DNA of 48,217 bases from Minisyncoccota bacterium (GTDB lineage: Bacteria > Patescibacteriota > Minisyncoccia > SW-4-49-11). The position numbers and the translations under genes are program-made. Of this stretch, positions 1 to 48,217 are shown in pieces; positions within the stretch are counted from its first letter, which is position 1, and each line of letters starts with the position of its first letter. The notes under the pieces were generated by a model, which was not told where the DNA came from, searched no databases, and saw only the letters and a program-made list of their open reading frames with translations. Location of the stretch: NCBI GenBank assembly GCA_032117235.1, contig JAULZW010000005.1, positions 97,264 through 145,480 of the forward strand, in the 5' to 3' direction.

Positions 1-1272
1 GGAATGGTATCATGGAATTATAGTGATGCAGACGGAGATGCACAAGAATGGTGGAATGTACAAATATCTACTACTCCTGGCTTTAATCCAGGCGATATAG
101 TTATATGGTCAGGAGAACCTCAGATAGGAAGTGGATCTGGATCTGGAACAAAAAACAGTAATGACACCTCTGCAGACTTTTTTCCTCAACATAGGGGAAA
201 ACTAATTCCAGGCACAACATATTATACTCGTGTAAGAGTTGGGAATGCTAAAGCAAGTACAGGATGGATAACAGGGCCTGCATTTACAACTAAAATAAAT
301 AACCCCCCTAATTTAGATCAATTAAGTTGTGGCGGAGCGGGTACGGGATATACAACTGGACAAATTAATTGGAATTACACAGGAACAGATGAGTCTGGAG
401 ATGAATTGGTATTAAAAGCAAGATGGAAAAGAAATTTAGATACAGATTGGACATTAGTGGACTTACCATATAACACCAAATCTGGAAATATAGATATAAG
501 TAATTTAATATCAGGATATCCATATAATATAGAGGTAAGTTTAAACGATAATAGAAATAGTCACCTAGGAAATAGATGGAAAGGATGTGGAACATTAACT
601 CCTGAAAATTATCCAGAACCAGTTGTAGACTTTAGTGTAAGTAAATTTGGAGACGATAGTACATCTAAAACAAATGGTCAGACATTGGAATTAAAAACAG
701 GAGATAAATTAAGAGCTAGATGGGATATAACTGAAACTGCAGGATTAGATAGCTGTACATTAAGTACTGAGGGAGGAGATTTAGTTGCTGGTAATGGATT
801 TAATGGAAATATAACTAATAATGTCATAGATAGTACATCAGATTTGAGTTATACAATAAAATTGAATTGTACAGGAAAACCAGCGAATATAAATAGAGCT
901 TTTGAACAAAGAATTAATGTCATAGTATTATCCTATCCCAAAGTAAGTTGTAGTATAGAAGATGATAAGAAATCTGTTAAGACAGGAGACAGTAATATAA
1001 ATATAAAGCCAGTTGTAGAAAATGTAAGCGGACTGTATAATTGGGAGGTAAAAAAAGATGTTTCTGAAACAGCTATCTTCAGACAAGGCACTGGAACTAT
1101 TCCAAACCCAATGAGACTAGATTATACAGGTTTAGAATTTGGTAGATATAATCCATGGATAAAAGTATCCGTTAATAGGCCAGGAAATCCTGTTGTTACA
1201 AGAGAATCTACAACTACATGTCCAGCAATAGTAAACTTTGGTAATACTAATATAAGAGAAATTAGTCCTTAA
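1..1272 (+). CDS. Large extracellular/surface protein with fibronectin type III / Ig-like repeats, 5'-partial
   Basis: Frame is open from base 1. Fn3-like motifs (VSWNYSD...L.PGTTYYTRVRV; INWNY...L.SGYPYNIEV), Thr/Asn/Gly-rich, paired cysteines. Confidence 0.65.
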   Translation, partial: GMVSWNYSDADGDAQEWWNVQISTTPGFNPGDIVIWSGEPQIGSGSGSGTKNSNDTSADFFPQHRGKLIPGTTYYTRVRVGNAKASTGWITGPAFTTKINNPPNLDQLSCGGAGTGYTTGQINWNYTGTDESGDELVLKARWKRNLDTDWTLVDLPYNTKSGNIDISNLISGYPYNIEVSLNDNRNSHLGNRWKGCGTLTPENYPEPVVDFSVSKFGDDSTSKTNGQTLELKTGDKLRARWDITETAGLDSCTLSTEGGDLVAGNGFNGNITNNVIDSTSDLSYTIKLNCTGKPANINRAFEQRINVIVLSYPKVSCSIEDDKKSVKTGDSNINIKPVVENVSGLYNWEVKKDVSETAIFRQGTGTIPNPMRLDYTGLEFGRYNPWIKVSVNRPGNPVVTRESTTTCPAIVNFGNTNIREISP

Positions 1273-1365
1273 ATATATAATAGATTTTAATTATTATACA
1301 AGGTAGTATTGGTATACATACTACCTTGTGTTATAATATGTAAGGATAATAATTTGTATAATTTT

Positions 1366-2343
1366 ATGAAGAATAAAATATTAGTCACAGGGGGAACTGG
1401 ATTTATGGGGTCATATTTTATCAAGTATTTAATTAATAAATATCCTTACATAGAGATTACTAACTTAGATTCTTTGACTTATGCTGGTAATATACATAAT
1501 TTGGATAGTCTAGTAGATAATGGACGATATAAGTTTATTAAATCAGATGTCACAGATATAAACTCAATAGACAAAGCTGTACAAGAAAATAATATAGAAT
1601 TAATTGTCAATTTTGCTGCTGAGACTAATGTTGACAATTCAATAAAGTATCCACTCAAAGTTGTAAATACTAATGTCATAGGGGTAGCTTCTATCCTAGA
1701 AGTTGTTAGAAAATATGATATAGAATTGTTACAGATTAGTACAGATGAAGTTTTTGGTACTATTGCTGAAGGAGCTTTTAATGAAGAGTCTCCGTTTTCT
1801 CCTAATAGCCCTTATTCTGCTACTAAAGCAGGTGGAGATCTTTTATGTAGAGCTTATCATGAAACTTATGGAACTAAGGTAATAGTTACACATTGTTGTA
1901 ATGTTATGGGACCTAATCAATATCCTGAAAAGCTAATTCCTCTTACAATCACTAATTTATTAGAAAATAAAAAAACACCTCTTTATGGTGATGGTTTGAA
2001 TGTAAGGGAGTGGATTTATGTAGAAGATCATTCAAGAGCCATTGAATATATTATTGAGAACGGTTCTCATGGTGAAGTATATAATATTGGAACTGGTTAT
2101 GAATTAACTAACTTAGATTTAGTGAGTAAAATATTGAATAGTTTAAATAAAAGTATTGATCAAATTGAATATGTTAATGACAGACCTGGTCATGATAGGC
2201 GCTATGCTATAGATAGTTCTAAATTACGAAATTTGGGCTGGACTCCATACTTTGATTTTGATACTGCTATTAGTAAAACTATAGACTGGTATCGTGAAAA
2301 TAAAGCTTGGTGGGAGCCGTTGAAATATAATAGTTCTAAATAA
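1366..2343 (+). CDS. rfbB: dTDP-glucose 4,6-dehydratase
   Basis: ILVTGGTGFMG, LDSLTYAGN, STDEVFG, PNSPYSATK, DRPGHDRRY motifs. Start moved to ATG 1366 (MKNKILV). Confidence 0.95.
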   Translation: MKNKILVTGGTGFMGSYFIKYLINKYPYIEITNLDSLTYAGNIHNLDSLVDNGRYKFIKSDVTDINSIDKAVQENNIELIVNFAAETNVDNSIKYPLKVVNTNVIGVASILEVVRKYDIELLQISTDEVFGTIAEGAFNEESPFSPNSPYSATKAGGDLLCRAYHETYGTKVIVTHCCNVMGPNQYPEKLIPLTITNLLENKKTPLYGDGLNVREWIYVEDHSRAIEYIIENGSHGEVYNIGTGYELTNLDLVSKILNSLNKSIDQIEYVNDRPGHDRRYAIDSSKLRNLGWTPYFDFDTAISKTIDWYRENKAWWEPLKYNSSK

Positions 2344-2355
2344 ATTATATTATAT

Positions 2356-3426
2356 ATGAAAGGACTTATTGCAGCAGGAGGTAAAGGTACTAGATTAAGA
2401 CCTATTACTACAAATCGTAATAAACACACAATCCCTTTAGCCAATCAAAGTATGATTGAGTTGGCTGTTAATAAATTAGCACAAGCTGGGATTACAGATA
2501 TTGGCATCATAGTTAATATTGGTGATATTGAATTGGAGTCAATTCTGGGAGATGGCTTTAAGTATGGGGTAAATATTACTTATATAGAGCAAACAGGTGG
2601 TGCATTGGGAGTTGCCCATGTTATTTTGATGGCTCGCGACTTTCTTAAAGAAGATGATTTTGTTTTTTATTTAGGAGATAATATTATCTTAGGGGATATC
2701 AAAGATTTTATAGATATCTTTTATAACCAAAAGTTAAATGCCCTGCTTGCTTTATCTAAGGTAAAAGATCCAGAGAGATTCGGAGTTCCTAATATAAAAA
2801 ACGAGCGTATTGTAGAAGTTATTGAAAAGCCTCAAAACCCTCCTAGTCAATATGCAGTGGCAGGAATTTATATTTATGATAAAAATATCCATAATATAGT
2901 AGAAAATTTACTACCTAGTTCCAGAGGAGAATATGAAATATCTGATGCTCATACAGAGTTAATTAAAAAGGGCTTCATTGTAGGTTACTCTGAGATTACT
3001 GGGTGGTGGAAAGATACAGGTAAACCTCAAGATTTGCTAGAAGGAAATCAATTACTATTAGCTCAGATTAAAACTTCAGACATTCAAGGAGATGTAGAAA
3101 AAAATGTAACTATTGAAGGAAATGTAATTATAGAAAAAGGAGCTCAAATTAAAGATAAGAGCTTTATAAGAGGTCCAGTAATTATTGGTCAAAACACTGT
3201 TGTTTATAATAGTTATATTGGTCCATATACTTCAATTGGAAATGAATGTAAAATTGAAAATTCAGAAATTGAGCATTCTCTTCTAATGCACAATATTACT
3301 ATTCATAGCTCAAAAAGAATAGTGGATAGTATTATTGGGAATGGAGTATTAATTACAGATAAAGAAAATACTTTTCCCAAAGGGCATAAGTTAGTAATTG
3401 GAGATAACTCACAAGTAGAATTATAA
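2356..3426 (+). CDS. rfbA: Glucose-1-phosphate thymidylyltransferase, long form with C-terminal left-handed beta-helix
   Basis: AAGGKGTRLRPIT, PSSRGEYEISD, GWWKDTG and a hexapeptide-repeat tail; follows rfbB. Confidence 0.9.
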   Translation: MKGLIAAGGKGTRLRPITTNRNKHTIPLANQSMIELAVNKLAQAGITDIGIIVNIGDIELESILGDGFKYGVNITYIEQTGGALGVAHVILMARDFLKEDDFVFYLGDNIILGDIKDFIDIFYNQKLNALLALSKVKDPERFGVPNIKNERIVEVIEKPQNPPSQYAVAGIYIYDKNIHNIVENLLPSSRGEYEISDAHTELIKKGFIVGYSEITGWWKDTGKPQDLLEGNQLLLAQIKTSDIQGDVEKNVTIEGNVIIEKGAQIKDKSFIRGPVIIGQNTVVYNSYIGPYTSIGNECKIENSEIEHSLLMHNITIHSSKRIVDSIIGNGVLITDKENTFPKGHKLVIGDNSQVEL

Positions 3427-3436
3427 ATATATTATT

Positions 3437-4300
3437 ATGAAGATTAGAAAAGCAATTATTACCGTAGCAGGGTTTGGAACTAGATTTTTACCAGCTACTA
3501 AAGCCCAACCTAAGGCAATGTTGCCATTAGTAGATAAACCAATTGTACAATATTTAGTAGAGGAAGCAGTGAAAGCAGGGATTGAGCAAATTATCTTTGT
3601 AACAGGTAAGGGTAAAAGAGCAATTGAAGATCATTTTGACTCTCATTTTGAATTAGAATACCTATTGGAGCAAAAAGGAAAGGAAGAAGTCTTAAGTCAA
3701 GTCAGAAATATAGCTGATATGGCAGAATTTTTCTTTGTAAGACAGCGCTATGCTCGAGGTAATGGAGATGCTGTACTTGCAACAAGAAGTTTTATTGGAG
3801 ATGAACCCTGTGCGGTCTTATTCGAAGATGATATTGTAGCCTCAGATATTCCAGCTATAGGTCAATTAATAGAGGTTTATAATAAATACAAAGACCCAGT
3901 AATTGCTCTTACTCGTGTTCCACATTCAGAGGTATCTAAATATGGTATTATTGAAGGAACTCAAGTTAATGATAGATTATTTGAGATTAATAAATTTGTA
4001 GAGAAACCTAAGCCAGCAGAAACTAATTCTAATTTGGCAGTAATTGGTAAGTATATAATTACTCCAGCTATCTTTGACAAATTAGAACAAATGAAAAACT
4101 CTGTAATTGGAGAGTTAGGTTTAGACCATGCTTTTATAGAAATATTGAAGACTAACCCTCTGTATGGTTATGAAATACAAGGACGACGTTATGACTGTGG
4201 AGATAAATTAGGCTATATACAAGCTGTAATTGACTTTGGATTGAAACATCCAGAAATTGGTAAGGGAGTAAGTAATCATATAAAAAATATAAAATTATAA
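3437..4300 (+). CDS. galU: UTP--glucose-1-phosphate uridylyltransferase
   Basis: KAIITVAGFGTRFLPATKAQPK, VEKP, RYDCGDKLGY. Confidence 0.93.
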   Translation: MKIRKAIITVAGFGTRFLPATKAQPKAMLPLVDKPIVQYLVEEAVKAGIEQIIFVTGKGKRAIEDHFDSHFELEYLLEQKGKEEVLSQVRNIADMAEFFFVRQRYARGNGDAVLATRSFIGDEPCAVLFEDDIVASDIPAIGQLIEVYNKYKDPVIALTRVPHSEVSKYGIIEGTQVNDRLFEINKFVEKPKPAETNSNLAVIGKYIITPAIFDKLEQMKNSVIGELGLDHAFIEILKTNPLYGYEIQGRRYDCGDKLGYIQAVIDFGLKHPEIGKGVSNHIKNIKL

Positions 4301-4428
4301 ATTAGCTACATAAAATGATATACACAACAGAATTAATTCTTGACAAAACGCAGGTGGTATATAATAGTAAATATAAAGAAAGTATGATAAAATAAAAATA
4401 TACATAATATAAAGTAAAATAAATCAGT

Positions 4429-5718
4429 ATGCAAAATAGAGCCATAAGAAGAGGCTTCACTCTACTAGAGATATTGTTAGTAATAGCAACAATAGGAATA
4501 TTAGCATCTATAGTATTGGTAGCTATAAATCCCACAAGACAGATAGCACAGTTAAGGAATGCAGAGAGGAGAGTGGAGATAAATAGTATACAGCAAGCAA
4601 TAGAACAATATTTCGCAAATACAAGGAGTTATCCAACAGGGATAACAGCTGCAATGCAAAATATATGTATAAATGGAAATACAGTAAACTGTTTAAATTT
4701 AGCAACATTAGTTCCAGATTATATACCAGAAATACCAATAGATCCACAAGGTGAAGCATATACAGTAGGTATAAATACAACAAATAATAGACTAAGAATA
4801 AGTGCGGGTCAAGCAGAGTTAGGAGAAATAATAGCAATAAATTTATGTCCAACAGGATATATAGTAGTACCAGGAAATAGTATATACGGAACTAAAGACT
4901 TTTGTGTAATGAAATATGAGGCAAAAGCAGTAGCAATCAGTTCCCCAACCGTAGGGTTAACAAGTCCAAACACAGTAAGTAGTGGAGTTAATATTGATAC
5001 AATAGATAATAACACAACTGCAACCACTGCCGCCAATAATAGAACTATAGCCAGTGTAGCTAGTGGGTATCCAATAGGGAATATATCTCAGCTCACAGCA
5101 AAAAGTTACTGTACTACAGCTGGTGCTAGTTTAATCAAGAATTCAGAATGGATGACAATAGCAAGGAATATAGAAAGACAAGCTAGTAACTGGAGGAATG
5201 GCATTATAGGATCAGCGGATTCATCAGGAGGAGGACTATGGAGAGGTCATACTGATTCTATGCCACTTAAAGTTCTAGTAGCCAGTACAGATGACAGTCA
5301 AGGCTATACGGGTACAGAAAATACTAGTCCAAGTAGAGAGAGAAGAACTCATACTTTAAGCAATGGAGAAGTAATCTGGGATTTAAGTGGCAATATTTGG
5401 GAATGGACCGATGATACAATATTAAATGAAGACAGACCAAAAGAAGTGTCTTCACCAGCTTTTGCCCAAAGAGAATATACAGCTATAGATAATTATGGAA
5501 CCTTAAGCTATGATTTAATAAGCCCTAGTAATAATACATGGAATAGCTCCCATAATATGGGAAAGATATCCAGTGGAACTTTTTCCATTGAACGTACATG
5601 GGCTTTTCTACGTGGAGGTTGGACTTATGGTAATGGAGCAGGGATCTATTCTCTATTTTTAGGCAATACTACATCAGATATTTGGGGTCTGTTTGGCTTC
5701 CGTTGTGTGGTGAGATGA
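4429..5718 (+). CDS. Type IV pilin fused to a C-terminal FGE-sulfatase-like (C-type lectin fold) domain; candidate DGR target
   Basis: Prepilin motif RRG|FTLLEILLV. C-terminal half has CPTGYIVVPG, FCVMKYEAK, IWDLSGNIWEWT, FLRGG...GFRC. Confidence 0.85.
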   Translation: MQNRAIRRGFTLLEILLVIATIGILASIVLVAINPTRQIAQLRNAERRVEINSIQQAIEQYFANTRSYPTGITAAMQNICINGNTVNCLNLATLVPDYIPEIPIDPQGEAYTVGINTTNNRLRISAGQAELGEIIAINLCPTGYIVVPGNSIYGTKDFCVMKYEAKAVAISSPTVGLTSPNTVSSGVNIDTIDNNTTATTAANNRTIASVASGYPIGNISQLTAKSYCTTAGASLIKNSEWMTIARNIERQASNWRNGIIGSADSSGGGLWRGHTDSMPLKVLVASTDDSQGYTGTENTSPSRERRTHTLSNGEVIWDLSGNIWEWTDDTILNEDRPKEVSSPAFAQREYTAIDNYGTLSYDLISPSNNTWNSSHNMGKISSGTFSIERTWAFLRGGWTYGNGAGIYSLFLGNTTSDIWGLFGFRCVVR

Positions 5719-5981
5719 GGTGATTTATTTTATTATACATACTGCTATAAAAATTTATAATTATTATCCCAAAGCTCTGTCTCTTCTAGTTATAATATTA
5801 TTTTATACATAATAAAATAATATTATTTAGATCTTAAATCAAAAAACATTCTAATTTATAATATCAGTTATTTTAACTAAAATAAAAGTTGGTTTATAAG
5901 ATAATTGTACACATAAACTTGAATCTAAGCTGTGTTTATGATATAATATTTAACATTACTATTGATAAATAAGTATAATTT

Positions 5982-7250
5982 ATGAAAATTATTAGAAAAG
6001 ATTTACCTAAATCTAAGGTAGAGCTGAGTATCCAAATTGAGAAAGATAAGATGATTGTTTATATTGATAAAACTACTTCTAAACTTGCTAAGCAAATTAC
6101 TATGCCAGGTTTTCGTAAAGGTGAAGCTCCCAAAGAGTTAGTTGTAAAACAGATTCATCCAACTGATTTGCTAAATGAAACATTTGAGTATGCTATTAAT
6201 GAATCTTATAAGCAGGCAATTGAGAAAGAAAAATTATCTCCACTAGATAGTCCAGAGATTAAATTATCAGAAAAAGCATCTAAAGATAATTTGGAATATA
6301 CGGCTATTATAAGTATTATGCCAGATATAAAGTTGCCAGATTGTAAAAAATTGGCAGAAAAAATTACTAAAGAGCAAGAAAATATTTCTGATAAAGATGT
6401 TGAAGAAGCTAAAAAATATTTACAAAAATCTCGAGGAACCCAAAATATTGTAGATAGAGAGTCTAAAGCTGGAGATATAGTAAGTTTAGATTATGTTTTG
6501 ACCATAGGTAAAAAAGAGTTTGATAAATCTTATAAAATGCCAGTAGAAATCGGAGCAGGAAATTTTATTCCTGGCTTTGAAAATGAAATTATTGGTCTTA
6601 AATCTGGGGATAAAAAAGAATTTGATATTCAATTTCCAGATGAATATCATAATAAAGATTTGGCTGGGAAAAAAAGTCACTTTGCGATTTCTGTTAATGA
6701 TGTACAAGAAATTAATGTACCTGCTTGGGATGATGAATTTGCTAAAGAATTAACTAATGGAGAAAAAACTATTTCTGATCTTGAGATGAGCTTAAAAGAA
6801 GGTCTGATTGCTGAAAGAAAAAAAGAAGTTCAAACTCAATATACTCAAGCTATAGTGGATGAGATTTTAGCTAATATTAATGTGGATTTGCCAGATGTAT
6901 TGGTAATTGCAGAAAGAGACCAAATTATACAAGAAATGGAGCAGAGAGCTTTATATTCAGGGAATACTCTAGATGATGCCTTAGTTCAGTCTGGTAAGAC
7001 TAGAGATAGTTTATTGGAGGAGGCTATACCACAAGCTGAGTCTAGAGTAAAGTTAATGCTTGTTTTAAGAGCTATTGCAGCAGAACAAGGTTTCAAAGCT
7101 GATGAAAAAGAAGTTCAACACCGTATAAATCATATTCTAGAGAGATATTCTGATAAGGAAAAACAAAATATAGACATACAAAGATTGACTACAATAGTTA
7201 CTGCTGAGATAACAGATAAAATATCTCTAGATTATATTGGTAATTTGTAA
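5982..7250 (+). CDS. tig: Trigger factor
   Basis: PGFRKGEAP ribosome-binding motif; FKBP domain FIPGFE...FPDEYH..LAGK. Confidence 0.95.
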   Translation: MKIIRKDLPKSKVELSIQIEKDKMIVYIDKTTSKLAKQITMPGFRKGEAPKELVVKQIHPTDLLNETFEYAINESYKQAIEKEKLSPLDSPEIKLSEKASKDNLEYTAIISIMPDIKLPDCKKLAEKITKEQENISDKDVEEAKKYLQKSRGTQNIVDRESKAGDIVSLDYVLTIGKKEFDKSYKMPVEIGAGNFIPGFENEIIGLKSGDKKEFDIQFPDEYHNKDLAGKKSHFAISVNDVQEINVPAWDDEFAKELTNGEKTISDLEMSLKEGLIAERKKEVQTQYTQAIVDEILANINVDLPDVLVIAERDQIIQEMEQRALYSGNTLDDALVQSGKTRDSLLEEAIPQAESRVKLMLVLRAIAAEQGFKADEKEVQHRINHILERYSDKEKQNIDIQRLTTIVTAEITDKISLDYIGNL

Positions 7251-7263
7251 TTGAAGAATATTA

Positions 7264-7298
7264 TACTCAGGGGTTGATATCAGTATCACCTCTGAGTA
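7264..7298 (+). terminator. Imperfect hairpin after tig, probable terminator
   Basis: tactcaggggttgata / tatcacctctgagta inverted repeat. Confidence 0.5.
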
Positions 7299-7337
7299 AT
7301 TTACAGATTTGAAAATAAATATTATAATATTTACATA

Positions 7338-7411
7338 GCGCGTATAGCTCAGTTGGTTAGAGCGCATCCTTGACGTGGATGAGGTCAATGGTTCGAATCC
7401 ATTTATGCGCA
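7338..7411 (+). tRNA. tRNA-Val(GAC), CCA not encoded
   Basis: Acceptor gcgcgta/tatgcgc, anticodon arm catcc-ttGACgt-ggatg, T loop ttcgaat; followed by CTA rather than CCA. Confidence 0.95.
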
Positions 7412-7413
7412 CT

Positions 7414-8844
7414 ATGAAAAACATAATACCTAACTTTAGTCTATCCATACAATTAGGTATCTTAGGGGGAGCTTTAATAGGCTCTTTTTTTGTTTTGCAA
7501 TCTATTTGGATTATAGCTACAATTCTACTTGTAACAATAATATATTGGTTGTGCAGGGATATTAGGTTATTAATTGTACTATTTGCTTTGATTTCAATGA
7601 TTATTTTTGGAGATTATGTTAATGATATTATCGTGAAATATAATAAAATTCAAGACAGTATCCCAAATAAATTAGAAAATATACAAATAATTATAGAGTC
7701 TAGTCCCAGAATACAAAAGTTTGGACATCAATATAAGGTATATATACCAGAGTATAATGCTAATGCCTTTATGACTATTAATAATTCAAATTTAGAATAT
7801 GGGGACAAATTAAATATTAATGCTAAGACTTCTATCCCAAATGAAAATGGTATAAAAAGATTTTTATTAGGTAGAAATATTCATATTTATATGACAGTAT
7901 CAAAATATCAGGAATTAGATGCAAGTCAATGCCAATTGAAATGTCGTATGATTAATGGAATTTTTAATATAAGGAATATCATACTAAATAGAATTGACTC
8001 AACCTATCCTAATCAAGTAGGTGAGTTTTTAAAAGGTATTTTAATTGGATATACAGATACTTTGCCTAATGATATCAAGGAGTCTTTCAAAAAAACTGGA
8101 GTGAGTCATGTTTTAGCTGTTTCAGGCTATAATATGGCAATTATAGTTATGTTAGTTTATAAACAGCTTATTAATAGACAGTTTTCTAGAAAAATTTCAT
8201 TTTGGATTACAATTTTTACTATGATTCTCTTTACTCTTTTGACTGGATCCGAGGCTTCTATTATGAGAGCTGGTATTTTCGCTATGCTTATATTGAGTGC
8301 CGAGCAATTACAAAGATATGTGGGTGGTATCAGACCATTAATATTATGTGCTACTGTTCTGGTTATTATAAATCCTTTATATATTGCTTATGATATAGGA
8401 TTTCAACTTTCATTTTTAGCAGTGATTGGTTTAATTATTTATGGCCAAATATTTAAAACATATACAGAAGGTATTCCGAGTTTAGGATTATTACCTATGA
8501 TTGGAGAGACTTTTTTTGCTCAAATTTTAGTATTACCAATTTTAATGTATTATTTTGGTCAAATTTCTATTATCTCAATTTTAGCTAATATTCTAATTGT
8601 CCCGATTATTCCTTTAGCTATGGCTTGGGGTAGTATAACCAGTTTATTTCTGACTTGGCCAATGTTCACCTATCCTTTAGTTATAATTATTCAGTCAGTA
8701 TTGGGTCTGAATAATTATTTAGCTAATATTAGTTGGGCTAGCATTGATGTTCCTAAAATCACTGGATTTATGGTAATATCAATATATGTTATATTAGGTG
8801 TAAGTTATTTTTTGTATATAAATAAAAAGACATATGAAAATTAA
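7414..8844 (+). CDS. comEC: ComEC/Rec2 competence membrane channel domain
   Basis: TGVSHVLAVSGYN, SIMRA, DIGFQLSFLA, multiple TM helices. Start placed at ATG 7414, the first ATG outside the tRNA. Confidence 0.9.
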   Translation: MKNIIPNFSLSIQLGILGGALIGSFFVLQSIWIIATILLVTIIYWLCRDIRLLIVLFALISMIIFGDYVNDIIVKYNKIQDSIPNKLENIQIIIESSPRIQKFGHQYKVYIPEYNANAFMTINNSNLEYGDKLNINAKTSIPNENGIKRFLLGRNIHIYMTVSKYQELDASQCQLKCRMINGIFNIRNIILNRIDSTYPNQVGEFLKGILIGYTDTLPNDIKESFKKTGVSHVLAVSGYNMAIIVMLVYKQLINRQFSRKISFWITIFTMILFTLLTGSEASIMRAGIFAMLILSAEQLQRYVGGIRPLILCATVLVIINPLYIAYDIGFQLSFLAVIGLIIYGQIFKTYTEGIPSLGLLPMIGETFFAQILVLPILMYYFGQISIISILANILIVPIIPLAMAWGSITSLFLTWPMFTYPLVIIIQSVLGLNNYLANISWASIDVPKITGFMVISIYVILGVSYFLYINKKTYEN

Positions 8845-9661
8845 AATCCTAGTCTTTATTCTAATACTAACAGTATTCATATATGGTAATAGAGAATATA
8901 GGGTATTATCACAGCCAGTAAATAAAATTTCTTTTCTCAATATCGGACAGGGAGATGCTAGTTTAATTACTTCTAAAAGAGGGGATAGGATTATTATTGA
9001 TTGTGGGCCAGATTCTAAGATAATTGATCAATTAGAGTCTAAATTAAGTTTTTGGGCTCGTCGTATTGATATGATTATTATCACCCATGGAGATAAAGAT
9101 CATTATGGTGGTTGTAGAGATGTAATTCAGAAATATAAAGTCGGTAAAATAATGATTAATGGAGTTTTTGATAGTCAAAATCAAAGTTATCAAGGATTAT
9201 TAGATTTTATTAAAGATAAGGGAATTACAATTTTACCATCTATTGAAAATACTTATATTACTTTGGGGGATAGTATAGAATTACATTTATTAAATCCTCA
9301 GAGCAATCTTTGGGGCCAGGATATTAAAAATGATAATTCAGAATCAATAATAATTCTACTCAAGAGTGCCAATAACTCAATACTTTTGACTGGAGATGCT
9401 GATTACAAAACAGAAACAAAAATTTTGCAAAAATACCCACAATTAGATGTAGATATTCTAAAGGCTGGGCATCATGGTAGTAAAACTTCCACCTCCGATA
9501 ACCTATTAGATGCTATCACTCCCAAACAAGTAATTATATCAGCTGGAGCCAACAATTCCTATAATCACCCACATCCTGATGTTATAGATAAACTCAAAAG
9601 TAGAAAAATAGAAATTCAAGAAGTAAAAAACTTTATGACAGGTATTGACATTTCATTATAA
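8834..9661 (+). CDS. ComEC-type metallo-beta-lactamase-fold nuclease (separate C-terminal domain)
   Basis: FLNIGQGDA, THGDKDHYGG, LLTGDA, GHHGSKTS, YNHPH; own N-terminal hydrophobic anchor; overlaps the comEC stop. Confidence 0.9.
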   Translation: MKIKILVFILILTVFIYGNREYRVLSQPVNKISFLNIGQGDASLITSKRGDRIIIDCGPDSKIIDQLESKLSFWARRIDMIIITHGDKDHYGGCRDVIQKYKVGKIMINGVFDSQNQSYQGLLDFIKDKGITILPSIENTYITLGDSIELHLLNPQSNLWGQDIKNDNSESIIILLKSANNSILLTGDADYKTETKILQKYPQLDVDILKAGHHGSKTSTSDNLLDAITPKQVIISAGANNSYNHPHPDVIDKLKSRKIEIQEVKNFMTGIDISL

Positions 9662-9706
9662 ATATAGTAATATGATAAAAATTATTAACATTTTATCTTT
9701 AATTAT

Positions 9707-10471
9707 ATGGAAGAGCAGCTATTATCAAAATTACGGTCACTTGGATTTTCAGATAAAGAATCTAAGGTTTATGTGGCTTCATTAAAATTAGGTTCAGCTC
9801 CAATTCAAAAAATTGCTAAATTAGCTACCGTTAATAGAGCTACTACTTATGTAGTTGTTCAAGGATTTATGAATAAGGGACTTATGAGCTCTTATACTAA
9901 GGGTAAAAAAAGATTATTTACTCCAGAATCTCCAGACAAATTATCAGCTTTGATTAGAGAAGATAAGGCTGTCATAGAAGCTAAAGAAAATACTATTAAT
10001 CAAATTTTACCATCTTTAAGTGGTTTATATGATACTACTCAAGGTGGTAATAAGCCACAAGTGAAATTTTATGAAGGTAAATTAGGTCTAAGTGCGGTCA
10101 GAGAAGAGATTTTAAAGACTAAACATAAAGAAGCTTTCAGTATTTTTAATTTAGATTCTCTTGAAAGAGTGTTTACTCCTGAAGAAAGTAATAGTTTTAC
10201 TAAAAAGCGTATAGCTAAAAAGATTAGTTCTCACTCAATATACTCTTCTTCTAAAGGGGATATTCTAGCAGATTCTAAGACCGATAGAAATTTGTATAGC
10301 TATATTGATCAAAGTAAATATAATTCACCAATTGACATTTCAGTCTTTGATGATAATCTGGCTATTACATCTTATAAAGAACCTATGATGTCAGTTCTCA
10401 TTCAAAATGAATCAATTGCTAACGCCATTAGGCAGATTTTAACTTTAGTAGAAAAATCAGATACTAAATAG
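9707..10471 (+). CDS. TrmB-family transcriptional regulator
   Basis: LGFSDKESKVY..L HTH, RATTY, PQVKFYEGKLG, C-terminal PLD-like effector domain. Confidence 0.85.
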   Translation: MEEQLLSKLRSLGFSDKESKVYVASLKLGSAPIQKIAKLATVNRATTYVVVQGFMNKGLMSSYTKGKKRLFTPESPDKLSALIREDKAVIEAKENTINQILPSLSGLYDTTQGGNKPQVKFYEGKLGLSAVREEILKTKHKEAFSIFNLDSLERVFTPEESNSFTKKRIAKKISSHSIYSSSKGDILADSKTDRNLYSYIDQSKYNSPIDISVFDDNLAITSYKEPMMSVLIQNESIANAIRQILTLVEKSDTK

Positions 10472-10503
10472 AAAAGAGGGGCAACATACTGTCACCCCTC
10501 TAT
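10472..10503. terminator. Intrinsic terminator, likely bidirectional, with a U-tract on the minus strand
   Basis: aaaagagggg-caacatactgtca-cccctctat. Confidence 0.75.
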
Positions 10504-10563
10504 TAATTCTAATTAGATCACATAGTCATTTCTTTACTACCTGTTGAGGTAGTCTGAAACTAC
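10472..10563 (-). ncRNA. Candidate unknown small RNA (~90 nt)
   Basis: Lies between a consensus minus-strand promoter and a terminator; internal hairpin actacct-caac-aggtagt; only a 3-codon ORF. Confidence 0.5.
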
Positions 10564-10569
10564 TAGAGC

Positions 10570-10598
10570 ATTATATCAAAAAATTAAAATCTTGTCAA
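10570..10598 (-). promoter_or_regulatory. Consensus sigma70 promoter with extended -10
   Basis: Minus strand reads TTGACA-agattttaattttttga(17)-TATAAT. Confidence 0.8.
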
Positions 10599-10606
10599 GT
10601 TTAGTA

Positions 10607-10647
10607 AATCTAAAAGGGAGATTGTAACACAGTCTCCCTTTTAGATT
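10607..10647 (-). terminator. Terminator of infC-rpmI-rplT
   Basis: aatctaaaagggagattgt-aac-acagtctcccttttagatt long inverted repeat just downstream of rplT. Confidence 0.8.
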
Positions 10648-10659
10648 ATAATATTGAGT

Positions 10660-11001
10660 TTATTTAGTTAACTCCAAGATATGAGTAAATACTTTTGGCT
10701 TTTGCTCTGCTAAATATGCTAAGCTCTTACGATCAATCTCTACATTAGCTTTATTGAGGTTATTTATTAATCTGCTATAAGCTATTCCATTGGCTCTACT
10801 AGCAGCATTAATTTTAGTTTGCCACAATATTCGCTTATCTCTTTTCTTATTGCGTCTATCTCTATAACTATAGCTCCAAGCATGTAATAATGCTTCTTTT
10901 GCAGCTCGGAAATTAGTTTTTCTTCGCCATTGAAAACCCTTTGCATGTTGCAATAAGTTTTTTCTTCTTTTACTTGCGGTTACTCCTCGTTTAATTCTCA
11001 T
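10660..11001 (-). CDS. rplT: 50S ribosomal protein L20
   Basis: MRIKRGV...YRDRRNKKR...LW..KINA...IDRKSLA. Confidence 0.97.
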   Translation of the reverse strand: MRIKRGVTASKRRKNLLQHAKGFQWRRKTNFRAAKEALLHAWSYSYRDRRNKKRDKRILWQTKINAASRANGIAYSRLINNLNKANVEIDRKSLAYLAEQKPKVFTHILELTK

Positions 11002-11018
11002 AATATAATTTTAAATAC

Positions 11019-11210
11019 TTATTGATTCAATACTCTCTTGAGTTTCTTGATTGAGGTATCAATAATTTGAGTTTTTCTTTTAGATCTTCTAGAGTCTCCA
11101 GATTGCTTTGCTAAAAAGTGGTTTTGAGCTACTTTAAGAGCTATTACCTTGTCATTTTTGGTTAAGGTAATTCTTTTTGACAATGATTTACGTGTCTTAA
11201 GCTTAGGCAT
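11019..11210 (-). CDS. rpmI: 50S ribosomal protein L35
   Basis: MPKLKTRKSLSKR; lies between infC and rplT. Confidence 0.93.
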   Translation of the reverse strand: MPKLKTRKSLSKRITLTKNDKVIALKVAQNHFLAKQSGDSRRSKRKTQIIDTSIKKLKRVLNQ

Positions 11211-11263
11211 ATATTCAGATTATAAATTAAACTCTCAATTTGATGATATAAATTTTATCACAA

Positions 11264-11797
11264 TTAAATCTTTTTTGCAAGTATTACGCTAAATCCTTGA
11301 GGAGATTTTTTTAATTCTTGCTCTAGGCGTATATTTTCTGGTAAAGTGTTTAGTATATTTTTCATTTTTATAGCTGCTTGATCAGTGAATGCTTTTTCTC
11401 TTCCTCTAAGGTACATATCCATTTTAACTTTATGTCCTTGTTCAAGGAACTTATAAGTCTGTTTTAATTTTACATCTAAATCATGTGCTTCAATTTTGAA
11501 CCCAATTCTCAATGTTTTTAATTCCACCTTTTTCTGCTTGGCTTTGTGAAGTCTCTGTTGCTTGGATTGAGTGTATAAAAATTTCCCATAATTCATAATT
11601 TTACATACGGGAGGTTTGCTATCAGGAGCTATCTCTACTAAATCTAAACTAGCTTCACGAGCTTGCTTGAGGGCTTCTTCTAATAGGACTAATCCTATCA
11701 TTTTTCCAGTTGCATCTACTAATCTTACTTCTGGACTAGTAATATTTGCATTGATTCTTTGGTTTGTTTTTGATGATTGCTTAGTTTGCTGTGACAT
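11264..11797 (-). CDS. infC: Translation initiation factor IF-3
   Basis: RINANI...EVRLV, LDLVEIAP..KPPVCKIMNYGKF. True start uncertain, since infC often uses a non-ATG codon. Confidence 0.95.
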   Translation of the reverse strand: MSQQTKQSSKTNQRINANITSPEVRLVDATGKMIGLVLLEEALKQAREASLDLVEIAPDSKPPVCKIMNYGKFLYTQSKQQRLHKAKQKKVELKTLRIGFKIEAHDLDVKLKQTYKFLEQGHKVKMDMYLRGREKAFTDQAAIKMKNILNTLPENIRLEQELKKSPQGFSVILAKKI

Positions 11798-11822
11798 TGA
11801 GTAATAAAGTTATTAATATATT

Positions 11823-12218
11823 TGGTGGAGATGATGGGAATTGAACCCATGTATAGCTCAGTATCTGTATACAATTACTTAGAGAAATAGGAAATTGCTT
11901 TTGAGTTGTAATATATTCTTAGTTAATTTCCAAAGATAGAATATATCAGAGCCATAAAAATTATTTTAGAATATATTCCTTATGGAGAAATATTTTCCTA
12001 TCAACATTTATATAACACCAAAGTTCTTTTATGTTGACTTAAAGATTTTGATGGCAGTGGCTAAATTAAATAATTAGGCTACTGCATAACCGAACCCGCT
12101 ATAGGATCGGTTTGCAAAAGGTTTTGCATTTAGGTTTGTCATATCTTGGGTCTCGTGATAGACAAACGAGTTCTCATTGTATATAGATGCAAATGAACTA
12201 GCAAAGCAAAACATCCCC
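11823..12218 (-). ncRNA. ssrA: tmRNA
   Basis: 5' GGGGATG pairs with 3' CATCTCC-ACCA with a G3.U wobble; T arm atggg-ttcaatt-cccat; tag ORF 12127-12074 AKPFANRSYSGFGYAVA*; directly downstream of smpB. Confidence 0.93.
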
Positions 12219-12228
12219 ATTAGAAGAC

Positions 12229-12672
12229 TTACTTTATTCGCAGTATTCTTTGTATAGATCGTTGTTCTTCTCTATTGCGAATACTATGGCGTTTATCAAT
12301 CTTTTTCTTACCCTTGGCAAGGACAATTTCAAGCTTGATAATACCATGACTTAAGTATAGCTTAATTGGGATAATTGTCAAGCCTGAAGCGGATTTTTTT
12401 GCAAGTAAAGATTTAATTTCAGACCTTTTTAATAAAAGTTTTCGAGAACGTTCAGTCTCATATTTAGTATCAATATGATTTTGGTAATGAGGTATATTGC
12501 AATTTATTAAAAATAACTCATCATCTTTAATATTTATATATGCTCCTTTGAGGCTGGCTCTACCTAATTTTACAGATTTAACTTCATTGCCTAATAACTG
12601 AATACCAGCTTGATAGGTTTCAAGAATTGTATAGTCAAAACTAGCTCTTATATTATTAGTGAGAATTTTCAT
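12229..12672 (-). CDS. smpB: SsrA-binding protein
   Basis: AGIQLLGNEVKS, RSRKLLL, LAKGKKKIDKR. Start at ATG 12672. Confidence 0.95.
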   Translation of the reverse strand: MKILTNNIRASFDYTILETYQAGIQLLGNEVKSVKLGRASLKGAYINIKDDELFLINCNIPHYQNHIDTKYETERSRKLLLKRSEIKSLLAKKSASGLTIIPIKLYLSHGIIKLEIVLAKGKKKIDKRHSIRNREEQRSIQRILRIK

Positions 12673-12693
12673 ATTATCATATAAATATATACC

Positions 12694-12727
12694 AGTATAG
12701 CACAAAAATACATTTCTATGCTATAAT
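12694..12727. promoter_or_regulatory. Back-to-back divergent extended -10 promoters (smpB / glycosyltransferase)
   Basis: Minus TGCTATACT and plus TGCTATAAT separated by 16 nt. Confidence 0.6.
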
Positions 12728-12759
12728 CAAAAATAATACATAAATGTATATCACACAAT

Positions 12760-13854
12760 ATGAGATTGATGATAAATGGGTACTTTCTAGCTAAACCTAA
12801 AACAGGTATGGGACAATATCTATTACAGATTTTGCTTCATCAAAAATGGGATTTAGAAATTATTATTTTAATTCCAGAATATTTACGAAAAGAGGTTGAA
12901 TACCTACCTAAATCTATCATACAAAGTATACAATATATTCAAACATTTTACTCTAGAAATGATTTATTGGCTCAAATGATTTGGGAAAAATTTTATTTTA
13001 CTCGAGAGGTTAATATTCAAAAAGCAGATATTGTGTGGAGTCCTCACCCTACAATTTCTACTATTCATAATATTAAACATATTATGACCCTTCATGATGT
13101 TATTTATTGGAGATTTCCATTATATATACCTAATTGGAGAGTTAGATTATATGTAGCTTTTTTAAGACAATCTATTCTGAAAGCAAGTCAAATTATAACA
13201 GTCTCTAAATTCTCAGCTAAAGAAATAGAAAATATTTTCAATATTTCATCTAAAAACATTCCCATTATATATAACTCTTCTCCCAAAATATATGTTAAAA
13301 ATATTAATCCTATTTTGAAAGAAAAATATATTTTTTATGAGGGAGGTTTGGATATGAGAAAAAACCTCTCAAAATTGATTCAAGCCTTTAGCTTAATATC
13401 TAATAAATATAAAGATGTTAATTTATGTATTGCGGGTAAATATTTTGATAGTCCAATAATACCTAATCTACCTGATTTAATTAAACAATATAATTTGCAA
13501 GATAGGGTAAAGTTGTTAGGGTATATATCAGATAAAGATATGTTGAGTTATATAAAATATGCCGAAACATTAGTTTACCCGTCACTATATGAAGGTTTTG
13601 GTATCCCAATTTTGGAAGGTTTTAGTTTGGGTACGCCAGTGATTACCTCTAATATAGGAGCAATGAAAGAAGTTGGTGCTGATGCTGTTATTGCGGTTAA
13701 TCCTAATTCTGTAAATTCAATCGCTCAAGGTATAGAAAGTATACTCAATGATGATTTATTAAGGCAATCTATAATTCATAAAGGCTTTGAAAGATTACAA
13801 GACTTTGATTGGTCTAAAAGTGCTTTAAAATTAGAATTAGTATTTAATAAATAA
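12760..13854 (+). CDS. Glycosyltransferase family 4 (GT-B)
   Basis: TLHDVI, ITVSKFS, RKNL, YPSLYEGFGIPILE. Confidence 0.92.
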   Translation: MRLMINGYFLAKPKTGMGQYLLQILLHQKWDLEIIILIPEYLRKEVEYLPKSIIQSIQYIQTFYSRNDLLAQMIWEKFYFTREVNIQKADIVWSPHPTISTIHNIKHIMTLHDVIYWRFPLYIPNWRVRLYVAFLRQSILKASQIITVSKFSAKEIENIFNISSKNIPIIYNSSPKIYVKNINPILKEKYIFYEGGLDMRKNLSKLIQAFSLISNKYKDVNLCIAGKYFDSPIIPNLPDLIKQYNLQDRVKLLGYISDKDMLSYIKYAETLVYPSLYEGFGIPILEGFSLGTPVITSNIGAMKEVGADAVIAVNPNSVNSIAQGIESILNDDLLRQSIIHKGFERLQDFDWSKSALKLELVFNK

Positions 13855-13940
13855 TAGTCTCAATATTAATAATACTACTTTGACTTTTCGTGTTTAATAA
13901 TGTATATTGTAATAAAGTATCGAATAGCAATTCAACATAT

Positions 13941-15125
13941 ATGGCAAGAATTAATCCAGAAATAGAGACGTTTGCAAAAATTAAGGTAGTTGGAGTTGGT
14001 GGCGCTGGAGGCAATGCTCTTAAAAGGATGATAGACTCTGATATTAAGGGTGTCGAGTTTGTGGCTGTGAATACAGATGCCCAGGATTTACACCATTCTC
14101 AAGCAGAGCACAAAGTGCATCTGGGTAAAAATTTGACTAGAGGTTTAGGTGCTGGTATGAACCCAGAAGTTGGGAGGAAGGCAGCTGAAGAAAGTAAAGA
14201 AGAAGTCTATCAAGCTGTAAATGGTTCTCATATGATATTTATTACTGCTGGTATGGGAGGTGGAACTGGTTCAGGTGCTTCTCCTGTAATTGCTCAAGCT
14301 GCTAAAGAGAGTGGGGCTTTGACTGTAGCCGTGGTTACAAAACCATTTGTGTTTGAGGGTATTCAGCGAAAAAGAATTGCTGAAGCAGCTTTTGAGGAAT
14401 TAAAGAAAAATGTAGATACAATTATTACTATTCCAAATGATAAAATTCTTAATATAATTGATAGAAATACTCCGGTTTTGGAAGCATTTGCTATGATTGA
14501 TGATGTTCTAAGGCAGGGAGTTCAGGGAATTTCTGATTTGATTACCACTCCTGGATTAGTTAATGTAGACTTTGCTGATGTTAGTGCTATTATGAAAAAT
14601 GCAGGTTCTGCCTTGATGGGGATTGGTAGTGCATCTGGTGAAAACAGAGCAGTTACAGCAGCTAAAATTGCTATCAATAGTCCATTGTTAGATATTTCAA
14701 TCAAAGGAGCTAAGGGGGTATTATTCAATGTAACTGGTGGTAAGGATTTATCTATGGCAGAGATTAATGATGCCGCTAATGTTATTATTGAGGCTATTGA
14801 TCCAGAAGCTCAAGTTATTTTCGGAGCTGTTATTAATGATAAATTGACTGAAGGAGAAGTACAGGTAACTGTAATAGCAACTGGATTTGATGCTAAAATT
14901 GTCAAATCAATCAATAATGAAAATGATAAAAATATAGTTCAAGAGCCTACTTTAGAAGAATTACAGCAAAGAGTTGATGAAGAGAAGCTTAAAAATAAGA
15001 TAGCAGAAGATAGATTCAGAGAATTAGAGTCTAAAAAAGATGAATTTATAAAAAATGTTGAATCAGACTCAGAAGACACATTTGAATTACCAGCTTTTAT
15101 TAGGAATAAATTAAATAAAAAGTAA
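13941..15125 (+). CDS. ftsZ: Cell division protein FtsZ
   Basis: [18 protein letters not shown] tubulin signature, NVDFAD, C-terminal ELPAFIR. Start at ATG 13941. Confidence 0.98.
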
Positions 15126-15129
15126 TAAT

Positions 15130-15158
15130 TTGCCAAAATAGTTAAAACTTTGTATAAT
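15130..15158 (+). promoter_or_regulatory. sigma70 promoter of tRNA-Glu
   Basis: TTGCCA-17-TATAAT. Confidence 0.65.
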
Positions 15159-15170
15159 GCAAAGACAAAT

Positions 15171-15248
15171 GGCCACATCGTCTAGCCTGGTCTAGGACAT
15201 CCCCCTCTCACGGGGAAAACAGGGGTTCGAATCCCCTTGCGGCTACCA
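15171..15248 (+). tRNA. tRNA-Glu(CTC)
   Basis: Anticodon arm tcccc-ctCTCac-gggga, T arm agggg-ttcgaat-cccct, encoded CCA. Confidence 0.95.
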
Positions 15249-15255
15249 TAAAATT

Positions 15256-16521
15256 TCATTTTGGTATTTTGTCCCTTAAAATACGGTGATAATTAACAGC
15301 AAATCTATGAGCTTCATCTCTAACTTGTTGTAAAATTTGAAGTGACTTATTACTTTTTGGCAATAAAATAGGTTTATCTTTATTAGGAATATAAATTTCT
15401 TCTAATCTTTTGGCAAGTGATATGATTGGAATTGATTTAAATTCAATATTTGCTTCTTGTTGTACTTTGATTACTGTTGAAAGCTGTCCTTTACCTCCGT
15501 CGATTAGTATCAAATCTGGAATAGGCCAGTCGGTCCTTTTGAATCTACGAGTTAAGGCTTGATTTAAGTTATAAAAATCATCTCCACCTTCTGGAGGTAG
15601 TTGAATTCTGAATTTCCTATATTGGTCTTTGGCGGGTTTGGCATTTTCAAATACTACCATAGAAACTACAGCTTTATCTCCATGAAAATGTGATGAGTCA
15701 TAGCCTTCAATCCGTTTTGGCACTTTATCTAATTGCAGTAGCCTTTGTAACTCTTCTATATATTTATGTTTATAGCTTTGACTAGTTTGAATAATACCTT
15801 TATGTAAGGATACTTTTTCTAGTGCCTCAATCTGATTTTTTACTTCCATAGCTTGCTCAAACTTCTGTAGCTTAGCATAACTTTGCATCTGAATATTTAG
15901 CTTCTTGAGTATACTTCTAGATTTTCCCTTCATTATATCTATAATCGTATTAAGATTATCTCTATAGCTTACTTCATCTATATTTTGTATACAGGGAGCA
16001 TCGCATTTACCTAACTTATAATAAATACAAGGTGTCTTTGGCATTGTTTTACAAGAGCGATAATGGAAATGTTTTCGCAATATTTTTAAGGTTTTTCTTA
16101 AAGCGTCACTACTTACAAAGGGTCCTAGAGAGTTTAGTTGATTTTCATAACTATCAAGATAAGTTTTATGAGCTACAAAAATTCTAGGAAAATCTTCTTT
16201 TGTCCAAACTAAATAAGCATAACTCTTATCATCTTTGAGCAAGACATTATATTTAGGATTATATTTTTTTATTAAATTAGATTCTAATATTAAAGCTTCT
16301 ATTTCGCCATCACAAGGTTTAATCTCTATCTTATCTATTTCACCTACCATTGCTCTTTTTGCTGAATTTAATGAATTGTTACTTCTAAAATAACTACCTA
16401 TTCTACTTTTTAGATTAACTGCTTTTCCAATATAAATAATTTTCTTCTCTTGGTTAGAGAAAATATAAACTCCAGATATTGAAGGTATTTCTTTAATTAC
16501 TGTATATAAATCAGTATTCAT
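15256..16521 (-). CDS. uvrC: Excinuclease ABC subunit C, shortened form
   Basis: GIY-YIG (GVYIF...YIGKA), UVR domain, RIEGYDSSH, DLILIDGGKGQ, RDEAHRFA; no C-terminal HhH domain. Confidence 0.93.
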   Translation of the reverse strand: MNTDLYTVIKEIPSISGVYIFSNQEKKIIYIGKAVNLKSRIGSYFRSNNSLNSAKRAMVGEIDKIEIKPCDGEIEALILESNLIKKYNPKYNVLLKDDKSYAYLVWTKEDFPRIFVAHKTYLDSYENQLNSLGPFVSSDALRKTLKILRKHFHYRSCKTMPKTPCIYYKLGKCDAPCIQNIDEVSYRDNLNTIIDIMKGKSRSILKKLNIQMQSYAKLQKFEQAMEVKNQIEALEKVSLHKGIIQTSQSYKHKYIEELQRLLQLDKVPKRIEGYDSSHFHGDKAVVSMVVFENAKPAKDQYRKFRIQLPPEGGDDFYNLNQALTRRFKRTDWPIPDLILIDGGKGQLSTVIKVQQEANIEFKSIPIISLAKRLEEIYIPNKDKPILLPKSNKSLQILQQVRDEAHRFAVNYHRILRDKIPK

Positions 16522-16612
16522 ATCTAAAAGCTATCAAATTATTCATAAAAATTATAATTATATGTTATAATAGTATCATACAATAATAATAATATATATC
16601 AAATAAATTATC

Positions 16613-17086
16613 ATGGCTACAATATTAAAAAGAAGTTTATATAAATCCACAGAAAATAGGGTTTTTACTGGAGTTGCTGCTGGAATTGGAGATTATATCA
16701 ACACTAGTCATATATTGATTAGATCTTTATTTATATTATTTGCCTTAGCTAGTGGAGTTGGTTTGATTTTTTACATAACTTTATCTATACTATTACCTAC
16801 AGAAGATGAAATAATAGAACAAGAAGATAATGAATTCTACTATAATGTTACACATGGTGTTATAAAAGAAGAAGATTTAATGTTATCTAGTCAATATTCT
16901 GATATTATAGATAAGATAGCATCTAAGCAAAATATAATAGCATTATTTATTATATTTATAGGAATATTTTTTTTACAGTTCAATCTGGCTCCATGGAAAT
17001 TAATTCCAGGAATATGGAGATATCCATCTATTATTATTACAATTGGCTTAGGGTTTCTATTAAAAAGTATAACTAAAAAGAAATAA
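16613..17086 (+). CDS. PspC domain membrane protein
   Basis: LYKSTENRVFTGVAAGIGDY...IRSLF...Y..L..LLP, plus two C-terminal TM helices. Confidence 0.8.
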   Translation: MATILKRSLYKSTENRVFTGVAAGIGDYINTSHILIRSLFILFALASGVGLIFYITLSILLPTEDEIIEQEDNEFYYNVTHGVIKEEDLMLSSQYSDIIDKIASKQNIIALFIIFIGIFFLQFNLAPWKLIPGIWRYPSIIITIGLGFLLKSITKKK

Positions 17087-17098
17087 TAAAAAATTTTT

Positions 17099-18076
17099 AT
17101 GAACAATGTTATAACAAAAGATAATTCAGTAGAAAAATCATCAAAAAAAGATAATATCAATATTAGTCTTGGTAAAATATATCTTTTTTTATTAATATTT
17201 AGCGTGTCATTGATATATTTTTATTCAGTCAATAAGGATGACTATTTATCAGTTTTGATCCCATATAGAGTTTTATGGCAAATAGCTATTATTTTTATAG
17301 GTATATCTATGTTGAGAGTCAAAAATACGGCTGCTTTTAGTGTCGGATTTTTTATAACATCATTAGCAGTAGGATTAACAATTACCTCAACTTTTGTATA
17401 TTCATATAATATATTAGACAATACTTATACTAAGATAGTTCCAGTTTTTGATGCTAGTGTTATATCCTCAGATATAAATTTTATATCTACCCAAGCTAAA
17501 ATTAAATCAGGCGAAATCAATTTATTCAAAAGTGATCTTTCTTCTAATTATGACACACTAATATCAAGTAACTATAGAGATGAAAACAAGATAGAAAATA
17601 TTAAATTAGAGCAAAATTTATTTCCACCAGGTTTTGGGACATATACTAAAAATTTAGACATAGTATTCCCAACTAATATTCCAATTTCATTTAATATTAA
17701 TGCTAACTTTTCAGATATTGAATTTGATTTATCTAATTTAAAATTTAAATCAGGTTCCATAAAAACCAATTCTTCTACATTAAATATGGTGATTAAAGAT
17801 ATTAATTTAGAAGAAGATGCTGTGTTAGATGTTAATGCTAATTTAAGTACATTAAATATTATTGTTTCTAAAGACATTCCAATTACTATATCTAATTCAT
17901 CTAGATTAAGTCAAAATGAGTTTATAGGAATATCTGAAAATTCTAATGATTCCAATTTCTATCAAAATTTAACTCAATATGATAGCTTGGAATCTGAATT
18001 ATCACAAAAAGAAATTAAAAAATTAATAATTAATCTTAGCTCTACATTATCTCAGGTTAAAGTGACACAAAACTAA
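17099..18076 (+). CDS. Membrane protein, LiaF/LiaG-like (three TMs plus beta-rich repeat domain)
   Basis: N-terminal TMs with LWQIAIIFIGISML; beta-strand repeats (DLSNLK...); follows the PspC gene. Confidence 0.5.
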   Translation: MNNVITKDNSVEKSSKKDNINISLGKIYLFLLIFSVSLIYFYSVNKDDYLSVLIPYRVLWQIAIIFIGISMLRVKNTAAFSVGFFITSLAVGLTITSTFVYSYNILDNTYTKIVPVFDASVISSDINFISTQAKIKSGEINLFKSDLSSNYDTLISSNYRDENKIENIKLEQNLFPPGFGTYTKNLDIVFPTNIPISFNINANFSDIEFDLSNLKFKSGSIKTNSSTLNMVIKDINLEEDAVLDVNANLSTLNIIVSKDIPITISNSSRLSQNEFIGISENSNDSNFYQNLTQYDSLESELSQKEIKKLIINLSSTLSQVKVTQN

Positions 18077-18077
18077 T

Positions 18078-18476
18078 ATGATTTTTGAAACCACTGAATA
18101 TAATATCAAATTGGTAACAATTTTTATTAGATGGTATTTTTTTGAAATACCTATTAAAATAATAAATCAATTATATGCATATATTAAGGTTATTATTAAA
18201 ATATATTCATTTGTGTTTTTATTAAAAACTTTTTTTTCACCATGGAAAAATCAATCTTACACATACCCAGATAAAGGTTTTGATATTAATCGTATATTAG
18301 AAGTTTGGACATCTAATATGGTGGCTAGAATAGTTGGGGCTTTTGTTCGATTCTTCACAATTTTAATGGGTGTACTTGCCTTAGTCATAACAATAATAAT
18401 AGGTATTGTGGTCTTGGTTATATGGATTATATATCCATTCCTCTTCTTTATATTAATTGTTAGTAGCTTTATATAA
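18078..18476 (+). CDS. Hypothetical membrane protein
   Basis: LLKTFFSPWK motif, hydrophobic C-terminal hairpin; 1-nt gaps to both neighbours. Confidence 0.7.
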   Translation: MIFETTEYNIKLVTIFIRWYFFEIPIKIINQLYAYIKVIIKIYSFVFLLKTFFSPWKNQSYTYPDKGFDINRILEVWTSNMVARIVGAFVRFFTILMGVLALVITIIIGIVVLVIWIIYPFLFFILIVSSFI

Positions 18477-18477
18477 T

Positions 18478-20928
18478 ATGAAATATTTTTATTCTATATA
18501 TCACACTAGAACTTTTTTTAGTCATATATTAGATAAATTTATTTTTAATTTCCTGAGTTATTTTATATGGATTTTATTTGTTATTATAATATCAGTTCTT
18601 GGTTATTTTACTAATAACTATGAGATGGTATTTATATTAGTATTGACAAGTATATATTTTTATACAGTATCTTATTTATTTATAGTGCTTAAATTAAGAT
18701 CTGATCAAGATTCATTTATATTATCCAACAACTATGCAGAGATATTAGATTATGACACAGCTCAATATTTAGTTAAGTATTTCCCTAAAAAACTAACATA
18801 TATAAACATTATACGAGCAATTACTAAAAGCAGTCGTGGAAAAACCATATTAACATATATGGGGTTAATTCCAGATGAGTTTTATTCTAAGATTAAAGAT
18901 TTGGACTTAGATCATCATAGTAATTTAATATCAGTAGATGAATTTTTAGAAAAGGCTAATAATCTTAGACTTTCTTGGGAAGAAAAGAGAATAGGCTCTC
19001 ATATATTACTTTATGTATTATTCGAACAAGATGGTATATTCAAAACTTTACTCGATCAACTAGATTTATCTAAAGAAGACTTTTTACGTATTATAGAATG
19101 GGAATCTCTATATTATAGCAATAGTAAGTTAGTTTCAGCTTGGAGTCCAGAAGGTGTTTATAAAAGTTTTGGTGCTTTAGGACGCTCTTGGACTATTGGT
19201 TATACTAATGATTTAGATAAAATCACAGATGATATTACGGAATCTATAGTAAATAGAGATCCACATAGGGTTATTATACATCAAGATATTCTGAGACGAA
19301 TCTTAACTAATTTATCTAACTCCAACAGACATAATATACTTTTATTAGGTAATATAGGTGTAGGAAAAAGATCCTTAATTAGTAACTTAGCATTTACAAT
19401 TAGACAATATCAGATAGAAAATAATAAAAATCTTAGTCGAGTTTTGAAATTAAATACAACTGATTTAATCTCTGGCATTCCAGAGGCATCACAATATTTA
19501 CTAAAAGCTCTAAATTATTCAGAAAAATCAGGCAACATAATTTTAGTAATTGAAAATTTATCGGAGTTATTTTTATCAGCTGACGATGAAATTAGAAATA
19601 TTATTATTAAATTTTTAAATTCAAAAATTATTAATGTTATTGGCATTGATAATCCAGAGGGGTATCATAGTGGGATTAAAAGTTTTCCTATTATAGACAG
19701 TCTTTTTGAAGATATTACAGTAGAGGATTCTTCTACAGAAGAGACAATGTATGTCTTAATGATGACATCTTTTGATTTGCACAGGATGTATAATAAATAT
19801 ATTACCTATCAATCATTAAGAGCCGTAATGAGTTTTTCAAAAAGATATATCAGTAAAGGTGGTTTTCCTGGAAAAGCAGTAGAAATATTATCTGACGCTA
19901 TGAACCAAGCCAATATAGAGGGGAATCCTTTTGTCTTAGAAAGTCATATTAGAACAGTAATCTCCGAAAGAGTGAACATTAATATTAATACATTACAAAA
20001 TACTGAGAAGGATATTTTATTGTCATTAGAAGCAAAATTACAAACTGAAATTAAAGGGCAACCAGAAGGATTAACTGCTTTAGTGAATGCCTTAAAAAGA
20101 ACTCAGTTAGATTTGAATTCAAGAGATAAGCCCATAGGTACTTTTCTGTTCTTAGGCCCAACTGGAGTGGGTAAAACTGAAACTGCCAAAGCATTAGCTA
20201 AACATTATTTTGGGTCAAGTGATAGAATGATTAGATTAGATATGAATGAGTTTGGAAGTGAGGACTCAGTATATGGTATTTTAGGAGCTCCAGTAGGGGA
20301 GGATAATCTTTTTCAAGAAGGTTTTTTGACAAAGAGAATACAAGACAAACCTTTTTCTCTAATATTATTAGATGAGATTGAAAAAGCTCATAAGCAAGTT
20401 TTGAATGTGTTTTTACAGATTTTAGATGAAGGTTTTTTGACTGACAATAGAGGTATTAGAACTGATTTTAGGAACTCAATTATTATTGCTACATCAAATG
20501 CAGGATCTTTATTTTTAAGAGATTTTATTAAGAATCACCCTCAATTTGATAAATCTATCTTTAAGCAAGAATTAATAAATACTATAATAAAAGGAAAAGA
20601 ATTTGCGCCAGAGTTTATAAATAGATTTACAGATGTAATAGTGTATTATCCATTAGAAATAGATACTGTCAGTGAGATAGCTAGTAAAATCATAGATGGT
20701 ATGATTCAAAGTTTTGATGAAGAAAGAGGAGTTAAGTTAGTAGTTGAAAATGAAGTTATTCGATATTTGTCAGAAAAGGGTTATAATCCGGATTTTGGCG
20801 CTCGAGAATTAGAACGTACAATCTCATCAATTTTAGAAACATATTTGGCTGACTATATACTAATACATTCTATTAAAAGAGGAGATGTAATTACAGTCAC
20901 ATTAAATGATATTATAGATAAAAACTAA
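18478..20928 (+). CDS. ClpA/B-family AAA+ ATPase with N-terminal transmembrane anchor
   Basis: Two N-terminal TMs; D1 GNIGVGKR with degenerate Walker B (LVIEN); D2 GPTGVGKT, RLDMNEF, LDEIEKAH, FGAREL. Start at ATG 18478. Confidence 0.88.
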   Translation: MKYFYSIYHTRTFFSHILDKFIFNFLSYFIWILFVIIISVLGYFTNNYEMVFILVLTSIYFYTVSYLFIVLKLRSDQDSFILSNNYAEILDYDTAQYLVKYFPKKLTYINIIRAITKSSRGKTILTYMGLIPDEFYSKIKDLDLDHHSNLISVDEFLEKANNLRLSWEEKRIGSHILLYVLFEQDGIFKTLLDQLDLSKEDFLRIIEWESLYYSNSKLVSAWSPEGVYKSFGALGRSWTIGYTNDLDKITDDITESIVNRDPHRVIIHQDILRRILTNLSNSNRHNILLLGNIGVGKRSLISNLAFTIRQYQIENNKNLSRVLKLNTTDLISGIPEASQYLLKALNYSEKSGNIILVIENLSELFLSADDEIRNIIIKFLNSKIINVIGIDNPEGYHSGIKSFPIIDSLFEDITVEDSSTEETMYVLMMTSFDLHRMYNKYITYQSLRAVMSFSKRYISKGGFPGKAVEILSDAMNQANIEGNPFVLESHIRTVISERVNININTLQNTEKDILLSLEAKLQTEIKGQPEGLTALVNALKRTQLDLNSRDKPIGTFLFLGPTGVGKTETAKALAKHYFGSSDRMIRLDMNEFGSEDSVYGILGAPVGEDNLFQEGFLTKRIQDKPFSLILLDEIEKAHKQVLNVFLQILDEGFLTDNRGIRTDFRNSIIIATSNAGSLFLRDFIKNHPQFDKSIFKQELINTIIKGKEFAPEFINRFTDVIVYYPLEIDTVSEIASKIIDGMIQSFDEERGVKLVVENEVIRYLSEKGYNPDFGARELERTISSILETYLADYILIHSIKRGDVITVTLNDIIDKN

Positions 20929-20937
20929 ATTAAAATA

Positions 20938-20966
20938 TTGAAAAAATGTTAATTATATGCTATAAT
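20938..20966 (+). promoter_or_regulatory. hrcA promoter (near-leaderless transcript)
   Basis: TTGAAA-17-TATAAT with TG extension, 8 nt before the ATG. Confidence 0.7.
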
Positions 20967-20974
20967 GTACATAT

Positions 20975-21688
20975 ATGGATAGTAGAAAAGAACAATTTTT
21001 GGAGTATGTAATTCTATATTATGTTAACACAGCTCAGCCAGTGTCTTCTTTTGCTATTCAGAGAAAGTATAAATTGCCATATTCTAGTGCTACTATTAGA
21101 AATGAATTAGCTGAATTAGAAGAAGATGGTTATTTGACTCAAGTTCATACATCATCTGGTAGAATTCCTACAGATAAAGGATATAGATATTATGTCAATA
21201 GGCTTTTAGGAAGGCAAGAAATTTTACATCAATATGCTTCCGTTACTCACAAATTGTTGAATGATATGAATAAGATGAGTGAAATTCATCTTAAACTTAA
21301 AAAGTTACTATTGTCATTTGCACATGAGTCAGGAAATGTAGCTATGGGAAAATTATCATCAGATTTAATTTTTGAAGAAGGAGTTTCCAATTTTCTAGCA
21401 CAACCAGGATTTTCATCAGTAGAGTTTATTAGAAATGCATTAGAAGATTTAGAAGAAATCAAATCTCATATTGATGAAATTAGTCAGGATGTTAGTCACG
21501 GCAGTTATAAACTATATATTGGAGAAGAAAGCCCACATACCTCTATGCATAAATATGCAGTTATAGTAGGCAAATTCTCTATTGATTCAGATGATGGTAC
21601 AATAGTAGTGGTAGGCCCCAAAGGCATGCAATATGCTAAGAACATAGCTCTAGTAGAATATATGCTTAATAGTAATAATTATGAATAA
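20975..21688 (+). CDS. hrcA: Heat-inducible transcription repressor (short form)
   Basis: PVSS, SSATIRNELAELEEDGYL.Q.HTSSGRIPTDKGYRYYV. Confidence 0.95.
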   Translation: MDSRKEQFLEYVILYYVNTAQPVSSFAIQRKYKLPYSSATIRNELAELEEDGYLTQVHTSSGRIPTDKGYRYYVNRLLGRQEILHQYASVTHKLLNDMNKMSEIHLKLKKLLLSFAHESGNVAMGKLSSDLIFEEGVSNFLAQPGFSSVEFIRNALEDLEEIKSHIDEISQDVSHGSYKLYIGEESPHTSMHKYAVIVGKFSIDSDDGTIVVVGPKGMQYAKNIALVEYMLNSNNYE

Positions 21689-22196
21689 TAAAGACACTCA
21701 AACCGGAAATGTTAAAAGTAAATCTAAAAATAACTTAGATTTGAAACAATCTCTTGAAAAAATGAAAGAAGAGTCAGACTATAATTTAGCTGGATGGAAA
21801 AGAGCTCAAGCAGATTATCAAAACCTTAAAAAAGAATCAGAAAAAGCTAGAGTAGATAGTATTATATTAGCTAATAAAGGTTTAATTGAAAATTTACTCC
21901 CAGTTTTTGATAACTTTGCATTAGCCATAAAGCATTTGCCAAATGAACTCCAAGATAATAATTGGGTTCAAGGTATAGTATATATACATAAACAATTACA
22001 AGATATTTTAATTTCTGAAGGGGTAGAAATTATTGACCCAATGGGTGAAGTTTTCGATCCGAATATACATGAGGCAGTTGATAGTATAGAAGTTGATGAA
22101 GTAGAGAAGCAGAATACTATAATAGAAGTCTTACAAGTAGGGTATAAATTAAATGATAATTTAATTCGTTCTGCTCGTGTTAAAGTGGGTGCTTAA
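21681..22196 (+). CDS. grpE: Nucleotide exchange factor GrpE
   Basis: RAQADYQN, LLPVFDN, FDPNIHEAV, QVGYKL...RSARVKV. Confidence 0.95.
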   Translation: MNNKDTQTGNVKSKSKNNLDLKQSLEKMKEESDYNLAGWKRAQADYQNLKKESEKARVDSIILANKGLIENLLPVFDNFALAIKHLPNELQDNNWVQGIVYIHKQLQDILISEGVEIIDPMGEVFDPNIHEAVDSIEVDEVEKQNTIIEVLQVGYKLNDNLIRSARVKVGA

Positions 22197-22200
22197 AAAT

Positions 22201-23259
22201 ATGGACTTGTCTAATATATGGTTATATATTGGAGTTCTTAATATAGTTTATTTTATAACATTTTTTAGCTTTAAATTTATATTAAAGCTGAAATGGACAA
22301 AATATATTTTTGATAATAAAGTTCGAAAAAGAGATATTCATAATGGAATTAAACCTAAAATTGGTGGTTTAGTTATTATTCCTATCTTTATATTAACAAC
22401 CCTGACTTTTGTGGCAATAGGTAATTTAGCTTGGCAAAATGAGTTTTGGGGAATGCTCTTAGGTGCTATTGGTATATTAGTCTATGGATATATGGATGAA
22501 AAAATAGATTTACATTGGAGCAGTCAATTTATTTGGCAGTTTGGTATCGCGGCTATTGTGATTTGGTCTGGGGTAGGAATTCAAGCTATTAACTTACCTA
22601 ATGGGGACTTATGGTTTATAGATAGTTATAAATTTTTTGGCATTGTGTTCCCTCAAGATATTGTTACAGCCTTTTGGATTGTTGGACTTATGAATGTTGT
22701 AAATTGGTTAGATGGTATAGATGGGTTGGCAGGGGGAGTGGGAGTGATTGGTTTTTCAACTTTATTCTTATTATCTTTAACTTTATTTGTAAATCAGCCT
22801 CATATTGCACTTATCTCAATTATATTAATGGGGATTTATTTAGGATTTCTAAAATTTAATTGGTACCCTTCTAAAATATTTTTAGGTACCTATGGTAGTA
22901 TGTTTCTAGGTTATATGTTAGCTATTTTATCCTTAATTAGTGGTGGTAAAATAGCAACTTCAGCTTTAGTTTTAGCCTTCCCGATTATAGATGCTGTAGT
23001 GGTCATTTCTCAGAGAATTTGGAATAAAAAATCTATATTTGAAGCTGATAATAGACATTTTCATCATAAATTATTACAATCTGGACTAAGTCAAAAGGTA
23101 TCAGTACTAATTATGTATATAATCAGTATATTTTTTGGGATATCAGCTTTAATTTTAGAGACTGGAGGTAAATTAATCATATTCTTTTTAGGAATGATAA
23201 CTTTGATTATAATTTCTTTTTCTATGACTAAGTTTATTGTTAAAAATAATAAAAGATGA
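22201..23259 (+). CDS. Undecaprenyl-phosphate GlcNAc-1-phosphate transferase (WecA/TagO, MraY family)
   Basis: PKIGG, MNVVNWLDGIDGL, FNWYPSKIFLG, DNRHFHH. Start at ATG 22201. Confidence 0.9.
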   Translation: MDLSNIWLYIGVLNIVYFITFFSFKFILKLKWTKYIFDNKVRKRDIHNGIKPKIGGLVIIPIFILTTLTFVAIGNLAWQNEFWGMLLGAIGILVYGYMDEKIDLHWSSQFIWQFGIAAIVIWSGVGIQAINLPNGDLWFIDSYKFFGIVFPQDIVTAFWIVGLMNVVNWLDGIDGLAGGVGVIGFSTLFLLSLTLFVNQPHIALISIILMGIYLGFLKFNWYPSKIFLGTYGSMFLGYMLAILSLISGGKIATSALVLAFPIIDAVVVISQRIWNKKSIFEADNRHFHHKLLQSGLSQKVSVLIMYIISIFFGISALILETGGKLIIFFLGMITLIIISFSMTKFIVKNNKR

Positions 23260-23294
23260 TATTATAAAATTATAAATAAGTTATTAAAATAAAT

Positions 23295-23834
23295 ATGCCA
23301 TATAAAAAAGGCTATAGTGTTATAGAAGTTTTGTTAGCTGGTTCTATTTTATCATTAGCTATATCTGGTATAGTTGCCTCTATGCTTATAGCACAGAGAA
23401 ATAATCAATCTAGTATTGCTCAAAGTCAAGCCATATCAATGGCACAGGAAGGAATTATAGCTTTAAAATCTATTAGAGATAGAGATTACTCTGCATTAAT
23501 CAGTGGGCAAGGATTTGGATTAGAGTTCTCTTCTGGTGAATGGAATCTTATCTCAGCACCCACTGAATCACAAGATAGATTAGATAATCCTGTTCGTACC
23601 CGTCGAGTTAAAATTGATAATGATATCAATCCAGATGTGAAGTTGGTTACAGTGACAGTAAATTATCAGATTAACCCAGAAGGAGATCTTGCTCAGACAG
23701 AATTATCAGAGACAATTATTAATATGTCCAAGAAACCAACAGGTGTTAGTGCAGAGAGCACCAACTATAGATTGGTTGATGATAATATAGGTAATATAAA
23801 CACAACCTTTGATAATGAAATTAAACCTGATTAA
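23295..23834 (+). CDS. Minor type IV pilin, PilV/GspI-like
   Basis: KKG|YSVIEVLLA prepilin motif, A..MAQEGI, VTVTVNY. Confidence 0.8.
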   Translation: MPYKKGYSVIEVLLAGSILSLAISGIVASMLIAQRNNQSSIAQSQAISMAQEGIIALKSIRDRDYSALISGQGFGLEFSSGEWNLISAPTESQDRLDNPVRTRRVKIDNDINPDVKLVTVTVNYQINPEGDLAQTELSETIINMSKKPTGVSAESTNYRLVDDNIGNINTTFDNEIKPD

Positions 23835-23854
23835 TACCTTATAATATTAAAAAT

Positions 23855-25453
23855 ATGAATGAAAAGCCTAATCCATTAATTAAATCAGTAATGTTTCGTG
23901 TTTTTACAGCATTGGTTCTGTTGTTCACTACTATATTATATAGTATTATATTGGGACTTGCTTATTTACAATATACTGGAGGGATAGACATTATATATAC
24001 TGATATTGTCACAAATATGTTAATAGTTATCATAATAATCCTATTTATAATAGGGTGGTTTTTTTCATATACATTATATACCGGTATAATTAAACCAGTT
24101 TATGAAACATTAAATATTATTTCAGAATCAATATCAAATTTAATCACTAAGGAATATATAGATAAAGAACAAGTTATATATTTAAATGAATTTGTAACTA
24201 ATTCATTGTCTCAGTTAAATAAATCCTCTCTTACTAATAAAATCCATTTATCTTTAAGCACTGAGAGTTATATTAATAAATTAAGTGAACTAATGAAGCA
24301 AAATAAGGAGTTATTTAACTCTAAGCAAGAATTAGCTAATTTAGTGAAGCAACTTAAAAACCAACAAGAATTATTAGAATTAGAGAAGGCTAAAACAAAT
24401 GCTATTATTGACTCAATTCCTAATGGATTGTTAGTTACAAGTAAAGATGGTAATATATTCTTAGTAAATAGAGAGTTAGAAAATATATTGGATTTAAGAG
24501 TTAATGATGTATTAGGTAAATTTATATATAATGTATTACCAGATATCCAGCTAAATGTAAATACTCTAACAGGAGGGGATAAAGATCCTTTAAATGTTAA
24601 CCCTAAAAGTAGGCATACTAGTTTCTTTAGCTATATATCTAGTAATAATAAAAAAAATATAATTTTAGAAAATACATCTAATCCTATTATATTAAACGAT
24701 GATATACTGGGAGCCGTTTATGTTTTTAGAGATACTACTCAGGAGCGTACAACCGAGAGAGCTCAAAAAGAATTTGTTTCACTTGCATCACATCAACTTA
24801 GGACTCCAATTACATCTATTAAGTGGAATTCAGAAATTATTTTATCAAATGAATCTATTGATAGCGAAGTTCGTATTGCAGCTGGTGATATTTATAAGGA
24901 GGGTTCTAGAATGGAGAAATTAGTTAACTCATTACTAAATTTATCTAGAATTGATTTGGGTAAAATTCAATTTAATACTCAAGAGATACAGTTAGATAAA
25001 TATATAGATTCATTATCAAAAACACTACATTCTGAAATCGATGCTAAGAATATAAGCTTTGAAACAGATATATTATTTAAGAGTTCTATTAAAAATGACC
25101 CCGTATATTTAGATATAATAATTTTAAATATATTACACAATTCAATTAAATATAGTAATACAAATGGTATAATCAAATTAAAAATTGACAGTTTATCTAA
25201 TCAAGAAAAATTAATTATAACAGTTTCAGATACAGGAATTGGTATACCTCAGTCTCAACAATCTCAAATATTCGGTAGATTATTTAGAGCAGATAATGCT
25301 AAGAATTGTCAGCCAGATGGTAATGGACTGGGACTATATGTAGTGAAAAAATTAATTGAGTTAATGAATGGAACTGTTTGGTTTGAATCGAAAGAAAATC
25401 AAGGAACTACTTTCTTTTTAGAGTTGCCAATTGTAATAAAGAGCCAGGTATGA
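23855..25453 (+). CDS. Membrane sensor histidine kinase with PAS domain
   Basis: Two TMs, coiled coil, PAS, SHQLRTP H-box, NSIKY, DTGIGI, GNGLGL. Confidence 0.93.
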   Translation: MNEKPNPLIKSVMFRVFTALVLLFTTILYSIILGLAYLQYTGGIDIIYTDIVTNMLIVIIIILFIIGWFFSYTLYTGIIKPVYETLNIISESISNLITKEYIDKEQVIYLNEFVTNSLSQLNKSSLTNKIHLSLSTESYINKLSELMKQNKELFNSKQELANLVKQLKNQQELLELEKAKTNAIIDSIPNGLLVTSKDGNIFLVNRELENILDLRVNDVLGKFIYNVLPDIQLNVNTLTGGDKDPLNVNPKSRHTSFFSYISSNNKKNIILENTSNPIILNDDILGAVYVFRDTTQERTTERAQKEFVSLASHQLRTPITSIKWNSEIILSNESIDSEVRIAAGDIYKEGSRMEKLVNSLLNLSRIDLGKIQFNTQEIQLDKYIDSLSKTLHSEIDAKNISFETDILFKSSIKNDPVYLDIIILNILHNSIKYSNTNGIIKLKIDSLSNQEKLIITVSDTGIGIPQSQQSQIFGRLFRADNAKNCQPDGNGLGLYVVKKLIELMNGTVWFESKENQGTTFFLELPIVIKSQV

Positions 25454-25481
25454 TATAATAAATACAAATATACTAAAAATT

Positions 25482-25847
25482 ATGTCATATAAGGTTTTAA
25501 TTGTAGAAGATGAGTCAGCTATAGCTAGAGTTTTAGAGTTGAAGCTAAAGCAAATTGGTATAGACACTACGCTAATTAATGATGGTAGTTTGGCTTTGGA
25601 TGTAGTAAATAAAGAGGACTTTGATTGTATTCTACTAGATTTGATATTGCCCGGAGCTGATGGATTTACTATATTAGAGGCTATCAGGAAAAAAAGTAAA
25701 TCAACTAAAGTAATTATTATGACTAACTTAGGTCAATATGAGGATAGGACTCGCGTTGAAAAATTAGGTATAACCGCCTATTATGTTAAATCTGAAGTTT
25801 CAATCAGTCAATTGGCTGAAGCTGTAAAACAAGTTTTAATAACATAA
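25482..25847 (+). CDS. Single-domain response regulator (receiver only)
   Basis: VLIVEDE, ILLDLILP..DG, IMTN, YYVK; 121 aa with no output domain. Confidence 0.92.
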   Translation: MSYKVLIVEDESAIARVLELKLKQIGIDTTLINDGSLALDVVNKEDFDCILLDLILPGADGFTILEAIRKKSKSTKVIIMTNLGQYEDRTRVEKLGITAYYVKSEVSISQLAEAVKQVLIT

Positions 25848-25893
25848 ATTAGTTTATGTGATATAATTAAACTAATAAAATTAAAAACATATT

Positions 25894-27624
25894 ATGCAAC
25901 CAAAAGAAATATTAGATCTGTTAGTAAATACACAATATATAACTCTAGATGATTGTAAGGTGGCACTTTCTAGTACCAATAATGATCCAGCTATTGCAAT
26001 AGATTATTTAGTACAGAATAGTATAATTACTTACGACATTATAGGTCAGGCTTTAGCAGAGAGTTGGGGTGTATCTTATTTTGATTTAAATACATTTATT
26101 CCATCCAAAGATGATGTGATGAAAATACCCGAGTCTGTGGCTAGAGAATTGCGATTAGTGTACTTTAAAGATTTATCTGATAAAATACAGATTTCATCAG
26201 ATAATCCAGTTGTATTACAGGGTAATGCTAGATTAATTATTAAAAGAGAAGAGAAAACTGGATTTATTGGTGGGAAAAAAGAAATTACGGAAGAAAAAGA
26301 TTTAGCACAAGAGCTTATTAAGCTATTTCAAAAACCAATAGAATTTGGATATTCTTTAACACAAGATATAGATAAATCTTTATTAAATTATAAAGCACCA
26401 CTTTCATCCAGATTCATATCCATAATGGATAAATTTGACACAGTAGCTCCAGAAATTGTGGAAGAGATAATAGAAGAAGCTTTAGAAGAGCGAGTCTCAG
26501 ATATTCACTTTGAACCTCAATATGATAAAAGTGTAAGAATTAGATTTAGAGTAGATGGTATGTTGCAAGAAGTAGGTACTATACCGTTTTCATATTATGA
26601 GAATATACTTAATTTAATTAAGGTTAATTCTCAATTAAGGACAGATGAACATTTCATTCCCCAAGATGGTGCCATTCGTTTTAAAAAAAATAATTTAATT
26701 ACAGATGTTCGAGTTTCAATTTTACCAACTGTATATGGAGAAAAAATTGCCCTCAGAGTGCTTATAAATACACTATCTAATATAACTTTAGACACACTGG
26801 GATTAAATGAAAAAAATATCAAAACACTAAGAAAAGCATCTCAAAAACCATTTGGTATGGTTTTAGTAACAGGTCCTACTGGATCAGGGAAATCTACAAC
26901 TCTTTATTCTATATTAAAAATAGTTAATGATGAAGGTAGGAATATAACCACTATTGAAGATCCCGTTGAGTATAAGATTGAGGGTGTCAATCATGTGCAA
27001 GTTAATAAAGAAACAGATTTATCATTTGCTCGTGGTTTGAGGTCAATTTTGCGTCAAGACCCTAATATAATTCTAGTAGGAGAAATTAGAGATGATGAAA
27101 CAGCACAGATTGCCATTAATGCAGCTTTAACAGGTCATTTACTATTTTCAACCGTTCATGCTAATGATGGACAAAGCACATTGCCAAGACTTCTCAATAT
27201 GGATATTGATCCATTTTTGTTATCTACTACATTACATTTGATTGTGGCCCAGAGATTAGTTCGCAAGATATGTCCAGCTTGTGTATATACCTATACAGTT
27301 AATAGAGTAGAATTAGAAGAAACGGTAGGAGAGTCTTTAGAAAGATTCTTCTCAGAGGATAAATTGACATTATATAGAGGTAAAGGTTGCTCAAACTGTA
27401 GCTTTACAGGATATAAAGGACGCAGTGGAATCTATCAATTAATAGAAATGTCAGAGGAATTAAGAGAGCTGGTTTTACATAAACCGACCTCTGATATAAT
27501 AGCTAAGGTAGCTCGCCAACAGGGGTCTTTATCGCTTTTTGAGGATGGAATAGAAAAAGTGAAAATAGGGATTACTACTTTAGATGAAGTTATGAGAGTT
27601 TCACAGATACCAGAAGAAATATAA
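25894..27624 (+). CDS. pilB: Type IV pilus assembly ATPase (PilB/GspE)
   Basis: SDIHFEP, RFRVDG, GPTGSGKST, TIEDPVEY, LRQDP, GEIRD, CxxC/CxxC zinc motif. Confidence 0.93.
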   Translation: MQPKEILDLLVNTQYITLDDCKVALSSTNNDPAIAIDYLVQNSIITYDIIGQALAESWGVSYFDLNTFIPSKDDVMKIPESVARELRLVYFKDLSDKIQISSDNPVVLQGNARLIIKREEKTGFIGGKKEITEEKDLAQELIKLFQKPIEFGYSLTQDIDKSLLNYKAPLSSRFISIMDKFDTVAPEIVEEIIEEALEERVSDIHFEPQYDKSVRIRFRVDGMLQEVGTIPFSYYENILNLIKVNSQLRTDEHFIPQDGAIRFKKNNLITDVRVSILPTVYGEKIALRVLINTLSNITLDTLGLNEKNIKTLRKASQKPFGMVLVTGPTGSGKSTTLYSILKIVNDEGRNITTIEDPVEYKIEGVNHVQVNKETDLSFARGLRSILRQDPNIILVGEIRDDETAQIAINAALTGHLLFSTVHANDGQSTLPRLLNMDIDPFLLSTTLHLIVAQRLVRKICPACVYTYTVNRVELEETVGESLERFFSEDKLTLYRGKGCSNCSFTGYKGRSGIYQLIEMSEELRELVLHKPTSDIIAKVARQQGSLSLFEDGIEKVKIGITTLDEVMRVSQIPEEI

Positions 27625-27633
27625 TTAAGATAT

Positions 27634-28917
27634 ATGTTTTTTAAGAAGAAAAATACATCTGTATCTAATAGCCAAGTTGATAATTTAAATCCATTAGTAA
27701 ATCAAGTGGTAAAATCAGACTATACAGCATCCAATCAAAATCTTAATTTGAATTATAATGTGGATACTAGTAATCAGTCTGTTTTTACTACAATTGAACA
27801 ACTTGATGCAAAACAACCTTTTCAAAATCAAGTCCCAGGTCGTACTAAAGTTAAGAGAGGTAGTAGTAAGGTTAATAAAGCAAAAAAAACTTTCTTAGAT
27901 AATCTATCCTTATTAGTAGGATCAGGTATGGGTGTTAATACATCTTTAAGGATATTGTATAAAAATACTCAAGATATATCTTTAAAAAAATCACTTAACT
28001 CAATGTTAAGTAGCGTAGAAAGTGGTAGTAGTTTATCACAAACAATGCATGATCATAACTTTTTACCTGACTTTTTGATTTCTTTAATTAGAATTGGTGA
28101 AGAATCAGGTAATTTAGCAGATAAAATTAAAAGAACTGTTATATCACTAGATAAAGATCAAAGACGTATAGCGCAGTTAAGGTCAGCTTTGTTTTATCCT
28201 GTGTTTGTCCTAACTTTAGTTATTGTGTTGGGCTTAGTAGTATCAACCTTCATTCTACCAAGAATAGGACAGGTTTTTTCTAATATGAATGTAAAGTTAC
28301 CAGTAATGACAAAGATATTAATTCAAATGGGAGAATTTATGTCTAAATATTGGTATATAGTTATTCCTTTAACATTAGCAATATTAATACTTTCAATGTT
28401 ATTACTATTTGTATTTCCATTAACTAAAAAATCTGGTCAATGGCTATTATTCCATCTGCCAATATTCAATGATTTAATCGTAAAAACTGAGGTTTCTAGA
28501 TTCTCCTATAATTTGGCAATGCTATTAAATTCTGGTATTCCTATAACTAAGGCACTATTATCTCTATCTAAGATACATGATTATTATATGTATAAAAACT
28601 ACACTGAATTTTTAGCTAATTATATTCAAAGTGGTAAAAGTTTTCATAATATATTTGATCTAAATAAGAAAAAAACAAATTCTATATTACCATTTACTGC
28701 TCAAGAGATTATAACAGCAGGAGAGGAGTCGGGTAAATTACCAGAAGTATTGGAGCAATTAGGAGAAAGATATGAACAGGAATCAGAACAAATTTCTAAA
28801 AATATTGCTGTGCTATTAGAACCAGCTTTATTGATTGTAGTTTGGATAGGAGTTGTATTCTTGGCTGTAGCTATTCTACTTCCAATCTATAGTTTAGTGG
28901 GTAATTTCCAAGCTTAA
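27634..28917 (+). CDS. pilC: Type IV pilus inner membrane platform protein (PilC/GspF)
   Basis: Two T2SSF repeats (GEESGNL, GEESGKL), ALFYP, LLEP, AILLPIY. Confidence 0.92.
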   Translation: MFFKKKNTSVSNSQVDNLNPLVNQVVKSDYTASNQNLNLNYNVDTSNQSVFTTIEQLDAKQPFQNQVPGRTKVKRGSSKVNKAKKTFLDNLSLLVGSGMGVNTSLRILYKNTQDISLKKSLNSMLSSVESGSSLSQTMHDHNFLPDFLISLIRIGEESGNLADKIKRTVISLDKDQRRIAQLRSALFYPVFVLTLVIVLGLVVSTFILPRIGQVFSNMNVKLPVMTKILIQMGEFMSKYWYIVIPLTLAILILSMLLLFVFPLTKKSGQWLLFHLPIFNDLIVKTEVSRFSYNLAMLLNSGIPITKALLSLSKIHDYYMYKNYTEFLANYIQSGKSFHNIFDLNKKKTNSILPFTAQEIITAGEESGKLPEVLEQLGERYEQESEQISKNIAVLLEPALLIVVWIGVVFLAVAILLPIYSLVGNFQA

Positions 28918-28925
28918 AATACTAT

Positions 28926-30122
28926 ATGAAATCTAAATACAAAGGTTTTACGTTGATAGAAATTACTTTGGTCATTGTTTTAATATCTATTCTCCTAGCT
29001 ATTACTACTCCTTTAGTATCTAGTGTAGTTGTTCGCAATGATTTGGGTTCTGCCCATGAAGCATTATACAATGCTTTATTAAGAGCGCAACAATTATCTA
29101 AAAATAATTATAAAAATTTACAATGGAGAGTATGTGTAGAAAATAATTCAAAAACATATATTATAACAGCAGGTACTTGTAATTCTACTCTTTATCCAGA
29201 AACTATCAAAATTAGTTCTAACATTGATATTAGCTCCACTCAAACCCTAGATATTGCTTTTAAACCCATTAGCGGAGAATTAGATTATATAAATGATTTA
29301 ATTCAATTAAATTTAAGCGGAAGAGGAGTTAGTAAATATATTAGAATAAATAAATCAGGAGTAATTGATAAAGAAGCTACTACAGATCCAATATCTAATA
29401 TAACTACTAATTCTATAGTAACTAATGGACTAGTTTTGCATCTTGATGCTAGTAATATAAATAGCTATCCTGGATTTAGTACTGGACAAATTTGGAATGA
29501 TTTAAGCATTAACAATAATAATGGTACACTTATTAACACACCGACATATAATACAAATGGATATTTTGATTTTGATCACACACAATCTGAAAGTGTAACA
29601 TTTTCTAATGCATCATCGTTACAATTTTTAAATAGATCCCCTTATACTTTAGAGTCTTGGGTATATCCAACCAGAAATCCTGGATTAGGTAACTATACAG
29701 GTATTTTGGATAGAGAGGACGCTTCTATGGGATATAGGAACGGATATGAATTACATTTCTCAACTAATACTAGTAATCAACCCTACTTTTCAACAAACAG
29801 ATTTAGTCTAGAAAATGGTATATTCAATCAGTCTGGTACATCTGTATTAATAGATTCTTCATCCATAAATAACACTTGGCATCATATTGTAACAACTTAT
29901 GATGGAACAAATTTATCCTTATATCGTAATGGCTCTTCTATTGGCGCACCAGTGGTTTCTACTGGAAATATTACGAATACATCTAAAGCACTTACTCTTG
30001 GTGTAAGAGGTGGTCAGTATTTTGGTGGAAGAATATCAAATACAAGAATATATAACAGAGCTCTCACAGCAGCAGAAGTTCAACAAAACTTTAATGCCAC
30101 TAAAGGTAGATTTGGATTGTAA
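28926..30122 (+). CDS. FimT/GspH-like minor pilin fused to a LamG/concanavalin-like domain
   Basis: KG|FTLIEI motif; C-terminal GLVLHLDA...WHHIVTTYDG..L.LY.NG...RIYNRALTAAEV. Confidence 0.85.
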   Translation: MKSKYKGFTLIEITLVIVLISILLAITTPLVSSVVVRNDLGSAHEALYNALLRAQQLSKNNYKNLQWRVCVENNSKTYIITAGTCNSTLYPETIKISSNIDISSTQTLDIAFKPISGELDYINDLIQLNLSGRGVSKYIRINKSGVIDKEATTDPISNITTNSIVTNGLVLHLDASNINSYPGFSTGQIWNDLSINNNNGTLINTPTYNTNGYFDFDHTQSESVTFSNASSLQFLNRSPYTLESWVYPTRNPGLGNYTGILDREDASMGYRNGYELHFSTNTSNQPYFSTNRFSLENGIFNQSGTSVLIDSSSINNTWHHIVTTYDGTNLSLYRNGSSIGAPVVSTGNITNTSKALTLGVRGGQYFGGRISNTRIYNRALTAAEVQQNFNATKGRFGL

Positions 30123-30137
30123 AGATTAAATTTTATT

Positions 30138-32039
30138 TTAAGGTGTACCAAAATAATCTCTTATATTATTTTCAACAGCAGTTTTATTACCTAATTTATT
30201 TCCATCATATATAATTAGCTCCGATATATGTCCATTTAAGAAATTCCCATCACTACCAGTTCCGATATTGAGAGGGCTATTGATTAATGAAGTTCTAATA
30301 GCTGTATATAAATTTAGAGAATTTTTATTGTCTGACCCAGTACTAGTGGCTGTATTAGATTTATTTAGATAATAAATATTAAATAGGTCTGAAGATCCAA
30401 TTATAGCATAATTGGTAAGTCTTGACATAAAGGATTGATTACTAGCAGCTCTACTAGCTACAAAAAAGGCTGTAGAATTAGTAACATTATTAAAAGCATT
30501 ACTCACTAATTGATCATTAGTACCATCAAATCTAATTACCGGCTTGTCATTCATAGTTATTATCCCAGTTGCTCCATCTACAATCTTAGGTTGAGCTCCT
30601 GTTGAGGTTTGAATAGCATTATTTCCATTTCCAGATTGGTCATACCAAGTAGATATATATCCATCTCCAGTATTGGCATCGGCAACCGTGGGCTGATAAG
30701 TTTTTGGAGTAGAAGTTAAACTAGAGCTTATATGTCTCTGACCTCCCCACACAAATATGGAATCGTCGGTAGAAGTTAGATTTACTAGCTCTAATCTTGC
30801 AGATGTGGCAGAACTAATTATAGTAAGAGTAATATTTCCTGGTTGAGGAAGAGTGGTAGGTGTAGTAGTAGCTGTAGCAGAGAGAGAAATTCTATACCAT
30901 CCATTTCCCACAGATTCTATGTCTGCCTGACTCGGAGTAACATCTCCTGAGGATGATGCTAAAGTTCCATTACTAAGATTATAGTTCTGATAAGATGTAT
31001 TCGCAGTGAAAGCTGTACCATTAGGAGCTAATTGTACAAAATTATAGCCATTATTTGCCTTTACATAATAGGAATCAGTATAAATTGTGCCATTTGTTAA
31101 AGTAGTATCTTTATTGATAGTTCTCGCAACATTTCCAACATTTAGATTTACTTTTTCAGCCGTATTAGTTCCATCAGGAGCTATAGTATTATCTGAGATA
31201 GATGTTATATTATTAAGATTCCAGCTACCAGTGGTAGTTATATCTTGGGAGTAATTAAGAAAATTCTGATAACCTACAAAATTTTGTAAAGCGACTTTAT
31301 CTAATTCTCCTTTAGAATTAAAGCTTATATCCATTTCACTTTGGTCTAAACCTCTATCTCGTCTAACTCGAATGGATGGACCATTATAGGTAGATGAGAA
31401 AGCGCTATTGTTTGTATTAAATCCAGCTAATTTCCTAAGTCCATAAGCTACTCCATTAACTCCAGTAGGATATGTATTTAGAATAGGTTCAAATGAACTA
31501 ACTTTTTTAGATGATTGTATTGTGGCTTCAAATGATTTTTCAGCTTCATATTCGAAACCACTAAATGCAGGTTTATTATATCTAAGTGTAAACTTTAATT
31601 TTACAGATTGAGATATATTATTAGTATTTTCATTATTTTGGGTATTAATTTGTTCTAATAATAGGGTCGGGGAAGGTGTGTTGACAACTAATATTCCATT
31701 CGGATTTATGTTGAAAGAAGTAGCATTATTACTATAAGACACAATAATATTATTATTAGATTGGGTTATAGTAGTATCTACGTTATCTTTTCTTAGTACT
31801 AAAGTATTATTAGGAACGGCATTTAGTTTGGGGCTAACAATAATATCAGCTTCGCTCACTAAATTTTGAATCTTGTCAATGATTGAGTTTCCAGTTTGAT
31901 TTAATTCATTATTAACTCTAAAGGAGGTAGATAATCTAGTTAATTGTGCAAAGGAGAATACAGCTATAGCTAAAGTAACTCCTCCTATAACTACATATAA
32001 TAATATTTCTAATAAGGTGAATCCCGAGTATCTTTTCAT
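30138..32039 (-). CDS. PilW/GspJ-like minor pilin fused to a concanavalin-like domain with an inserted carbohydrate-binding-like module
   Basis: SG|FTLLEILLY motif; AYGLRKL...IRVRR, WYDQSGNGN, FDGTND, GHISELIIY; insert with APDGTNTA...GNGWYRIS...VWGGQ. Confidence 0.8.
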   Translation of the reverse strand: MKRYSGFTLLEILLYVVIGGVTLAIAVFSFAQLTRLSTSFRVNNELNQTGNSIIDKIQNLVSEADIIVSPKLNAVPNNTLVLRKDNVDTTITQSNNNIIVSYSNNATSFNINPNGILVVNTPSPTLLLEQINTQNNENTNNISQSVKLKFTLRYNKPAFSGFEYEAEKSFEATIQSSKKVSSFEPILNTYPTGVNGVAYGLRKLAGFNTNNSAFSSTYNGPSIRVRRDRGLDQSEMDISFNSKGELDKVALQNFVGYQNFLNYSQDITTTGSWNLNNITSISDNTIAPDGTNTAEKVNLNVGNVARTINKDTTLTNGTIYTDSYYVKANNGYNFVQLAPNGTAFTANTSYQNYNLSNGTLASSSGDVTPSQADIESVGNGWYRISLSATATTTPTTLPQPGNITLTIISSATSARLELVNLTSTDDSIFVWGGQRHISSSLTSTPKTYQPTVADANTGDGYISTWYDQSGNGNNAIQTSTGAQPKIVDGATGIITMNDKPVIRFDGTNDQLVSNAFNNVTNSTAFFVASRAASNQSFMSRLTNYAIIGSSDLFNIYYLNKSNTATSTGSDNKNSLNLYTAIRTSLINSPLNIGTGSDGNFLNGHISELIIYDGNKLGNKTAVENNIRDYFGTP

Positions 32040-32042
32040 ATA

Positions 32043-33113
32043 TTATAGATATATATTATATTTAGAATTAAGATATGCTCTAAGTTGATTTAATTCATCT
32101 GTACTTAATTTTTTGTTATAAACTAAAATTTCAGCTATATCTCCATTTAAGAATCCAGCGCTTCCTTGGGAATTAGCGCCTACTGTAATAGGTCTAGTCG
32201 TATTGCTTATACTAATTGCTCCGGTAGCAGTGGAAGCTGTAGTATTATTAATAGCTAAACTCAATTGGGGACTACTTGGAGACCATAAGGCACTTAATAT
32301 ATTGAAATCTATAGTATTATTAGTAAATGTCAATGTATTGGTTATAATATTAAATTCATTATTTTGTAATCTCCATTCTCTTTCGTTATTGGTTGTGTCA
32401 AATTTTGCTATATATGTTTGGTTATTAGTAGTGGTAGCTGTTTTTCCTACAACAATTACACTTAGACCATTATTAGTATGAATAGAAGTAGTGGTGCTAC
32501 TAAGAAAATCATCTATTCCATCGAATCTTAATACAGGACGATTATTTATCCCATTAGTAATTAATTTTGGAGCTAGGCTTGGAATATTAGTAACTTGGGC
32601 AAAATCAATTAAATCATCAGTAGCATTTTTGACACTAAATACAAGATTGTTATTATTAACTTCAGCTCTATCTGCTTTTAGCCATAATCTGAGAGCTAAG
32701 GGATCAATTAAATAAGGGTTATTTATTTGTTGTTGTATTAAATCATCATTTGTGATTTGTTTTTGATAATCAATGATTATATTAGGGCTAATTTGTTTAA
32801 TTTTAGTTTCTAATATAGAAGATGCCACTTTAACATGAATAATTCTTTCACTATTTCCAACACCAGATATTGTGTAGACTCTACACCCATTTTCAAATGT
32901 CTCATCACCGCCATAAAACTTATAAGATCTTAATTTCGTAAAGACTTTTTCTACACAGCTAGCAGCTTTAGATTTACTAAGAACAGCATCAGCAATGTTG
33001 ATATTAGTTCTAGCAATCTGAGTACTATTACTGAGAGCGCTTACAGCTAAAGATACTCCTATAGTTGATATAATGATTGTTAATAACAGTACACTATAAC
33101 CAGACCTATACAT
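32043..33113 (-). CDS. PilX/GspK-like minor pilin fused to a LamG-like domain
   Basis: SG|YSVLL prepilin motif lacking Glu5; LRLWLKAD, P.LRFDGIDD, LNGDIAEILVYNKKLS..E. Confidence 0.8.
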   Translation of the reverse strand: MYRSGYSVLLLTIIISTIGVSLAVSALSNSTQIARTNINIADAVLSKSKAASCVEKVFTKLRSYKFYGGDETFENGCRVYTISGVGNSERIIHVKVASSILETKIKQISPNIIIDYQKQITNDDLIQQQINNPYLIDPLALRLWLKADRAEVNNNNLVFSVKNATDDLIDFAQVTNIPSLAPKLITNGINNRPVLRFDGIDDFLSSTTTSIHTNNGLSVIVVGKTATTTNNQTYIAKFDTTNNEREWRLQNNEFNIITNTLTFTNNTIDFNILSALWSPSSPQLSLAINNTTASTATGAISISNTTRPITVGANSQGSAGFLNGDIAEILVYNKKLSTDELNQLRAYLNSKYNIYL

Positions 33114-33146
33114 ATATTATTTTAGTATTTATTAAACATATAATAT

Positions 33147-33179
33147 ATTATATCATAAAGACAAAATTTTTGATATACT
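33147..33179. promoter_or_regulatory. Back-to-back divergent extended -10 promoters
   Basis: Minus TGATATAAT and plus TGATATACT separated by 15 nt. Confidence 0.6.
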
Positions 33180-33210
33180 TAATATTAGAATATATGTTAT
33201 TATATTTAAT

Positions 33211-33975
33211 ATGACATCATCCCAAAGAAGAGTAAAACAGATTACTATTTTATCAATATATTTGGTAGCTATATCAAGTATTATGCTTTTAATTGTCATA
33301 AATTTATTTCCACCTAAACCTGTAGTTATTGAAGATAAAGTTTTAGTTCAGTCATTGCAAGTTGTGAATTCTGGTAAAATTGATTTAGGTAATGGTAAAG
33401 CCGATTTTTGGGCTGAAATAAAGAATCCTAATGATGATTATGGAGTGTCTAGTTTTGAATATAGTTTCATTTTAAAAAATTTTAATGGAGATGAGGTTAA
33501 AAAAAATAGAGAGACTTTTATATTGCCAGGAGATAAAAAAAGGTATGTACTTTTACTAGATGTATCGTCTGAATATGAATTGCAAGGTTTTGAGATAGCT
33601 CAAGAATTAAAATGGACTCAACTATCAAGATTTAATTTGCCAGAGCTAGTTATTAGGAATATTAGTGTAGGTGATTCAAATAAGGCAGGGAATGCTTTTA
33701 CAGTTTTTGGAATATTAACTAATGCCAGTCCAGTGAATTTAAAAAATATACAAGTAATCACTGTAATAACTAATGATGAGGGGAATATTATAGGTGTAAA
33801 TCAAACTTTAATTAGAGATGTATTGACTTCTGGATCGAGAGACTTTGAAATGATTTGGAACAACAAGTTAGATGGAGTATCAATATCTGATATAAAAATA
33901 TATGCTCAGAGTAATGTTTTGAGTGATAGAGAGTTATTAATTGACTTACAACAGAGCCCAATTTTTGATAGATAA
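33211..33975 (+). CDS. Membrane-anchored protein with tandem FxLYD-like Ig-fold domains
   Basis: N-terminal TM; AEIKNPN..YG and VFGILTN...V.TVITNDEGNIIG repeats. Confidence 0.6.
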   Translation: MTSSQRRVKQITILSIYLVAISSIMLLIVINLFPPKPVVIEDKVLVQSLQVVNSGKIDLGNGKADFWAEIKNPNDDYGVSSFEYSFILKNFNGDEVKKNRETFILPGDKKRYVLLLDVSSEYELQGFEIAQELKWTQLSRFNLPELVIRNISVGDSNKAGNAFTVFGILTNASPVNLKNIQVITVITNDEGNIIGVNQTLIRDVLTSGSRDFEMIWNNKLDGVSISDIKIYAQSNVLSDRELLIDLQQSPIFDR

Positions 33976-33980
33976 GATAT

Positions 33981-35096
33981 ATGCGAAAAATATTTCTTAC
34001 AATAGATTGGCTAACAGTTTTACCTGTATTAGCAGTTACTATTATGGGGTTAATTGTCTTGATAAGTTTTAATATTAATGAAATCCCTTCTGTTAATCAA
34101 AGTCTTATTATAAAGCATGCTATATCTATTGTACTTGGATTAATTATAGTAATTATTATTTCACAAATTGATTATAGAGCTTTTAGTACTTTGATTCAGC
34201 CATTGTTTTTTGGGATTATTACTTTGCTAATATTAGTTTTAATATTTGGGGATAGGATTAATGGAGCAAAAAGTTGGTTTTCTGTAGGTGTATTTAATTT
34301 GCAACCAGGGGAGTTTGCTAAAATAGTAGTAGTATTGATTGTTGCACATTATTTTTCTAGATATCATCATAAGATTAATAGTTTTATATCAATTATTTTA
34401 TCATTGCTACCAGTCCTTGTAATCGTATTTTTAATCTTATTGCAGCCAGATTTTGGAACAGCTATCATATTGCTTTTGCTTTGGCTTGGAATGCTGGTAT
34501 TTGGAGGTGTTAAGTTACGGCATATTATAGTTTTGATTCTTACGGGGGTTCTTAGTATTACTAGTCTTTGGCTTTGGGTGTTTAAAGAATATCAAAAACA
34601 AAGAATTTTAACATTTCTTAATCCAACTTCAGATCCACTTGGTAGTGGATATAATATTTTGCAATCTATGCGTTCCGTTAGTTCTGGAGGATTAATGGGA
34701 GTAAATGAGTTAAGTATACCTGTTCCTGAAATTCATACAGATTTTATATTTTCAGGATTTGCTCAGCAATGGGGCTTTATAGGAGTATCAATTTATTTTA
34801 GCCTAATATTATTAATTATAGGTAGAATTATGTATATAGGATTGAAATCACAAGATACATTTCCTAAGATGATAATATTAGGAGTAGTACTATCAATCTT
34901 AATTCAATTGATTATTAATATAGGGATGAATATAGGAGTTCTCCCAATTACAGGAGTTCCTTTACCTTTTATGAGTTATGGAGGTAGCTCAATGTTGGTA
35001 TATTGGATTTTAATAGGACTAGTTCTATCTATACAAAAGCATAAATTATCAAAAGGTACAATATTTATGAAAGACTTTCAAGATATATTCGGATAA
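33981..35096 (+). CDS. rodA: SEDS peptidoglycan glycosyltransferase RodA
   Basis: GAKSW, QPGEFAK, LQPDFGT, DPLGSGYN, PEIHTDFIF, TGVPLPFMSYGGSS. Confidence 0.92.
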   Translation: MRKIFLTIDWLTVLPVLAVTIMGLIVLISFNINEIPSVNQSLIIKHAISIVLGLIIVIIISQIDYRAFSTLIQPLFFGIITLLILVLIFGDRINGAKSWFSVGVFNLQPGEFAKIVVVLIVAHYFSRYHHKINSFISIILSLLPVLVIVFLILLQPDFGTAIILLLLWLGMLVFGGVKLRHIIVLILTGVLSITSLWLWVFKEYQKQRILTFLNPTSDPLGSGYNILQSMRSVSSGGLMGVNELSIPVPEIHTDFIFSGFAQQWGFIGVSIYFSLILLIIGRIMYIGLKSQDTFPKMIILGVVLSILIQLIINIGMNIGVLPITGVPLPFMSYGGSSMLVYWILIGLVLSIQKHKLSKGTIFMKDFQDIFG

Positions 35097-35161
35097 TTTT
35101 AAAATATATAAAATTATGATATAATACAAGAATAAAGTTAATAGATAATATATTTATTCAT

Positions 35162-36343
35162 ATGTCTACAGAATTAAATCAACAGAAAATAGCCAATATA
35201 GTTTTAGTCAGTATATTAGCTTCATCTTTAACAGGATTTTTGGGTGGGGGTATAGCATTTTCCTATATAAATAGAGCTCAAAACACTACTATTAAAACCA
35301 GTAGCCTGACTGTTTCAGAAGAACAATCATCCATTATTGATTTAGTTGAAAAATCAAATCAATCAGTAGTAAGTATTTCTATTTCCAAACAAATCCCAGT
35401 TACTCGACAATCTTCACCCTTTGATTATTTTTTTGGCATATTACCTCAAAATAACAATACTAATAATGATGTAGGAAAAGAGCAAACAATTGGAGGAGGG
35501 ACAGGTTTCATCGTATCATCTGATGGATTAATTGTAACCAATAAACATGTAGTATCTGATCCAAGCGCTACATATACTGTTCTATTTAATGATGGTTCTG
35601 AAGCTAGGGCTGAGATAAAAACATTACATCCTACCCAGGATTTAGCTATTATTAAAGTAGATAAAAATAATTTACAGTCAGTTGAGTTTGCTGATTCAGA
35701 CAAGCTTAAAGTCGGTCAAACGGCGGTAGCCATAGGAAATGCTTTAAATGAATTTGATAATACAGTCAGTAGAGGAGTAATATCTGGATTGAGGCGATCT
35801 ATAACTGCTTCAGATGGGCAAGGTAACTCAGAGCAATTATCTCAAGTTATTCAAACTGATGCAGCTATTAATCAGGGTAATTCGGGAGGTCCATTGTTAG
35901 ATATTAATGCCAAAGTTATTGGGGTTAATGTTGCAACGGCAGAGGGGGCTCAAAGTATAGGTTTTGCTATACCATCAAATGTAGTAGTTAAAATGATTGA
36001 TGATTATAAAAAATATGGTAAAGTAAAAGTTCCTTTTATTGGAGTTAGATACACTGTAATTGTTCCTGGATCAGAGCAATCTAAACAATATGGGGTAGAT
36101 AATGGAGCTTTAATTATTGGGGATGCACAATCTCCCGCTATAATTCCCAATTCACCTGCTGCAAAATCTGGCATTAAAACTGGAGATATTATAACTAAGA
36201 TTAATGATAAAAAGCTATCATTAAAGCAACAATTAGCAGATGTAGTGGCTCAATATAAAATAGGTGATAAAATTGAACTTTCAGTGATTAGAGATGGTAA
36301 AGAAGAAAAATTATCCCTAACTCTAGAGGAGAGACCAGAATAA
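35162..36343 (+). CDS. htrA: HtrA/DegP-family serine protease with PDZ domain
   Basis: TNKHVV, DLA, QTDAAINQGNSGGPL; one C-terminal PDZ; N-terminal TM. Confidence 0.93.
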   Translation: MSTELNQQKIANIVLVSILASSLTGFLGGGIAFSYINRAQNTTIKTSSLTVSEEQSSIIDLVEKSNQSVVSISISKQIPVTRQSSPFDYFFGILPQNNNTNNDVGKEQTIGGGTGFIVSSDGLIVTNKHVVSDPSATYTVLFNDGSEARAEIKTLHPTQDLAIIKVDKNNLQSVEFADSDKLKVGQTAVAIGNALNEFDNTVSRGVISGLRRSITASDGQGNSEQLSQVIQTDAAINQGNSGGPLLDINAKVIGVNVATAEGAQSIGFAIPSNVVVKMIDDYKKYGKVKVPFIGVRYTVIVPGSEQSKQYGVDNGALIIGDAQSPAIIPNSPAAKSGIKTGDIITKINDKKLSLKQQLADVVAQYKIGDKIELSVIRDGKEEKLSLTLEERPE

Positions 36344-36346
36344 AAT

Positions 36347-37360
36347 ATGCAGGAAAAATACAATACAAATACACTATCTATATCTAGAAAATCATTATTA
36401 ATAATAACTTTGTTTATAATATCCTTTTTGTTTTTGATATATATTAGATATATTATATTAACTCTTATAGTATCGTTTATATTGGCTTCTTTTACTAAAT
36501 ATTTTGCTAAATTATTACAAGACAAATATAAAATATCTTATAGATATGGATTGATATTTATCTTTGTACTCTTGATGATTGTTGTGATCTCTGGTATTGG
36601 GCTATTATTGCCAATGTTAATTAAAGAGAGTTATGGATTAATTGAATTTATTAATATTTTATTAAATAAAATTGAATCTTGGTTGGTAATGACAGGGTTT
36701 CCTATAGATAGTTTTAGATTAAGTCAGTTTACAAATTTTATACCTAATTTAGGGCAGTTAACATTGAATATATTGTCTGGATTAGGAGGAATTATAACCT
36801 ATACTCTTTTGATTTTTGTATTGTCATTTTATATCTCTATCAACGATAATGGATTAAATGCTTTTATCAAATTATTTTTTCCAATTGAGGCTAAAAATAA
36901 CATTCCTAATATAATTAAGAGATTAGAATACCATATAGGAAAGTGGGCATTTGTAGAAGCTGGGATTTCTCTTACTATGGGAATATTTATATATACAGTA
37001 CTTTCAATCTTAGGTTTTCAATATGCTGCAATATTAGGTATTGTAGCTGGTATATTACAGTTAATACCTATTCTTGGACCAGTGTTAATATACTTTATAA
37101 TCATATTTATTGCACTTGTACAGTCCCCAATATTAGGGCTAATTACTTTATCAATAATTGTATCTATCCAACTCATTAAACAATTTTTACTTTTACCTAT
37201 TATATTCAAATCATTAAATCATACCAATGCTCTCTTGGTCGTATTTGCTTTGATGATAGGTGGAGTATTATCTGGTCCTCTGGGGGTTATAATTGCTATG
37301 CCAGCTGTTTCGCTTTTCCGTATAATATATAGAGATATTATGGCTTATGATAAGCAGTAA
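36347..37360 (+). CDS. AI-2E family transporter
   Basis: Multi-TM; GILQLIPILGP, GGVLSGPLGVIIAMP. Confidence 0.85.
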   Translation: MQEKYNTNTLSISRKSLLIITLFIISFLFLIYIRYIILTLIVSFILASFTKYFAKLLQDKYKISYRYGLIFIFVLLMIVVISGIGLLLPMLIKESYGLIEFINILLNKIESWLVMTGFPIDSFRLSQFTNFIPNLGQLTLNILSGLGGIITYTLLIFVLSFYISINDNGLNAFIKLFFPIEAKNNIPNIIKRLEYHIGKWAFVEAGISLTMGIFIYTVLSILGFQYAAILGIVAGILQLIPILGPVLIYFIIIFIALVQSPILGLITLSIIVSIQLIKQFLLLPIIFKSLNHTNALLVVFALMIGGVLSGPLGVIIAMPAVSLFRIIYRDIMAYDKQ

Positions 37361-37943
37361 ATTTCCTAATATATTAGTATTTGATATTGAAACTATTGGC
37401 AATATTTCCTCCCCCAATTTTGTAGAAGAGATGCAAATAACTGTAGTTGGAGTTTATAATTACTCAACGAATGAATATAAGACTTACTTTCCTGAAGAGT
37501 TGTCAGATTTAGAGCCAGATTTAAAACAAGCTAATCTATTAGTAGGATTTAATAATGATCATTTTGACACTCCAATACTTAATAAATACTATTCATTTGA
37601 TCTTTTTAGTATAGCCTCTTTCGATATTTTAAGAGAATTTAGAGAAAACACAGGAAAAAGGTTGGGATTAGATGCCATTGCTAGAACTACATTAGGATCA
37701 AATAAATCTGGAACAGGTGCAAATGCAATGACACTATATACGGAAGGTAAACTTGAGGAGTTGGCAAAATATTGTATAAATGATGTTAAAATAACTAAAG
37801 ATATCTTTGAATATTGTATAACAAAAAAACATTTAATTTATACATCCAAAGATGGGTGGCTTAGGTTGAAAGCTAATATGAATTATGATATAGATGATTT
37901 TATAATTAAAAACACTCAAAAATCACAATATAGTTTGTTATAA
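37347..37943 (+). CDS. RNase H-like DEDD 3'-5' exonuclease domain protein
   Basis: VFDIET, VGFN..HFD.P, YCINDV. Confidence 0.82.
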   Translation: MISSKFPNILVFDIETIGNISSPNFVEEMQITVVGVYNYSTNEYKTYFPEELSDLEPDLKQANLLVGFNNDHFDTPILNKYYSFDLFSIASFDILREFRENTGKRLGLDAIARTTLGSNKSGTGANAMTLYTEGKLEELAKYCINDVKITKDIFEYCITKKHLIYTSKDGWLRLKANMNYDIDDFIIKNTQKSQYSLL

Positions 37944-38047
37944 AGTTAGTTTATATAAAATCCTCACTTTATTATTAGATATACAAATATAAGCAAATTA
38001 ATAGTTATGTAAAAATAGATTTAAGATTGCTATAGCCTTTATATTTG

Positions 38048-38076
38048 TTGACAAAACATTATATTTACATTATAAT
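38048..38076 (+). promoter_or_regulatory. groESL sigma70 promoter
   Basis: TTGACA-17-TATAAT perfect consensus. Confidence 0.85.
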
Positions 38077-38083
38077 AAATTTA

Positions 38084-38110
38084 TTAGCAGTCAAAGACTG
38101 TAACTGCTAA
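38084..38110 (+). promoter_or_regulatory. CIRCE element (variant HrcA operator)
   Basis: TTAGCAGTC-N9-AACTGCTAA versus consensus TTAGCACTC-N9-GAGTGCTAA; upstream of groES; hrcA is in the window. Confidence 0.88.
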
Positions 38111-38148
38111 ATCAATCCAATATTAGAACAATTTAATAGATAAAATAT

Positions 38149-38409
38149 ATGAATATACAACCATTATTTGATAAGGTTTTAGTAAAGCCTAAAAAAGCTG
38201 AAGAAAAAACAGCTAGTGGCATTTATATACCTGACACCGCTAAACAAGACCAACCTCAAATTGGAGAGGTTATTGCCATTGGAAAAGATGTGAAAATTGT
38301 GGCGGTTGGGCAAAGTGTATTTTTTGCAAAATATGGACCAGTAGAAATAAATTTAGAGTCAGAAGATTATCTAATTGTAAAAGAAGAGGATATTCTTGCG
38401 ACTTTATAA
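38149..38409 (+). CDS. groES: Co-chaperonin GroES
   Basis: IQPLFDKVLV, EKTASGIYIPDTAK, EEDILA. Confidence 0.96.
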   Translation: MNIQPLFDKVLVKPKKAEEKTASGIYIPDTAKQDQPQIGEVIAIGKDVKIVAVGQSVFFAKYGPVEINLESEDYLIVKEEDILATL

Positions 38410-38426
38410 TATCTACATAATAATAA

Positions 38427-40088
<1,662 letters not shown>

Positions 40089-40096
40089 TAGTCTTT

Positions 40097-40136
40097 ATAA
40101 AAATTAGGAGGTAATTTTGAACCTCCTAATTTTTAT
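40097..40136 (+). terminator. groEL terminator
   Basis: ataaaaattaggaggt-aattttga-acctcctaatttttat. Confidence 0.85.
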
Positions 40137-40194
40137 ATTGTAAAAAAGTTAAATTCAATATATAATAATACTATATAAATAATAAGTTATATTT

Positions 40195-40788
40195 ATGATT
40201 AAAGAGAAGACATTTGTAATTATCAAACCAGATGCAATACAAAGAAGTTTGGTAGGAGATATTATGTCAAGAATTGAAAGAACTGGACTTAAAATTATAG
40301 CACTTAAAATGCTTGTTTCTAGTGAGGATGTATTATGGAAACATTATAATAAAGATGATACTTGGTTCCTTGAAAAAGGAAATATTGCAATTGAATCTAG
40401 AAAGTCTCAAGGATTAGAAGTTGAAAAAGAGGCTATTGAGTATGGTAAAGATATTTTAAGAGCAAACATTGATTTTATGACTTCTGGTCCAGTGATAGCT
40501 TTTATAGTACAAGGGAATCAAGCTGTAGGTATAGTTAAAAAATTAGTTGGGGGTACTGAACCGTTAACTTCAGATGTAGGGACTATAAGAGGAGACTATA
40601 CTGTAGATACTTACTCTCTAGCAAATTCATCATCAAGAGCAGTTAGAAACTTGGTGCATTGTTCAGATAAAGTCTCAGAAGCTGAAAGAGAAATTGCTCT
40701 TTGGTTTAATGATTCAGAAATTATCAAATACAATCTAGCTAATGAAAGAATATTATATGATGTGAATTTAGATGGAATTTTAGATTAA
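40195..40788 (+). CDS. ndk: Nucleoside diphosphate kinase (long form)
   Basis: EKTFVIIKPDA, SGPV, GTIRGD, NLVHCSD, EREIALWF. Confidence 0.94.
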   Translation: MIKEKTFVIIKPDAIQRSLVGDIMSRIERTGLKIIALKMLVSSEDVLWKHYNKDDTWFLEKGNIAIESRKSQGLEVEKEAIEYGKDILRANIDFMTSGPVIAFIVQGNQAVGIVKKLVGGTEPLTSDVGTIRGDYTVDTYSLANSSSRAVRNLVHCSDKVSEAEREIALWFNDSEIIKYNLANERILYDVNLDGILD

Positions 40789-40809
40789 ATAGTAAAATTA
40801 ATAATAAAA

Positions 40810-40845
40810 ATAAAAAACACTCTCTTTAACGAGAGTGTTTTTTAT
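40810..40845. terminator. Bidirectional terminator between ndk and mscL
   Basis: ataaaaaacactctc-tttaac-gagagtgttttttat. Confidence 0.88.
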
Positions 40846-40859
40846 AAGTCTAAATATAT

Positions 40860-41318
40860 TTATTTTTTCTTTGCTATTAAGTCTTTCGCTTTTCTTCTCA
40901 AAAAAACTTTCAAAACTATGAAAATTGAAAATGAAACTATTAAGAAATTAATAATTTGATTTATAAATAAACCATACATAATAAGGGGTGCTTTTGCAAT
41001 TTGTGCATCAGCTAAGGAATTAAATGAACCATTTAGAGATATATAAAGACTAGAAAAATCTGTACCTCCAATAATCCAACCAAAAATTGGCATAATTAAA
41101 TCTTTCACTAAAGATTGTATAAGAGAATTAAAGGCGGCTCCAACTATAATACCCACAGCTAAATCTATGACATTGCCTTGTAAAGCAAATTCTTTAAATT
41201 CTTTAATAAAACTGAATCCACTTTCTTTAATTTTTACAGGATTAATTTCAGATACTAATTCAGGAATATCAATGATAGGATGTTTTTTTAACTTCTTACT
41301 TTTTTTAACTTTATTCAT
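40860..41318 (-). CDS. mscL: Large-conductance mechanosensitive channel
   Basis: [37 protein letters not shown]. Confidence 0.95.
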
Positions 41319-41437
41319 AATATTTTAAGCTATATATTATGATATTATATTATATATAAACAATTTTGTGAATACCATATTTAGAACTGGAACTTTTATC
41401 TAATTTATAGTATAATTAACAAATATATTATTAAAAT

Positions 41438-42646
41438 ATGAAATTACACATAGAATCAAAATACATATACCTTATTATAGTGGGAATTATACTTATAACT
41501 CTTATTTTGGTTATATTATTTCAAACACAACAGATAAAACAATTTAGACAAGATCAAATTCAGAGAAATAATTTGATCTCTAAAGAATTGATTGAAGAAC
41601 CAATACTAAACGGACTCAAACCACAAATTATTAATATTCAAGATAAAAAACAAACTCTATACTTACCAGAACAATTTAAAATTAACATTTTAAGTCAAGG
41701 ATTTAAATCCCCTGAATTTGTAAAGTCTGACGACAAAGGTAATTTATTTGTAACAGATAGTGAAGCTAATACTTTATGGTTGGTTCCAAGTCAGAATCCA
41801 CAGCAACCTAAAGTTGTAGATGACAAATTAAATGGAGTAATGTCACTAGATTGGTATAAAAATTCAGTTTATGTAGCTACTGAAACTAAAGTTATACAGT
41901 ACATTGATATACAATCAGATGGTAGTTATAGGGAAAGAAAAACTTTAATTGATACATTACCAAGGCCCCAAAGTAATGCATACCATACTATATCTGTTTG
42001 GAATGATAAAATTTATATAGCTATACCAGCTAATTGTGAGACTTGTAAACCTAAAGACAAAAAATTTGGGAGTATAGTATCATATTCAATAGATGGTAAA
42101 GATGAAAAATTATTTGCACAGGGATTAAAGCAAATTACGGATATTTTTTTAGATGAAGATAATTTTATAGCAACAGATATAGGCAGAGACGGTATTAGCA
42201 ATCAATTGCCATCAGTGGAAATAAATAGAATTGAAGAAGGTAAGGATTATGGATGGCCATATTGCTATGGATATGCCAATACAGATCCTAAATACACAGA
42301 GCAAAGTGATTTTTGTAAAAATAAAGTAGAATCTTCAATAGCAGAATTACCAAAAGGCAATAATTTGGGTGGATTTGACTTGATTCCTGATATTTTTTAT
42401 AATGACTTTGCTAATAAGTATGTTTTTATATATCAAGGAGGACTTAAAAAATCTGTTCCAAAAGGATATAAAGTAGTAATTAAGGATATTAATAAAGATA
42501 ATACTGCTAAAAACTTTATCACTGGCTGGTTATTACAGGATGGGACTATTTGGGGTAGTCCTAAAGGCGTAACTTTTGATAATAATGGTTCTATGATTAT
42601 CACAGATCATCAAAATGGTCTATTATATAAAGTAACTAAAGAATAA
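41438..42646 (+). CDS. Membrane-anchored beta-propeller, PQQ-dependent sugar/sorbosone dehydrogenase-like
   Basis: LPEQFKI, FAQGLK, DYGWPYCYG, GYKVV, FITGWL..G..WGSP; several motifs divergent. Confidence 0.75.
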   Translation: MKLHIESKYIYLIIVGIILITLILVILFQTQQIKQFRQDQIQRNNLISKELIEEPILNGLKPQIINIQDKKQTLYLPEQFKINILSQGFKSPEFVKSDDKGNLFVTDSEANTLWLVPSQNPQQPKVVDDKLNGVMSLDWYKNSVYVATETKVIQYIDIQSDGSYRERKTLIDTLPRPQSNAYHTISVWNDKIYIAIPANCETCKPKDKKFGSIVSYSIDGKDEKLFAQGLKQITDIFLDEDNFIATDIGRDGISNQLPSVEINRIEEGKDYGWPYCYGYANTDPKYTEQSDFCKNKVESSIAELPKGNNLGGFDLIPDIFYNDFANKYVFIYQGGLKKSVPKGYKVVIKDINKDNTAKNFITGWLLQDGTIWGSPKGVTFDNNGSMIITDHQNGLLYKVTKE

Positions 42647-43998
42647 TGAAAATTCTAAAATCAAATATAGGGGTAGCTTTTCTATCATTTTTTATTTCAG
42701 CTAATATAGTCGGAATTGGTGCATGGTTACTATTTAACAATTCTCAGCATCTTCCTATCATACAGAATTTAAATCCAATAAAGATAGATAAAAATGTCAA
42801 TAAACCAGCTCAAGAAAATATTTTATTATTAGGTAAAGGAGGCAAAAAACACGATGGAGGGGATTTGACTGACACTATTATGATTGCTCAAATTCTTAAT
42901 CCAGAAAAACAAATTAATTTAATATCTATCCCAAGAGATTTTCTGGTTTTTGACAGTAAGGGTAATTATAGTAAAATTAATAGTATCTATGTCAATGCTA
43001 TAAATCAAGGTAAAAACAAGGAAGAATCGATAAAAGTATTACAGGATAAATTAACTGAAATTACAGGAATTAGTTTTAATTATTATGCTGAAGTAGATTT
43101 TGCAGGTTTTGTAAAAATAATAGATAAAATAGGAGGAGTAGAAGTTGATGTAACCGAAGCTATTGATGACCCTTATTATCCAGGTCCTAATTATAGCTAC
43201 CAAAGATTTACTATACCAGCAGGTATACAAACTTTAGACGGAGAAACCGCACTTAAGTATTCACGAACTAGATATACTTCAGTTGGGGGTGACTTGGATC
43301 GCTCCAGAAGACAACAACAAATTATAAGTAATATGAAGGACAAGATTTTTAGTCTAAATCCAGTTTTAGATGCGCCTAAACTTGTATCATTGATAGGGAT
43401 TGTAAAAGAGGCAATAAAAACAGATTTATCTCTCACAGATGTGAAAGGACTTTATGATACTTATCAAGATAGCAAAGACTATACTGTTAAATCCTTAGTA
43501 ATAGGTAATAATTTATTAACAGGTAATATTAAAGAAGGACATAGACAATTTGGTACAGCTAAAGGTTATATTTTAGAACCAAGAATAAGTGAACAAAATT
43601 ATCTAGAAATACAAGAAGAGATATCCAATATCTTTGACATAGCAAAATATGAAGAAAAATTAACTAATTTAAGAAAAAATAAATCTGAATTAGAAATAAT
43701 CTGGGGAGAAAATTTGACTAAAATAGAGAAAACACATATTCAAGAATTTTTACAAGCAAGAGGATTTAGAGTCAAAGTTATTGAGTCTAATAAATTAGAT
43801 ATTATCCCATTAGAGAACACTTTATATTTAGGAAATAATCCATATCAACAAAACCAATCTGAAACCTCCTCAGAGATAGAAAATGTCAATATATCAACAG
43901 ATTATATTAAGGATATATTCCAACCAACTATAGATACCCAATTTAGCTTAAAAAAAGACACCACAATCTTATATATTACAAATACATTAAAATTTTAG
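42646..43998 (+). CDS. LytR-CpsA-Psr (LCP) family protein
   Basis: NILLLG, LTDTIM, ISIPRD, ALKYSRTR, DLDRSRRQQ. Confidence 0.92.
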   Translation: MKILKSNIGVAFLSFFISANIVGIGAWLLFNNSQHLPIIQNLNPIKIDKNVNKPAQENILLLGKGGKKHDGGDLTDTIMIAQILNPEKQINLISIPRDFLVFDSKGNYSKINSIYVNAINQGKNKEESIKVLQDKLTEITGISFNYYAEVDFAGFVKIIDKIGGVEVDVTEAIDDPYYPGPNYSYQRFTIPAGIQTLDGETALKYSRTRYTSVGGDLDRSRRQQQIISNMKDKIFSLNPVLDAPKLVSLIGIVKEAIKTDLSLTDVKGLYDTYQDSKDYTVKSLVIGNNLLTGNIKEGHRQFGTAKGYILEPRISEQNYLEIQEEISNIFDIAKYEEKLTNLRKNKSELEIIWGENLTKIEKTHIQEFLQARGFRVKVIESNKLDIIPLENTLYLGNNPYQQNQSETSSEIENVNISTDYIKDIFQPTIDTQFSLKKDTTILYITNTLKF

Positions 43999-44001
43999 TT
44001 T

Positions 44002-44502
44002 ATGCAACTAATTGTAGGGCTTGGTAATATTGGAGATAATTATAAGCACACTTATCATAATACGGGTTTTGAATGTTTGGATTTTATGACCCAACAAGCC
44101 GAGTTTAGTTATAAAAAGCAATTTCTAGGTGCAACTTATAATAAAAACGATACAATTTATCTAAAGCCCCATACCTATATGAATAATTCAGGACAGTCTG
44201 TTTTAGCTTTGAAGCAATATTATAATATACAAGATAGTGATATTATAGTTATTCAAGATGACTCAGATATAATTCTAGGTGAATATAAAATTCAAGCCAA
44301 TCGAGGAAGTGGAGGCCATCATGGAATAGACTCAATCTTTCAGCACGTCTCACCAGCTGTCACAAGAATTAGAGTAGGAATTAGAGCCGAGCGATTTATA
44401 GGTAAAAAAGCTCAAGAATTTGTTTTAAAGTCAATATCTAAAGAAGATAAAGTAATTTTAGATCAAGTTTATAAGCAAATTCAAGATAGCTTAAAAATAT
44501 AA
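44002..44502 (+). CDS. pth: Peptidyl-tRNA hydrolase
   Basis: LIVGLGN, T.HN.GF, KP.TYMN.SG, GSGGHHG, RIRVGI. Confidence 0.93.
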   Translation: MQLIVGLGNIGDNYKHTYHNTGFECLDFMTQQAEFSYKKQFLGATYNKNDTIYLKPHTYMNNSGQSVLALKQYYNIQDSDIIVIQDDSDIILGEYKIQANRGSGGHHGIDSIFQHVSPAVTRIRVGIRAERFIGKKAQEFVLKSISKEDKVILDQVYKQIQDSLKI

Positions 44503-44642
44503 TTTATAGAGATATAACAAGTATATTCCATTATTCTTGAAGAATAGGGGAATATAAAACAATGGTTTTATATTGATTTATTATCATATTTTCTGTACAA
44601 TAATAGAAAGTAGTCAATAATTATAATAAATTTACACTGTAT

Positions 44643-45236
44643 ATGTCGCTCAATCTGAAAAGCCCGTTAATATATTTGTTAGGAACAGAAAAAGTAAAGA
44701 TTTTGAAAGTATTTTTGAAAGATTCTACAAAGCAACTAAATTTAGAAGAACTTCATACAAGGACTCATATTCCTCTCAATACACTTAAAACAGAATTGCG
44801 ACAAGCTATTAATTATAATATTATTCAAGAATTTAAATCTAAAAAAGAAACAAGCTATATTTTAAATCAAATTGAGGAGGTTTTAGCTTTAGAGACAGTT
44901 ATATTTCGCTTAAGTAAATCTTTTTTTGAAATCTTAGCTCAAAAACTTGAAAAAATTGGAAATATACAATTATGTATAGCAATGGGAGCATTTTTACAAA
45001 GAGAAAAAGATAGGGTGGATATGTTTTTAGTCGCTGATGATATAAATGAAAAAAAGTTTGAAGCTTTAATAAAAGATATAGAAACTGAATTAGCACAAGA
45101 AATAACTTATACAGTTCTGACCATAAAAGAGTTTGAATATAGGCAAAATATGTTTGATAAATTCGTATTAGATATACTGGAGAATAAAAATACTCAAATT
45201 GTTATTGACAAATCTGCGGTTTCATTAGATAATTAA
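44643..45236 (+). CDS. Hypothetical protein: winged HTH plus degenerate nucleotidyltransferase-like domain
   Basis: N-terminal HTH-like pattern; GAF......VDMFLV.D...E.EL..EI.YTV....EF.YR. Confidence 0.55.
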   Translation: MSLNLKSPLIYLLGTEKVKILKVFLKDSTKQLNLEELHTRTHIPLNTLKTELRQAINYNIIQEFKSKKETSYILNQIEEVLALETVIFRLSKSFFEILAQKLEKIGNIQLCIAMGAFLQREKDRVDMFLVADDINEKKFEALIKDIETELAQEITYTVLTIKEFEYRQNMFDKFVLDILENKNTQIVIDKSAVSLDN

Positions 45237-45243
45237 GTAAATA

Positions 45244-45316
45244 GCCTCGATAGCTCAGGTAGTAGAGCACAGGTCTGAAGAACCTGGTGTCGTAAGTGCA
45301 AGTCTTACTCGGGGCA
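45244..45316 (+). tRNA. tRNA-Phe(GAA), CCA not encoded
   Basis: Acceptor gcctcga/tcggggc; anticodon arm caggt-ctGAAga-acctg; atypical T loop tgcaagt. Confidence 0.9.
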
Positions 45317-45338
45317 CATAAATTGAATTAAATTAAAT

Positions 45339-46727
45339 ATGCATACCAATCCAAATATATTCAAAGCTTATGATATTAGAGGTGTATATGGTACTGATCT
45401 AACCGATGACACTGCCTATAGATTGGGACGTGCTTATGGTCAATTCTTAAAACAAGAATATCCAAATCAATCTGAGTTGACTGTAATTGTAGCTCGTGAT
45501 ATGAGAGAATCTGGAGTTTCTTTGGAATCTAAACTCAAGCAGGGTTTATCTGATGAAAATATCAAAATTATAAATATTGGAGTTTCTTCAACTCCAATGA
45601 TGTATTATGCAGTACTAGAATATGGAGTAGCCGGAGGAATTATTATAACTGCTTCTCATAATCCAGCTGAATATAATGGGTTTAAGTTAGTAAAACATAA
45701 TGCTATTCCAATCTCAGGAGATAAAGGGATATATCAGATGCGTGATATAGTTGTTAATAATACTCTAGAAGCTAAAAATTTACCTATATTAGAGACTATT
45801 AAAGCTAACACCCTACAAGATTATATTCAAGATATTTTAAATTATCATAGTAAGGAAATTGAGATTAAGCCACTTAAAGTTGTAGTTGACACTGCTAATG
45901 GTATGGGATATCCTGCGATTAAAGCTTTTTTGGACAATTTTCCACAGCTAGAGGCAACTTATTTATATTCAGAGTTAGATGGAAATTTTCCAAATCATGA
46001 AGCTAATCCTCTAAAAGAAGAGACACTTTTAGATTTACAAAATAAAATTATAGAATTAGGAGCTGACTTTGGAATTGCAGGAGACGGAGATTTTGATAGA
46101 GTTTCATTTGTAGATAATACCGGTAAAACTATTAGGCCAGATATTACTACCGCTCTTTTAGCTCAATTATTATTGAATGGTAGAGAAGGAGCTAAGATAT
46201 TATATGATCTTAGATCATCCAATATAACTCCAGAGGAAATTACTAGACAAGGTGGAGTCCCAATGCAGACTAGAGTAGGGCATTCCTTTATCAAAGCTCA
46301 GATGCGAGAAGAAAAAGCTTTTTTTGCGGGTGAATTTTCTGGACATTTTTATCTTGATATGATTAAGGGTCGAGAACATGCTTATTTTGAAAATCCATTA
46401 TTTGTAATACTAAAGATTTTAGAATTATTATCTGAGAATGATATAAGCCTCAATGCACTTACCAAAGATTTATTCATCTATTCTCACTCAGGAGAGATAA
46501 ACTTCGAGATTGAAAGACCCAAAGATGAAATTTTAGCTGAGATCAAACAAGAATTCAGTCAAGGAAAGCTCAATGAATTAGACGGAATTAGAATAGACTA
46601 TTCAGATTTTTGGTTTTCAGTGCGAGCCTCTAATACCGAACCGGTTTTAAGATTAATTGTAGAGGGTAAAACTGAATCTAAAATGGAGGATATTAAGGCT
46701 AAGCTCATAGATATAATTACAAAATAG
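45339..46727 (+). CDS. Phosphomannomutase/phosphoglucomutase
   Basis: FKAYDIRG, TASHNP, DGDFDR, GEFSGH, RASNTEP. Confidence 0.95.
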   Translation: MHTNPNIFKAYDIRGVYGTDLTDDTAYRLGRAYGQFLKQEYPNQSELTVIVARDMRESGVSLESKLKQGLSDENIKIINIGVSSTPMMYYAVLEYGVAGGIIITASHNPAEYNGFKLVKHNAIPISGDKGIYQMRDIVVNNTLEAKNLPILETIKANTLQDYIQDILNYHSKEIEIKPLKVVVDTANGMGYPAIKAFLDNFPQLEATYLYSELDGNFPNHEANPLKEETLLDLQNKIIELGADFGIAGDGDFDRVSFVDNTGKTIRPDITTALLAQLLLNGREGAKILYDLRSSNITPEEITRQGGVPMQTRVGHSFIKAQMREEKAFFAGEFSGHFYLDMIKGREHAYFENPLFVILKILELLSENDISLNALTKDLFIYSHSGEINFEIERPKDEILAEIKQEFSQGKLNELDGIRIDYSDFWFSVRASNTEPVLRLIVEGKTESKMEDIKAKLIDIITK

Positions 46728-46767
46728 TAAAAAATTTTTCAGTTAAAAAATAAATATAATTGAAAAT

Positions 46768-46803
46768 AACAAAAAAATGGAGTTTGTACTCCATTTTTTT
46801 GTT
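46768..46803. terminator. Bidirectional terminator
   Basis: aacaaaaaaatggagt-ttgt-actccatttttttgtt between convergent genes. Confidence 0.88.
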
Positions 46804-46829
46804 TATGATATAAAACTTTTAGATTATAT

Positions 46830-47333
46830 CTATCTAGTTACAGATATTGTAGCAGATAATTCAGCTCTAGGAGCACTAACAGTAATTCTACCATCTGTAG
46901 CTACTTGAGTAACAGTATATCCTGTACATACAGCACTTGCTCCATTAGGGTCAAATGGTAAGGCTGCAACACTATTTGGAACCAATTGAGAGGTTAAATC
47001 AAGAGCAGCAGTTGTACCTGCGACCACAAGAGTTGTCCCAGATGGACCACAGACAGCTGTTGCACCTGTACCAAGAGCATAAACAGTCCCATCTGCTAAA
47101 GCAGTGTTCATAGTCGTTAGATTATTCTGTGCATCTTCAATGATTTTTTGATAAATAGCATTAGATATTACATTTACATCAGATCTTCTCTGAGCATTAC
47201 GAGCTTGAGCTAATTGACGAGTTGGGTTAATAGCTACTAATACAACTGCAGCTAATATACCAATAGCGGCAATAACCAACAATATTTCTAGTAAAGTAAA
47301 CCCTTTTTTTTGTGATACGGAGATCTTATTCAT
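46830..47333 (-). CDS. Type IV pilin, probable major pilin
   Basis: [20 protein letters not shown]; short, Ala-rich, one Cys pair; stand-alone with terminator. Start at ATG 47333. Confidence 0.88.
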   Translation of the reverse strand: [167 protein letters not shown]

Positions 47334-47532
47334 ATTGAGTTTTGAATTAATTTTAATGGTAACTCTAATATTTATTATATATGGTATGTTAGTATAAGTC
47401 AATACAGATATTTCGCAAAGTTATCCACAATTTTGTTATTGAACTTAGTTCTATAAAATGGTATAATAATAACAATAAAATATTATAAATATATAGTATT
47501 TATTGTAGTTATAAAATAAATATTGATAAATA

Positions 47533-48217
47533 ATGAATTTATCAAAATTCCAAAATATATTAAATTTAAAGTGTAAAAAATATTCTAAAATATTCTTTTA
47601 TTTTGCTTTTGCATTAACGCTAAACATATTTAGTATCAATTCATTATATGCAAGTCCTGGAATTAATACTCAAATACCTTACTCAGGAACTATTATTAAA
47701 AATAATGGTACAATTCTTTCAGACGGTACTTATAGGGCTAAGTTTATACTATACCCTAATTCAGTTCCTACAATATCTGAGACCCCTATATATGAAGAGA
47801 TAAGAGATGGAAGTACAACATTATTATCTATATCTGACGGTAAATTTGATATTTTATTAGGAAGTCAAAATACAGGAATTAGCTCCATAAACGATGATTC
47901 TTTATGGTTGGAATTACAATTAGATGCTGATGGGAATGGTTCTTATGAAGAAACATTTCTTCCTCGTAAAAGAATTGGTTCAGCTATGTCGGCTATAAAC
48001 TCTCTTAGATTGGTAGCTGCTAATGGGGGTGCAGATACAGATACTTTATCTTTAGATATAGCTGGAAATGTTGTAGCAACTTCTCTAGGAGGGGTAGCAA
48101 GTACATCTGTAACATCAGGCTATGATAGGGTGTTATTGGCTAATAGTAGTGGGCAATTTAGTCAGGCAGGATTTGATAGTTTAGGTTTTTGGAGAGGTGT
48201 AGGTAATCCTACTACAG
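47533..48217 (+). CDS. Secreted/surface fibre-like protein, 3'-partial (not in ORF track)
   Basis: Hand translation: MNLSKF...signal/TM...ASPGINTQIPYSGTIIKNNG...DGKFDILLGS...LWLELQ...FSPRKRIGSA; open to the window end. Confidence 0.75.
   Translation, partial: MNLSKFQNILNLKCKKYSKIFFYFAFALTLNIFSINSLYASPGINTQIPYSGTIIKNNGTILSDGTYRAKFILYPNSVPTISETPIYEEIRDGSTTLLSISDGKFDILLGSQNTGISSINDDSLWLELQLDADGNGSYEETFLPRKRIGSAMSAINSLRLVAANGGADTDTLSLDIAGNVVATSLGGVASTSVTSGYDRVLLANSSGQFSQAGFDSLGFWRGVGNPTT

Follow-up and report, generated by a model that had tools for sequence, protein, structure and literature searches.

A pilin-like gene with a C-type-lectin module

The window is the whole stretch of 48,217 nucleotides that was analyzed, and its source organism is a tiny freshwater CPR bacterium. 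An ORF on the forward strand (4429..5718, stop codon included) begins with ATG and has a product of 429 amino acids. The ORF list, the sequence, matches to Pfam and NCBIfam profiles, and an AlphaFold2 model with a mean pLDDT of 82.1 describe a bimodular type IV pilin-like protein, in which a pilin module is joined to a module of the FGE/C-type-lectin (CLec) type.

The protein starts with a class III (prepilin) leader, M1 to G9 (4429..4455, forward strand), which is marked by matches at residues 7–30 to Pfam N_methyl (23.2 bits, cut-off 21.2) and to TIGR02532 of NCBIfam (23.8 bits, cut-off 16.3). The prepilin motif is read as RRG|FTLLEILLVIATIGILA in the protein sequence, with G at −1, F at +1, and E at +5. 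Because of the G|FTLLE motif, the leader is predicted to be cleaved before F10, which would make E14 position +5 of the mature protein. As in other class III signal peptides, the leader is short and basic and is followed by a hydrophobic α1 helix (helix 12–65 in the model).

The pilin module, F10 to N138 (4456..4842, forward strand), was delimited from the AlphaFold2 model and the profile matches, and comprises the long α1 helix, a small β-sheet, and then a linker. In the model, helices occupy residues 12–32 and 35–65 and strands lie within residues 77–126, and the linker to the CLec module (residues 129–137) has a pLDDT below 50. When the family is searched as a profile, solved type IV pilins and GspG are matched across residues 5–81. 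The GspG profile TIGR01710 also hits the pilin module with an E-value of 2e-10, at a score under its cut-off. An extra functional module attached to a pilin module through a linker is the arrangement of a modular pilin.

This extra module, C140 to R429 (4846..5715, forward strand), has an FGE-sulfatase-type C-type-lectin fold and is presumed to be a ligand-binding head. PF03781 (FGE-sulfatase) matches residues 205–332 with 30.7 bits against a cut-off of 23.3. A Foldseek search with the CLec module gives TaqVP (5vf4; E 3e-7) as the best match, followed by FGEs, Mtd, and TvpA. An earlier note on this DNA had described a prepilin N-terminus joined to an FGE/C-type-lectin domain, which the N_methyl, TIGR02532, and PF03781 matches above their cut-offs bear out; the C-terminal string quoted there agrees letter for letter with the end of the ORF. 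The same note called the protein a major-pilin paralogue. That term is loose, since the protein is bimodular and the genome holds at least eight pilin-like genes. The 429-amino-acid protein is probably a minor or tip pilin rather than a major pilin.

The gene adjoins neither pilus gene cluster. Its neighbors are nucleotide-sugar genes and, beyond an AT-rich intergenic spacer (5719..5981, forward strand), a trigger-factor-like ORF (5982–7250). The ORF list and DNA folding of the spacer reveal no Avd gene, no template repeat, and no GC-rich hairpin within it. Farther along the forward strand of the window are ORFs for a PilB-like type IV filament ATPase (25894–27624; PF00437 at C5:123715-124860) and a PilC-like platform protein (27634–28917; PF00482 at C5:125155-126147), which could assemble such pilins. 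A small pilin gene on the reverse strand (46830..47402), located by tblastn and the ORF list, has a pilin module that is 41% identical to residues 7–137 of the 429-amino-acid protein. The genome as a whole encodes a prepilin peptidase (PF01478 at C7:6503-6823); its matches to PF00437, at five places, represent PilB/PilT-like ATPases, and those to PF00482, in two genes over four stretches, PilC-like platforms. In one type IV pilus operon, the minor-pilin block ends with a gene for a paralogous CLec protein.

The variable-region segment and its relatives

Diversity-generating retroelements (DGRs) copy a template repeat (TR) into a variable region (VR) and, in the copy, mutate AAY codons specifically at adenines. 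Proteins diversified in this way can be recognized by a C-terminal C-type-lectin/FGE-type fold that carries the VR, and this is what is found here. The VR-equivalent segment of the window copy, A392 to R429 (5602..5715, forward strand), was defined by a codon alignment to the TR and VR of a congener, by column entropies, and by residue and codon fingerprints.

The congener, a genome of the same genus referred to as G003, has a live DGR in which a target C-terminus is followed by bAvd, TR, and reverse transcriptase (RT) in that order. Its bAvd matches PF22296 with 46.2 bits (cut-off 40) and its RT matches PF00078 with 70 bits. The TR differs from the adjacent VR at 22 positions, 21 of which are adenines in the TR. 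Two further VRs, each on another contig, match this TR as well; adenines account for 24 of 31 mismatches in one and 21 of 29 in the other. Since one TR templates a set of three paralogues, including two that lie on other contigs, the use of remote targets is a real mode in this genus. The VR of the congener is followed by a hairpin of −27.5 kcal/mol (z −7.5). Its own DGR target is cut by the end of a contig, and many paralogues in congeners likewise lie at contig ends. The cassette is absent from the syntenic site in the genome studied here, which runs straight into the next gene.

The segment in the window copy aligns codon for codon with both the TR and the VR of the congener. By this homology to TR-templated VRs, the last ∼38 codons are identified as a DGR variable region. 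The earlier note had recognized the C-terminus as a VR typical of the CLec fold, a claim strengthened by the fact that the congener's TR templates the same segment.

The AAY codons of the congener's TR coincide with the hypervariable columns of the family. These 10 columns have entropies of 3.4–3.7 bits in the family alignment; asparagine is the modal residue in six of them and the most common residue overall (200/1137). Residues that cannot be reached from AAY (K, E, Q, M, and W) account for 33 of the 1137 (2.9%), versus 13.3% in the rest of the domain, and cysteine for only four of 1137. The third base is T or C in 388 of 458 hypervariable codons (84.7%), versus 58% in control columns. This NNY fingerprint is equally evident at loci with no RT in their flanks (338/398 codons, 84.9%) and in the closest relatives (260/294, 88.4%). 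Because loci without an RT keep both the NNY fingerprint and an AAY-reachable repertoire, these sequence patterns indicate that writing by a DGR and its subsequent loss are the general history of the family.

An RT homologue lies within 6 kb of the gene at 10 of the 80 loci fetched. A scan of these 80 loci for TR/VR pairs, in which only 52 had a C-terminal match, revealed an A-biased pair at three of the 10 RT-flanked loci (L036, 12/14; L046, 15/16; L074, 9/9). Repeats in L004, L027, and L068 showed no such bias and were taken for paralogous copies of the VR segment within the locus. By eye, the RT of G011 (L001) looks like that of a group II intron, split by a transposase gene, and not like part of a DGR. 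Prepilin-motif starts are present in the targets of L036, L071, L072, and L074, and together with G003:C27 these make five loci at which DGR-associated targets have prepilin N-termini. The organism's own family is poor in DGRs: within the order, one genome of 17 has one. A class-wide sample of 201 genomes includes 74 with an RT homologue of the G003 type, and none of the seven family members in that sample is among them.

In the window copy, the codons equivalent to AAY are 399, 400, 403, 410, 412, 413, 417, 419, 420, and 421. Nine of the 10 encode AAY-reachable residues, the exception being W419 (tgg), and seven of 10 conform to NNY, a count that by itself is indistinguishable from the 57%–58% background. 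The codons lacking a final T or C that the earlier note had listed are all present, namely gga (G403), aca (T415), tgg (W419), and ctg (L421). The note was also right that one residue is absent between RGG and W, where 114 of 116 aligned homologues have one; this codon deletion is shared by the window copy and two others among the 116, and the codon is otherwise hypervariable. The congener's TR and the window VR are mismatched at 25 of 85 non-adenine positions. Because the NNY signal of the window copy is close to background, a past rewriting by a DGR, whether of this copy itself or of its direct ancestor, is something that we infer rather than read directly, as distinct from descent by duplication from a rewritten copy.

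DGR parts are absent from the assembly and the segment is static among strains

The genome searched is a MAG of 845 kb in 17 contigs that is 97.4% complete. Across the whole assembly, the RT profile PF00078 has no match at E ≤ 1, and the bAvd profile PF22296 has none. Queries with the RT and Avd of the congener in tblastn give chance matches only, the best of which (E 0.015) covers 36 amino acids of the RT. The earlier observation that the 48 kb contain no RT, Avd, or template repeat holds and extends to the entire assembly.

Templates were sought throughout the genome by blastn-short and blastn (word size 7), using positions 5400–5718 and the tails of three paralogues as queries. The 3′ end of the gene retrieves only itself, the next best hit being 31 nt at 77% identity, and neither it nor the 3′ ends of two paralogues have a TR-like copy in the genome. 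The two checks that had been proposed earlier, a BLASTN search with the 3′ end for a template and a search for a DGR RT, thus both came back empty. A genome-wide scan for the DNA motif encoding GFRC locates the three VRs plus one chance match. Scanning 40-codon windows of the genome for a richness in AAT and AAC likewise yields no template-like stretch; the AAY-rich windows are low-complexity coding or noncoding DNA that lack an RGG…GFRC frame.

The three paralogous VRs of this genome share no non-adenine backbone that could be templated by one TR. All three do conserve the DNA that encodes GFRC, and a TGAGG that follows the stop codon; this retention may reflect coding constraint. In the Bordetella phage DGR, an IMH and a downstream hairpin or cruciform at the 3′ end of the VR are needed for target recognition. 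No stable hairpin exists 3′ of the window VR, where the DNA fold of 5700–5800 has an energy of −2.7 kcal/mol (z +0.63).

Strain variation was assessed from contigs rather than raw reads, drawn from 16 sequencing runs and yielding four variants with 96%–98% identity from four studies dated 2016–2024. Only one of the 10 hypervariable codons differs among the four. Three of 23 codons vary within 399–421, versus 24 of 406 elsewhere (p = 0.17), and the concentration of variation in the VR that the earlier note had anticipated is therefore not observed between strains. The variants X3 (2016) and X4 (2023) carry identical differences. By a hand count over the whole gene, this strain has about 15 amino acid changes versus one or two synonymous changes.

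A cluster of inter-strain nonsynonymous changes is located just upstream of the VR, in codons 379–392 (5563..5604, forward strand), and consists of K379R, S381Y, F385L/P, R389L/F, and A392T. Five of these 14 codons vary, versus 22 of 415 elsewhere (post-hoc Fisher p = 0.0009). Because the strain changes are nonsynonymous and clustered in this way, conventional selection appears to act on the head. Two contig joints, 4545→4845 (separated by 272 other letters) and 5213→5341, were not accepted as gene variants; they occur in short contigs with many mismatches and were taken for paralogues such as the C2 copy.

The earlier note had offered two alternatives, a target diversified in trans or a frozen former target. 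The first does not fit, because RT, Avd, TR, and hairpin are all absent and because strain variation is not concentrated in the VR. The second agrees with these data.

Possible histories of the gene and comparison with known systems

We consider it probable that the gene is an orphaned, drifting former DGR target carried on a modular type IV pilin. With its class III signal peptide and pilin module, the protein would be processed by prepilin peptidase, and the 429-amino-acid pilin would be built into a type IV filament, most likely at its tip. The non-catalytic FGE-type C-type-lectin head would then be displayed on the filament as an adhesin. We infer both pilus display and adhesin function from this architecture. 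The last ∼38 codons of the head are a VR of the kind written by a DGR. The RT, Avd, and TR would have been lost in this species, leaving the VR orphaned, inherited in a fixed form, and slowly drifting by ordinary mutation.

It is distinctly unlikely that the gene is still a live remote target, served in trans by a DGR that is unassembled or unbinned or that resides on a mobile element shared by the population. A single TR does serve three VRs on three contigs in the congener, and more than a third of the sampled class genomes carry RT homologues of its type. Furthermore, the genome is a MAG in 17 contigs, assemblies often break at DGR cassettes or targets (the cut target of the congener is an example), and a comparison of contigs would hide rare VR variants within a population. 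The conserved GFRC-coding DNA and TGAGG of the three paralogues also agree with continued targeting. However, an assembly of this completeness holds none of the DGR components, and the very strong hairpin of the congener has no counterpart after the window VR. The VR is near-identical across strains from four studies, to the point that X3 and X4 agree seven years apart, and the three paralogous VRs have no common non-adenine backbone. The deleted codon, a tryptophan at 419 that is unreachable from AAY, and the scarcity of DGRs in the order and family argue in the same direction. A somewhat less improbable, although still unlikely, history is that this copy was never itself rewritten, being instead a duplicate of an old DGR target or a protein that merely shares the fold, which then diverged by mutation and diversifying selection. 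The near-background NNY count, the 25 non-adenine mismatches to the only TR known in the genus, and strain substitutions that are almost all nonsynonymous, gene-wide, and clustered outside the TR-templated segment are all in accord with such a history. Weighing against it are the NNY fingerprint retained by loci without an RT, including the closest relatives, and the AAY-reachable repertoire that holds in the family and at nine of 10 window positions.

It is hardly credible that a pilin-like helix here anchors a functional enzyme, with the C-terminal domain acting in formylglycine generation or as a sulfoxide-synthase-type enzyme, even though the Pfam FGE-sulfatase match exceeds its cut-off and FGE structures are among the Foldseek matches. 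No cysteine is present between C228 and C426, so the catalytic cysteine pair of FGE, which we take to lie in the C-terminal part of the domain, is absent. The corresponding stretch in the family is hypervariable and almost devoid of cysteine, and the structure that matches best belongs to a DGR variable protein, not to an enzyme. TvpA, an FGE-type DGR target, lacks FGE activity according to the text of Wu et al. (2018, PMC5758913).

Returning to the orphaned target that we favor, a broader proposal is that the DGRs of this genus are transient writers. While a DGR is present, several pilin-borne lectin heads would be rewritten in trans from its one template, as is seen in the congener. After DGR loss (16 of 17 genomes of the order), a frozen archive of pilus-tip adhesins would evolve by positive selection on the neighboring loop 379–392. 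In its boldest version, an unassembled DGR would still be rewriting the window copy. We advance this proposal tentatively, as a possibility with the balance tilted against it.

The prevailing view is that CPR/Patescibacteria live attached to host cells. To the question of how hosts are recognized, the pilin-lectin family offers a concrete candidate for the recognition tip. The window copy, as an orphaned and fixed tip, is the less exciting case, useful chiefly because it is a natural "frozen" counterpart to the live system of its sister species. It is a caution, too, that a VR-like C-terminus by itself is no proof of ongoing hypermutation.

Among known DGR targets, the closest are TvpA of Treponema denticola (PDB 2y3c) and TaqVP of Thermus aquaticus (PDB 5vf4), which the text of Wu et al. 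(2018, PMC5758913) places in CLec1 "category b." The window protein shares their fold, with 5vf4 as the top Foldseek match and 2y3c and Mtd also matched. Like other FGE-type DGR variable proteins, it carries its VR at the extreme C-terminus, ending in GFRC, and the hypervariable positions of its relatives are AAY-templated. The multi-target and remote-target use described for Treponema in that text has its parallel in the congener. Unlike FGE-type DGR targets, the window copy has no RT, Avd, TR, or hairpin, and its VR is static. The type IV pilin module at its N-terminus also sets it apart from the TvpA/TaqVP class; the word "pilin" is absent from the main text of that study.

Roux et al. (2021, PMC8144416) state in the text of their large survey, where neither "pili" nor "pilus" occurs, that CPR targets typically lack recognizable domains. 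The prepilin N-termini on targets at five loci contrast with that statement. We found the combination of DGRs and type IV pilins in the literature only in a single line of PMC11661182, besides the work on type V pili. Its text calls pilin-type domains rare in DGR target proteins, with the details in its Table S11, and gives no analysis of orphaned copies.

Modular type IV pilins are exemplified by PilB (vWA module) and PilC (lectin module) of Streptococcus sanguinis, which Raynaud et al. (2021, PMC8179133) present in their main text. The window protein resembles them in its IPR012902-type prepilin motif, small pilin module, short linker, and bulky binding module, and by this likeness is predicted to be a tip-exposed adhesin. 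In contrast to PilB and PilC, the window protein bears, as its grafted module, an FGE/CLec head like those of DGR targets; neither "FGE" nor "sulfatase" occurs in that main text. The type V pili of Bacteroides carry DGR-diversified tip adhesins, as outlined in a preprint (bioRxiv 10.1101/2024.11.15.621889), and share with the present family the use of a pilus-borne CLec-type tip as a DGR substrate. Unlike the system in the window, these pili are of type V, assemble by strand exchange, and belong to another phylum. Moreover, their DGRs are present and many are active, unlike the case of the orphaned window copy. In the family described here, the known ideas of the modular type IV pilin and of the lectin head diversified by a DGR come together.

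Pilin module and lectin head

The open reading frame (ORF) at window positions 4429-5718 (+ strand, 429 aa) probably encodes a type IV pilin of two modules, with a lectin head that ends in an orphaned, frozen and drifting tip once written by a diversity-generating retroelement (DGR). Its N-terminus, MQNRAIRRG/FTLLEILLVIATIGILA, fits the prepilin cleavage/methylation motif and matches Pfam N_methyl (23.2 bits; cut-off 21.2) and TIGR02532 (23.8 bits; cut-off 16.3). A search with the family profile matched residues 5-81 to solved type IV pilins and GspG, and residues 205-332 match the formylglycine-generating enzyme (FGE) sulfatase family PF03781 (30.7 bits; cut-off 23.3). The ORF and its sequence agree with the description in the earlier note of a prepilin fused to an FGE/C-type-lectin (CLec) domain, codon details included.

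An AlphaFold2 model based on an alignment of 63 sequences (mean pLDDT 82.1) consists of a pilin module with a long alpha-1 helix (residues 12-65) and a small sheet, a low-confidence linker (129-137) and a globular domain (140-429). Among PDB entries, Foldseek ranks the DGR variable protein TaqVP first (5vf4, E 3e-7), followed by FGEs, Mtd and TvpA. An enzymatic role, as the FGE matches could suggest, is very unlikely for the globular domain because no cysteine lies between C228 and C426 of the protein sequence, judged against the presumed position of the FGE catalytic cysteine pair.

Hypervariable columns and the DGR of a congener

When a collection of 5.8 billion proteins was searched, 1118 of the 8000 candidates scored matched at E≤1e-3, and the best 120 of these are prepilin plus FGE proteins almost throughout (40-66% identity). 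Entropy per column, calculated for the window protein together with these 120, follows a sharply marked pattern over the last 35 residues. Columns 399-403, 410, 412-413, 417 and 419-421 reach 2.7-3.7 bits, with Asn frequently modal, and are flanked by the near-invariant A404, G405, F407, L409, L411, P415 and G423-F-R-C426.

A reverse transcriptase (RT) domain, RVT_1, is present in two of 17 genomes of the order. The RT of one, a same-genus genome (G003), belongs to a classical DGR (G003:C33:7210-10492). This element comprises the last part of a homologous target gene, with the C-terminus ...FAFLRGGNWSDTPGAGVFTLGLANSPTSTFSLVGFRCVLR, a bAvd accessory protein of 127 aa (PF22296, 46.2 bits; cut-off 40), a template repeat (TR) with the translation FAFLRGGNWNNTTNAGVFTLNLNNTPTNTNNNIGFRCVLR, and an RT of 338 aa (PF00078, 70 bits). 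The TR and the adjacent variable region (VR) differ at 22 of 123 nt, 21 of the 22 at TR adenines, and a strong hairpin lies 3′ of the VR (-27.5 kcal/mol, z -7.5). Because two more paralogues, each on another short contig (C27 and C29), match the same TR, a single template serves at least three VRs across three contigs. Adenines account for 24/31 and 21/29 of the mismatches in these paralogues, the C27 copy of which is part of a prepilin fusion. Their non-adenine mismatches gather at the 3′ end, and both remote VRs have one slightly deviating 3′ end in common.

The only other RT found in the order, in G011, was rejected as a DGR RT: by eye, it resembles the RT of a group II intron, with a transposase interrupting it. 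Its ORF is cut short beside a 425-aa transposase-like gene (G011:C26:183-2700).

More widely, homologues of the G003 RT occur at E≤1e-15 in 74 of 201 class genomes, a count of RT homology only, with none in seven sampled genomes of the window genome's family and one in 17 of the order. A genome scan found 455 relatives in species-representative genomes, from which 80 loci were kept (mainly Patescibacteria metagenome-assembled genomes [MAGs], judged from record titles). An RT homologue lies within 6 kb in 10 of the 80, an Avd homologue is present in eight, and three have an A-biased TR/VR pair (L036, 12/14; L046, 15/16; L074, 9/9). The targets of L036, L071, L072 and L074 open with a GFTIVE-type prepilin motif. 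In L041, L046 and L049, this head is joined to another N-terminal region.

The G003 TR has AAY at ten columns (399, 400, 403, 410, 412, 413, 417, 419, 420 and 421), and these are the family's hypervariable columns (3.4-3.7 bits). K, E, Q, M and W are out of reach from AAY through its two adenines. These residues make up 33 of 1137 (2.9%) at the ten columns versus 3807 of 28559 (13.3%) in residues 140-398 (Fisher p 3e-33). The codons of 47 tails (44 locus-derived and filter-passing, and three copies of the window genome) end in T or C in 388 of 458 cases (84.7%) at these columns, compared with 58.0% at control columns (p 1e-30). This bias persists at loci without RT in their flanks (338/398) and among the closest relatives (260/294), and stands at 29/30 for three tails of RT-flanked loci. 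It is weaker for the three window-genome copies (21/30; p 0.009 versus the closest relatives).

State of the variable region in the window genome

The earlier note proposed genome-wide searches for an RT and a template, and neither an RT nor a template-like copy was found in the assembly (845,475 bases, 17 contigs, 97.4% complete). Across the whole assembly, PF00078 has no matches at E≤1, the bAvd profile has none, and tblastn with the G003 RT and Avd gives chance matches only. In the whole genome, the 3′ end of the window gene was found just once, as were those of its two paralogues: a complete pilin fusion (C2:27695-28837, 381 aa) and a CLec head with a degenerate prepilin-like N-terminus (C7:2254-3579, minus strand). 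A genome scan for the GFRC-coding motif returned just the three VRs and one chance match, and no AAY-rich template-like stretch was found.

The window gene is followed by 263 AT-rich bases in which no stable structure was detected, then a trigger-factor-like ORF; housekeeping genes come after the C2 and C7 copies. A release-factor-2-like gene and, beside it, a ∼93-aa ORF directly border the G003 cassette. Contig C3 of the window genome is colinear with the cassette contig exactly up to the cassette, the ∼93-aa ORF included, and then continues into a YchF-like GTPase gene with no cassette (G000:C3:23061-24464 versus L003:8138-10492), reflecting either gain in G003 or loss in the window genome.

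Four variants of the gene in a 90%-identity cluster (96-98% identity), from contigs of four runs in four studies (2016-2024), differ at 27 residue positions. Contrary to what the earlier note envisaged for a diversifying target, variation is not concentrated in the VR: three codons vary in 399-421 (T399A, S416L and I418M) versus 24 of 406 elsewhere (p 0.17), and one of the ten AAY-equivalent codons has changed. The VR (5602-5715) is static between strains. Retrohoming swaps the VR starting at its 3′ end, and therefore an active element would have re-randomized the AAY codons.

Decay is also evident in the VR sequence. Only seven of its ten hypervariable codons end in T or C. W419 (tgg) falls outside the AAY repertoire, and a non-AAY residue (W or M) occupies this column in two of 114 homologues. 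The residue that the earlier note reported as missing after RGG is truly absent, although this hypervariable codon is kept in 114 of 116 homologues. The VR differs from the G003 TR at 25 of 85 non-adenine positions; among the VRs of G003 itself, the cis copy has a single such mismatch with the TR and the remote ones have 7-8.

Of the two possibilities raised in the earlier note, the frozen former target is favored. Live diversification in trans is quite improbable given the static VR and the lack of RT, bAvd and template copy in a 97.4%-complete assembly. The argument from absence is weakened by assembly breakage. In three congeners (G006, G008 and G012), many CLec-head paralogues begin or stop a few bases from contig ends (e.g., G006:C1:21-911 and G012:C41:11-985), and therefore these genes break assemblies, via paralogy or population heterogeneity. 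It is also doubtful, if somewhat less so, that the window copy was never itself a DGR target; the weaker T/C bias of the window-genome copies speaks for this reading and the family-wide AAY fingerprint against it.

Of the 14 codons 379-392 (window 5563-5604), which lie directly 5′ of the TR-templated segment, five vary between strains (post-hoc p 0.0009), including the two-nucleotide changes K379R, F385P and R389F. In the X3/X4 strain, the gene has ∼15 amino-acid versus 1-2 synonymous changes (hand count; some differences unlisted). The cluster and the nonsynonymous excess agree with selection of an ordinary kind on a surface protein, either relaxed or diversifying, the latter possibly on the binding face. 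They do not fit DGR action, for which the 3′ end would be the anchor.

Predicted place on the pilus and known systems

The window genome has genes for a prepilin peptidase and two platform proteins, together with five matches to T2SSE-type ATPases. A pilus cluster in the window (25482-33113) includes a CheY-like receiver domain (25482-25847), a PilB-like ATPase (25894-27624) and a PilC-like platform protein (27634-28917), followed by modular pilins of 398 and 633 aa and a 356-aa protein. The C7 paralogue closes the minor-pilin block of another cluster (G000:C7:1-12500), where the order is major pilin, prepilin peptidase, two small minor pilins, a 614-aa modular pilin and the paralogue. A ∼52-nt repeat (84.6% identical) lies right 3′ of the stop of this paralogue and near its start (3516-3567). 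Separately, window positions 1-1272 belong to a large ORF whose 5′ portion lies beyond the window start; repeated ∼90-aa units rich in W/Y/T/G make it look like a repetitive surface protein.

By analogy with the Streptococcus sanguinis modular pilins PilB and PilC (PMC8179133), the window protein is most probably an adhesin of low abundance that is exposed at the pilus tip. Among DGR targets, FGE-type CLec proteins make up the largest class, and targets remote from the element are on record (Wu et al. 2018, PMC5758913). Targets in CPR typically have no recognizable domains (Roux et al. 2021, PMC8144416). Within the main-text literature covered, the only mention of DGR targets fused to type IV pilin is one line that counts a GspG-type pilin domain with the rare domains holding a VR (PMC11661182). 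Tip adhesins of Bacteroides type V pili are described as diversified by DGRs (bioRxiv 10.1101/2024.11.15.621889).
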